NCBI RefSeq assembly: GCF_006345805.1
Contig: NC_043006.1
Location: 67,642,001-67,706,000 of the forward strand
Source: Octopus sinensis
Taxonomy: Eukaryota
Length of the DNA stretch: 64,000 bases
Direction of reading: 5' to 3'
The notes under the pieces are model-generated. The model made no database searches and was not told where the DNA came from. It saw nothing but the letters and a program-made list of their open reading frames with translations. Position numbers and translations under genes: made by a program. Shown here in pieces: positions 1 to 64,000 of this stretch (positions are counted from its first letter, which is position 1; the number at the start of each line of letters is the position of its first letter).

Positions 1-1020
1 GTTCTTATCGGCGCAACACTTACATATTAATCGAATGAATTGAAATTTTAAAAAAGTCAAACTGCGAACATAGCTGGCACAAGGCAAAAAAGTTTTCGGA
101 GATTTAAACCAGGAATTTTGTCAGACTCAATCGAATCAGTAATGATAATATTAAGTTCCAATAATGTCATACATTTTCGAGAAGAGCACAGTTGAATAAC
201 CGCCCCCCACCTCAGTACTTGACTGGTACTCTTTCTTTTATCGACCTTGATAGGATGAAAGGCAAAGTCAACCTCGGCGATTTGAACTCCGAACGTAAAA
301 GAAATTTTGTCTGGTAATTTATGATGTAAAATTTTCGAGGGGTTCTGAGACAACAATCGATTAAATCAAATCGATACAGTATTGGTATTATTTTTATCAT
401 AGAATTCGAAAATTTCTAGATATCAAAGGGAAGTAACTTAAATATCACGCTACAGCTGCTCTATCGATTCCGCCAAATCTACCCTCCATTGTCATTAGAT
501 TGCTGTGTAACGGACACAATATGAAATTGTGAGAAGAGAAAGGGACCAGTGGACGAAATCGAACCAAATACATGACGTCAGTATTTTTATCGATCTATCC
601 CTGGCGAAGAATGACAGTCGAAGTCATGGTCGTTGTTTAGCTGCAGGTCAGCTTTGATCAATCAGTTCTATGTTCGAAAGAGATTTTTCAGTCGCGACCA
701 GCGTGTCATTTAATCTGTTTTTGACATACATCATATCTATGATCACATTACGCAATATATCCTTTGTTTTATATTTTTAAAGAGACGTTAGTATGTTCTT
801 TCGGAAGAGATTCAGTTGATAATTTTAACAGGTCAAGCGATTACGTGGAGACTCTCTCGTTATCTCGTCAAAGACGTGGTAATAACTGTGTTGAATTTCA
901 GACAAAATGCCTTAGATATTTGGTTGTGTCCCTTTACGTTCCGAGTTCAAATCTCGTTGAGATCGACTTTTCTTTTCATGCTTCCGAAAAGAGCTTCTTC
1001 TTCAGAAGAAGAATAGAATA

Positions 1021-1350
1021 AAATAAAGTAACCAGTGCCAGCAAAACACGGGAGCAGAATAAATAAAATCGATAGTTTCCTTGGCTTCCGGATTGTAATT
1101 CCTCAAATGTTGAGGGAGAGATAATCGACTATTCCCCCACACCCCTACTTCGTCCCTGAAATATAAGGACTTGGTGCCAATCTAAGAGATCGATAATTAT
1201 GTTGCAGGCTAGAAGAAAGGAGGAAGTGGGGGAGAGAAGGCAAATGAAACTACAATAAATAAATAAAATCTCTGCTGACCTAAACAAGGGAGACAATTCC
1301 ATTGTTTGTCGTTTTTTTGGTTGTTTCCATGAGAGAAGAGTGAACAAGAT
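1021..1350 (+). promoter_or_regulatory. Possible promoter / start of a long 5' leader of the ANKRD gene
   Basis: Repeat-free, relatively CpG-containing segment with an ETS-type motif CTTCCGG at 1085-1091, followed by purine/A-rich leader-like sequence. Circumstantial only. Confidence 0.25.
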
Positions 1351-1840
1351 GGAGAAAGTATGAGGAGTGTTATCAGAATTTAAAAACGGGAAAGGCTGTC
1401 GCTTGTAATATCATAAAGAGGAAAACCAAGAACAAAAAGAGAAAAAAAAAAAAAAGGAGAGAAGAGACAAGCGACAGGGAAAGATAGATTTAAAAAAGAG
1501 AGACGTTAAAAGACAAAAGAAATAGCAGGAAAGGCACTAATTTTTTTTTATATATATTTTGTTGAAGAATTAATGTTGCAACAACGGATTGAAAATACAG
1601 AAAAAGGGAAAAAAAGCCTTGCTTCTCTCTGTCTCTCTGGCATATATGTGTATATTTATATTATATATTGTGTATTATGATCATTGACAAACTATAATGT
1701 CAAATTAACACCATATTTACGACGGAAGCCTTGCACACAACGCTGACATCTGTAAAGAATATATATATAATTTAAAAAACGTTTTGATCATCAACAATGG
1801 AAATTAGAAGACAACTATTATAAAGAAACAAGAAAAAGGA

Positions 1841-3284
1841 ATATATATATATATATATATATATTTTATATGTGTGTGTCTATATCTTCTACCGTCTTGA
1901 GTCAAGTATTTGCATTTCTAGTTATTTTACTTAGCTAGCAAGCTATATGTCTATGTAAGAACCCAGATATTATCTATCAGTGATATATTTATTTATTTAG
2001 AGAAACAGTTTGAAAGTATTTTCAAGAGTGTAAAACAAAAAGCCCCAAGAAAAACTAAAATTATTTCTAGTTGTGTGTGTATGTATATAATGTCCACCAC
2101 ATTGTGTAATATATGTGATACATTATAAAAGCCTATTATGTGTATATATATTTACGTATGTGTGCTTCTCTGATACGATCTTTCATGTTCTTTCCTATCT
2201 CTTAACCTTCGTTTTTTTTTTTTCTTTATTCCTTGTTAATTTTTAAAATTTTTGAGGAAGCATTTTCTACTAGTTACTCTTTCCCTTTCTTAAAGACACA
2301 CAAATTTATATATATATATATAATATATATATATATATTTTATATGTGTGTGTCTATATCTTCTACCGTCTTGAGTCAAGTATTTGCATTTCTAGTTATT
2401 TTACTTAGCTAGCAAGCTATATGTCTATGTAAGAACCCAGATATTATCTATCAGTGATATATTTATTTATTTATTTAGAGAAACAGTTTGAAAGTATTTT
2501 CAAGAGTGTAAAACAAAAAGCCCCAAGAAAAACTAAAATTATTTCTAGTTGTGTGTGTATGTATATAATGTCCACCACATTGTGTAATATATGTGATACA
2601 TTATAAAAGCCTATTATGTGTATATATATTTACGTATGTGTGCTTCTCTGATACGATCTTTCATGTTCTTTCCTATCTCTTAACCTTCGTTTTTTTTTTT
2701 TCTTTATTCCTTGTTAATTTTTAAAATTTTTGAGGAAGCATTTTCTACTAGTTACTCTTTCCCTTTCTTAAAGACACACAAATTTATATATATATATATA
2801 ATATATATATATATATTTTATATGTGTGTGTCTATATCTTCTACCGTCTTGAGTCAAGTATTTGCATTTCTAGTTATTTTACTTAGCTAGCAAGCTATAT
2901 GTCTATGTAAGAACCCAGATATTATCTATCAGTGATATATTTATTTATTTATTTAGAGAAACAGTTTGAAAGTATTTTCAAGAGTGTAAAACAAAAAGCC
3001 CCAAGAAAAACTAAAATTATTTCTAGTTGTGTGTGTATGTATATAATGTCCACCACATTGTGTAATATATGTGATACATTATAAAAGCCTATTATGTGTA
3101 TATATATTTACGTATGTGTGCTTCTCTGATACGATCTTTCATGTTCTTTCCTATCTCTTAACCTTCGTTTTTTTTTTCTTTATTCCTTGTTACTTTTTAA
3201 AATTTTTGAGGAAGCATTTTCTACTAGTTACTCTTTCCCTTTCTTAAAGACACACAAATTTATATATATATATATATATATATA
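1841..3284. repeat. Three near-identical tandem copies of a 474-478 bp unit joined by (TA)n
   Basis: The anchor ACCGTCTTGAG recurs at 1891, 2365 and 2843. Units differ mainly in homopolymer and microsatellite lengths. Confidence 0.97.
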
Positions 3285-4318
3285 GTATTCCTTCTTTACG
3301 AACTACTACAACCACCCTACTCAATTAACTTAAACTCTATCTTGATGCGGACGTCTGCCTACAAAAGCCCGGCTTGGCCGAATAGGACGGCAGCTTTCTT
3401 GTCGCTCTGTTCTTACACTGGATTAACCTGACATCTCTTGGCTTTTCTTAAAGAAAAGGTGGCGGAGGAGGAAGAAGATAGATAGAACGACCACCGCTGC
3501 ACTACATTCACATCGTAACACCATATATACATACATTACACCACACACATTTACCTAACCAGCTGTAGTCTATCAAATATTATTAGCACACTGTATGTAG
3601 AAACGTACCATAGATTTAGGGAAAGTAAAACGCAAACATATAATTTTAGCTTAATATAGATTGCAAAACATATTTAAACAGTATTATAAGGTATATATAT
3701 GCATATCTATTTTCCGCAGCTCAGCTTACATGTATGAATGCAATTTACAGACATCTATAACGTGTATAGAGATATATGAAGTTCTAGCAGTAAAAACAGT
3801 TACATCAATGAACGATCTCTGCATATCGAATTTAGATTAAATATATAAGGTTCATACATAACACGCATCTGTGTTTATATTTATATACTGTCATATAGAT
3901 ATATGGTATACAAGTATACATAGCCGTAATAATATTTAAATACATAGCATATACTCATAGAAATATAAACACACGCTTGTGTGTGTGTATATATATATAT
4001 ACATACATATAGTCTTGTTTCTGTCTATATATGTGTCTGTGTGGAGAAACTACCAACTATAGACTATACAAGAAGAAGAAGAAAAAATCGAGAACACAAT
4101 TCGGGATGTCAAGTGAAACGGTTTAATTAAATTAGACCCTCAAAGTCGGACCGCTATCTGTAAGGTTTCAAAGTTAGTGAGAAACCGAAACTGAGTATAT
4201 ATATATTGAAGGGGTGCGAGAGACAGACAGACAGATAGACACCCGGAATAGATTAGGAAGAGTGAAAGATTATCAGTCACCACTACAACATACAGATTAG
4301 TCGGTGAAACTTGTGATC

Positions 4319-4345
4319 ATGATTCTACAACAGTTATCTGATGAG
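4319..4345 (+). CDS. ANKRD28/44/52: Coding exon 1 (MILQQLSDE) of PP6 regulatory ankyrin repeat subunit
   Basis: ATG at 4319, 9 codons, then a perfect donor GAG|GTAAGT at 4346. It splices in phase 0 to PPLVQ of exon 2. Length and pattern match the 9-residue N-terminus of vertebrate family members (MAVLKLTDQ|PPLVQ, MGILSITDQ|PPLVQ, recalled). The long-range join is inferred. Confidence 0.8.
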
Positions 4346-6923
4346 GTAAGTCTGATTTTTTTCTCCCACCCCCGCTTTTTCACATGTGCACATGTGTGTG
4401 TGTGTGTATATATATATTTTTCATCCCTATATCTATATGTTTTTTATACGTGTGTATATTTATATATATACACGCATGGTTATTTGTGTGTGTGTGCAAA
4501 TACAGACTTTGATTAAAGCATCTATGAAGTAAGAGGTTACAATGGGTAATGGATAAGCACCACGCCCTCACATAGTGGCATTGTTTTTTAGATTGTCTAA
4601 AACAAATTTCTATTATACTGTTTTTTAAGTGCGACCGTTACAGAATTGGTGGTGCTTTGGACAATCATTCGGCAATTAGTTACGTCCCTTGACACCCAGG
4701 GTTCAAATCTTGGCGGGGTGTCTGGTTATATTTTTATCCCCCGTCACCATTTATTTCTCGTGTGTAATCGATAGAAATTGTTTTACTGCCTGATCAAAGT
4801 TATTTCTCTCAAGAGACACATGAATGTCACACAATCCTTCACAAGTTACCCACTACTATTGCTATCATTCCTAAGTGCTTGACCCGGTTTCGAATTTCCG
4901 TGTTTGTAGCCACTTCATTTCACATAGATTATTTTTTGTTTAACCCCAGGTCAGCCCAAATCCAAGCATTCCACCTGTGATCATTGCCTAATTCTAGGTA
5001 GTAGCTGATTTGAGGCAGTTTTAGCTACTATTTCTGTACCAGTTGATCGACTCCGCATAGGCTCCACCTTTGTTGGTTGCGTTCCTAATGGCATATCATG
5101 CATGAACGCCGCACAATCTCATTATCTCCTCTCATTGAATACATATGAAATATTTAGGAGTGGTGTACAGTATAGATACTTACTGTTCAAGAGCTGACTC
5201 AGCTCCTATGTACCATATGCAAATATTTTGTTTCTTATAAACGTTATTTTTCAACCTGGAAAACCTTTACCCACCCAAAGCCCTAAACACGAACAACTTT
5301 TTATGTTCTAAACTGGGAACCTTAAATCATAAGCCCCAAGCCGTATAAGCCACAATCCCTTCGTTTTAAACCCATAGTTATGTCATAGGGCCTTAGTCAT
5401 AAAATCTATGCTTAAAACTAGTCATAAAAACTAAGGCGTAGGCCCGCAGTCATGAGCCCTAATCTGTAAGCTCTAAGCCGTGCGTCTTAAAGCCATAAAC
5501 CCTTCGTATTTAACAAAAATTAAGGCTCACTATCCACGGCTGCTGTGGAACTCGGCATACCTGTTTCAATTTTCGGCTATAGCTACTTAAACCTTTGATA
5601 AGTGCCAAGGCACGAAGCTCTCGGCCCTTGAGTCACTCTGTATATTTTGCCGATTATTAATGAAATATATATGTACTCATGTTTTCAGTTCTATTTTCCT
5701 GTTTGCATCACCAAACCTACTTGAACTTTTCAACATCTCACACATCCCCATACTTCTGTAAACCTTTAAGCCTCAACGCCAGGGTCTTATATGTGTTTGC
5801 TCGACCTGCTAGAAATAGCTGTTGAGTCTCTGAAAAACGCTCATTGAACGATGTGGTCCCTAATATACAAACAGACGGGATGATCATGTCCGGAATGCTT
5901 GTTATATATAATATTCAAATGTATTCATGCAGGGCTGACCTGGGATTGAACAACAATCGGAGATAATCTGTCATTTGTTTCGTTGCGCCTTTTTCTTTTT
6001 TTTTTCTCTCTAAGTTTAGCCCTCAAATCTATTTGAGAAAACATGACCACCACACATTCCCTTTCTTTTTTTTCTTTCATTTTATATAATTATGAACTTT
6101 GTACGCGACATACAAATTGTCATCATTAACTGTCACCATTATCACCCATGTCCTACTTTCGTTTTCGAAGCAGCATCCCTGTTTGTGCGATGTTATGACG
6201 TCTTCGCATCGTTGTGTGTGTGTGTGTTTACGGGTACTAGAGTACGTGCGCGTATATATGTATGTACGTATGTATGTATACACACACGTTTGTGTGTGTG
6301 TATAAGGAAGGGGAATATAGAAAGCTAAATCATCTTGTCCCTCTACTTTGTCACACTGCTCTCTCTGTCCACCATTCTGAAGCAATCGACATCTCAGCGC
6401 ACTTTTCTCCTACTATATATCGGAGATGGCACTAACGAGGAGCATCCTCTGTGTGCTTTCGCCCAGTCTGCTAGAAATAGCTGACAAATCTACCTCCGAA
6501 CTTCACACATTCGTCTGCCTTTTTCCCATTTTTTTTTGTAAATGAAAACGAATACCCATTAGGGAATGCAAATCATCTACATATCCATAAAGAGACGGGA
6601 TGGTCACAGCTAGAATGCTTGTTATCATAGGCCTACTCTGATATGATTTGGAGATAAACAACACTAATGTAGGATGATGCTGCTGTTGTAATTGACGCTG
6701 TTCCCTAAATTATTGTTTACTGGAGGTTCGATGTTACCGACTAAATCACTGCCCCTCAGAATTGCTGTGCCTGTGCTCAAATCGGAAACGATTTCTGTTA
6801 GTATTTTTATCCTCCATGTTCCTCCTCCTCCTCTTCTCCTATGTAAATTAGTTGAAGCCAACTGTTTCTGTTTTTGTTCCGTCAGTTTGTGTGATGTTAA
6901 CATACCGCATGCGTGCGTGCTTA

Positions 6924-6965
<42 letters not shown>

Positions 6966-7118
6966 ATATATATACATACATACACACATATAGACATACG
7001 CGCCTACATATACATGCATATGTACACGCGTATATGCAAGTAGATATGCTCATATGCACACACACACACGCACACATATACTGACAAATATACGCATATA
7101 TATATATATATATATATA

Positions 7119-7153
<35 letters not shown>

Positions 7154-9035
7154 TGCGCGCGCACAAGCTCACATTTGTTAAAGGTGTGTCTGTTTCAGGA
7201 AGTTATGTTAGTGTGTGTTTTTGTAAGTACAAGATGTACATATGTTTGTGTAATATAAGAGTAGAATTGTAACGCTTCTGTAGTGTGTGTCTGTCTGTAT
7301 GTGTGTGTGTGTGTGTGTGTGTGTACTGAGTATGTTAGTGAAATGTGTGTATGTATGTGTATAATTATGTAGAGAAATATTTGTATAAACTAGTATCTAT
7401 TGTGTGTGTGTGTGTGTGTGTGTGTCTCTTTTTCACCGTCCTGATTCACACACCTTTGCCGCTTGTAATTCTCTCCATCCTCTCAGATCTCCATTTCATC
7501 ATTTTTTTTTTTACTCTCTCTCTCTCTCTCGTTTCTCATAATTACATTCTTTCTTTCCTTCTTCTTCACCTCCGCCTACATTCTCCTTCTGCTTCTTCTA
7601 TTTCTTACTTTCTTCATCTTCTCCTGTCAGTGCTACCAATTGCCGCCGCCGCCAACACCACCACCACCTTCCCCCCGCCTTTCTCAATTATTGTGCATTA
7701 CGTTGCCACAAACTCAGGGATCATTTTAAGGCAGTTAACATTTGTGGAACTGCTCCCCGATTATGTGGCCGCCTGACGACTAGTTTCTTTTCGAATTTAA
7801 ATACTGTTCTGGCGATGATGATCATGATGATGATGATGTTGGGATAGATATATAGATAAAATGCTGCCCCACCCCTTATCTCTATACACTCACACACTTC
7901 CTTATCCGTTTGGTTGATCTGTGATTCCATCTGCCTTGGTTGGTACTTTTATTTAAGCAAGTCATCTATGTAACTGATGAAATAGCTGATACCATTGTGT
8001 ATATATAAATACGTGTCTCGTTGTGTGTATGTGTGTACGTGTCTCATTGTGTGTATATGTATGGTTCATTGTTTCTATACGTGTCAAGCACACTTTGTTG
8101 ATTGATTGCTGTGTAAAATGCCTTATGCCGAGTTTACTTGTCGTTTCTATCTTACTCCCGGCTTCCATTATTTGGTTGCAGTGTGCTTGTGCATGCATGC
8201 ATGCATGTGTGTGTGTGTGTGTGCCCGCACATACATGCACGCATACGCACATAGGCACAGATACATACATAATACACACCTTGTGTGTGTGAGTACTGTG
8301 TGTACGACGTACTTTCTACCATCCTTTTTAATCAATCTATTGCATGTTATCTCCATCTATTCATCTATTTGGTATTTACACATGAAATACTACACATAGA
8401 CAAAAGATGAATAGCAACAGCGACGTGTGAATGTAAGTACGTGTGTGTGTGTGAATCTGTGTATGCATGAATGACTGTATATTTGTGTACCAAAGATTGA
8501 TAAACAGATAGAATATAAAGATAAAACTTTATTGATATTTAGACTGCCAGGGATAAACGTAAATTCCATACACACCTTGTTCACACCACCTCTAACCCTG
8601 AAGTTATCACCGGTAATATCATTAACACACATACAGTCTATTTTGATTTCTTTCATCACCAACATCATTATAGCACTGCCTTCTTTTTTTATCCTTCACA
8701 TCTTATACAGTGTGTGTGTCGTTAATAAATCATGAATCCGAAAAAGAAGCAGACTTTAATAAATTCTAGAGGAGTAGAGTATATAGATAAACCTTCTGTT
8801 CGTCTTCTACCTGGCCGGCTCCCGTCAACCGTCCTACCCATGTATGCATGGAAGACGGACGTTAAACGATGATGATGATGACCGGTCTAACCTCATAGAC
8901 CGGTCGTATCTATCTATCTATAAATCTATCTATCTGTCTGTCATTAAGGGTGGCGCCAGGACACTGAAATAGCAGCCAGAAGACTACTACGACCCATAAA
9001 TGTTTCACTTATTTACACATGCTCAAAACCAAGGC

Positions 9036-9288
9036 AGAACGAGATCTCAAGTGTCATTTAGAATAATTTAATTAGGATAAGGTGAATTTGAAGTCTTACA
9101 GCTGTTTGTGGGATAACCCAAATGGTTGGTTAGCATATCCATACACTTTCATACCTTGTCTCTGATGACGGAATAACCAGTGCACAGATACGCTAATTAA
9201 CCACTTGGGTTACCCCAGAAACAGCTGTAAGACTTCAAATTCACCTTACCTAATTAGATTATTCTAAATGCTTTGAGATACTCATTCT
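9036..9288 (+). mobile_element. Fold-back element (~85-bp inverted arms), probable Penelope-like element terminus
   Basis: Left arm ...ATTTAGAATAATTTAATTAGGATAAGGTGAATTTGAAGTCTTACAGCTGTTT.. is the reverse complement of right arm ..AAACAGCTGTAAGACTTCAAATTCACCTTACCTAATTAGATTATTCTAAATG. It contains a hammerhead motif. The Penelope assignment is inference. Confidence 0.7.
9158..9233 (+). ncRNA. Candidate type-I hammerhead ribozyme (palindromic stem III)
   Basis: P1 GTCT(9158-61)/AGAC(9230-33), core CTGATGA 9162-68, P2 GG..TAACC/GGTTA..CC, GAAA 9218-21, palindrome ACAGCTGT 9221-28, cleavage triplet GUA ending 9229. Confidence 0.6.
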
Positions 9289-9532
9289 AACTTAACACAT
9301 CCTTAACTCATTTCTTTCCAGACTTAGCACATCTGCATTCAGTGCCCATATTTTGCTACCATGCAGTATTACACTTCATGCACAAGCATCATACGTTCTG
9401 CCCTTTCCTAAGTGAGAATATCAATTTGTTGCTAGCTGATGTAAAAGCACCCTAAACTTTTCCCACCTTGTTCTTACTCTAGTTACTATGCTTTTGAAAT
9501 CTTCATTGTTGATTTGTTTACCTTGGTGACAT

Positions 9533-9895
9533 GGAGGCACAATGGCCTAGTGGTTAGGGCAGCAGACTCGCGGTCATAGGATCACGGTTTCAATTCCAAG
9601 ACTGGGTGTTGTGAGTGTTTATTGAGCGAAAACACCTAAAGTTCCACGAGGTTTCGGCAGGGAGTAGTGGCGAACCCTGCTATACTCTTTCACCACAATT
9701 TTCTTTCACTCTTTCTTCCTCTTTCTGTTGTACCTGTATCTCAAAGGGCCAGCCTTGCCACACTCTGTGTCATGCTGAATCTCCCTGAGAACTACATTAA
9801 GGTGCTCAGCCATTTGCACATTAATTTCAGGAGCAGGCTGTTCCATTGATCGGATCAACTAGAACCCTTGTCGTTGTAACCAACGGAATGCCATA
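9533..9895 (+). mobile_element. tRNA-headed SINE
   Basis: A-box-like TGGCCTAGTGG and B-box-like GGTTTCAATTCC. The 3' part is shared with 40890-41000 and, inverted, with 53262-53570. Confidence 0.8.
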
Positions 9896-10414
9896 ACGAC
9901 CTAGGTGACAGAAGCTACTAACTTCTTTGGAGTCTTCCAAATATATGAAAGAATGTTTTACGCATCTCCTACGCATCTACAAAATATGTCTTCTTTACTA
10001 ATCTCTACTAATCTCTCTACATCTCTTACATATCCATAGTTACATTCCCATCTACTCCTATTCTACATATCATAGGTAGGTGGGGCTCCAAAAGGGGTCT
10101 CAAGGAGTAGTGTCCCTGCCTTCCTGAGTTAGTTTTCCACCACATTTCTTAAAAATCATAGTAGAGGCCTTGGTCTCGGGACCACTCATGTCTAGAAACT
10201 GAGATTGGGGGTTAAGCAAGAGCATGCTCCCTGTAGAAAATCCAGCTCCAAAAAAGCCTCATGATAGCAAAGGAGAATGGGCACCAGCCAGCTCAAAGGT
10301 TGAGGTGGGCTGCACCTGCCTACCTCGGTTGCTATGGCATTGAAGTAAATCCGGCCACCCCCATTAACAGGGACAAAACCTAGATTTAAAACACTGGATG
10401 ATGATATATGCCCA

Positions 10415-11330
10415 CTTTGTAGATGGCAACTGTGTTATGTCCGCTTTCCTGCTTGTTGAACCTTGACTTTGCTAAGTTTAAGGTTGCCTTGATTTTGGGT
10501 TTTCCCTTCCACATTTGGAATTTGTTTTTTATTCAGATACGAGAACTAGGTCATTGGCATACAGAAGTTCTCATGGATAGCCAATATTAAACTCCTCTAC
10601 TATGTTAACAGGAAGGTATTGAAAGCCAATCCTTGATGGGCACCTATCTACATGCTAAATCTTGCTTCATTCCTTACCAGCTCTCACTTAACTGCCAGCA
10701 TCATTGAACATGGTTTGTACTGCCATTCATGTGCCATTCATCTCCGCTTAGTTTTATTAGTCAGCACCAGATTACAGCACATAGTATTCAATTAAAGGAC
10801 CTTCCCAAGTATATGAATACTAAGTATAATGGCTTACTCCTTTCTGAGAATCTGTTTTTGTAGTTTCTCAGAAAGAATACAATAGTGCTACCCCACCCTG
10901 GTACAAACATTATCATCATCAAACCTAAACTATATTTCATTTAAACTGTTTTCCTAATTAGTTGTGCTATAACTGTTTCTGCTGATTTTATTAACTGGTC
11001 CCTCATTTTGGTGCCTCTGTAGTTGCTTCTTCTCAGAACATTTTCTTTGCCTTTGTAGCAATTAATAAACACAATGTCAGTTGTTGGGAGTGATCCTCTT
11101 TTGTACTACATGACTGACCAACATATGTTCTAGTTTACCCAGTATATTATTCATTTCAGAGAACATCTTTGCATCAATATTCTTATTGTCCCTCCTTTTA
11201 CAATCACATCATGGACTGCTACCAATGTTCTTCAAGATATCAGCAATGCCAGAGAATTTGTCCCAAGTGAAGAGAGGGTAGCAAAGAACAACCTGCATCC
11301 TTCATATCGGTTTTTATTTGGAAGGCTTTA
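10415..11330 (-). pseudogene. Decayed RTE LINE reverse transcriptase relic
   Basis: The minus strand gives disrupted matches to the intact RT at 37061 (NCYKGKENVLRRSNYRGTK; SKPLYLVFIYLGRSF; ELLYANDLVLVSE), with many stops and frameshifts. Confidence 0.85.
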
Positions 11331-11720
11331 CACTATACAGCTTGTGATGTCCACGTCATACATTCTAATATGATATGTTTTCTGTGATGGATGAGGATTT
11401 AGCTATGACAAGGTTCAAAGTAACAGTGTGAAGTGTTGCCTCTGTTCTGTAAGTAAACGAGGGTAGGGAGTTTTTTAAAGTGAAGTCTTGAAGGTGATGA
11501 TGTCTCCATGACAATACGTAAACAATGAGGGCAGTGAAACTTGGTTTCTAAGGGGTTTAACCAGATTTAAACCAGGCATGGACAACTCTTTCAAGAAGTG
11601 GGCTGCATGTGATGTGGATCATCATCAGGTGAGCTACATTACTAAAAAAATTTCAAGGTAATTTTTTGTTAAGCATGTCCTTTAGATAATCCTGCAGGCT
11701 TTAGGTTGTCCATGTGGGGA

Positions 11721-12162
11721 TTAACTTTTTAGCATTTAAATCAGCTATATCCAGCTGAAATGTTTTTGTTCAAAATGGTTAGATCTGACCTCTCTCACCA
11801 GCCCTACATTGTCATTCTAGAAATAAATTATCAAATCATCAAAATTTCAAAGCTATGAGATAATGTATAATATAATTAACCCTTTAGCATTTAAACTGGC
11901 CATATCTGGCTCAAATATTTACCTGTTGTATTGTCAAAGTGGACAGATCCAGCCTCTCACACTTACCTTACAATGTCATTTTAAAAATAAACAATCACAT
12001 CATTGAAATTTCAAAACTGAGATAATACATGATTAATCCAAAGCAGTGGGAATCGATAAGCATATTTGATTTAATTAATCTGAATGCTAAAGGATTAATT
12101 CAAAACAATGGGAATAAATAAGCATTATGTTTGACAGGATAATCTGAATGTTTAAGGGTTAA
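11721..12162 (+). mobile_element. piggyBac-type (TTAA) MITE with a second copy of itself nested at 11880-12094
   Basis: Outer ends TTAActttttagcattt / aatgtttaagggTTAA. Inner ends TTAAccctttagcattt / aatgctaaaggaTTAA. The same family is unnested at 49591-49817. Confidence 0.85.
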
Positions 12163-12973
12163 ACATTTGGGGTTTTGGTGGCAGGGATGAGCAGGTGAGT
12201 ACCCCACCCTCATCCAATATAAATCACTTTTGTTGCTAGACAGACTGAAAGTTTTGGATTGTTTTCACTCAATGAACGTTGGAAAACCTAAAAATTTACA
12301 TATATTCTAATTAATTAGTAATAATTATTTCAAGTTTTTCCACAAGGGCAGCTTGGGGGAGGTGGGGATGAGTTGATTACATCAACCCCAGTGTCCCACT
12401 GGTACTTATTTTATTGACCCCGAAAGGATGAAAGGCAAAGTCGACCTCAGTGGAATTTGAACTCAGAACGACAGGCAAAATACTGCTAAGCATTTCATCC
12501 AGGGTGCTAACAATTCTACCAGCTTGCCACCTTTGATTAATTAGTAATAATAATTAGTTAGGTACGAATATGAATGTGATTAAGAAGTATCCTCAATGCG
12601 TAGCTTCTTAAGCAAGTGTTTCTACTATAGTTCCAGGCCAAACAAATCCTCATGAGTGGATTTGATAAAAAGAAACTGAAAGAAGCCTGTTTTATATCAT
12701 CATCATTTTAATGTCCAATTTTCCATGCTTGCAATAGGGCAGACAGAATTTTTTGAAGTAGATTTTTCTACACCTGGATGCCCTTCCTGCTGCCAACCTT
12801 CACTGGTTTCTAAGCAAGGTAATATTTCCTCATGATTAGATATGTCTCTCACAGAAGACTGGAAACCAACAAATTCACTTGTACAATAGTCAAACTCATT
12901 TACAATCATCACATGATGTCAAGACAAGGCTACACACACGTGTGTGTATGTATGTGTGTGTGTATATATATAC

Positions 12974-13180
12974 TTTATTAAAAAACAGCAAAAATATCAC
13001 AAAAACTGTTACTCAGAGTTTCACGTTCCTGTTCATCCAAACTGTCCAACGAACGGGAAGATGAAACTCTGAGTAACAGTTTTTGTGATATTTTTGCTGC
13101 TTTTTAATAAAGCATATTACTCTACCTCTGGTATTCCAGTACTATTTTTTCCACCTTGTTTCACATTTTTCTTACTCTGG
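12974..13180 (+). mobile_element. Fold-back element (~50-60 bp arms) with degenerate minimal hammerheads, probable Penelope-like terminus
   Basis: 12974-13023 is the reverse complement of 13062-13111, and the element is flanked by TA/TG microsatellites. A related inverted fragment lies at about 36747-36835. Confidence 0.7.
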
Positions 13181-13229
13181 TATATATGTGTGTGTGTGTG
13201 TGTGTATGTATATATATATGGAAAAGGAT

Positions 13230-13556
13230 AAAGACACCTTTTGGTCATGAATGACCATGAGATTGCACCTAGTTACACTCTGAGGCACAAGTCCGGGCAA
13301 GGTTGTTTATGGAAGACCAGCAGTCACCCATGTATACCAGTCTCCCATCTCCATGCCACCGATGTTATCCAAGGGAAGGGCAAAGGCTGATACAACTTGG
13401 TACCAGTGATGTCACAACTCATTTCTACAGCTGAGTGAATAGGAGCAACATGAAATAAACTGTCTTGCTCATGAACACAATGCACAGCCCTGTCTGGGAA
13501 TCGAACTCAGTACTACATGATTTTGAGCCCAATTCTCTAACCACTTAGCCATGCTT
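13230..13556 (-). mobile_element. tRNA-headed SINE (family C)
   Basis: Reverse complement of the copy at 14831-15170. Confidence 0.85.
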
Positions 13557-14830
13557 CTTTGTCATGTCACCTGTCAACAGCTCATCTGCTGGCTTTGCAC
13601 CTTTAAAAACATGTGGAATAAGAGTTCCTCTTACTTGAAAAGCGGGTAAAGGTTAGCAACAGGAATGACATCTGATTGTGAAACATTGGTTCAACAATAT
13701 GCTCATCTAACCCTTACCTGCATGGAAAAATGGACATAAAAAAATTTTAAATGACCCAAGGCAAAAATGGACAAATGAACTCACTAAATAAATATCTTAA
13801 ATTTGGTAAATTAAATCTTTCTCAGCTACAAAAGAAAAAAAAAACCCCTGAAAGCGGCATGTTTGATTAATATGTTGGAACTCTTAGTTCTGCTACCATC
13901 ACCAAATCCTCACTGGTATGCATGAGCCTCTACTAGTTGGTCATGGTCAGTTAGTGCACTGTTAAAAATTATAGCCATATCTCTCCACTACTCACACCCT
14001 ACCATCTTAAATGGGGAGGGTATTTGGATGGACATTTTGGTCCCAGATATACAAAACGACAAGATGGCCACAGTTGGTTTGTCATCGATTGTAGATCTGT
14101 TCAGCCACACCTGCAACACTCGGATTTCTATTTACTTACTGAAAAATGACATTTCACTCTGCCAATTGACCGAGAGTTACTTTGACAAACCATGAGTTGC
14201 AAATTTTTCTGGCTGACCTCAGTTAAACATGTACACACGCACATTTATAACCAGGTTTACGCACACGCACATCACATATATTCACGAACCCTTCACACAT
14301 TCTCACTCACTCACTCTGTCGCACACCCACACTCCCTTCTACACTCACCTTCTTGCTCTCACACACACAGTCTTCATTATATTCTATATATTTAATGAGT
14401 TTTCTTGCGTCTTATCAGTTTCTTTTAGACACCTACATATACACATCTATATACACATGCACAGAAACTTACACACACACACACACATATATACACACAT
14501 ATAGTGCGTGTATGCAGTATTATATTGCATTGATGGGACATTGATGTTTACGATGAAAATAACATCAGTTGATGTTGATGACTGAATGACCATTGTGTGT
14601 GTGTAACTGTGTTTGGCCACACACACGGCGGTGTTGGTGGTGGTTCTGTCAGTTGTGAAATTCACAACAGATGGAAACTTTATTTTAGCATTTCCTTGTC
14701 AGCTATACTGCGCGCGTGAGAGAGAGAGAGAGAGAGAGTATGAGTACATGCATCTATACATGTGTTTGTATGTGAGCTTGTAAGTGCATGTGTACCTGTC
14801 TATAATTTGCGTGTATCTATGTATATAGAT

Positions 14831-15170
14831 GTGAAGGCACATGGCTCAGTAGTTAGAGCGTCGAGCTTACGATCGTGAGGTTGTGAGCTCGAATCCCGGA
14901 TGACCGGGCTGCGTGTTGTGTTCTTGAGCAAGACACTTTATTTCACGTTGCTCCAGTTCACTCAGCTGTAGAAGTGAGTTGCGATTTCACAGGTGCCAAG
15001 GTGTATTGGCTGTTGCCTTTCCCTTGGATAACACTGGTGGCATGGAGAGGGGAGGCCGGTATGCATGGGCGACTGCTGGTCTTCCATAAACAACCTTGCC
15101 TGGACTTGTGCCTGGGAGGGTAACTTTCTAGGTGCAATCCCATGGTCCGTGTCATGACCGAAGGGGGTCT
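14831..15170 (+). mobile_element. tRNA-headed SINE (family C), full length
   Basis: TGGCTCAGTAG A-box, GAGCTCGAATCCC B-box, body TTGAGCAAGACACTTTATTTCAC..., end CCGAAGGGGGTCT. Confidence 0.88.
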
Positions 15171-17037
15171 CAGAATGTATATAGACATATATGGATGTGC
15201 AGGTGTTTGTGCAGATATGTCTTTTGTGTATGGTTTTGTCATTTGTCATCATCGCTGTTATCATTGTTGCCATCACCATCGTCATCGCCGCCATCACCAT
15301 TTCCACCGTAGCAACCACCACCACCTCATTCCACAGTGGACCTTTCTTATGCTCCATCTTTTCTAAATATATTTAGACATTGAGTATATATATGTATCTG
15401 CCAGATCAAGATTGGAGCCTGGTGCAGCCGTCTGGTTTGCCAGTCCTCAGTCAAATCGTCCAACCCATGCCTGCATGGAAAGAGGACGTTAAACAATGAT
15501 GATGATGATATATACATTCATGAACACCATTGTTTTCAACTCCTTTATTGTTATTTAAGCTTGGGTTAGTAGCCCTTATTCAACAAACCTATGATCAAGG
15601 GTACCAGGCTGTGACCATCCTGTCTTTTAGTCAGCCATGGTGTATCTAAGACTACATTATCCAATGTGTCCTCTTGTTTTTTTTTTTTTAGAGGGTAGGG
15701 TATGGTTTCAAAGTATAGGTGCTAAAATGACTGTGTGGTAAGAAGTTTGCTTCCCAACCACATGCTTCCGGGTTCAGTCCCACTGCCTGGTACCTTGGGC
15801 AAGTGTCTTCTACAATAGCCTTAGGTCAACCAGTCTTGTGAGTGGATTTGGAAGACAGAAACTAAAAGAAACCCATTATGTGTGTATGTGTGTGTGTCCC
15901 ACCACTTGATAAGTGGTATTGATGTGTTTACATTCCCTGTAACTTAGCAGTTTGGTAAAAGAGACTGATAAAATAAGCACCAGGCTTTAAAAAAAAATAA
16001 TTCTTGAAGGTGGTACTCCAGCTAGACGACAGTCTAATGACTGAAACAAGCAAAGGATAAGGTACTTGGTTGCTATTTCTAACAGTTTGAATTGTAGTCA
16101 TTAATTCCAAGTCTTCACTAATCCAGTGGAGCGATCACCCAACATATCAACTCTGATGAACATCCTGTGGGTTTTTTTTTAATTAGCATATCTGGGATTA
16201 CATTATCTAATGTGTCCTTTTTTCTTATCTGACACTAGGGTGTTATTTGAGGGAGATTTGCCTGTAGTTTCTTGCAGACCTAGTGGCCACCAGATGCTCA
16301 GTCATTGTTGTATTAACATCAGGTTTCTTGTTGGTTTCTCTATGCTGACAAGAGTTCAACAGGTCTATTACGCATATCTATTCTCTTTCTCTCTCTCACA
16401 CACACACACACTGATTCATATAACCCAATCTATACTTATACACACTCACACTAATACAAACACAGACACACTTGGACTGACAATGAATCTACACACATAC
16501 ACACCTAATGAATGCATTCATTGTGTCATAGCAAAAACTTCAATCTGTCCTTCTTCAGTTGGGAGAAGGAAGAGGAGGAGATATCTGTGGCGTTGGATAA
16601 AGACATTTTGGTTGATATGATAGACAACGTATGGGAGATTGAGAGTAAATGAATGCAACAGCATAACCACTTCCCCCTCTGGCTACCACCACCACCACCA
16701 CCACCACCACCAGTACATCATTATGTTCATTACCTCTATCACCAGTCCATTTCTAGCATAACAGACACATTGTGTGAATTACCAACAGCCTATCCCCTCT
16801 CTTCCCTCTTTGATACACAATATATATGTGTGTGTATGTATATACTTGCACAGGCACACTCACTGCTTATGTTTGTGTGTGTGTGTGTGTGTGTGTATTT
16901 GTCTGTCTCATCATAATCAGATGTATCACTGTGGTTCTACATCACCAACCATCAATGAAATATGTTGTAAGAAGTTTTTCTAGTTGTCCAATGGTGAGTG
17001 ACACCACCCAAAAAAAAACACCATTACATTAGCCATT

Positions 17038-17081
<44 letters not shown>

Positions 17082-19724
17082 AACCTCAGAACTCAGCTGT
17101 GCGTATGTTCTGTAGCATTAGAATAGGTTAATTAACGACATGTCTGTGTCATTGTGTCATTGTAGGTTATTTAACAAAAGAGTGGTTCAGCAAGATTGAG
17201 CGTTGTCTTTAACTTGTACTTTTGGTGCCATTCACTCGAAGTGGGTTGTGCCAGCTCCAACCATCAAGTCCTGTTTGGGAGTTTCAGTGGAAATACAAGT
17301 TCAATATGTCCCTGGTCACATGCTTACACACTTTGGGATAGTGTGATCCATGGCAGCTCATCTTGCTGATAATAGTTGACTGTCGCAGAGGATTCACTGA
17401 CCAAGTCACTGCTGATTGTTGGAACAGATGTAGCCTATATTTGAAGCAATGAGCATTGAGGATGATATCCAGCTCAGTGTCACAGCATCTGACTCCACAA
17501 AACTCATGCTGTTGTTTAGGAGTTCTGTTGTCTACAATGGTAAGTGGCTCCAGGCAGCTCTGGTATTTGTGGTGTAAAAAGCCAAAACCCCTGCAATGTT
17601 ACTTCATCCACTAATTAGGCATTGATTCTTGCATTCAGAGACAGAGTACAACAGCTCCCTCAGTACAAGAGTGTTCACCCTAAAATAGTCATAAGGTCCT
17701 TAGTGACCCTATCAGTGCTGGTGCCATGTGAAAGGCAGCGGCGCTGTGTAAAAAACCACCCATTACTCTAAAAAGTGGTTTGCATTCAGAAGGGCATCCA
17801 GCTGTAGAAACCATGCCAAAACAGTAAATGAAACCTGATGCGACTCCTGGCCTTGCTGGCTCCTGTCAAACGATCCAGCCCATGCCAGCATGGAAAACTG
17901 TATTGTTAAATGCTGATGATTATGACAATTGTCACCTGTCTCCAAGTCACAGTACCATATCATACATAAACTTCTGCACTTTTACCTGCATCGTCTGCTG
18001 CATCAGTTGTATTTTGTGCCCTTTGCACAAAACAAGCAGCCACTCTGCTGGCTGCTTTTGCAAAGTGTTCTACTACATATTTCAAGCCAGCCTTAACTGA
18101 CCAGTCAATTTGCCTCTTATCAATGTCCAGTATTTCTGCCAACTGTAGATTTGCTCATTCAACAAAGCATAAAGGACAACCTCTCATGTCCAACCTCAAA
18201 ACCATGGTGTCAATGGGTTTTAAAGATTGTTTCTCCTCACTCCACTCCTCCAAACCCTTGAGATACAATAATTCCTGCTTAATCTTTATCCTGTGGCACT
18301 AGGTCATAAATTACAGAGAAGGGTATTACTGATGATATCAACCCGAATACACAAAATGAAGATGTGTGGCTTAGTGGTTAGGGTGTTCCTGTAATCATGG
18401 TTTCAGTTCCTGGACTGAGCAATGCATTGTGTTATTGAGTAAAACACACCCTTTTATGTTGTTCCAGTTCATTCAGCTGTAAAGAGTAACCCTGCAATGG
18501 ACTGTTGCTCCATTCTGACCCTTTAACACTATAAAAACCAAGTTACTGGCCCCACGAGTTTGACTCAGGACAGTAATGTCCAGGCATTGCTGATGATGAA
18601 CACACAGTTGGCACTTATTTAGTCAACCCTAGAATGTATAAATAAGTTGATACGTGTTGGATTTGAACCCCCTAAGCTAAAGTAATATCACTAGATACAG
18701 CTAGAAATGTTGTCTGATGTTTTAAATATTCTGTCACCCTCGTCTGCCTTTATGTTCTGAGTTCAAATTCCGCCGAGGTCGACTTTGCCTTTCATCCTTT
18801 CAGGGTCAATAAATTAAGTACCAGTTGCATACTGGGGTTGATCTAATCGACTGGCCCCCTCCCCCAAAATTTCGGGCCTTGTGCCTAGAGTAGAAAAAAA
18901 AAAAAGAATTCTGTCACCCGTTGATCTTTTATGGTGATGAAGATCATAATGATAATGGCTTCTAACATATGCATATATGGCAGTGAGCTGGCAGCATCAT
19001 TAGCACAAAATCCTTCTGGGTGTTTGTGTTCTGGGTTCAAATCCTGCTGAGGTCGACTTTCTTTCATCCCTTCAGTATGGTACTTATAAGCCTGGTACTT
19101 ATTTTATCAGTCTCGATTGATGAACTGCTAGCATACAGGAATGTAAACAAACCAACACTAGTTGTCAAGAAGTGGGAAGGGCAAACACAGATACACATGT
19201 GCACATACACAACTGGCTTCTTCCCATTTCCATCTACCAACATTACTCACAACATGGGGCTATAGTAGAAGACACTTGTCCAAGGTATCGCTTAGTGGGA
19301 CTGAACTCAAAACCACATGGTTGCAAAGCAAGCTTCCTAGTCACACAATCATGCCTGTGTCTATAATACTGTGGGCTTCATGGAAGCAATGACTGAGACC
19401 TTGGGCATTATCTCATGCTTGAGAAGACCCATTGAGCCAAGCAAATTCACAGTCATTGAAAGTACTGGTGTCACACAAATGCTGGTGGCACATAAAAGCA
19501 CCTGTTACACTCTCAGAGTGGTTGGTGTTAGGAAGGGTGCCTAGCTGTAGAAAACCATGCCAGATCAGACTGGAATCTGGTGCAGCCTTCCAGGTTACCA
19601 GCCCTGGTCAAACCATCCAAACCATGCCAGCATGGACAACGGACGTTAAATGATGATTAGAACAGTGGTTCCTAACCTGTGGTCCGCAGACCCCTGGGGG
19701 TCCATGAACTAAATTAAAAATTTC

Positions 19725-19761
<37 letters not shown>

Positions 19762-20334
19762 TAGATACATGAGGATAAGCTTATTAAAAGGGATCCATGG
19801 GAAAAGTTGTTTAAATGAAAGGGGTCCTTGGTAGTGAAAAAGTTCTTCAATAATAATATTGTCACAAGAGCAATGAACAAGGGAATTTAAGAGGGATAGT
19901 TTACAAAATGTGTGAGGGAAAGGTTTCGAAAGAAATCGGAAAAAATGGAAAGAAAATGATAGACTACATTCTTCAAATATGTGCTACAATAACTACTAAA
20001 ATACTCTTAACATAATATTTCATTATCAATGACTTTGTGTGTTGTTTTTCCTTGTGCCAAAAAGAAGTTTGTAAGAATTATATCAAAAGACCTAATCTAA
20101 AAGACTGCCACAATTCAATACATTGATTGGTTATTGAAAATTTCCAATACAGATTACTATTGACCTGTGTGATGATAGTCTCTTTTTGGCGAATTTTTTG
20201 CATTTCTTTTTGGTGGCGGGTTTTGTTTCTTTTGGAGATATTTTTTGTTTCTTCAGGTTTTTTTTTTTATTGTAAGACAAATTGTATGTCTCCAGTTTAT
20301 ATAGAACACTTTTATTGTTATTATTAGATAGGGG

Positions 20335-20980
20335 AAGGCAGTGAACTGGCAGAATTGTCAGAATGCTGGACAAAATACTTGTGGCATTTCATCTGTCTTT
20401 ACATTCTGAGTTAGGTCGACTTTACCTTTCATTCATTTGAGGTCGATAAAACAAGTACCAGTTGAACACTGGAGTCAATGTAATCGACTTACCCCCTCCC
20501 CCAAAATTTCAGGCCTTGTGCCTATAGTAGAAAGGATTATTAGATGGGTGAAAGTGGTAAGTTAGCTGGATTGTTAGTACGCTGGGTAAAATGCTTAGCG
20601 GCATTTCGTCTGTCTTTACATTCTGAGTTCAAATTGCCCCTGAGGTCGACTTTACCCTTCATCCTTTTAGGGTTGATAAAACAAGTACCAGTTGAACACT
20701 GGGGTCGATGTAATTGACTTACCCCCTTCCCCCGAACTTGCTGGCCTTGTGCCAAAATTGGAAATCACTATTATTTGATGGGGCATTGGCAGTTGTCAGA
20801 GCACCAAGCAGAATGCTTAGCAGTAGTTGTTCTAATTCTTTACATTCTGAGTTCAAATCCTGTAGCGGTCAACTTTGCCTTTTATCCTTCAGGGTCAGTA
20901 AAATAAAGTATCAGTCAAACCCCAGGGTTGATGGTATCGATCCTTTTCCAATGTTCAAAACTACTAGCATTGTTCCTAAA
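20335..20980 (+). mobile_element. Three head-to-tail SINE copies (family B)
   Basis: Repeated TTCTGAGTTCAAAT..GAGGTCGACTTT.CCTTTCATCC..GATAAA..AAGTACCAG modules separated by ATT-rich tails. Confidence 0.85.
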
Positions 20981-23900
20981 TTAAGGGCTAGCATGACTGT
21001 GTGGCTAGGAAACTTGCTTTTTAACCAATTCCACTGTGTGAATCTTGCATTATCTCATGATTTTGAGATTTTGATGATGTGAATGTTTAGTTTTAGAACA
21101 ACAGGCCTAAGAGGCCAGATCTGGCTGGTTTAAACATAAGCAGTAGAATATTTGGGTTAGATACGTTTGGTTTATATGCTAAAGGATTAAACCACCACTT
21201 GGCACCTTAGGTGACTTTGGAACCTTCCCTGTTACCAGTATTTGGATCTGGTTCCTGATTTGAGGATACCTTCCTCTGTCTCCCACCCACTAGTCTCAGA
21301 AGCCCTGTAAAGGGTTATGAATCCTGCTTTCCCTCTCAAATGAAACTGGACTTAATATTTTAGGAAAACAATTTGTATGTTTTTTTAGTTAGCTAGATTC
21401 TTAATGTGAACTCATGTGTTGAAATATATTTTGTTCTCTCTTGGGAGGATCATTATGCCAATATAAACACAGGCACTGGTTTTATTTCACTTCTTTATTT
21501 TTATTAGTTATTTGGTTAACTATTTGAGCAATTGTTCAGTCAATCAATTAGATTTGTCAAAATCCTTTCTTTGCCATTTGCAATTTCATCAATGACACAC
21601 CTCTACTCCAGGTCAGCCTTCAGATTGATATGAAAATAAGATAAGGATATTTGTTTTCAAGGGTAAAAAAAAAAAAAAACCCCTGAAAAAGGTTGGGCAA
21701 AATCAAGCAGACAGACTTCTCCAGATATTTTTGTACTGTATCTAGGACTATATATTCCACATTTGCCTTTTAAAATAGTAGGGTGTGATTTGATTGATGT
21801 ATGGCTACTATTTCTAGTAGATTAGTGACCAGGTACAAGTTCTCTCATTATGTAACCTCTTTGTGCGTGTAAATGCAAATTTCATGTTGATAAAAATGGA
21901 GATTTTGTGCATTTGCATGCATCACCATCATCATTTGACATATATTTTCCTGGCTGATATGCATATCAAAACAAAAACTGGCACAAATTTGGTGCATTAT
22001 ATATAATCTAAAAAAAAGACAATTTAGAAAACAAACAATATTGAAACTTGAAACAGTATTAAACAAAAAATAAAATGTAAATAAAAAAAGCTAGATTTGA
22101 TATGATAATTTTTGCTTTCTTCCTTTCATTTGACATCTTTTTTCCCTATACTTAAGGCAGGATTTTTCTTAACAGATACCTTTCTTTGCCACCAACCTTT
22201 TAACTATTTTTTAGATGGGGGATATTTTTTTTATTCTATAGGGATTTGAAAATGCACCGCTAAAGGGCAGCAGCTGCAGTGATGTCATCACCTATAGCAG
22301 AAGCTTACCATATATTGTAAACATTCACACACATACGCTAATAGATGCAGACCTAGCTGTGTGGTTTCATGTTCAGTCCTACTGTGTGGCACCTTGGGCA
22401 AATGTCTCTTACATATAGCCTCAAACTAATCAAAACCTTGTCAATAAATTTGGTAAACAGAAACTGAAGGAAGCCTATCGTATGCGTGTATATGTGCATA
22501 TTTATTTGCATGTGTGTTTGTATGTATTTATATCTTCCTCCTAACATCATGTAATTGTTGTCTATGAATGCCATTCATTTTTGATATTCTGTGAAAACAT
22601 TTCGGGCCATAGGGTAATATTACCTAGATGGGTTGGTAACAGGAAGAAAATCTGCTTTAATAAATTGTCTGACCCATGCAGGCATGGAAAAGTAAAAGTT
22701 AGTGATATTTTGTACACACATATACATACACTTCTTTTAGTTTCTGTTTAACAAATTGTCTCACAGGGTATTGGTCAGATGGAGCTATAATAAAAGACAC
22801 TTGCTATATTTCTAATTAACTTATATTAAAATTGGAAATTATGAAATTTTACTTTGAGCCAAAATTTTTAGTTTTACTTAGTAAAGCTACATAAGCATCT
22901 TTACTATAATGAAGAAAGCTACTTATTAGTTAGCTATAAGTTTTTTATTAAAAGAAAGCAATTATTTAAATCTACATTGTGTAGAAAATTCTTTAGAAGG
23001 TCCTAATTTTTATATTTTTATCAAAATGTGATTTTTGAGATCTTTTATTGAAGATGTCAATAAACAAATTTTAATTCATTTTGAGATAGGTTTTTTTTTT
23101 CTTGTAAATTTTACCCTGAGATGGTCATAAAAATAAAGAAGTTTGCTGGTGATTACGGATATACAAAAGAAGGTTCCAAACATGGGCCTGCTGACCCATG
23201 AGTGTCAACATGTTTCAGACTATAAGAAATGCTGTAAAAGAGATGGAATGATTGTAAATTAAATTTGCATTTTATTACTCTTTCAGCTCCTCATTAGAAA
23301 TGAGCCTTGTCATAGTTGTAGTGTAACTCCACCCTGCTCAATGTCATTTATGTTACTGGCGTTGACCCAGTTTTCTTTTTATTTCTTTAAGAAGACATGC
23401 AAATAAAACAAAGATACAATTCAGGTTGTCTTTCATTAGAAAATGATACTCTTTTTGTTTTTCAATTGAGATATCACTCTGGTCTACTAAATAGGGGTCA
23501 GTGTGTATGTAGGAGTAAGCATGGCGGTGAGGATGTCGACAAGATTATTTTTGAACATTAGACATACATAAGTCTGTTCTGTGTGTGTAGGTGTACAGGT
23601 GAATGATTGTGTGTGTGTGACTGAATATCACCAACACCAAATAGATTTTCTTTAAAAATTTTGTTAACATTTCCTTGAATGTGTGTCTGTCTGTGGTGGT
23701 GGTGGTGGTGCATGTTGTTTAACCTTGGATCAATCTTGATTGAGAAGACTTATGATTAAGGGTGTTTTGGCCTTGACCAATGTTGTTTTGGGGCATATTT
23801 ATATGACCAAATACAGGTGTGATTTGAGAAAGATTTAGTGAAGGCAGTGGTTGTTATTTAACCATAAGAGCAGACCTGTGATCAAGCTGTAATTATTCTG

Positions 23901-24744
23901 TTTTTTAACCTTGAGCGAGGAACTCTGGACCACATTATTTGAAAAAGACAGTTAAAGGTTGGTGACAGGAAGAGCATCTATCCATAAAAATCTCGCATCA
24001 GGCATCTCCCCTGTCACACTCTTTTTAAATGAATGGAAGAAAACAAAAATGAAATCATCAAATCGAAAAAGTGTCTTTTCTTATTCTATGTATCAAGTGG
24101 ACCTCTTTTGTCTTACTGAGAATATGACAACCTCTCTAAAGCTGGTGCCATAATAAAGTACTGTATTTGATGGCATAAAAAATGCACAGGCATATTAGAT
24201 GTATCCCAATTTCAGCAGCACATGTCAGGAAAAAAGTGATTGTCAGGGACAATGTTAGCTTATGGGAGGCTCAACTTTACATAAAAGATCTGAAGTGATT
24301 TTTTTTCTTTTTCAATATCACTTTTTGAAAAAAGTGTCTTATGCCATAAAAGTGATTGGTGAGAGGAACAATATCTAAGCATGGAAGCCATACAAGAAAG
24401 GCACAAACAAGTAAGCTGTGGTTCCTCCAATCCATCAAAAGAGGGCAGTAACACATGCCAGCATGGAAAATAGTTGTGAAATGATGATGATGATATATGT
24501 AAGGCTCTGTTGCTGCATTTAATAACTGAAAGTTTAAGTCACAATGTTGAAACTTTAACTGCAGATGAACCTGCAAGGGAGCTTTCTATATAGTCACACA
24601 AGCTGCTAGAGGTAGTAGCTAAATCTCTTTCTAGTCATGACTAGAAATAAAGGACAAGTCACTGGCATTACTAAAGTAACACTTCAATAAATGTAACAGT
24701 TATAGTTTTATTTCATTTTGTTGCTTCACCCTATCTCAGCCCTC

Positions 24745-24784
<40 letters not shown>

Positions 24785-25071
24785 GATAAAGCTACTTTCC
24801 GAGTTATATAGAACCATATGGTCAGTTTCCCTGTTTTCAGGTCGTATATATTCCTTGCCTGGACAGGATGCTGGTTCATCACTGGTTTACTTATTTTTGC
24901 CATCCAAGTGGACTGGGACAATGTGGAAATGAAGTATCTTGCTCAGGGGCATAATGCATTGTACAGTTCAAGAATTAAAACCACAATCTTAGGATGATGA
25001 AACAGCATGACCACTAAGCAATGTGCCTCCACTTGATCAAGAAGACCTTTGAGCAAAAGCAATCCAGGTGT

Positions 25072-25410
25072 AGGTGTGTGGTAAGTAACTTGCTTACCAA
25101 CCACAGGGTTCCATGTTCAATCCCACTGCATGGCACCTTGGGCAAGTATCTTCTACTATAGCCTCAGGCCGACCAAAGCCTTGTGAGTGGATATGGTAGA
25201 CGGAAACTGAAAGAAGCCTGCTGTATATATATATATATATATATGTATATGTTTGTGTGTCTGTTTGTCCCCCCAACATTGCTTGACAACCGATGCTGGT
25301 ATGTTTACATCCCCATCACTTAACGGTTTGGCAAAAGAGCCGATAGAATAAGTACTAGGCTTACAAAGAATAAGTCCTGGGGTTGATTTGCTCGACTAAA
25401 GGCGAAAGAG
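25072..25410 (+). mobile_element. CORE-type tRNA SINE (family A); other copies about 15730, 26635, 35015, 51203, 52770, 53848 (+) and 19200, 50560-50922 (-)
   Basis: GTGTGGTAAG.AGCTTGCTT.CCAACCAC..GGTTC head, CCTTGGGCAAGTGTCTTCT core, internal TA/TG tract, shared 3' tail. Confidence 0.88.
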
Positions 25411-25448
25411 ATTTAGCTGCTATTTCTTGCATGCTGAGCAATCATGTA

Positions 25449-25715
25449 CAGGCCTGGCCAACTCGAAAATTAAATTGTGGGCTACTTTAATTACAGTTTT
25501 TTGAGGGTCACTTTTATACTGACAACTGAAAGCATTTTGAAAGCATTATGCTATTACAATATTATCGTTGCAAAAATAGTATCTTTCTCTTCTATTTTTC
25601 ATTACAATCTTTAATTTTTGATAAAACTTCTTTAAATGTTTGTTAAAATAAACCCATTTCCAGAAAGTATAAGCGGGTTGCATGTGGCCTGTGGGCCCCA
25701 ATTTGGCCAGCCCTG
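25449..25715. mobile_element. hAT-type MITE
   Basis: Terminal inverted repeats CAGGCCTGGCCAA / TTGGCCAGCCCTG. No clean 8-bp TSD. Confidence 0.55.
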
Positions 25716-26576
25716 ATGTAATAGCTCTCTCTGTTGACTAATTCTCATTTCAGTTGGTACTGGCGGCAGCGACGGTGGTGATGGTGGTGGTTATAACGTG
25801 AAGTGTAGATAATAGGAAGCGGGTGTAGTAAGGATAACTCTAATGGTGGTGAAGGTTTGATGTGGAGTGGGTGATGGTATTGAGTGGGGGAGAGAGTAGA
25901 AAGTAAATTTGAAAATTTTTTTTTTAATGTTTTTTTTTTCATTTATTGCAACTTTATTAATTAAATATGTTACTTTGTTTAACATTTACACATGTACTCT
26001 GAAATTAGTTTTCATTTAGTCATCTATACACACATACACACAATGTACTTGTTTACATATGTGCACTCGCAAATGCACATGTAGCCATGTAATTAAACTG
26101 TACACACATGCTTACACACTCTCACATATATGGAGCAGACAGACTCATATATACACCTACAAGTAGACATACATAGCCACATGCTCACATACATTTCTCA
26201 TTAGTTCCAGAAACTTTCAGGTTAATGATATAAGCTCAGTGTGTTGTAGGTGTGAGTCAGTTTGACTGACAGTGATAATGATGCTGATGGTGGCCTGCAT
26301 GGCAATGATGGAAGTGGGTGAGCATCTCAGCTTCTTGATTCACTGTTACCTGGACACTGCTGTGAATGTGTGTGTGTGTGTGTGTTGCTTCTAATGAAGT
26401 TGCGATTGCTTTGTTTTTTTAGTCATGGTGTTTTAGATATTATTTATGAATACATACCGTAGCAATGCGGGCACACGCATAAACACTTAGCATTACATTA
26501 TTTATACACATATACACATGGCCTTTCAGTCATCTTACACTCACACACAAACACACATCATGCTTATGTACTCCTC

Positions 26577-26607
<31 letters not shown>

Positions 26608-27886
26608 TATATATATATATATATGGGTGCAAGTGTGGCAGTGTGGTAAGTAGCTTGCTTACCAACCACATGGTTCCGGTTTCAGTCCCACTGCACGGCA
26701 CCTTGAGCAAGTGTCTTCTATTATAGCCTCAGGCTGACCAAAACCTTGTGAGTGGACTTGGTAGACAGAAACTAAAAGAAGCCTGTCGTTTATGTATATA
26801 TGTATATGTCTGTGTGTCTGTGTTTGTCCCTCCATCATAACTTGACAACCCCATAACTTAGTGGTTCAGCAAAAGAGATAGGATAAGTACTAGGCTTACA
26901 AAGAATAAGTCCTAGTATTGATTTGTTCAACTAAAGGCGGTGCTCCAGCATGACCACAGTCAAATGACAGAAACATAAAGAATAAAAGAATGTAAGCATA
27001 TATGTGTGTGTTTATGCAAGTATGTATTTGTATATGTCTATACATATATGCTTTTATGTGCATGTGTATATGCGTATGTATGTATTTGTGTGTATATATG
27101 TGATATAGCTTCATTTCACAACTATTTTCCATGCATAAGTTGGATGGGTCATCATGGTCTGTGCCACTTCTTATTAGGAGAAACATACACATACACACAC
27201 AAATATGTATGTGTGTGTTTGTGTGTGCAGACCTGCTCAGCTAAATGGGAACAAATGAGTATATAAAAACAGAAATGTGTTAGACATAGCATGATGTCGA
27301 GTATATTTCTATAAGATGTAGCACACTTGCCACTGTCATTGTAAGCATTCCAGCAGACCTTGGTGAGAAGGAGCAGGTGCCAAGTTGCTAGCTATCTCAA
27401 TGCAGAAATTCCAGGTTTGAAAGCTAGGAATTGGTTAATCCACAAGCATTCTAAAAATATCTATATATATATATATAAAACACCAAGTCACATGTTTTGT
27501 TTTTTTAAATGTTTCATGTCGAGCTATAGAAGAGAAAGCAGTGATTGTGCTGAGAGAGGTGGAAGAAAGAGAAAGTGTTATAAAGAGAGATAAGTTAAAA
27601 AGATAAATGGATAAGATTGAGTGAGAGAGAGAGAGACAGAGAGAGAGCAGTCGACCAACGAATGAGATAGGTGGTCAAGAGTGGCTGGCAACAATGAAGC
27701 CCAAGAAGAAAATAGAGAGCACAGTTTGAAATGGGAAGATAGAAAATGAGGCAGAAATGAAGCCAGTCCTTCTTGATGGCTATGATACTGGAATACACCA
27801 CACTCAAACATATATTTTGAACAAAAACACACACACACACTCTCTCTCACACACACACAAACAGACATTTAATTGGCAGAAAGTTT

Positions 27887-27917
<31 letters not shown>

Positions 27918-28257
27918 CCTCATAATCGTTTAACGGCCGCTTCCATGTTAGCATGGGTTGGACAGTTTGACTGAGGACTGGCAAGCCAGATGGCTCCTAT
28001 CTGATCTGGCAGAGTTTCTACAGCTGGATGCCCTTCCTAATGCCAACCACTACAAGAGTATAGTGGATGCTTTTTACGTGCCACCAGCACAAGGGCCAGT
28101 CAGGTGGTACTGGCAAATTGTCCATTAGCTTCACGCTTTCAAAAACATGTATATAGATGTTTCTGTGTGTGTTTGCATATGTGTATATATGTACATGTGT
28201 AGATATCTATATGTGTGTATGTTTATGTGGATAAATGTATATATTTAAATATCTGTT

Positions 28258-28490
28258 TCATCTGCTTCTTTACTACCCACAAGGGGCTAAACACAGAGAG
28301 GACAAACAAGGACAGACAAACGGATTAAGCCGATTACATCGACCCCAGTGCGTAACTGGTACTTAATTTATCGACCCCGAAAGGATGAAAGGCAAAGTTG
28401 ACCTCGGTGGAATTAGAACTCAGAACGTAACAACAGACAAAATACCTCTAAGCATTTAGCCCGGAGGGCTACCGTTTCTGCCAGCTCGCA
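28258..28490 (-). mobile_element. SINE family B; similar copies at 47388-47625 and 63296-63520
   Basis: TTTACTACCCACAAGGGGCTAAACACAGAG...GAACTCAGAACGTA...GCCAGCTCGC, near-identical among the three copies. Confidence 0.88.
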
Positions 28491-29804
28491 CAGATATAGG
28501 TACATCTGTGTGTGTGTTTGTGTGTATATACATCGTCAGCATCACCATTTCATGTTGGCATGGATTGGATGGTCTGACCAGAGCTTGCAAGCAGGAGAGC
28601 TGCACCCGCTTCCAGTCTGATTTGGCTTGTTTCTCTGGCTGACTGCCCTTCCGAATGCCAAAATATACATGTATGTATACTACATAAGTGCAGATGTGTT
28701 TGTGTATATATGTGTATGTCAAGTTAGATGTATTTAAGATGTGGAGATCTCTTCAGCTCCTTTATCAATCACCTACATTCTCATACCAGTCCAGTTGTCT
28801 TTGTCTTGCCACCGGGCATATTATTTGAGAATGAGGAAATGAGTCATATGTTCAGACTGCGCTTTCTCACTTTAAAATATAAACTTGCACTAGTCTAGCA
28901 TCTATGTCTAAAAAGTAAGACGGTGACACACAAATGAAAGACCTCAATTAGTCTTGTCTTAGTGGTTGCAGTATTACACACATCTGCAAAAATATATTAC
29001 TTCTACTGCCATAGTTTCAGGCTAATGGAAGGTGTAGTATAAGGCAGGAACTGTCACAGTGTGCTCTCCCTTAACCAAATTTGCCTGTCTCACCAGTTTC
29101 AAATACTGTAAAGTCAGGCAGTCATGGCTTTCGTCGATTATTGATGATGGAAAATTTGTAAAGCTTAGATGGCAATCTTTTCACTGCTGCAGCTGTGGGG
29201 ATGTCACACATTTGTGTCAATGAAATGCTGTTATTTTCCATAGCTTCAGGTGCATGGAAGATGTAGTGTGGACATGAATGGTTGTGATTGTGATGCTTGG
29301 GTCCCCTGCGTACCTGGTTTCTTTACTTCTTCCTTGCTTCCATGAATTGCTGGGTCATTGGAAAATTTGATGGATGAACAATCATGAGCGTATGTATGTG
29401 TGTGTCTATGTACGGATAGGTATGTATATATAGGCTTGAAACATCAAGGACTCTTAAATTTTTCCTGAGTGTCAAACTAATACGTCTTGTTTGTTGCTCC
29501 CTCACATGTCTCTGCCTTTTTTTGTTTGTTTTTTTTTTGTACAATATTAAACCATGTATGTATATAGCTACATGTGTATAGGTATACATACACATATAAA
29601 CATGTACGTGCTCTTGCTGAAGTTCTTCAGACATGCTGTTCTGTGTGTATGTGTATACACACGCAGTTTATATATATATATTATAATAATAGGTGTGCGT
29701 ATATGAATGCAAAAAACTGTGGGTGTGTGTGTGTGTGTATATATTCAAGCATTTTAATGAAATTTGACACTATATTGTTTACATGATATATACATGTGTG
29801 TGTG

Positions 29805-29859
<55 letters not shown>

Positions 29860-30249
29860 TGTATTTATTTACTTTGTTGCCTAAACAAAAAACAGGTATA
29901 TATACACATGTTTGTGTGTGAGTGAGTGAATGTATATTTGTTTTTGTATGTTGGTTAATACTTACAGTATGTTGATCTCCCTACCATCCACCCAGGATGT
30001 TGTCAGCTTCCACCCTCGCCAATTATTTCCTACCCATTGCCTAGGCATTTTTATCAACACCCAAAAATAACATAAGTTTCTGCTGGGTTCCTCCAACATG
30101 ATCTTCATGACACATAAATTTTCTCTCTCTCTCTCTCTCTCTCTCTCTTCCTCCCTCTCTCTTTCTCACACACACCTACTCCCACCCTTATTCAAACACA
30201 CTCGCATATTCTTTCTATTTCTTTCTCTCAAACACTCATACACACCATC

Positions 30250-30750
30250 AAACCCGCATGCACTCCATCATGGACACACACACACACGCGCTCCATCAAG
30301 CACACACACTCCGTCATACATGCACACACACACACACTCTGTCACGCACACACACACACACTCTCCGTCATACACACTGTGTCATGCACATACACACACT
30401 GTCATGCACACACACACACTCTGTCATGCACACACACACACTCTGTCATGCACACACACACACTGTCATGCACACACACACAAACACACTGTCATGCACA
30501 CACACACACACACTGTCATGCACACACACTCCATCATACACGCACACACGCTCCATCATACATGCACACATGCTCTCCATCTTACATGCACACACGCTCT
30601 CCCTCATACATGCACACACGCTCTCCATCATACATGCACACATGCTCTCCATCATACACACACACATGCTCTGCATCATACATGCACACACGCTCTCCAT
30701 CATACACACACACACACTCTGCATCATACATGCACGCACGCTCTTCATCA
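30250..30750. repeat. Compound CA-rich minisatellite (CTGTCATGCACACACACA then CTCTCCATCATACATGCACACACG units)
   Basis: Directly visible. It explains the His/Thr-rich ORFs in all three frames. Confidence 0.9.
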
Positions 30751-31126
30751 TGCTGTCTCTGAGCAATCTTTCTGGCTTAAATAATCTCTTATTATAAAAG
30801 GCAGATTTTATCTGCCTCCCTTTGTCAGTTATAGAAATCTACAATATAGGATTTCTTCAATTACAATTTACCTAGCATTTTTAAGAGTAGAATGCATCGG
30901 GTTTTGCCAGGTCCATGTATATATAATAGAGAGAGAGCATTTACTGAGGTTAACTTTGCCTTTCATTCTCTCAGGATCAATAAAATAAAGTATTAGTCAT
31001 GTACTTGGGTCAGTTTAATTAACACTCTCCCACCTCAGATCGCTAAACTTGTGCCTAAATTACAAACTATTACTATAATTTTACCAAGATCAAAATTATG
31101 ATCTTTGCTTTTCGCTCTGTGGTGTT

Positions 31127-31158
<32 letters not shown>

Positions 31159-32399
31159 TGGGCACTAATTTAAAATTTTGTTTATTTATTTTGGTTTCAG
31201 TTTGTAGATTGCTGATATTGTCTTTCGTTCTATTTTCATCTTATACTACTTTAGCATCTGTATCCACGTCTCCCATTAATTTGTGACCTTGTACTAATGT
31301 AAGAAACGCTGCTTCCTCATTCAGAGCCAATCAGCTGGAATTGGAATGAATGATTCCCTGAGTATGCGATGGTTTCTAGTGCATCATCTGAAAGTATGTT
31401 TAGTTGGGTGGGTTTGGAGGGTGATATGATCTCAGTCAGGATGAACAACTATGCCGATGGGGGATGGAGCAGGAGAACAGACGCAGAAAACATACATTAA
31501 TTAGGGTTAGTTAACCAAGATTTAGGATAAAAGAATGTTAATGAACTTCCTTGGCATTAAGATGCACCAAGGCATTGTGTGTGTGTGCGTGTATATATAT
31601 ATATATGGGTCAAACAACTGTGTGTTCACATATTTGTGTGTATATACATGTATATATTTGTGTATTTACACACACTGAACCAAGTGAAGTTGTGGCCAAT
31701 GCCAGTGGCACATAACATTCACCATTCAAGTGTCAAGTGTAGCCAATGCCAACTGGCACACGTATTGGTGGCACGTAAAAAGCACCATTTGAGCATGGCC
31801 GATGCCAGTACCACCAGACCTGCTCCCATACCAGTGGCACATAAAAGCACCCACTACATTCTCGGAGTGGTTGGCATCAGGAAGGGCATCCTGCTGTAGG
31901 AGCCTTGCCAAATCAGACTGGAGCCTGGTGCAGCCTCCTGGTTTGCTAGTCCTCAGTCAAACCATTCAACCCACACCAGCATGGAAAGCGGACATTAAAC
32001 GACGACAATGATGATATATATATATGTATATATACATAGATATATATACATATATATATATACACGCGCGCGCGTGCACATACACACATATATATGTGGA
32101 TTTGTTAGATGGAATCTGGAAAAAGCACATCATGTGTTTGATGTGTGTATGCCTATTTGGAGCAGGAGCGATAAGTTGATTCTGTCACTTCCAGTACTTA
32201 ACTGGTCCCTTATTTGATCAACCCCAGAAAGATTAAATGCAAAGTTGACCTCAGTAACTGGACTGCAAAGAGCCAGAAGAAACATTGCAAAACCCTTTCT
32301 CCAGTGCTCTTGTGGTTCTGCCAGGAACAGGTACACACACAAATCAGATGAGAAGAAAAAACAATTATAGTATATACAGGATATAAATGAATGGTAGTG

Positions 32400-32520
32400 C
32401 CCTCAGAGGAGGACAACTGCCTTGGAGCAACTGAGAAGCTCCACAAATTTCTTCCACCTATAGTTACATGCTGTGTAGTGGCCCTTTCACTCAAACCATA
32501 CTCAACAATCTTGCCTGCTT
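32400..32520 (-). pseudogene. Short decayed RTE RT fragment
   Basis: With one frameshift it reads IGWKKFVELL, matching IAWAKFRELL of the element at 38398-38430. Confidence 0.45.
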
Positions 32521-33006
32521 GAAAACCAATTTACAGGAGAATAAAGTTAAGGGGTTAACCAGAGAACAAAGTGACTGTACTCAAAGTGAAATGTCTGTGT
32601 GGCTTATTAACGCACTTCTCGAAATCTGGTCTTAGTATTCAAGATATGTATGGTGTGTGTACGGCTGATAATGTTTGTACACATGCACACACACACACAT
32701 TATAAAATTAAGCTGACCAACCAACTGGTACAATCTCAGTACACCATTACTACAAGACAGAGCAAGTGGAAACAAGTTTTGAGATGTTACTATGAACAGC
32801 CCCCCTCCTTCACTTCTCTTTCAGATTATTGGAATAATAGGGTTTCCTTGGTGTTAGTGGTGGATGGTAATAGAATATTGTCCTCTTAACAGCAGTTTAT
32901 AAATGAAACTGTAAATACAATCCTAACAAATGAGTATTTTCATGTTGTTGCTAGTTACAAGGACAGAAATGCATGGAGGATACTAATAGTATTATTATCA
33001 TCATCA

Positions 33007-33620
33007 TTTAGGCAGCAAGCTGGGAGAATCGTTAGAATGCTGGACGAAATGCTTAGCGGTATCTTGCCTATCACTATGTTCTGAGTTCGAATTCCACTGA
33101 GGTCGACTTTGCCTTTCATCCTTTTGGAGCCAATAAATTAAGTACCTGTTGCGTATTGGGGTCGATGTAATCAACTGGACCCTTCCCCTTGTACCTAGAG
33201 TAGAAAAGATTATTAATATTAAGGCAGCAAGCTGGCACAGTTGTTAGCATGCTGGACAAAAAGCTTAGCGGTATTTCACCCGCCACTGTGTTCTGAGTTC
33301 AAATTCCGCCAAGATCGACTTTGTCTTTCATCCTTTCACAGCTCGATAAATTAAGTGTCAGTTATGCACCAGGGTCGATGTAGTTGACTGGTACCCTCCC
33401 TCAAAATTTCAGTCCTTGCGCCTGTAGTAGAAAGAATTATTATTACTACTAAGGTGGTGAGATGCCCAAAATGCTTAGCAGCATTTCATTCATCTTTAGA
33501 TTCTGTGTTCAAATTCTACCCAGCTCTTTGCCTTTATCCCTGAGGGATTGTTAAAAGTAAAGTACCAGTCAAATTTCAGGGTCAATGGTATTGACAAATT
33601 ACCCTCCCCCAATCTAAAAA
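33007..33620 (+). mobile_element. Three head-to-tail SINE copies (family B)
   Basis: AAGGCAGCAAGCTGG heads follow directly on AGTAGAAA.GATTATT tails. Confidence 0.85.
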
Positions 33621-34015
33621 CAAGCATACAGATCTGCTACTACTGCGACTACTGCTTCCACTTAGTGACACCTTGGACAACTCAAAATTATGTGGTTGGT
33701 AAGCTAATGGCTTACCACACAACCAGGCTTGTGCCTACATGTGTGTGTGTGTATGGAAAAAAAAGGTCAAGATAGAAAATGCTAAAATAATTTTATAAAA
33801 AATCATTTCAGCAGGGGTTTCAGTCATTGAGACTTTATCAACTGTAAGTATGGAAAACAATTAAATTTTAGAAAAACTAAAAGTAAAGTTTTTTTAAAAG
33901 AATATTTTCATAGTGTTCAAATACAAGTGGCATTTTCCTTGTTTCTGCCTGTCTCTGTCTCACTTGTTTACTCTTGTGGGTTTGAGGTCGTTGTGTGTGT
34001 GTGTGTGTATATATA

Positions 34016-34614
34016 TCATCATCATCATCGTTTAACGACCGTTCTCCATGCTAGCATGGGTTGGACGGTTCGACCGGGGATCTGGGAAGCCAGAAGGCTG
34101 CACCAGGCTCCGGTCTTATCTGGCAATGTTTTTACAGCTGGATGCCCTTCCTAACGCCAACCACTTCGTGAGTGTAGTGGGTGCTTTTTACGTGCCACCT
34201 GCACTGGTGCCAGGCGAGGCTGGCATCGGCTACGGTCGGATTGGTGCATTTTACGTGCCACCTGCACGGAAGCCAGTCGAGGCGGCGCTGGCATCGGCCA
34301 TGATTCGGATGGTGCTTTTTACGTATCTCCAGTCCAGGGGTCCTGGCATCTGCCGGGTGCCAGTCATAGGATTGGTTCAATTTCGATTTCACTTGCCCCA
34401 ACAGGTCTTCGCAAGCAAAGGGAGGTTGGCATAGGTGCCTGTCATCGGATGAGGTTCGATATCGACTTCGCTTGCCTCAACAGGTCTTTGTGTGTCCAAG
34501 GGAGGAAAGGCATGCATAAGTGGGCTGGACTCACTTGTCCTGCCTGGTCTTTTCACGCACAGCATATTTCCAAAGGTCTCAGTCGCTGGTCATTTCCTCA
34601 GTGAGACCTAAAGT
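34016..34614 (-). mobile_element. 5'-truncated RTE LINE (last codons of ORF, 3' UTR, (GAT)n tail)
   Basis: Reverse complement of 38819-39606, lacking the 205-bp internal duplication. Confidence 0.93.
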
Positions 34615-34735
34615 AGACTATATATTAGTCATATATATATAATTAATAATATCAAAGGGTAATCAGAAATATTAGAAATTTCCATTATCAGTGGCCTAGC
34701 GTGTAAAACTTTAGTCAGTAGAATATATATTAGTC

Positions 34736-35005
34736 ATATAAATACAGTGTACATTTAAACACATAAGAGGCATCCATCATAGGACTCCTTGCACGCTAGA
34801 GAGAACAGTTAAATTCCAAACCACTATTAGGGATAAAATTTTTAAGGGAATGAAAAATAAAAGTTAGATGGTAAATGTTTTTATTTTTCATTCCTTTCGA
34901 AATTTTATCCCTAATTGTGGTTTGGAATTTAACTGTTCTCTCTAGCGTGCAAGGAGTCCTATGATGGATGCCTCTTATGTGTTTAAATGTACACTGTATT
35001 TATAT
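34736..35005. repeat. Near-perfect ~125-bp-arm hairpin with 16-nt loop
   Basis: 34736-34862 vs 34879-35005; about 4 mismatches, all near the loop. Confidence 0.95.
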
Positions 35006-35342
35006 ATATATATAGTGGCTGTGTGGTAAGTAGCTTGCTTACCAACCACATAGTCCCGGGTTCAGTCCCAATGCGTGACACCTTGGGCAAGTGACTTCTA
35101 CTATAGCCACAGCTCTGACCAAAACCTTCTCAGTGGATTTGGTAGACAGAAACTGAAAGAAGCCCGTTATATATATGTATATGTTTGTGTGTCTGTGTTT
35201 GTCCTGCCACCATTGCTTGATAACTGATGTTGGTGTGTTTACATACCTATAACTTCACAGTTCGGCAAAAGAGACTGTTAGAATAAGTATTAGGCTTACA
35301 AAGAGCAAGTCCTGGGATCGATTTGTTCCACTAAAGGCGATG

Positions 35343-35722
35343 CTTACATTGATTCCAACTCTCACCTGGAACTTACATTGACCCCCAACTCTCACCTGGA
35401 ACTTACATTGACCCCCAACTCTCACCTGGAACTTACATTGACCCCCAACTCTCACCTGGAACTTACATTGACCCCCAACTCTCACCTGGAACTTACATTG
35501 ACCCCCACTCTCACCTGGAACTTACATTGACCCCCAACTCTCACCTGGAACTTACATTGACCCCAACTCTCACCTGGAACTTACATTGACCCCATCTCTT
35601 ACCTGGAACTTACATTGACCCCAGCTCTCACCTGGAACTTACATTAATCTCAACCCAGCTCACAACTTACATTGACTTCCACCAGCTCTCACCTGGAACT
35701 TACATTGATCCCCAGTACTCAG
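35343..35722. repeat. 30-bp minisatellite, about 12-13 copies (CTTACATTGACCCCCAACTCTCACCTGGAA)
   Basis: Directly visible. The last unit runs into a SINE-B body. Confidence 0.97.
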
Positions 35723-36906
35723 CTGGTACTTACTTTAAAGATTTCATTTTATCAATCCCAAAAGGATGAAAAGCACAGTTGGCCTCAGCAGAATTTGAAC
35801 TCAGAATGTAAAACCGAAAGAAATGCTACTAAGCATTTTGTCCTACATACTAACGACTAAACTGCGACGCATTTGTTGATGAAGGTGTGGTGCACATAAT
35901 TGGTGGGATTGTAAAACCTTGTGGAACGTCGTAATGGAGGTTATTCCAGTGCTCATTGTCCTCATTTTCTAGAATGATAGATTGTGGTTTGTGGAAGATT
36001 TGGCTCTTGTTTCTTGTAGGTCAAGCAAGCATATAAATACTTCATTATGTGGGAGTGTATTATAATAATGGTTGTATGGTTATTTTGAAGTGTGCTTGAT
36101 TGTGTGTGTATGTGTGTTTTTCTTTCCTATTGTGCTGTTAGTGTTTATGTGCATGAGTGTATGTGCATGCGATATATAGTTTTGTCATTCACTTACATGT
36201 CGCAAAACAAACATGCAGTATCATAGAATCAACCTACACATTTTAAAATAAATATACACATTTTGTGTATATAACTATTTCACTTGTCTGGTGGTATTTT
36301 GCATTGAATTCAACTACAGTGATTTTCTAGCATTTCCTCACTAACTCTATATAACCTGTATAACAAGTACTACACACATTTAGTAGAACAACAATATATA
36401 ACAAATATTCTGCAATGACATACGCACACAGTAACACAGCAATGTATCAAACCCTATAATCTCTTTCTGTTTCATGTGCATACGTGTGATCGCATGCATA
36501 CATGCACACAAAAGAAAGACCCAGGAATAGTTATTTCATTAAGATGTTTGCTTTGGAACCATGTGGTTTTTGGTTCAGTCCTACTGTGTGGCATCTTAAG
36601 CAAGTGGCTTTTACCATAGTATTATTACTCCAGGCCAAACAATGCCCTTGTGATGGAATTTGGCAGATGGAAACTGAAAATTTGTCTGTCTGTCTGCGTG
36701 TGCACATGCACACACACACGCGGGTGAGCATGTAAGTGCAAAGCAAAGTGGAAGAAATAGTACTTGAATACCAAAGGTAGAGTAATATGCTTTTTATTAA
36801 AGCTGCAAAATTACCCCTGAACTCTTAGTTTCACATCCCCATGTGAATAATACTCTATACATATATGATGAATACTTTATATATACATACATACATATAT
36901 ATATAT

Positions 36907-37057
36907 ATGGTGTGTAATATTCCCTACGATTTATATTCATTCTCGCTAGATGGTGTGTAATATTCCCTACGATTTATATTCATTCTCGCTAGATGGTGTG
37001 TAATATTCCCTACGATTTATATTCATTCTCGCTAGATGGTGTGTAATATTCCCTACG
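36907..37057. repeat. 43-bp unit x3.5 (ATGGTGTGTAATATTCCCTACGATTTATATTCATTCTCGCTAG)
   Basis: Identical copies start at 36907, 36950, 36993 and 37036 (partial). Confidence 0.97.
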
Positions 37058-39606
37058 TGTGTGAGAGAGAATCGTGATGTGGTAGGAGAGAAGTGTGTTC
37101 GCATGGATGATGGTTCACTTGCGCTAAATGAGGATGCAAAGAGAGAGGTTTGGAGATGCCACTATGAAAGGTTGCTGAATAAAGAAAATGAATGGGATAA
37201 AGAGAGTCTGCCGAATGTTGACCCAACAGAGGGACCAGCTATCCGAGTTGATAGTTCCGTGGTAGCTAAGGCAATTAGAAGCATGAAGACAGGGAAAGCC
37301 CCAGGCCCATCAGGAATTACTGCAGAGATGCTCAAAATATCTGGCAGTGTCGGCTATAACCTAGTCACCCATATAGTCAACCAGGTGATACACGAAGGAG
37401 TCATACCCAATGACTGGTGTAGCAGCATACTAGTCAACTGCTACAAAGGTAAAGGTGATGCCCTAGATACAAATAATTACAGAGGTATCAAGCTGTTGGA
37501 TCAAGTAATGAAGGTTACGGAGAGGGTCATAGCCCAACTAATTAGAGAGAGAGTTAGTTTAGATGAGATGCAGTTTGGGTTCGTGCAAGGGAAAAGTACC
37601 ACAGATGCTATATTCCTGGTAAGGCAGCTGCAGGAGAAATACCTAGCCAAAGATAAGCCCCTGTACCTGGCTTTTGTTGACATGGAGAAAGCTTTTGATA
37701 GGGTCCCCCGATCCCTTATCTGGTGGTCAATGAGGAAACTAGGGATAGATGAATGGCTGGTGAGGACTGTGCAAGCCATGTACAGAGATGCCATAAGTAA
37801 GGTTAGGGTTAGCAACATGTACACAGAAGAATTCAAAGTAGAGGTTGGGGTCCACCAGGGTTCAGTACTCAGCCCCCTCCTATTTATCATAGTCCTACAG
37901 GCAATTACGGAGGAATTCAAGACAGGTTGTCCCTGGGAGCTCCTCTACGCTGACGACCTTGCTCTTATTGCTGAGTCACTATCAGAGCTGGAGGAGAAGT
38001 TCCAGGTGTGGAAGGAGGGTTTAGAATCGAGGGGCCTTAGAGTCAACCTAGCTAAAACCAAAGTACTAATAAGTAGGAAGGTAGACAATCCACAAATGTC
38101 TTCAGGAAGATGGCCCTGCTCGATCTGTAGAAAAGGTGTAGGTAGAAACTCTATAAGATGTACCCAGTGTAAGCTATGGACACATAAGAGGTGCAGCAAT
38201 GTCAAAGGTAGGCTAACTGGGAAGATAGTTTTTGTATGTGGCAGATGCTCAGGAGCATTAACCTCCGAAAATCTGCAGAAAATAACTTCAGTCACTTAAC
38301 AAGGGGAAAAACTAGAAGTAGTTGATAGCTTCCGTTATCTAGGTGACCAAGTCAGTAGTGGGGGTGGGTGCGCTGAAAGTGTAACTGCTAGAATAAGAAT
38401 AGCCTGGGCAAAGTTTAGGGAGCTCTTACCTCTGCTGGTGACTAAAGGCCTCTCGCTCAGAGTAAAAGGCAGACTGTATGATGCGTGTGTACGAACAGCC
38501 ATGCTACATGGCAGTGAAACATGGGCCGTGACTGCCAAGGACATGCGTAAGCTCATGAGGAATGAAGCCAGTATGCTCCGATGGATGTGTAATGTCAGTG
38601 TACATACTCGACAGAGCGTTAGCACCTTGAGAGAAATGTTGTACCTAAGAGGCATCAGTTGTGGTGTGCAAGAGAGACGATTGCGCTGGTATGGTCATGT
38701 GGCGAGAATGGATGAAGATAGGTGTGTGAGAAAGTGCCAATCCTTAGCAGTTGAGGGAACCCGTGGAAGAGGTAGACCCAGGAAAACCTGGGACGAGGTG
38801 GTGAAGCACGACCTTCGAACTTTAGGCCTCACTGAGGAAATGACCAGCGACCGAGACCTTTGGAAATATTCTGTACGTGAGAAGACCAGGCAGGACAAGT
38901 GAGCCCAGCCCACTTATGAATGCCTTTCCTCCCTTGGACACAAAGACCTGTTGAGGCAAGCGAAGTCGATATAGAACCTCATCCGACGACAGGCACCCAT
39001 GCCAACCCCCTTTGCTTGCGAAGACATGTTGGGGCAAGCGAAATCGAAATCGAAGTCAAAATCGAATTGAACCAGCCAGGATCCCTGGTCTGGTGGTACG
39101 TAAAAAGCACTATCCGACTCGTGGCCGATGCCAGCGCCGCCTCCACTGGCTTCCGTGCCGGTGGCACGTAAAATACACCAATCTGACCGTACGACAGGCA
39201 CCCATGCCAACCCCCTTGCTTGCGAAGACATGTTGGGGCAAGCGAAATCGAAATCGAATTGAACCAGCCAGGATCCCTGGTCTGGTGGTACGTAAAAAGC
39301 ACCATCCGACTCATGGCCGATGCCAGCACCGCCTCGTCTGGCTTCCGTGCCGGTGGCACATAAAATACACCAATCCGACCGTGGCCGTTGCCAGCCTTGC
39401 CTGGCACCTGTGCAGGTGGCACGTAAAAAGCACCCACTACACTCACGGAGTGGTTGGCGTTAGGAAGGGCATCCAGCTGTAGAAACACTGCCAGATAAGA
39501 CTGGAGCCTGGTGCAGCCTTCTGGCTTCCCAGATCCCCGGTTGAACCGTCCAACCCATGCTAGCATGGAGAACGGACGTTAAACGATGATGATGATGATG
39601 ATGATG
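37058..39606 (+). mobile_element. 5'-truncated RTE-clade LINE: RT ORF 37061-38902 with one in-frame TAA (38297-99), 3' UTR and (GAT)n tail
   Basis: Motifs NYRGIKLL, AFVDMEKAFD, GVHQGSVLSPLLF, LLYADDL, then VDSFRYLG after the stop, in the same frame as ORF 38438-38902 (offset 1377 = 459 codons). No endonuclease domain is present. Confidence 0.96.
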
Positions 39607-39960
39607 ATATCATCATCATCGTCGTTTAATGCCTGTTTTCCATGCTGGCATAGGTTGGATGGTTTGACTGAGGTCTGGAGAGCCAGCGGCTGCACCAGGC
39701 TCCAATCTGATCTGACAATGTTTCTACAGCTGGCTGCCCTTCCTAACACCAACTATTCCTCGAGAGTAGTGTGTGCTTTTTACGTGCCACTGGCACGGGC
39801 CAGTCACTGGGTACTGGCATCAGCCATGTTTGGATGGCGCTTTTTACGTGCCATCAGCACAGGACCCAGTCAGAGGGCACTGGCCACAGCTACGATATTG
39901 GTTCTACTTGACTCAACAGGTCTTCTCAAGCATATCATATCACCTGATGCATCAGGAGTA
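39607..39960 (-). mobile_element. RTE 3'-end copy tail-to-tail with the preceding LINE; other RTE 3' ends at about 8810, 15400, 17710, 19480, 27917, 28530, 31690, 40635, 41330, 49330, 54843, 56330
   Basis: (CAT)nCGTTTAA...CCATGCT.GCAT.GGTTGGA...TTTCTACAGCTGG.TGCCCTTCCTAA signature, identical to the LINE's 3' end. Confidence 0.9.
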
Positions 39961-40164
39961 CTCTTAACACTTGATATATATATATATATGTATATACACA
40001 GCAAATTCAGAAATCATTCTAGGGCAGTTACTAATTTAGTTTAGTTGAATTTTAACTCCCAAAAGAGCTTAATAAAGATTTATTACCATGCAATTATAAA
40101 TAGTTCGGGCCTGTGACACTTATATAGGGATGTGTGTGTGTGTGTCTGCCAGTTCCATGTAGGG

Positions 40165-40634
40165 AGCACCTGTTGCACCTGAGAAGCACCTGTGCTGGTG
40201 CCGCCTGGGAAGCACCCATGCCGGTGCCGCCTGGGAAGCACCCGTGCCGGTGCCGCCTGGGAAGCACTCGTGCCGGTGTCGCCTGGGAAGCACCCGTGCC
40301 GGTGCCGCCTGGGAAGCACCCGTGCCGGTGCCGCCTGGGAAGCACCCGTGCCGGTGCCGCCTGGGAAGCACCCGTGCCGGTGCCGCCTGGGAAGCACCCG
40401 TGCCGGTGCCGCCTGGGAAGCACCCGTGCCGGTGCCGCCTGGGAAGCACCCGTCCCGGTGCCGCCTGGGAAGCACCCGTCCCGGTGCCGTCTGGGAAGCA
40501 CCCGTGCCAGTGCCGTCTGGGAAGCACCCGTGCCAGTGCCGTCTGGGAAGCACCCGTGCCAGTGCCGTCTGGGAAGCACCCGTGCCAGTGCCGCCTGAGA
40601 AGCACCCATGCCGGTACCGCCTGAGAAGCACCCA
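40165..40634. repeat. GC-rich 26-bp minisatellite, about 18 copies (GCACCCGTGCCGGTGCCGCCTGGGAA)
   Basis: Directly visible. The non-triplet period explains the rotating ORFs in all six frames. Confidence 0.97.
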
Positions 40635-41986
40635 GCACACTTAGTAAAGTGATTGGCATTAGGAAGGGCATTCAACCATAGAAACCAAACCAAATCAGTC
40701 TGGAACCTGGTGCAGTTCTGGCCAAACTGTCCAACCCATGCCAGTATGGACGTTAAATTATGAAGATGATGATGTATATTATTTTATGTATGTCAAGATA
40801 TAATAAAAACAACTTGACATTAAACTGAAGAGTTACTCAATACTTTTTAGTAAAGTACATATTTATTATACTTTTACAAGTAGAGGCACAAGTGTAAATG
40901 TGTCTGTGGAGTGCTCAGCCACTTGCACGTTAATTTCACAAGCAAGCTGTTCAATTGATTGGATCAGTTGGAACCCTCGTTGTCGCTGTAACCGGAGTGC
41001 CACAATACCTTTACAAGAAGCAGGGTGACAGTGACTTCAAAGTTTCAGCTTGTTGGACAGGCTGCTCTGCAAAGGCTGTAGCAGACTTTAAACCCTGAAG
41101 CCACTGTCACCCCTCTTTTTGTCGAAGTATAACATATATATATAGTGAGAATTTACAAAAAAAGCAAAAGACGAAGACAGGTGTGTAAACAACAAACAGA
41201 TGTATTAATTTAACGCTTGGGAAGTGAGAAAGTCTTTTATATTTCAAGTCTATGCTCTTCAAAACACAGAAACAGGGAGAGAAAATAGAAAAAGGTTTAC
41301 TGGCTAGCAATGTATCATATATATATATGACTGGCACTGTGCTGGTGGCACATGAAAAGCACCATTCGAGTGTGGTTGATACCAGTGCCACCTGATTGGT
41401 CACATGCTGGTGGCACATAAAAAGCACCATTCAAGTGTGGTCATTGCCAGTGCCGCCTGACTGGCTCCCAGTCCAGTGGCACATAAAAAGCACCCACTAT
41501 ACCCTCAGAGTGGTTGGCATTAGGAAGGGCATCCAGCTGATTAAACTTTGCCAGATCAGCTGTATAAACCTTGCCTGGTGCAGCCTCCTGGCTTGAAAGT
41601 CCTCAGTCAAACCGTCCAACCCATGCCAGAATGGAAAGCGGACGTTAAACAACGATGACGATATAGAAATGAATGAATTTGAGGTTATCTAGATAAATGT
41701 GTGTTGGGGGTTAGAAGTTTTGGGATGAAATTATATTTAGTAGTCTTCTGTATAGGGAGGTGGGAGAGTGGGTGGAGGTCAAGTATTGTAGGTTGTTAGG
41801 TGTTGATAAGGAAAGTTGTTAGGTACTTCCGCTGAGATTCATAGCTGTTATCTGTGCTGAGAAGGGGGGGAGTCATGCGTGCACGCGTGTGTGTGTGTGT
41901 GAATATTTGCACTGGTTTGAACACAAAAGAGCTACTCCATCTTTTACACACCCATCATTCCTGCAGATTCACTGATGCAGTTGTAC

Positions 41987-42278
41987 ATAACCCTTTTGGA
42001 ACTGACCTGCCTGTCTCAGGCAGGTCAGTTCCAAAAGGGTTATGTACAACTGGAAGGTTTTTTTTTTAAGTTTGTATCATTGAACCGGTGGCAGTCTCTG
42101 CCACCGGTTCAATGATACAAACTTAAAAAAAAAACCTTCCATTAAAATTTCGTGTTAATTTATGTCTCAAATCACAGCTTAGTAGTGACAGTTATTTTAC
42201 TAAATTCATCATTATTTTTTAAAGATTGACACAATGCCAGCATAATTCCACTGAAATATGGTAACAAAAGGCTTAACG
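41987..42278 (+). mobile_element. piggyBac-type MITE (second family) carrying a double-hairpin rearrangement; intact relative at 48839-49036
   Basis: Ends TAACCCTTTTG.. / ..GGTAACAAAAGGCTTAA. The internal motif GTTATTTTACTAAATTC is shared with 48839-49036, which has TTAACCCTTT / AAAGGGTTAA ends. Confidence 0.75.
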
Positions 42279-42377
42279 CATACAAACTCATATTCATTTG
42301 TACAGATTCTTATGTATACAACTGCATATGCTTGCAACTATGTGTATATACATCCATTTAAATACTTACATATATAC

Positions 42378-42740
42378 TCTCTCTTTCTCACTCTCGCTTT
42401 TTCTCTCTCCCTTTCTCTCTCTCTTGCTTTCTCTCTCTCCCCCTTTCTCTCTCTCCCCCTTTCTCTCTCTCTCGCTTTCTCTCTCTCTCGCTTTCTCTCT
42501 CTCGCTTTCTCTCTCTCCCTTTCTCTCTTTCCCTTTCTCTCTTTCCCATTCTCTCTCTCCCTTTCTCTCTTTCTCTCTCTCCCTTTCTCTCTCTCCCTCT
42601 TTCTCTCTCTCTCTCTCTCTCTTCCTTTCTCTTTCTCACTCTCTCTTTCTCACTCTCTCTCTTTCTCACTCTCTCTCTTTCTCACTTTTTCTTTCTTACT
42701 CTCTCTCCTCCTCCCCCTTCCCCTCTCTCCCTCTCCCAGA
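42378..42740. repeat. ~360-bp polypyrimidine (CT)n/(CTTT) tract
   Basis: Almost purely C/T on the + strand. Confidence 0.95.
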
Positions 42741-43946
42741 CACACGTGTGTAGTTAAATATGCACATGCTTAGACATGCACACATCTACCTACCATACAA
42801 GGACACACACACTATATGCACATGGCTAAATACATGCATACCCATGTACCATACATACAAACACACACACACACACCACACACACACACGGTCATGAATT
42901 CTTACCTTCAGAAGTATTATTATTCCACTTCTCAGCTGAGACTGTATCTTGAGGTACTAGGTTCAAATTCTCCTTGGGAGTGGTTGAATGGTTGTTCTCT
43001 CTCAGAACATGACTTCAGAGCACCTCCCTCAAAGTACCAGTAATGTGCTACAACAGATTGTGTCAGCTATGTTCCTTGCCTTCTGAGGAAATTATTGTGG
43101 TGGTTTTGTTTGAGCTCTTTACATTCTGAGTTCAAATCTCACTGAAGTCAGCCTGGCTTTTCATCCTTTCTGTGGTTGATTAAATAAAGTACTGTTCCAG
43201 CATTGGGTTAATTACCTCTTCCTTCTTCTCCACACAAATTTCTAACTTTGTATCTTTGTTACAAATTATTATTATTATTATTATTATTGATGTTGTTGCT
43301 GCAGTGGATGGCAGAAATAGCAAGCAGAATGAGTTAAATTCTTTGCAATGCTTAATTACATTTGAGTTCAAATCCACCTGAAGTTGACTTTGTATTTCAT
43401 CTTTATGTGAGGACTATAAAATAAGTCATGTGCTGCGGGTCAGTTGTTACTTCACTGTTCCCAAAGTTTCCCCCCAGATTTTCCCCCTTTTGCCCTTGTT
43501 AAAGCAAAGCAGAAATGAGTAAACACCAGGTGACATATTCTCTCCTTAGATCTGCTGGCTCTGACATCAGTAACGATAAGGTAGAGAAGGATGAGGAGGA
43601 TAGAAAAAGAATATCAGAAGTTGTTGTCTAAGGCCCAAGTCAACCCTGTATGAAACAGACTTATGGCAGTATCATTCCAGATGTGACCACCATGTCTGAT
43701 TGCATATCTATGACTACATTATCCATCATCTTTTTTTGTTTTTCTTTTTAAGAGTGTATAGTGTGCTTTGAGGGTAAGTTGACTGCTATTTCTAGAAGAT
43801 CAGGCTACCATGTAAAGGCTGCCCCCTTTGGTTCAGGTTCCATTCTGGGCACTGGTGTTCACTTGCATCTTCATGAGAAGTCCGTCCATTGGAGATTTAA
43901 ATATGTTAGCAAAAATAAACAGACCTTTAGATTTGTATCTCCACCC

Positions 43947-43982
<36 letters not shown>

Positions 43983-45981
43983 TAGCCATTTGCAATTATA
44001 CATGCACTCACACATATGCACTCACTCACTCACAAGCACATGCACACACTCTAAAATATAATCTTCTACACAGATGCATCCAGATACATATATACACATA
44101 CATACAATCCCTAACCTTCACACACACATACATAATTACATCGTTATGTGTTGTTGGAAGATTGCCAATATATAAGATTAATTAAATCAGCCCATTGTAG
44201 CATCAGACAATAACATACACTCGCATAAGCAAATATACACATACATATACATATATACACATACATATATACACATACATATACACACATACATATACAC
44301 ACATGCATACTTAGAGACACGCCCACAAAATTAAAAAAAAAAGAAGAAAGCAATAAAATCATGATAATCAGGTACCCTAATATCAGATACAGTAGGGTAT
44401 TAAACTGAGTACTTTGAAGCATTTAGTTATCCTGAAGTCCTGGGTTCAAATCTTGCCTTGGTCAATTTCAACAGTTTTGTCTTTCTGGGGTTGATGAAAT
44501 ATATGTACTGGTTTCTATATCAATGCACTACACCACCACCCCTACCTCCACTTCCTGCAAAATTTGAGGCCTTGTGGGTAATTTTAGAAATAACAAGGTA
44601 TGGCTGTATGGTTAAGAATCTCACTTTGTAACATGGTCTCCACTGCATTGCACCTTGGGCCAAGTATCTTCTAGTATATATAGCTCCACGCTGACCATTG
44701 CCTTCAGTGAATTTGGTAAATAGAAACTGTACGGTAGCCTTGTCATGTATGTATGTGTGTATCTTTTTGTGCCTGTATTCCCCCACCCCCCTGCTTGGTA
44801 ACCAGTGTTGTGCACAAGTCCAGGCAAGGTTGTTTTGTGGCAGACCAGCAGTTACCCACACATACTAAACTGACCTCTCTGCATCACTGATGTTGTCCAA
44901 GGAAAGGCAAAGGCCAATATAGCTTGGCATCAGTGACATTGCAACTCAATTCTACAGCTGAGTGAATTGGAGCAACATGAAATGGCCTCCAGACAGAATA
45001 AACCATGATCCTCAGACAGAAGGAACCTCCCTGTTGTTGTTTAGCCCCAGGTCATCCTCGATCTTATAAGCCTATGATCAGATGTGACTATTCCATTACA
45101 TAGTGTAGGCAGGACTAGGTGCAGGCATGGCTGTGTGGTTAAGAGGCTTGCTTCCCAACCATTTGGTCTTGAGTTCTGTCTCACTTCATGACACCTTGGT
45201 CATGTGTCTTCTTTATGGCCTTGGCCCAATGAAAGTCTTACGAGTGGCTTTTTAAGAGGGAAACTGAAAGAAGCTTGTCATTTTATATATACAGCGGGGT
45301 ATCACAAAAGGCCCGGTTGGAGGCCCAAACCCTCTGAGTTCTTTTATATGGCTTAGAAAAAACTGAAGAACCGCTGCAATAAGTGTATGAATCTGAGAGA
45401 GGAATATGTTGAATAAAATAATTAACTGATCCTTCTTAACTACACAGCCATGCCTTATTATTTCTAAAATTACTCATAGGGCCTCAAATTTTGCAGGAAG
45501 TCCGGGTAGGAGGCAGTGCAATGGATTGATGTAGACTCCAGCACATATTTCATCAACCCCAGAAAGACAAAAGTAATCTGATTTGAGGGCGATGTGGTTG
45601 CTATTTCCAGCATGCTGAGCAACATTTAGAGGCTCCTTTGGAGATGAGAGTGAAGTAGTCACTTAGATTACAAAGTGCAACAGTCACTCTTGAATTATGT
45701 GTCTGATATGGTAGGTTGTTATTGACACTTTGCACTTGCAGTGTCTTGTTCAACACTTACCACCACCACAGCCACAGCCTAAATTTTAACAGGTTATATT
45801 TATCCTACAAGGCTGTAACTGCAGTTAGCAGAAGTCCCTGGAGGGGAAATAACAGATGTTCATGTATAGGATGTGGTGTAAGAAAAAAAAACTGTTTGTT
45901 ACTGCTACAGTGTTTTATAAAAGGAGGCATTAATGTCACAACTTCCTGATTATTTCTGGTGTGATTATATAGGTAGTGCAT

Positions 45982-46110
<129 letters not shown>

Positions 46111-46467
46111 ATGGTGCAAACATATATACACATGTAGATATATATACCCTCATATATTTATACATACTTACAATGAGACATGCAGATACTATATATGTAG
46201 CTAGACACCTATATACATATGTATAATGGTGCATACAGATATACAGATACTACATATAAGACTACACATGCACATTTTCTCTTCTCAGACAGTCATATGC
46301 AACATACATACCATTATACATATATATATATACACACACACATTATATATGCACATTCACACAACATGCCATTATATATAATATATATATATATACATAC
46401 ATACATGCATACAAACACGTACACTATATACTGTTATATATGTACATTTATAGACCACACAACATTT

Positions 46468-46530
<63 letters not shown>

Positions 46531-47679
46531 ATGCATATACACACCACCTCTTCACTTCCCTTTTACTCAAATACACCTCCTCTTCCTCCATTCACATATA
46601 TGATCTTTATTAAGAATGAACAAATATTCTTTGACACACATCTGTGTGTGCGTGCGCGTGTGCACACACACACACACACTCTCTCTCTCTCTCTCTCTCT
46701 CCTATACATACCTCCACCCTATATCAGTCAGTAGTTCTCCTACTGCTGTGTTAGTGATAATACTTAAGACTCCCCCTACACCACCACCACCACTTTATCT
46801 TCCCCTTCACCGCTCACTGCACCACTTTATCCCCTCGCTACTGCTCCCTCTCTACACACTAGAAGTAGAATGACAACATTAAAAGATTAATCCTTCTTAA
46901 TCTGATGTGATTACAGAATTAGGAATAGAATAGAGCAATGGTGTTGGTGGTAGTTACAGCAGTGGTAATGGTGTTGTTTGTTGTAGTGATAGTAGTAGCT
47001 GTCTTCTGCCTAAAATCCTGCTACTTGGGTAGTAATGCCTTACCCACAGTCTCACACAATGCATAAAATATGTCTTGTCCTTGTTCTTCACTTTTGACTA
47101 AGGAGAATTATGGTTGAACCTGACCCAGTGTAATACTGGTATTATGATTCATCAAGTGTTATTACTTAATATTGCAAAGTTAGTTCCAAGTAGGATTTGA
47201 GCCTGCTACTTTGCCAGCGTTCCTCCATCACTCCTCCACTACTTTTATATAAACTGCACCTTCAGTCTCTACCATACGTCATCACAAATGATGCACATGC
47301 AACATGTAGTCCTCTATATACTCTGTCCATGTTTCATTGCCATGCATCATAGCCTTACGCACACACTGCGTATAGTTCTGTATTAGTACCTATTTCTTTA
47401 TTACCCACAAGGGGCTAAACACAGAGGGGACAAACAAGGACAGACATAGGTATTAAGTCGATTGCATCAACCCCAGTGCGTAACTGGTACTTAATTAATC
47501 GACTCCGAAAGGATGAAAGGAAAAGTCGACCTCGGCGGAATTTGAACTCAGAACGTAACGGCAGAGGGAATACGGCTACGCAATTCGTCCGACATGCTAA
47601 CGTTTCTGCCAGCTCGCCGCCTTAGTACCATCACATATAGTCTGCCTGATGTACTGAGAAATGAGCTGTAATCAAGAGA

Positions 47680-47899
47680 TACAAGGGGATGCTGAAAAGT
47701 TCCTAGTTTTCAGAGTATTGGAAAAGGCCTGGTTGGAGGTCGAACCTTTTGAGTGCTTTTACTGGGTTTAGAAAAACTGAAGGACTGCTGCTATAAATGT
47801 GTGAATCTTAGAGGAGAATATGTTGAATAAAATCATAATTAACTGATCTTCCTGTATTTTCTTTTGCCCAAAGCCAGGAACTTTCAGCACCCCCTTGTA
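47680..47899 (+). mobile_element. mariner-derived non-autonomous element; decayed copy at about 45289-45440
   Basis: TA-flanked TIRs TACAAGGGGATGCTGAAAAGTTCCT / AGGAACTTTCAGCACCCCCTTGTA. The internal frame reads GLEKLKDCCYKCVNLRGEYVE*, similar to mariner transposase C-termini. Confidence 0.82.
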
Positions 47900-50800
47900 T
47901 ACCATTTTCCCATCCCCATTACTACCCAATCACACAATCCGCACTAACCAGGCTGTTATGTCTAGCCCCAGGCCAGCTCTGCTCAGACTAGTGATTAAGT
48001 GCATCCTTACCATTAATATTGCCGTCTTTTATTTAGACACAGTATATCTAGGACTCTTTTACCCAATGTCTGTTGCCTTTTTGTTTTGCTACAACTCGGC
48101 TATGTCTATCCTGTCTCATGTGCAGGGACTACATTAAATCATTTTTTTTTTGTTTTTGTAAGATAGTAAGATGTGGTTAATGCAGATCTGCCTGTTACAT
48201 TACAGTGGCTTCGTCATTGATAGGATGTAATTAAATGGGAGATATGGCTGTTAGAAGATAAAAACTCTGTCAGTGACTTATTTAATATGACCTGTGTCAA
48301 GCCAGGTAACAGAATTTATCTTCTACTTCCAACAAACAATTCCTGCAAGTCTGGCTGCTAATACTTTGTCTGTACCACTCCAACCTTTTTTCTTTTCTTT
48401 TCTTTACCACCATGAACCAGTTTCATGCAAGGTTATTTTTCCATGGAGTGGGCGATCATGTGCATAATAAAGCACAATAAAGTATATATTTATTACTTAT
48501 ATAATATATTTATTACTTATATAATACATATTACATACACACACGCATGTAATGCAAAAATACCCTGCAAACTGTGATAGTCAAAAGAATAGAAATATAA
48601 TTCTAAAATGTATTCTTTCTGTGCGATCCTGTGGTTGGTAACCCCCTACTATAAGTAACTCCAGTCCACCTGGCGTATTGCCCAAAGTTTTGTCAACCAT
48701 GACGTTCTAACAGAGATTTTACTGAATGTTTATGGTACCACTCTTTGGAGAGATTATACAGCATTGTGCTCCACTTCCACACAGCTTTAATGCCCAATGT
48801 CTTGTCTAATGAGCTACTTCCTTGACCTCCACAAGCTATTAACCCTTTCGTTACCAACTCGGCTCTGGCTCTGAGTACAAATGTCTTGTTTTCATAAGTT
48901 TTGAATTAAAATCTTCCACCAAACCTTAGTCACAATTTATGTTCCTAACACTAGCTGAATGATAACTAAGTTATTTTACTAAATTCTTTGTTATATTTAA
49001 AGTAATTGAAAGAAATACAGAGCATCTCCAAATAAATACAGTGAAGAAAGGGTTAATGAGTCACTCGGTGGTGTATGCATGTATGTAGTGTGTATAATTC
49101 AGGTAAATTTAGTATCTATAAATATATATACATTTCCGAAACTTGGAAATATATGCACATGAAAATATACACATGCATTAAAAACATACACTCACCCACA
49201 TGTATCACATACACCTTTGGATCTCAACAGGGTCCATGTAAGATTTTATTGTTACAAGTTATGTGCAATTGATTGGTTATACCTCTACTATACTCAAAAT
49301 AGGTCATTAGTTAATTGTATTATTCCCTATGATGTTTAATTGGTGGCACATAAAAAGCACCAACCGATCGTGGCTGTTTCCAGCCTCCTCTGGCCCCTGT
49401 GCCAGTGGCATGTAAAAAGCATCCACTACACTCACAGAGTGGTTGGCGTTAGGACGAGCATCCAGCTGTAGAAACACTGCCAGATCAGACTGGAGCCTGG
49501 AGCAGCCTCCTGGCTTCCCAGACTCTGGTCGAACTAGCATGGAAAACGGATGTTAAACGATGATGATGATGAAGGTATAATAGGATTTTTTTAACCCTTT
49601 AGTATTTAAACCGGCCATATCCGGCCAAAATATTTAATCTGTTTTATGTTCAAACTGACCAGATCCAGGCTCTCACACCTACCCTACAATGTTATTCTAC
49701 ATTAAGTAGTTACACCATCAAGATCTTGAAGATATGGGATAATGCATGATCAATTCAAGTCAATGTGAATCAATAGGCATTATGTTTGATTGAATAATCT
49801 GAACACTAAAGGATTAAACATTGAATGGTTATGAGGGTTCACCCAAGTAAAATAGGAACCATAGGTAAAAAGGGTTCAGAATCACTGAGCCATACACTAG
49901 TAACACAGATAGCAACATAAACATATATACCATACATGTCAATGCACACACATTCACATACATATGTGTAAATAGTCAAATATTTACACATGCACACATA
50001 TTAGTTGTGTGTGTGTATCGCATATCAATGTAAGACATACAGATATGTACACACAGAAACACATGTATGTAAACGCCCAATTAATGTGTACACATGTATG
50101 TACATATATAACACCTCAATACAGACACGTACACAAGTGTGTACCTACACACACGCACATGTACACACAAATACACAGGTACATCGGCATGAACACACAT
50201 ACACACATGCGTATTCACCAACCCGCACACTCATGCACATACACAAACGCACACATGGCACCAATGACTCAGTGAGAGATGAGTGGACACTTAATGGACG
50301 GAAATGGTTCACGACATCCTTTACAGTTGCCTAGGTGACGCATGTAAGGTCATCTGCACTGGTTAGGTCTCTGAACATAGAGATCCCAAGTTCAATATCT
50401 CTTCACAGCAGTGTGACAACATCCATAAGGAAGTCACACTTTGTATATAACAAGGTTTCTTCCTAGTGCTGTTTCCTCTTGTATCGGAAGGTCGTGTGTA
50501 TACTGGTTTGTAAACCAATATGTATAAATTATATAATAATGTATATATATATATATATATATCTTTCTACTTGTTTCAGTCTTAGACCATGACCATGCTG
50601 GGGCAACACCATAAAAAATACTTAATCAAATGAATGAACCCCAGTACTTTTTTTACTTGTTCTGTTGACTCTTTTGCTGAACCACTAAGTTATAGGAACA
50701 TAAACACACCAACACCTGTTGCCAAGCAGTGGTGGTGGATCATACACGTGCATGCACACACGACAGGCTTCTTTAGTTTCCGTCTACCAAATTCACTCAC

Positions 50801-51105
50801 AAGGCTTTGGTTGGCCTGAGGCTATAGTAGAAGATACTTGGCCAAGGTGCCATGCAGTGGGACAGAACCCAGAACCATGTGGTTAGGAAGCAAGCATCTT
50901 ACCACACAGCCATGCCTCTGCATATATGCATATGGTTATTGACAATTTTGTCTTTTTTTCGGCATATTTGGCATTGGAATCTTTTCTTTTGCCCTTATTT
51001 TGTAAACTATTTATAAATTTAACCTTTAAAGGTATTTTTTGATATGCTGGCCATTGATAAAATTTTTTTTCTAGAAAAAATTTTATCCTACATTAGTAAT
51101 ATATA

Positions 51106-51136
<31 letters not shown>

Positions 51137-51899
51137 CTAATGTAGGATAAAATTTTTTAGAGAAAAAAAATTTTATCAAATTTTATATATATATTTATAT
51201 ATAGGCGCAGGAGTGGCTGTGTGGTAAGTAGCTTGCTAACCAACCACACGGTTGCGGGTTCAGTCCCACTGCGTGGCATCTTGGGCAAGTGTCTTCTGCT
51301 ATAGCCCCGGGCCGACCAATGCCTTGTGAGTGGATTTGGTAGACGGAAACTGAAAGAAGCCTGTCGTATATATGTATATATATATGTATGCATGTGTTTG
51401 TGTGTCTGTGTTTGTCCCTCTAGCATTGCTTGACAACCGATGCTGGTGTGTTTAGGTCCCCGTCACTTAGCGGTTCGGCAAAAAGAGACCGATAGAATAA
51501 GTACTAAAAGGTGGTGCTCCAGCATGGCCGCAGTCAAATGACTGAAACAAGTAAAAGAGTAAAAGAGAGTATATGTTAAAGGTTATATTATGTTGGAGTA
51601 TAGTAGAGAAATATTGACTGTCAAAGTGATTTTTTGAAAATTAATATAATGAACGTACAATATGAAGTAAGAACGTGTTGAATCTAAGTTTGTTTTCTCT
51701 GTCTTTCTCTCGTGTGTATGTGTCTGTGTGCACATACAATAGTTTCTCATTTTCTGGGTATGTATATGTCTGTGTCCAGTGTATGTTTGTGTTTATATAA
51801 TGTGTGTGTTTGCATATACTTTCTTTAGTTTCTGTGTGTTTTTGTATGTAATTTGTGTACATGTGTATGTATTTGTATCTGTTTATACTTTGCATGCTA

Positions 51900-51938
<39 letters not shown>

Positions 51939-52929
51939 GTTTGCATATGAATGTATTGTATGTGTACATGTGAATGCAAGTGTGTTTGTGTGTCCGTCCC
52001 CCCTCTGTGATTATCGTCAAGTGTATGATGTCGATGATAATGATGATGGTTCTACTTAAAGATACAGTATGTATAAAGTCTATTGCCTTAATCAGGAGAT
52101 TAAAAGACAAGGTCAGCTCATAGTGGTCCAACTTAAAGGTCAACCTACCTCCCTGTCTAAAAACAAGGTGTGGTACTTTTTGCTATTGTTAAACTGCTGT
52201 TACTACCACAACCATCTCTCAACCAACTCTACTAATATTATTGACTACTTCCTCCACTACAGCCCAAAACAGCTTGTACATCAATGATTTTCTAATTTTG
52301 TAGTTCACTATTACACCTCACAGTAAGAGTTTAAATAGTAAAAAAGTATGTTTCAAAGTTTAAAATTTAGTAAAAATATGGAAAATGTTTTTTCTTAGCC
52401 ATCTATGTATCATATTTTAATGTAAATATGTCACTGAAAAGTAAATTTACTGCAGTATTTGTCCAGATATAATACTTATGGACGTGGTGTGTTTAAAAAT
52501 GATATATATATATATACAATGGAGATGAAAATTGTTGCAGCTGCGACTAGTGAGAACACCGGATGCATCTTGGCCTTGTTGGCCCTTGTCAGTGGTATAT
52601 TCACAATCAATAGCATACTCAGATGAAATTTGTTGCCACAAATATAGAGGAAAACAGTGTAAAACATTCACTGGTGTCACAAATAACCACCCAGCTGAAT
52701 AAAAATATGTTACATACAATAGAATCAATATTAAATTAAGGTAGCCATCTATGTATCATACTTAATGTAGGCGTGGCTGTGTGGTAAGAAGCTTGCTTCC
52801 CAACCACATGGTACCGGGTTCAGTCCTACTGTGTGGCACCTTGGGCAAGTGTCTTCTACTATAGCCCCGGGCCAACCAAAGCCTTATCAGTGTATTTGGT
52901 AGATGAAAACTGAAAGAAGCCTGTCGTAT

Positions 52930-52971
<42 letters not shown>

Positions 52972-54385
52972 GTATGTCTATATATTTGTGTGTCTGTGTT
53001 CGTCCCTCCAACAGTGCTTGACAACCGATTTTGGTGTGTTTACATCCCTGTAACTTAGCAGTTCAGCTAAAGAGACCAATAGAATAAGTACTAGGCTTAG
53101 AAAGAATAAGTCCTGGGGTCAATTTGTTTGAGTAAAGGCAGTGCTCCAGCATGGCTGCAGTCAAATGACTGAAACCAATAAAAGAACGTAAATACATTGT
53201 TGAAAGGCAAATTTACTGTGGTATTCATCCAGAGATAATATCTCTTATGGATAACTGATACTCGGTTACGACAACAAGGGTTCCAGTTGATCTGATCAAT
53301 GGAACAGCCTGCTCATGAAATTAATGCATAAGTGGCTGAGCACTCCACAGACACATGTACCCTTACTGTAGTTCTCTGGGAGAGCCAGCGTGACACTGAG
53401 TGTGACATAGCTGGCCCTTTGAAATACAGTTACTATTCATTTTTGCCAGCTGAATGGACTGGAGCAATGTGAAATAAAGTGTCTTACTCAAGGACACAAT
53501 GCATTGTTGGGAACTGAACTTCTAATCTTAAAATTGTGAGCCAAATACCCTAATCACCAAGCCACTGCCTTCATTCTTATAGATGTGGTGTGTTTAAAAA
53601 CAAAATGTATTGGAAGAAGAGGAAAATCGCCCCAGTGGCTGCTAGCGAGAATGTCAGTTGCATTTGAGCCTCATTGGGCCTTGTCAATGGCATCTACTCA
53701 CAGCCAACAGCATGCTAAGACAAGATTTGTTGCCACTGATAGATTAGAAAACAGTGAGAAAAATTCCTGGTATTGTGAGTAGCTGCCTGGCTGAAATCCA
53801 TTATGTGCAGTAGATGCAGTGTTGAATTAAAATAGCAATCTATAGGTGCAGGCATGGTTATGTGGTAAGAGGTTTGTTTTCCAATAACATGGTTCTGGGT
53901 TCAATTCCACTACGTGACACTTTGAGCAAGTGTCTCCTGTTATAACCTTAGGGCTGGCTAAAGTCTTATGAGTAGATTTGGTAGACGGAAACTGAAAGAA
54001 GCCCATCATATGTATGTGTGTGTCTTTGTCTCCGTGTTTGTTCCTCCACAGTCATTTGATGTTGGTGTGTTTACATCCCTGTAACTTAAAAGTTTAGCAA
54101 AATCAGCGATAGAATAAGAAAAAAGAAAAAAATACTGGGGTCGATTCATTTGAATAAAATTCTTCAAGGTGGCGCCTCAAAACTGATGATTAAAACAAGT
54201 AAAAGATAAATATCATAATGTAAATACCTTGTTTAAAGGCAAATTTACTGTGATATCTTTTTGGAGATAACATCTCTTATGCATGTGCTATGTTCAAAAA
54301 ACCACAATGTATAGTGGAGGGAAATGGAAAATGTCCCTGCAGTGACTAGCAGGAATGCCAGGTTTCTTTTACTTGGGATCTAGAG

Positions 54386-54555
54386 CAGTGCTCCACAACC
54401 CTTTTTCACTTGCTGTACACTTGTTTTCAAAATTCGGCAGCACACTTGAACTAAAAATATAAATAAAAGTACAAGGAAAGAAATTATGTTCAGGTTACAC
54501 TGTGGCACACCTAGCATTGTCTTGTGGCATACCAGTGTACCACAGCATAACACTG
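54386..54555. mobile_element. hAT (Charlie-like) MITE with 8-bp TSD
   Basis: CAGTG...CACTG ends, flanked by ATCTAGAG / GTCTAGAG (7/8 identical; NTCTAGAN target consensus). Confidence 0.75.
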
Positions 54556-55974
54556 GTCTAGAGTAATGTACTCTGCTTATGGCCTTTGCAGGTATTCCTA
54601 CACTGGTGAGATTGTCATTGATGTTCTCTCTTTAACCTTGTCAACAACTGCAGGGAAGAGATAAAATTGTGATTGCTAATAGAGGAATAAGTGGTATTGA
54701 ACGGATTGTATAGTAATTCCATGGAATGGGACACCTATGTACAGGTGTTTGAATACTAATGATTTGGCATGGCTGGTTGGATATTCAACCTGTTTTGAGG
54801 AGAGTACGTTTTGGCATTAGAGGCACATATATGCAAAAATCATTATCATCATCGTTTAACGTCCGCTTTCCATGCTAGCATGGGTTGGACGATTTGACAG
54901 AGGACTGGCGAACCAGATGGCTGCACCAGACTCCAATCTGATCTGGCAGAGTTTCTACAGCTGGATGCCCTTCCTAATGCCAAACACTCCGAGAGTGTAG
55001 TGGGTGCTTTTACGTGCCACTGGTACGAGGGCCAGTCAGGCGGTACTGGCAATGGTCACGCTCAAATGGTGCTATTTATGTGCCACCTGCACAGGAGCTA
55101 GTCCAGCAGCACTGTCAACGACCTCGCTCGAATATTTTTTCACGTGCCATCAGCACAAGTGCTAGTAAGGCGACGCAGGTAACAATCACGCTTGAATGGT
55201 ACTTTTAATGTGCCATCGGCACGGAAGCCAGCTTGTATATATGCAAAATATATTCAGATAAATGGAGAAAGAGATATTACAATCTTGCAACAAGTGTCGC
55301 TGGCCATTCTGTAGCAATGCCATTGCAATCATGTCTGCAGGGCATGACTGAAGATGTCAATTGTTCTAGGGTGTACAACTTGTTACTACTAACCACCCCC
55401 CGCCTTTTTTTTCATTTTCTTTGTTTCCTTGTAATTAAATTGTTATTCAATCTCTAAATAAAATTTATTAATCAAGCCTAATTGATGGAAACACCATCCC
55501 TCTCCTTGTACACGTAGAGAGCAATATGCTAACTTAACATAAACAGAGAGAGGTATTGCATATATAAATACTAGATGTTCACACAGAGAGGGAGAGAGAG
55601 AGAGAATAGGGGAAGCATTGATACATCTGATTTGAAATGAGTCAGTGCTGAATTGGTAACGCCAAATGGGCAGTGCCAAATGGGTAGTGCCAAAACGTCG
55701 GATACTCCTCAACTCCACAGCCCAGGTAGCATGACTTAAGTGTTCTTGTTGTTGTTGAAGTAGTGGTGAATGAATCATTGACAAAGCATTGCAAGCTTGT
55801 ACAGTTATTAGTGAAGGAGAAAATAGAATTGTTTAGGATTCTTGTAATTCATACCCCGTCATGTATGATGAACAATGCAATGCAAGTGGCATGTTTGAAT
55901 CATTTAGTTTCTAAACAATTCTAAACAATAGTTAGGTGAGCTATTGAAGAAGACTGTACATAATTGCTCAAAAT

Positions 55975-56101
55975 GCAGGAAATAGTAATCAAGTCTCCCG
56001 TACATTGCAGGAAATAATAGTCAAATCTCTCTCAAATTGCAGTAAATAATAGTTAAATCTCCCTCGGATTGCAGGAAATAATAGTCAAAGTTCCCTCAGA
56101 T
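55975..56101. repeat. 32-bp unit x4, diverged (GCAGGAAATAATAGTCAAATCTCCCTC..ATT)
   Basis: Copies start at about 55975, 56007, 56039 and 56071. Confidence 0.85.
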
Positions 56102-57706
56102 GACACCATACAATTTTCAAAAATGACGCATTAGATAATGCAGTCCTAGACATATTATTCCTCAGCAGTAGCCTAGGGCTAAACTACTACCACTTAATGT
56201 TAACATTTAATACATGGATTATTATACTGCTAACTAGTTCACTCAGCTGAAGTAATGTGTTACAATGTATCGGCCTTTGCCTTTCCCTTGGATAACACTG
56301 GTGGCGTGGAGAGGGATCAGTGGCGTGTTCATTGCCAGTGTCGCCTAACTGGACCCCGTGCTGGTGGCACATAAAAATGCACCATTCGAGCGTGGTTGAT
56401 GCCAGTGCCACCTGACTGGCTCTCATGTCAGTGGCATGTAAAAAGCACCATTCAAGCGTGGTTGATGCCAAAGCCACCTGACTGGCTCTTATGCTGGTGC
56501 CACATAAAAAGCACCATTCAAGCATGGTTGATGCCAGTACCACTTGACTGGCCCATGCTAGTGGCATGTAAAAAGCATCCACTACACTCTAAGAGTGGTT
56601 GGCGTTAGGAAGGACATCCAGCTGTAGAAACCTTGCCAGATCAGATTGGAGCCTGATGCAGCCTCCTGACTTGCCAGTCCTCAATCAAACCTCCAACCCA
56701 TGCCAGCATGGAAAGCGGACCTTAAAAGATGATGATGTCATGTCATTTTGGATGTGATGTTGTTATTTAGCCTGACTGAGCAGATCTATGACCAAAGGCA
56801 TCCCAGCTATGACCTTTTTCACTTTTTAAGATAGTAGCGTGTGGTTTGAGGGAAATTCAGCTGCTATTTCTTGTAGATCAGGCAGCCATTTACAGTCTTC
56901 TTTGCTGCTGCTGTTAGTGGTAGTTAAACTATTTCATAATCGTGTGATTGCATTTAACCTTGAGTTGACCAACAACAACGAGAATAAATACTGTATTATT
57001 TAAGAATTATTTTAGAGATAATCTTTTTTTTTTCTTTCAGGTAATAATCATGTCGATAGTGATGTTGGTGGTAATTGTGGTGGTCATGATGATGATGATG
57101 ATGATCGTAGTGATGGTGTTGATGTCAATGATAATGATTGTTTTGATGATGATGTTGGTGATGATTGTGCAATTAGAAAGCACAGCAGTGTGTATCTTTT
57201 CCAATAGCATTATTGCGGACGACTGATGACCTTTGGCTTATTGATGAGGATGACGGACTGGGTCGGTGTAAGGATTGGGGAGAAGGTGTTGTTGTTGTTG
57301 GTAGTGGTGGTGGTGGTGATGGGGGACCTATTCTACAATCATTAAGTGCATGGCTGGATTTCTATAAATGTTAGACTTACACAAACACACGCGTGCACAC
57401 ATACACTCATTCTTCCTCTCATACCTCCATTCATGCTGCTGCTATATACTCCCACTTACTTACCTGTTCATACTCGCCCTATCAGCATGACATCAATACC
57501 GACATCATGAACATTGTACATTACACAGAGCAGCATATTCTGGCCTCCCATGTAGATAGGGATTTTCGCCCAGAGGATCTTTACATATACCCCTACCTCA
57601 TTCAGTGCTTGTCCTTGCACCCAGTAACACCTTGTTAATGTGTTTGTATACATGTATGTATGTAATTAATTTGTATGTTCTAATAATGTAATCTTGCATG
57701 TATATA

Positions 57707-57742
<36 letters not shown>

Positions 57743-58562
57743 CATACATATGTTTGTGTGTAATTGTTATTTTAAGTAAATGTGCGTATATAAATATTTA
57801 TGTAGTTTGTGTAATTTTGTGTGTGTGCACTTGCATGTGTGCATGAGTTTGTTGATGGAAAGTGATTTGGACTTGCTCCCTCTGTACAGCCAAACATCTT
57901 CCACCATCAAAGTTCTATTTAACCTTCTGCTGACCGCACAGCCTCCACCCCAACCTCCTACCCCATTGCCTCCCTTTCATGTTTTAATTCCATCTAGACT
58001 TTCTGTGCATGTATAAAGGGTGTTGGAGTTTGTGTGTGTGTGTTTGTAAAGTATCTTGGCAAACTGTCTTTCACTTCCGTTACTACCACCACCACCACTG
58101 GCTCTTCATCCCACCTTCACTGCATGCCTTAATCACCCCCTCACACACATATCGACACAGCCCCCCATCCGATTCCTTACTCCAGACCTCCACCCTCACC
58201 TATCTTACAGTGCATCCTTTCCATGTATTCCTGTATACTTGACCTGTACATATTCATGTAGTTTCCATTCACCACACTGTCTTCTTAACTCAGCCACCAC
58301 TACCACCACATACAATCCGTCTTTATATTTCTTAAGAGTGGATGCTGGGTTATGCTGGTTTGTGACTAGATAGCAAAAAAAAAAAACAAAAATAGACCCT
58401 AAACCCCTCAAAAACCAAAACAAAAAAACAAACAAAACAATGAAGCTATCGGAAAAAACTACCGCTTCTGGCACCAGTAACTGTGTTGATGATGATGATG
58501 ATTGTGATGATGTTATTTACGTCTACAAACCACCTGAACAACTGATGCTCTATATTTTGCAG

Positions 58563-58646
58563 CCACCCCTGGTGCAAGCCTGTTTTCACAAGAACCTCGA
58601 CGAAGTCCGAACTCTCTTGCAGCAAAAGACTGAGGTTAATTTTCAG
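58563..58646 (+). CDS. ANKRD28/44/52: Coding exon 2 (PPLVQACFHKNLDEVRTLLQQKTEVNFQ)
   Basis: Acceptor ttttgcag at 58555-58562, donor CAG|GTAAGT, 84 nt. Clear similarity to the ANKRD28/44/52 first ankyrin repeat (PPLVQAIF..D.EEVR.L....EDVNFQ). Confidence 0.93.
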
Positions 58647-59429
58647 GTAAGTTGCCTCTTGTTTTCTTGTTGTTGTTATCATTGTTGTTTTTGGAACCTA
58701 AGATATAGAAGACTACATTAATCTGTGTGTCCTTCTTTGATCAGCCCCGATTCAGCAGAAATACAATCCTAGGACTTTCAGCTGGGACATCACTGTCTGT
58801 GTTCTCACTTATTTAAAGACATTAGGATATGATGTGAGGGTTATTTGGCTACTATTTATTGCAGATTCTGTGTTTACACATGAGGGCACATGGCCTAGTG
58901 TTTAGGGTGTTGCACTCACAATCGTGGGATCGTGGTTTCAGTTCCTAGACCAGGTGGTGCTTTGTGTTCTTCGAGCAAAACACTTCATCTCGCATTGCTC
59001 TGCGATCACTTTGACACCTGATGCGTGGCACACAGTGCACCTGTTTAGACAATGTCAATTTGATGGAGGGAGTGAGCTAAAACACAGCCCAAACATTTGA
59101 TCACTATAAACAAATCATTTTGTGCAGGTCGTTCGGTAAAAGCTGAACCCTCATATGTCATCTTTGACAGGAGAGACCATCTGTGTTTACATGGAGATTT
59201 TCTTATTAACTGAACCTGTTTCATGTAACTGCTGTTCAACCCCAGGCGAGCCTTGACCCAGCAGACCTATGATCAAAGGTGTTCTAGCATTGGCCGACTT
59301 TTATCTCTTCGGGCATAACATGTCCAGGACTACCTTATCCAATGTTCCCTTAAAAAGAAAAAAAATGGTAATGTGCAATTTGAAGGTGATTTAACTGCTA
59401 CTTCTAATGCATCAAGTAACCATGCAGAT

Positions 59430-59650
59430 CAGTGGTTCTCAGAACCTTTTTTTGCCTATGGACCTCTTTGATTCCGATTTCACTCAGATGGACCCCCATA
59501 GCCATTTAATCATTAAAAAAATCCTATTTTATATCTATAATTAGGTATTAGGAATTGTATTAAAAAATTTTGTGCCTTGAAGTATAAGCAAATTATTGCA
59601 CATAAATTTTAACAACAAAATTCTATAAGGACCTGCAAGGGCCGTATGGA
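59430..59650. mobile_element. hAT-type MITE, decayed; related end at 19666
   Basis: CAGTGGTTCTCA / TGAGACCCAATG degenerate TIRs. Confidence 0.5.
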
Positions 59651-60639
59651 CTTTGGTTGAGACCCAATGATGCAAATACTTTCTTCCTGTTGAGTCATTG
59701 TTGTTATCCATTGTTAGGTAACCGGTTAAGCATCACCACTTGACCACATTTAGCTGACCCCAGGCTTTGAAGTCAGATCTCCAGTCTGGGGATAACTCCA
59801 TCACTTCTTAGATCTGTTATGACCCCTAGCATTCCTAAGACTGGAGCTTGACTTGGTTTCCATGGTGTGTAAGTGACTGAGATTACAAGACTTTCTCCAC
59901 TGGATGGGATGCCAGTTCATCACAGGGTTAACTTCCCAGTCATCACTGGAACTTATTTACACCTGAATGAACTGGAGCAACATGCAATGAAGTGTTTTGC
60001 TCATGAACACAATACACCATCTTGTCCAGGAATCAAAGCTAAGATCTTACAATTGTGAATGCAACCCTCTTATCCACTAGACCACATATTCACACATCCC
60101 TTCTTCTAACCAGTCTTGGAGTCCCTGAAAAGGATCATAGCTGCTATCCCTCTCCTGGTGGAAAAATTTGGAGGATAAACCTTACAACTCTGACCAGCAC
60201 CATGTGCATAGACCTCTAAATGCGCCATGTGAATGGAGTATCTAGAAAACTCTGTCCCCTCCTTGGACTTTTATGATCATCTAAGCTATTATTTTAACTC
60301 TAGTTTCTGTACAGGCTTTCAATGGATGTAAGATAAATCACTCCTCCCCCTGGATGTGTTAACCATGACTACACTATCATAACCTACTTTTATATCTCTA
60401 TAGTTTACAAAACATTGTTGTGTTTACAGCTCGGTGGTGCAGTAGCCATGGACGTAACACAGTGCCAAGGAAAGGATACAAACTTCTGACCTTTCAATTG
60501 ATAATCCCCTATCCACTTGGTTGCTTACAATTTGTCAATCTGGACTAATGAGTTATGGGAGATTGTGGTGGTGGGGCATATTTTCAGTCTCTTATCTTTT
60601 TGGAAGTCATTTTTAGTTTTACAAAAAAAAATTTTAACA

Positions 60640-60876
60640 TAAATGGGGTGGCCCAAAAGTAGGTCTATAGTTATTCAACTATCTCTTTCGCATTTATATA
60701 TTAACAGTTTAGATCTTAATCATAAAAAAATATGAAACCATCATTCTAATTTTAATTTTTTCAAGCTCCCTTTTCAGGTTGTATGATAGAAATTTAAATG
60801 TAATAAAATGTTTTAAAAGAAAATTGAAGTGCCTACATGATAACTGTAAACCTACTTTTGGGCCACCCACCCTGTA
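60640..60876. mobile_element. Tc1/mariner-type MITE
   Basis: TIRs GGGTGGCCCAAAAGTAGGT.TA.AGTTAT / ATAACTGTAAACCTACTTTTGGGCCACCC, with TA at the right end. Confidence 0.75.
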
Positions 60877-61064
60877 TATTGTACATTAGCTCAAACTGGA
60901 ATTAAACTCGCAAAACTTTTTATTTTTCTATGCATTCTTCTAACACTTTTCACTGTTGTGGATATCTCATTGTCTCAGTCCCTAATGGTTTATCTAATAA
61001 AGGGTAAAATTAATTAATTTTACCAAGTAGTTCTGTATGTTAAAAGAACCATTATCGGTAACCT

Positions 61065-61342
61065 TATACAAAAATTCTATAATTATAAGCATAATTATAA
61101 TTAGGGTTCAGCAAAATTGCTTCACCACATACCAAAATTTAGAAATAGCAGTTAAATAGCAGCCAGGTGGATTTGTTATTTTTCCCCTCTTTACCTGCAG
61201 GAGTTGAGAGTATTGCTGTCAGGGAGATATCTTATGATAGTGGAATAGTATTTAACTGCTATTTCTAAATTTCGGTAGGTGGTGAAGCAATTTTGCTGAA
61301 ACCTAATTATAATTATTGTAATAATTATAGAATTTTTGTATA
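61065..61342. mobile_element. Fold-back / long-TIR MITE (~93-bp arms, ~90-bp spacer) in intron 2
   Basis: 61065-61158 is the reverse complement of 61249-61342 with few mismatches. Confidence 0.8.
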
Positions 61343-61811
61343 TCTGTCTATCATATATAAAATGTGTGCAGGCACATGATTGCAAGGTTGTGGTTTCAAT
61401 TCTCAGACTGACAGTGCATTGAGCTCTTGAGCCAAACATTTCATTTCACATTGCCCCAGTCCACTCATCTGTAAATGGATAAGCCTGCAATGAACTGGCA
61501 TTCCACTGTCTGACTTGCTAGTTGGCTGGCGTGTTAATTCATTCAAAAGCTACAATGTGAGGAAGTGCATTGTGACCAGCAGTGTATAACATCTGATAGT
61601 CTGATTGATAATGAGATAGAACAATGTAGATAAACAGCATATGACACAGAAATCCAATTTGAATGCTTTTGGCTATCAAATTGTTCTTTGTTAATTACTG
61701 AATTGCATTTATAAATTATAAATCACTAATCAACAGACCCTCTTCATATTCCCTTCAGCATAACATAAACAGCAGCCACCTCTCCCTCAAATCACACTCT
61801 TCTCTTACATG

Positions 61812-61860
<49 letters not shown>

Positions 61861-62371
61861 ACCCATTACACTCATGGAAAGTGGTCAATAAATGATGATG
61901 ATGATAATGCATAGGGATATTTAGTGTGTGAGCACACACACATATTAGTGTGTTATCATTTTTATGTCCACATTTCCAAGCTTGCATGGATCACTGATGC
62001 AGCTTTACTGCAGCTTGATGCTCTTCTGATCACCAACCGTCTCTAGCTATTTGGTACTCTGCCATTTTGGCTAACTGTAACCTCCTGTCATTGACCTGCT
62101 AGCTGGTCATTCAGTACTCTATTGTCTTAAACAGCCACCTCTACTATCCACTGACTTCTCGTCTACTCACCCAGTATCCTAAGAGCACAATGAACCCGGG
62201 GTCATTATTCCCCAAACCCTGTGGCCATTATCAACCCTTGTTATTATTAAAGTGTTGGTCTTTGTTTTGTTCCGATTTCTTTCTATTTAGAGATATATCT
62301 TTTACTTTTTATGTTTTAAAAATGAACTCATTTTGTAGTTGGTGTCTGTTTTCTTTTTTTATTTCTAACAG

Positions 62372-62521
62372 GATGCCGAGAAAAGAAGTCCGCTCCATGC
62401 TGCAGCTTTCTGCGGTGACCCAGAAATCACCGAGCTATTGCTCCAGAATGGGGCACGTGTCAACACAAAGGACAATCGATGGCTAACTCCTCTCCACAGA
62501 GCTTGCTGTTCGAAAAATGAT
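62372..62521 (+). CDS. ANKRD28/44/52: Coding exon 3 ([50 protein letters not shown])
   Basis: Polypyrimidine tract plus CAG at 62369-62371, donor GAT|GTAAGT, 150 nt, phase 0. Contains SPLH/TPLH ankyrin motifs. Not in the ORF track because it has no start codon in this frame. Confidence 0.95.
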
Positions 62522-62759
62522 GTAAGTATACTCTGATTTCTCACCTGCTCACACTTGGCTGTCACCTGGGTATGGTGACATCTTAGTACCCAAGGTACAG
62601 ACCTTGCATATTGTTGGGTCTTCTCTGCTGGGTGCATTTTTGACTTTCATTGCTCCATCTACCAACACGAGCATGGCCTTGTGGTTAAGAAGTTTAGTCC
62701 ACAGCCGTGTGGTTTTAGGTTGGATCCCACTGTGCAGCACCTACCAAACCAACCAGTAC

Positions 62760-63600
62760 CCTAATTATTCTTTCTACTATAAGCACAAAGCCTGAAATTT
62801 TGTAGAAAGGAGTGTCATTGATTGCATTAACCCCAGTTGTACTTATTTTATCAACCTTGGAAAAATGAAAGGCAAAGCTGACTCTGGCAGAATTTGAACT
62901 TAAGATGTAAAGACTAATAATAAAAATAGTTTCAGATTTTAGCACAAAGCCAGCAAATTGATTCCATCAACCTCCATTACTTGACTGATACCTATTTTAT
63001 TGATCTCGAAAGTATGAAAAGCAAATTTTGAACTCAATGTAAAAGGTTGGAAGAAATGCTGCTAAGCACTTACTCATATGTGCTAATGATTCAACCAGCT
63101 TGCCACCATCATAATAATAATAATAATCCTTTCTACTATAGGCACAAGGCCTGAAATTGGGGGTGGGGCAGAGACCAGTCAATTACATTGACCCCAGTGT
63201 TTTACTGGTACTTTATTTATCAACCCTGAAAGGATGAAAAGCAAAGTCAACTTCAATGGAATTTGAACTCAAAATGCAGCGACAGGCAAAATACCTATTT
63301 CTTTACTACCCACAAAGGTCTAAACACAGAGAGAACAAACAAGGACAGACAAACGGATTAAGTTGATTATATCAACCCCAGTGCGTAACTGGTACTTATG
63401 TAATTGACCCCGAAAGGATGAAAGGCAAAGTCGACCTCGGAATTTGAACTCAGAACGTAGCGACAGACGAAATACTGCTAAGCATTTCACCCAGCGTTCT
63501 AACGTTTCTGCCAGCTTGCCTGAAATTTTGCAGGAGAGAGCTAGTTGATGGCATTGACCCCAGTGCTTAACTGGTATTTATTTAATTGACCCCCAGAATA
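62760..63600 (-). mobile_element. Cluster of 4-5 same-orientation SINE-B copies filling intron 3
   Basis: Repeated GAAAGGATGAAAGGCAAAGTCGAC..GGAATTTGAACTC modules. Confidence 0.85.
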
Positions 63601-63681
63601 ATAACAATTGCTACTTTTTTAAAACTTTGGCTTGCTTTTAATGTTCTATAGATCTATTCATTGTTCAAATTTGTTTTACAG

Positions 63682-63882
63682 GACGTCGTTGAGTGTCTTC
63701 TTAGACATCAGGCTGATGTTAATGCCCGAGATAAAAATTGGCAGACTCCTCTCCACGTTGCAGCTGCAAACAATGCCGTAAAATGTGCAGAATACTTGAT
63801 TCCCATGTTAACCAATGTAAATGTGTCTGATCGTGCAGGGCGCACAAGTTTGCATCATGCAGCATTCAATGGACACATAAAG
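63682..63882 (+). CDS. ANKRD28/44/52: Coding exon 4 ([67 protein letters not shown])
   Basis: Acceptor ttttacag, donor AAG|GTAAGC, 201 nt. The segment [25 protein letters not shown]...[16 protein letters not shown] is diagnostic of this family. Confidence 0.96.
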
Positions 63883-64000
63883 GTAAGCAAATAACACAAC
63901 CACCACCACCACTACAAACAACAACAACAACAACAGTGTGTGCATCACAGTATGACAAGAACCCAGGTTTAACCCACACTTGCTAGATGGGATCTCCCTC

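Follow-up and report, generated by a model that had tools for sequence, protein, structure and literature searches.

Two abutting perfect hairpins in a piggyBac-like MITE of Octopus sinensis, most likely the scar of one faulty repair or replication event

The host element and its double hairpin

All positions refer to the window, the whole 64-kb stretch of Octopus sinensis DNA that was analysed, and the coordinates of the features are collected in Table 1. The locus is an old piggyBac-like MITE that contains two perfect hairpins, A-TCT-A' followed by B'-TCT-B. The host element is bordered by ATAA and TTAA, carries CCCTTTTGGAAC and GCCTTTTGTTAC termini (CCC...GGG type) and resembles MITEs of the piggyBac superfamily in its TTAA duplications, its CCC...GGG termini, its inverted ends of ~12 bp and its length of ~200 bp. 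A single further copy of the same family (copy 2: TTAA/TTAA with CCCTTTCGTTAC and CCCTTTCTTCAC termini) was recovered from the window by blastn and an nhmmer profile search, at ~69% identity. A sister MITE family is also present in the window. Compared with such elements, the double hairpin is extra: it includes flank DNA, it is missing from copy 2, and its break point lies 23-26 nt inside the MITE end (not at a transposase cleavage site). No Pfam hit was obtained for any open reading frame (ORF) at the host MITE.

Table 1. Positions of the double hairpin, its parts and the MITE copies in the window
Feature	Position	Strand	Description
Arm A	41978..42013	+	36 nt; original DNA, template for A'
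Loop 1, TCT	42014..42016	+	With neighbours, GTCTC (42013-42017)
Arm A'	42017..42052	+	Reverse complement of A without mismatch, non-MITE flank included
TG	42051..42052	+	Last 2 nt of A' and first 2 nt of B'; 2-nt microhomology, central join
Arm B'	42051..42094	+	Exact reverse complement of B; T10 run matching the A10 run in B
Loop 2, TCT	42095..42097	+	With neighbours, second GTCTC (42094-42098)
Arm B	42098..42141	+	44 nt; original MITE interior, template for B'
Net insertion, given an A-TCT-B ancestor	42017..42097 (equivalently 42014-42094)	+	81 bp; flanked by the 5-bp direct repeat GTCTC
Host element, piggyBac-like MITE	41991..42272	+	CCCTTTTGGAAC...GTAACAAAAGGC termini; 282 bp with insert, 201 bp without
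Host MITE target-site duplications	41987-41990 (ATAA) and 42273-42276 (TTAA)		Left copy decayed
MITE copy 2	48839..49056	+	210 bp between intact TTAA duplications; ~69% identical; outgroup for the ancestral state

Both pairs of arms are 100% complementary, so that the two perfect abutting hairpins with identical TCT loops described by an earlier, sequence-only reading of this DNA were recovered as such. The length that it gave for arm A (36 nt) was correct, and two details were corrected: arm B measured 44 nt, not 43 (second hairpin, 42051-42141), and the hairpins overlap by the two bases TG, not by one shared G. Arm A begins with 9 nt of unique flank (41978-41986), followed by ATAA (41987-41990) and then by the outermost 23 nt of the MITE, in agreement with its earlier description as the left end of the MITE plus about 10 bp of flank; arm B was likewise rightly placed within the body of the element. 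The full structure spans 164 bp. The symmetry axis of each hairpin is the C of TCT, with the flanking T/T unpaired. When 41968-42151 was folded as single-stranded DNA, exactly the two hairpins were obtained at -93.4 kcal/mol, against -17.8 +/- 2.8 kcal/mol for shuffled versions of the same segment (z = -27). The sequence-only reading had also proposed that the locus can extrude as a double cruciform. This is possible on paper, but the centres of both hairpins are G+C-rich (15/23 and 17/23), which counts against it since G+C-rich centres slow cruciform extrusion; single-strand hairpins are more realistic.

The whole window was scanned for perfect hairpins (arm length 14 nt or more, loop length 0-12 nt), and the two described here were the only ones found, (TA)n microsatellites aside. 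Neither arm was found again in the window at up to 3 mismatches (shuffles: 0 matches), and GTCTC occurred 69 times, at chance level. A palindrome at 39407-39799 was considered as a product of the same process and was rejected, being two diverged SINE copies arranged tail to tail. Exact look-ups of four ORFs over and around the double hairpin in public assemblies returned no record, a protein-level search with the 71-aa ORF spanning hairpin 1 returned no homologue, and the 153 loci that matched an 18-mer conserved in both MITE copies (metagenome, prokaryote-genome and viral contigs) were all chance, seed-only matches. A LINE reverse transcriptase (RT) is located 4 kb from the double hairpin; in a search with the LINE RT ORF the best match was 78% identical and the others were at most 62% identical. 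In its SINEs and other repeats the window may resemble cephalopod or mollusc DNA.

Ancestral sequence and templating of the insertion

The insert consists solely of reverse-complement copies of the adjoining DNA, 36 bp from the left and 44 bp from the right. Because A' holds a copy of the non-MITE flank, A' was made after the MITE had inserted, which supports the earlier claim that A' and B' are post-insertion copies of their flanks. Half of arm A is ordinary flank, and the double hairpin is therefore no part of the MITE consensus. Without the insert the host would measure 201 bp, compared with 210 bp for copy 2; A and B were thus probably adjacent or nearly so in the ancestor, as had been claimed from the letters.

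The bases that separated A and B were assessed by enumeration, in which all 5461 possible spacers of 0-6 nt were tested as the ancestor. Insertion of a single reverse-complement segment gave the observed sequence for none of them (0/5461). With two inverted segments and no untemplated bases, eight of the 5461 spacers were successful, and microhomology at all three joins (1/2/1 nt) was obtained with the TCT and AGA spacers alone; with either of these, every inserted base is templated from sequence adjacent to the junction. At least two inverted segments are required, and no single template-switch excursion suffices. The multi-step template switch named among the options of the sequence-only reading was the right class of explanation: one segment fails and two succeed. 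A two-ended snap-back simulated from A-TCT-B reproduced the observed 244 nt exactly, base for base, and a three-switch path simulated from A-AGA-B also yielded the observed sequence exactly, with overlaps of 1/2/1 nt.

The sequence-only reading had taken A-AGA-B as the ancestor. That ancestor is fully templated with 1/2/1-nt joins, but A-TCT-B is templated equally well, so that AGA is not established. The alignment to MITE relatives which had been suggested as a check was run on the relatives in the window. The TCT ancestor obtained a global score of 61.5 and the AGA ancestor 58.5; when the triplet was masked, TCT matched 5/9 of the aligned bases and AGA 1/9. When AGA was typed in, however, the aligner picked a competing match of CCTGAGAC to TCTGAGTAC of copy 2. 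The alignments would thus fit TCT slightly better than AGA, a leaning that depends on the alignment and that two diverged relatives cannot decide. A-TCT-B is the favoured ancestor: it makes the event a pure insertion with no loss of bases, flanked by a duplication of GTCTC.

Origin of the insertion

The double hairpin is most likely the mutational scar of one faulty repair or replication event, with no sign of function. We regard it as probable that this was a single event of serial microhomology-primed template switching. The specific version in which both ends of a break folded back, starting from A-TCT-B, is given a little less than an even chance. Under this version, the MITE before the event would have read A-TCT-B (...CCTG TCT CTGCC...), and a break with a 5-nt 3'-overhang stagger would have left the same five bases at both 3' ends (top strand GTCTC, bottom strand GAGAC). 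Each 3' end would then have folded on itself, its terminal C pairing with the G four bases upstream across a 3-nt loop. The left end would have been extended by 35 nt on its own flank, giving A', and the right end by 43 nt on its own flank, giving B on the bottom strand and B' on the top strand. After unwinding, the extended tails may have annealed via their last two bases (TG/CA), prior to fill-in and ligation. The predicted outcome is an 81-bp insertion of inverted flank copies, seen as two abutting perfect hairpins that share the loop TCT.

A direct duplication of GTCTC, one copy at each loop, is what retention of the same overhang by both ends would leave. The absence of copying errors suits an accurate polymerase, for example Pol delta, more than it suits Pol theta: with a published error rate of 1 per 30 nt, Pol theta would copy 76 nt without error with a probability of ~0.08, and the 76-81 nt without error found here do not resemble the ~10 bp, error-prone inserts that are the hallmark of Pol theta end joining. 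We infer the start from a double-strand break (not a stalled fork), the staggered ends, the ancestral TCT and the identity of the polymerase. Several points count against the two-ended fold-back: a primer of 1 bp with a 3-nt loop is very weak, the 5-nt 3' stagger is assumed, not observed, and the AGA ancestor with a fork path fits the sequence equally well. Hairpins with loops of up to ~8 nt are reportedly cut by Mre11 (PMC11724301), and this should work against fold-back intermediates.

It is conceivable, as a long shot, that the GTCTC repeat is a true target-site duplication, the strands having been nicked 5 nt apart and both 3'-OH ends then extended by snap-back. Candidate sources of the break would be a LINE endonuclease/reverse transcriptase whose target-primed reverse transcription was aborted (the LINE RT mentioned above lies 4 kb away), or the excision of an element that has since been lost. 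If so, an 'empty' retrotransposition or excision event, mended by fold-back synthesis from both ends, would be recorded at this locus, and a new pair of perfect RNA hairpins (36 and 44 bp) would have arisen as a by-product.

Serial template switching at a stalled replication fork (FoSTeS/MMBIR-like), without a two-ended break, is rather unlikely as the specific route. The nascent strand would leave its template at the A/B boundary, make a U-turn onto the opposite parental strand or onto itself, copy A backwards, jump via TG/CA to the far end of B, copy backwards to the same point and return to the original template. From A-AGA-B, both inverted runs would cross the complement of GAGAC and the forward AGA would be lost; from A-TCT-B, GTCTC would be copied again. 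This route has in its favour the exact three-switch simulation from A-AGA-B and the match of CCTGAGAC to TCTGAGTAC that appears when AGA is entered. A fork would naturally resume where it had left off, error-free arms suit accurate replicative synthesis, short template-switch mutations that make perfect inverted repeats are well documented (PMC5453318), and iterative switches are documented too (PMC11293582, PMC8421209). Its costs are the 3-nt loss and the slightly worse score against relatives that come with AGA, and the number of switches: a single four-point switch has no one-segment solution for spacers of 0-6 nt, and the 3-1-4-2 type makes an interleaved P Q' S' P' Q layout, not an adjacent one. 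No four-point event type yields the layout, so that three switches within 83 bp are needed. A stepwise origin from two ordinary events is decidedly improbable. Either an 81-bp tandem duplication of A-TCT-B via the CA microhomology was followed by in-place inversion of the central B-A block, or two separate single template-switch mutations made one hairpin each. The observed sequence is recovered exactly by duplication plus in-place inversion, the latter makes up 45% of four-point events, more than any other type (PMC5453318), and a first hairpin could stall forks and provoke the second event. Two rare events would nevertheless have to strike the same nucleotides and make the same loop, with no intervening point mutation in 160 bp, and no intermediate was seen. 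The re-integrated micro-circle of the sequence-only reading is very improbable: an 81-82-bp A-AGA-B segment would be excised or copied, circularised via CA, opened at AGA and re-inserted inverted at its own centre. With the AGA ancestor it is a formally valid description: TCT-A'-B'-TCT is the inverted segment, circularly permuted, with 3 nt added, and A starts and B ends with CA. It adds steps that nothing supports: the donor must be kept, a duplex circle of ~81 bp is very stiff, linearisation and insertion must both fall exactly at the same triplet, and nothing sets it apart from plain template switching. A micro-circle from the TCT ancestor was rejected, as its loops would read AGA.

An assembly or sequencing artefact, in which fold-back or chimeric molecules from library or read processing were absorbed into the consensus, is improbable. 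Passages in PMC6941819, PMC10908179 and PMC12870357 describe fold-back and inverted-repeat artefacts in enzymatic-fragmentation short-read libraries and in long reads. Perfect arms, including the equal 10-nt homopolymers, would also be expected of a copying artefact. Against this, fold-backs in long reads usually span whole reads, not 36-44 nt; such molecules arise one by one and, we infer, would not be expected to win the consensus; nothing similar was found elsewhere in the 64 kb; and microhomology of 1/2/1 nt at the three joins is the pattern of a templated polymerase event. The join CTGTCTCT is similar to the beginning of a transposase adapter end, but an adapter or transposase-end origin was rejected, as the 8-mer occurs 6 times in the window, at chance level. 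It is highly doubtful that the structure is selected or borne by an element, be it as the hairpin pair of a repeat family, a hairpin-RNA or miRNA precursor, a substrate for RNA editing or a protein-binding cruciform. Template switches can create RNA hairpins and miRNA genes, according to passages in PMC8794818 and bioRxiv 10.1101/2023.04.19.537475, and a double-stranded-RNA enzyme could act on stems of this length (36 and 44 bp). However, no curated Rfam covariance model matched at gathering score in 38000-46000 on either strand, no second copy was present in the window, and half of arm A is ordinary flank. Covalent hairpin ends made at excision by a transposase or RAG-like enzyme (hAT, Transib) and opened off-centre are scarcely credible. 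A 5-bp duplication has the size of a Transib/RAG target site, and palindromic P-type additions do stem from hairpin opening; such hairpins, in which transesterification links one strand directly to the other, nonetheless predict loop-less, even palindromes (GTCTC directly abutting GAGAC), and the observed axis is on the C of TCT with the T's unpaired. Of the hairpin-capped break ends proposed in the sequence-only reading, this type is excluded, and only fold-back or ligated hairpins with 3-nt loops are viable. For hairpin ligation, a nick 5' of the loop was rejected by reasoning, as it predicts the loops TCT and AGA; to obtain the sequence, the nick would have to lie 3' of each loop.

Significance and relation to known systems

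The double hairpin belongs to a known kind of event, and its architecture is unusually clean. If real, it is an unusually legible footprint: a template can be named for each base of the 81-bp insertion, and the three joins overlap by 1/2/1 nt. The layout shows at least two inverted copying runs, one per flank, at one place. It exceeds both the four-point model used for genome scans and the one-ended fold-back insertions described experimentally, which argues for adding a scan class of 'both flanks inverted, abutting hairpins'. One event can turn non-palindromic DNA into two long perfect hairpins, which is relevant to the origins of hairpin RNAs and to local fragility. As one putative case, seemingly without function and lying in repeat-rich DNA that is intergenic or intronic, it carries limited weight.

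In the four-point template-switch model (Loytynoja and Goldman, 2017; PMC5453318), a local switch to the complementary strand likewise makes perfect inverted repeats or hairpins in one step, and the model includes a type with two inverted repeats in the interleaved layout P Q' S' P' Q. Its excursion is one contiguous reverse-complement fragment, whereas a six-point event, with its three switches, is required to arrive at A x A' B' x B. Fold-back inversions and ODIRA (PMC10622511, PMC7467729, PMC10766183) resemble the locus in that a 3' end or leading strand turns back where it meets a short inverted repeat, leaving hairpin-capped DNA whose centre is short and unpaired. Their tracts extend from kilobases to megabases, and the products are chromosome-scale palindromes or inverted triplications (X X' X). 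Here, unlike in ODIRA, synthesis stops after ~40 nt per side, each flank is present only twice, not three times, and the inverted pieces stand in the wrong order (A' then B', the reverse of a contiguous B' x' A'); ODIRA or an inverted triplication was thus rejected as the origin.

Pol theta end joining and SD-MMEJ (PMC5068794, PMC4912351, PMC5728401, PMC2943611) are alike in that reverse-complement inserts are drawn from within a few bases of the break, a single base pair suffices as primer, the cycle of priming, extension and dissociation recurs, and the final join uses short microhomology. Both single-base-pair priming and snap-back reverse-complement inserts have been described for POLQ repair (PMC5068794; PMC4912351), snap-back being a minor class in C. 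elegans Pol theta repair. Inserts of this kind are typically ~7-10 bp, with ~1 error per 30 nt, and usually derive from one flank (16/17 complex cases); the scar, in contrast, holds 76 error-free nt from both flanks and no deletion.

In yeast, breaks with 3' overhangs can acquire local fold-back inverted insertions, 2 to ~150 bp long, that depend on Pol delta and end joining (Yu et al., 2024; PMC11724301). They resemble the proposed two-ended fold-back in that a resected 3' end folds onto an inverted microhomology close by, copies its own flank, unwinds and is joined to the opposite end by NHEJ/Alt-EJ. In those cases one end primes and the other captures, with a 10-bp imperfect repeat and a 41-nt loop, and published fold-back insertions are one-ended and mostly shorter than 35 bp (PMC5068794, PMC4912351, PMC11724301). 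At the octopus locus, unlike in the yeast cases, both ends would have folded, each on one base pair with a 3-nt loop, and their products of 35-43 nt would have been joined together.

Anatomy and stability of the double hairpin

The double hairpin occupies 41978-42141 and is laid out as A (36 nt)-TCT-A' (36 nt), directly abutted by B' (44 nt)-TCT-B (44 nt), where A and B are the original arms and A' and B' their inverted copies. Complementarity is 100% in both arm pairs, with zero mismatches in 80 paired positions, and the dinucleotide TG at 42051-42052 is common to A' and B'. Each hairpin is centred on the C of its TCT loop, leaving T/T unpaired on either side, and a 5-bp direct repeat, GTCTC, is found at 42013-42017 and 42094-42098. 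The sequence-only reading had described two perfect, abutting TCT hairpins with positions good to one base; its second arm (43 nt) and single shared base are corrected here to 44 nt and two bases.

Perfect hairpins (arms of at least 14 nt, loops of 0-12 nt) were searched across all 64 kb and, (TA)n microsatellites aside, these two were the only ones found; no further copy of arm A or arm B was detected in the window with up to three mismatches allowed. Folded as single-stranded DNA, the region formed exactly two hairpins (-93.4 kcal/mol, against -17.8 +/- 2.8 for shuffled sequences; z = -27). The double hairpin is confirmed and lies far outside chance expectation.

The hairpins would be very stable in single-stranded DNA or in a transcript, by their predicted folding. 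Their centres are G+C-rich (15/23 and 17/23), which disfavours extrusion of the double cruciform proposed earlier from duplex DNA; single-stranded hairpins are the more realistic form. The 80 mismatch-free pairs indicate either a young event (estimated divergence no more than ~2%, far younger than the MITE) or continued intra-strand switching that keeps the arms identical. No function is evident: no Rfam family matched 38000-46000 on either strand, and no Pfam match was obtained for ORFs crossing the double hairpin.

Host MITE and surroundings

Features of the window and their coordinates
Feature	Position	Strand	Description
Host MITE	41991-42272		bounded by ATAA 41987-41990 and TTAA 42273-42276; termini CCCTTTTGGAAC...GTAACAAAAGGC
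Copy 2 of host MITE family	48839-49056		TTAA duplications intact; termini CCCTTTCGTTAC...GTGAAGAAAGGG; ~69% identical
Sister MITE family, TTAACCCTTTAG ends	11876-12162; 49591-49817		TTAA-flanked
LINE-type reverse-transcriptase ORF	37061-38299	+	RVT_1, E = 4.5e-32; weak PHD finger; intact-looking
Second ORF after the LINE ORF	38438-38902	+
SINE copies	up to 41662		just left of double hairpin
Tandem array	40178-40633		26-bp G+C-rich unit CCTGGGAAGCACCCGTGCCGGTGCCG; 17.5 copies, 95% matches
(GT)n tract	~41886-41905		left of MITE
CT-rich tandem array	42377-42707		14/16-bp unit; ~22 copies, 79-83% matches; 100 bp right of MITE
Near-perfect palindromes	34736-35005; 12968-13117		arms 127 nt at 97% in one, 67 nt at 93% in the other

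TTAA duplications and CCC...GGG termini are hallmarks of the piggyBac superfamily, and the host element is therefore classed as an old piggyBac-like MITE. Of the 36 nt in arm A, 9 come from unique flank, 4 from a remnant of the duplication and 23 from the start of the MITE; since A' carries the flank part in reverse complement, copying took place later than MITE insertion. Without the 81 bp, the host element measures 201 bp, against 210 bp in copy 2, so A and B once lay next, or almost next, to each other; A', B' and one TCT are additions.

The sister family follows the pattern TTAACCCTTTAG.ATTTAAAC.GGCCATATC.GGC ... CTAAAGGATTAA. Its end motif also occurs at 21181-21190, and the right end of the copy at 11876 is duplicated (12089-12098 and 12154-12162). 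A subterminal direct repeat, CTGGCY, is common to sister-family elements and the host MITE, and the double-hairpin break point falls within its second unit.

The window is eukaryotic and repeat-rich. The closest public homologue of the LINE ORF is only 78% identical and is labelled as a Herbaspirillum MAG protein, probably because animal DNA was binned with bacterial contigs. The 26-bp array yields long spurious ORFs on both strands. For the palindrome-like pair at 39407-39799 (~190-nt arms), a common mode of origin with the double hairpin was rejected: it consists of two diverged copies, tail to tail, of the SINE found left of the double hairpin, with a junction in (GAT)n/(ATC)n at ~39600 and a best arm segment 87% complementary. 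The near-perfect palindromes are unlike in sequence but have spacers of equal length (16 nt); they may represent fold-back-type MITEs or else older inverted-copying products. The CT-rich array and (GT)n tract, polypurine/polypyrimidine or Z-prone, could stall replication nearby.

Ancestral junction and candidate histories

For reconstruction of the ancestor, the observed 244 nt (double hairpin plus 40-nt flanks) were modelled as an ancestor prefix, k reverse-complement ancestor segments and an ancestor suffix, with every A/B spacer of 0-6 nt enumerated (n=5461). No ancestor gave a k = 1 solution, and a single template-switch excursion therefore cannot build the double hairpin; this rejects the single excursion of the four-point model, including type 3-1-4-2, which yields two interleaved inverted repeats (PMC5453318). 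Two segments suffice, in keeping with the multi-step template switch proposed earlier. At k = 2, eight spacers succeeded without an untemplated base, and for TCT and AGA alone every one of the three joins showed microhomology (1, 2 and 1 nt).

The sequence-only reading had chosen A-AGA-B and named a MITE-consensus comparison as its check. This comparison covered three relatives, namely copy 2 (69% identical) and two members of the sister family, since the window holds no further copies of the host family. Global alignment scores against copy 2 were 61.5 for TCT, 60 for no spacer and 58.5 for AGA. MAFFT, given NNN in place of the triplet, aligned these positions with TGG, TAT and TAT (5/9 bases matching TCT, 1/9 matching AGA); with AGA entered unmasked, the aligner moved the gap and CCTGAGAC faced copy-2 TCTGAGTAC. 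These alignment-dependent results lean towards a TCT ancestor, short of decisive. Parsimony also favours TCT, because the event is then a pure 81-bp insertion flanked by the GTCTC repeat, whereas AGA entails loss of three bases. The contiguity, or near-contiguity, of A and B is retained from the earlier proposal, and AGA fits the joins, as does TCT.

One episode of microhomology-primed template switching probably produced the double hairpin. Its most economical form, to which we give slightly under even chances, would be two-ended fold-back at a break in A-TCT-B, with both 3' ends retaining the same 5 nt (GTCTC/GAGAC). Each 3' end would snap back through a single G:C pair, closing a 3-nt loop, and be extended by 35 or 43 nt, depending on the end, and the extended tails would anneal at TG/CA; simulation of this route reproduced the observed sequence exactly. 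An accurate polymerase is more likely to have copied the arms, because 76 clean nt would have a probability of ~0.08 if errors came at about one per 30 nt, the rate reported for POLQ inserts (PMC5068794). In a variant that should give the same product, ligation of each 5-nt overhang to the recessed 5' end on its own side would close a hairpin with a 3-nt loop; a nick in the 5'-terminated strand, 36 or 44 nt from the tip, would follow.

Simulation matched the observed sequence equally well for two other histories. A fork-based triple switch, in which one nascent strand changes template three times from A-AGA-B, is inseparable from the break model by sequence alone but costs three bases at its ancestor, and we regard it as the less likely of the two; the micro-circle suggested earlier is formally valid under AGA only and needs extra steps. 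The other, a tandem duplication of A-TCT-B (81 bp) whose central B-A block was later inverted in place, is improbable. Fold-back molecules taken into the consensus would be an assembly or library artefact, and such molecules occur in short-read enzymatic libraries and long reads, according to PMC6941819, PMC10908179 and PMC12870357. Artefacts presumably arise per molecule and would therefore seldom reach the consensus, nothing similar is present elsewhere in the 64-kb window, and the joins bear the overlap pattern expected of a polymerase event; we consider an artefact improbable.

Of the hairpin-capped break ends also suggested earlier, those of the transposase/RAG type are contradicted by the odd, unpaired centre, since covalent hairpins of this kind predict loop-less even palindromes. 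Inverted triplication or ODIRA products are also rejected: they would carry three copies, the central one being an unbroken inverted copy, whereas each flank is here present twice and, of the inverted pieces, A' precedes B'. A transposase adapter end was rejected for CTGTCTCT, as the 8-mer occurs 6 times and GTCTC 69 times in the window, at chance level.

Comparison with known systems

By analogy, each ingredient of the favoured template switching has published precedent: yeast breaks with 3' overhangs acquire inverted insertions of 2 to ~150 bp by local fold-back (PMC11724301), and templated synthesis by Pol theta proceeds alternately in cis and in trans (PMC4912351). Published fold-back insertions are one-ended, whereas here both ends would have folded back, with runs of ~40 nt each, no copy errors and two abutting hairpins, one per flank, sharing the same loop; neither the four-point template-switch model nor those one-ended insertions cover this layout. 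The double hairpin is a very clean, real-looking case of a known class, the complex templated insertion or fold-back scar.
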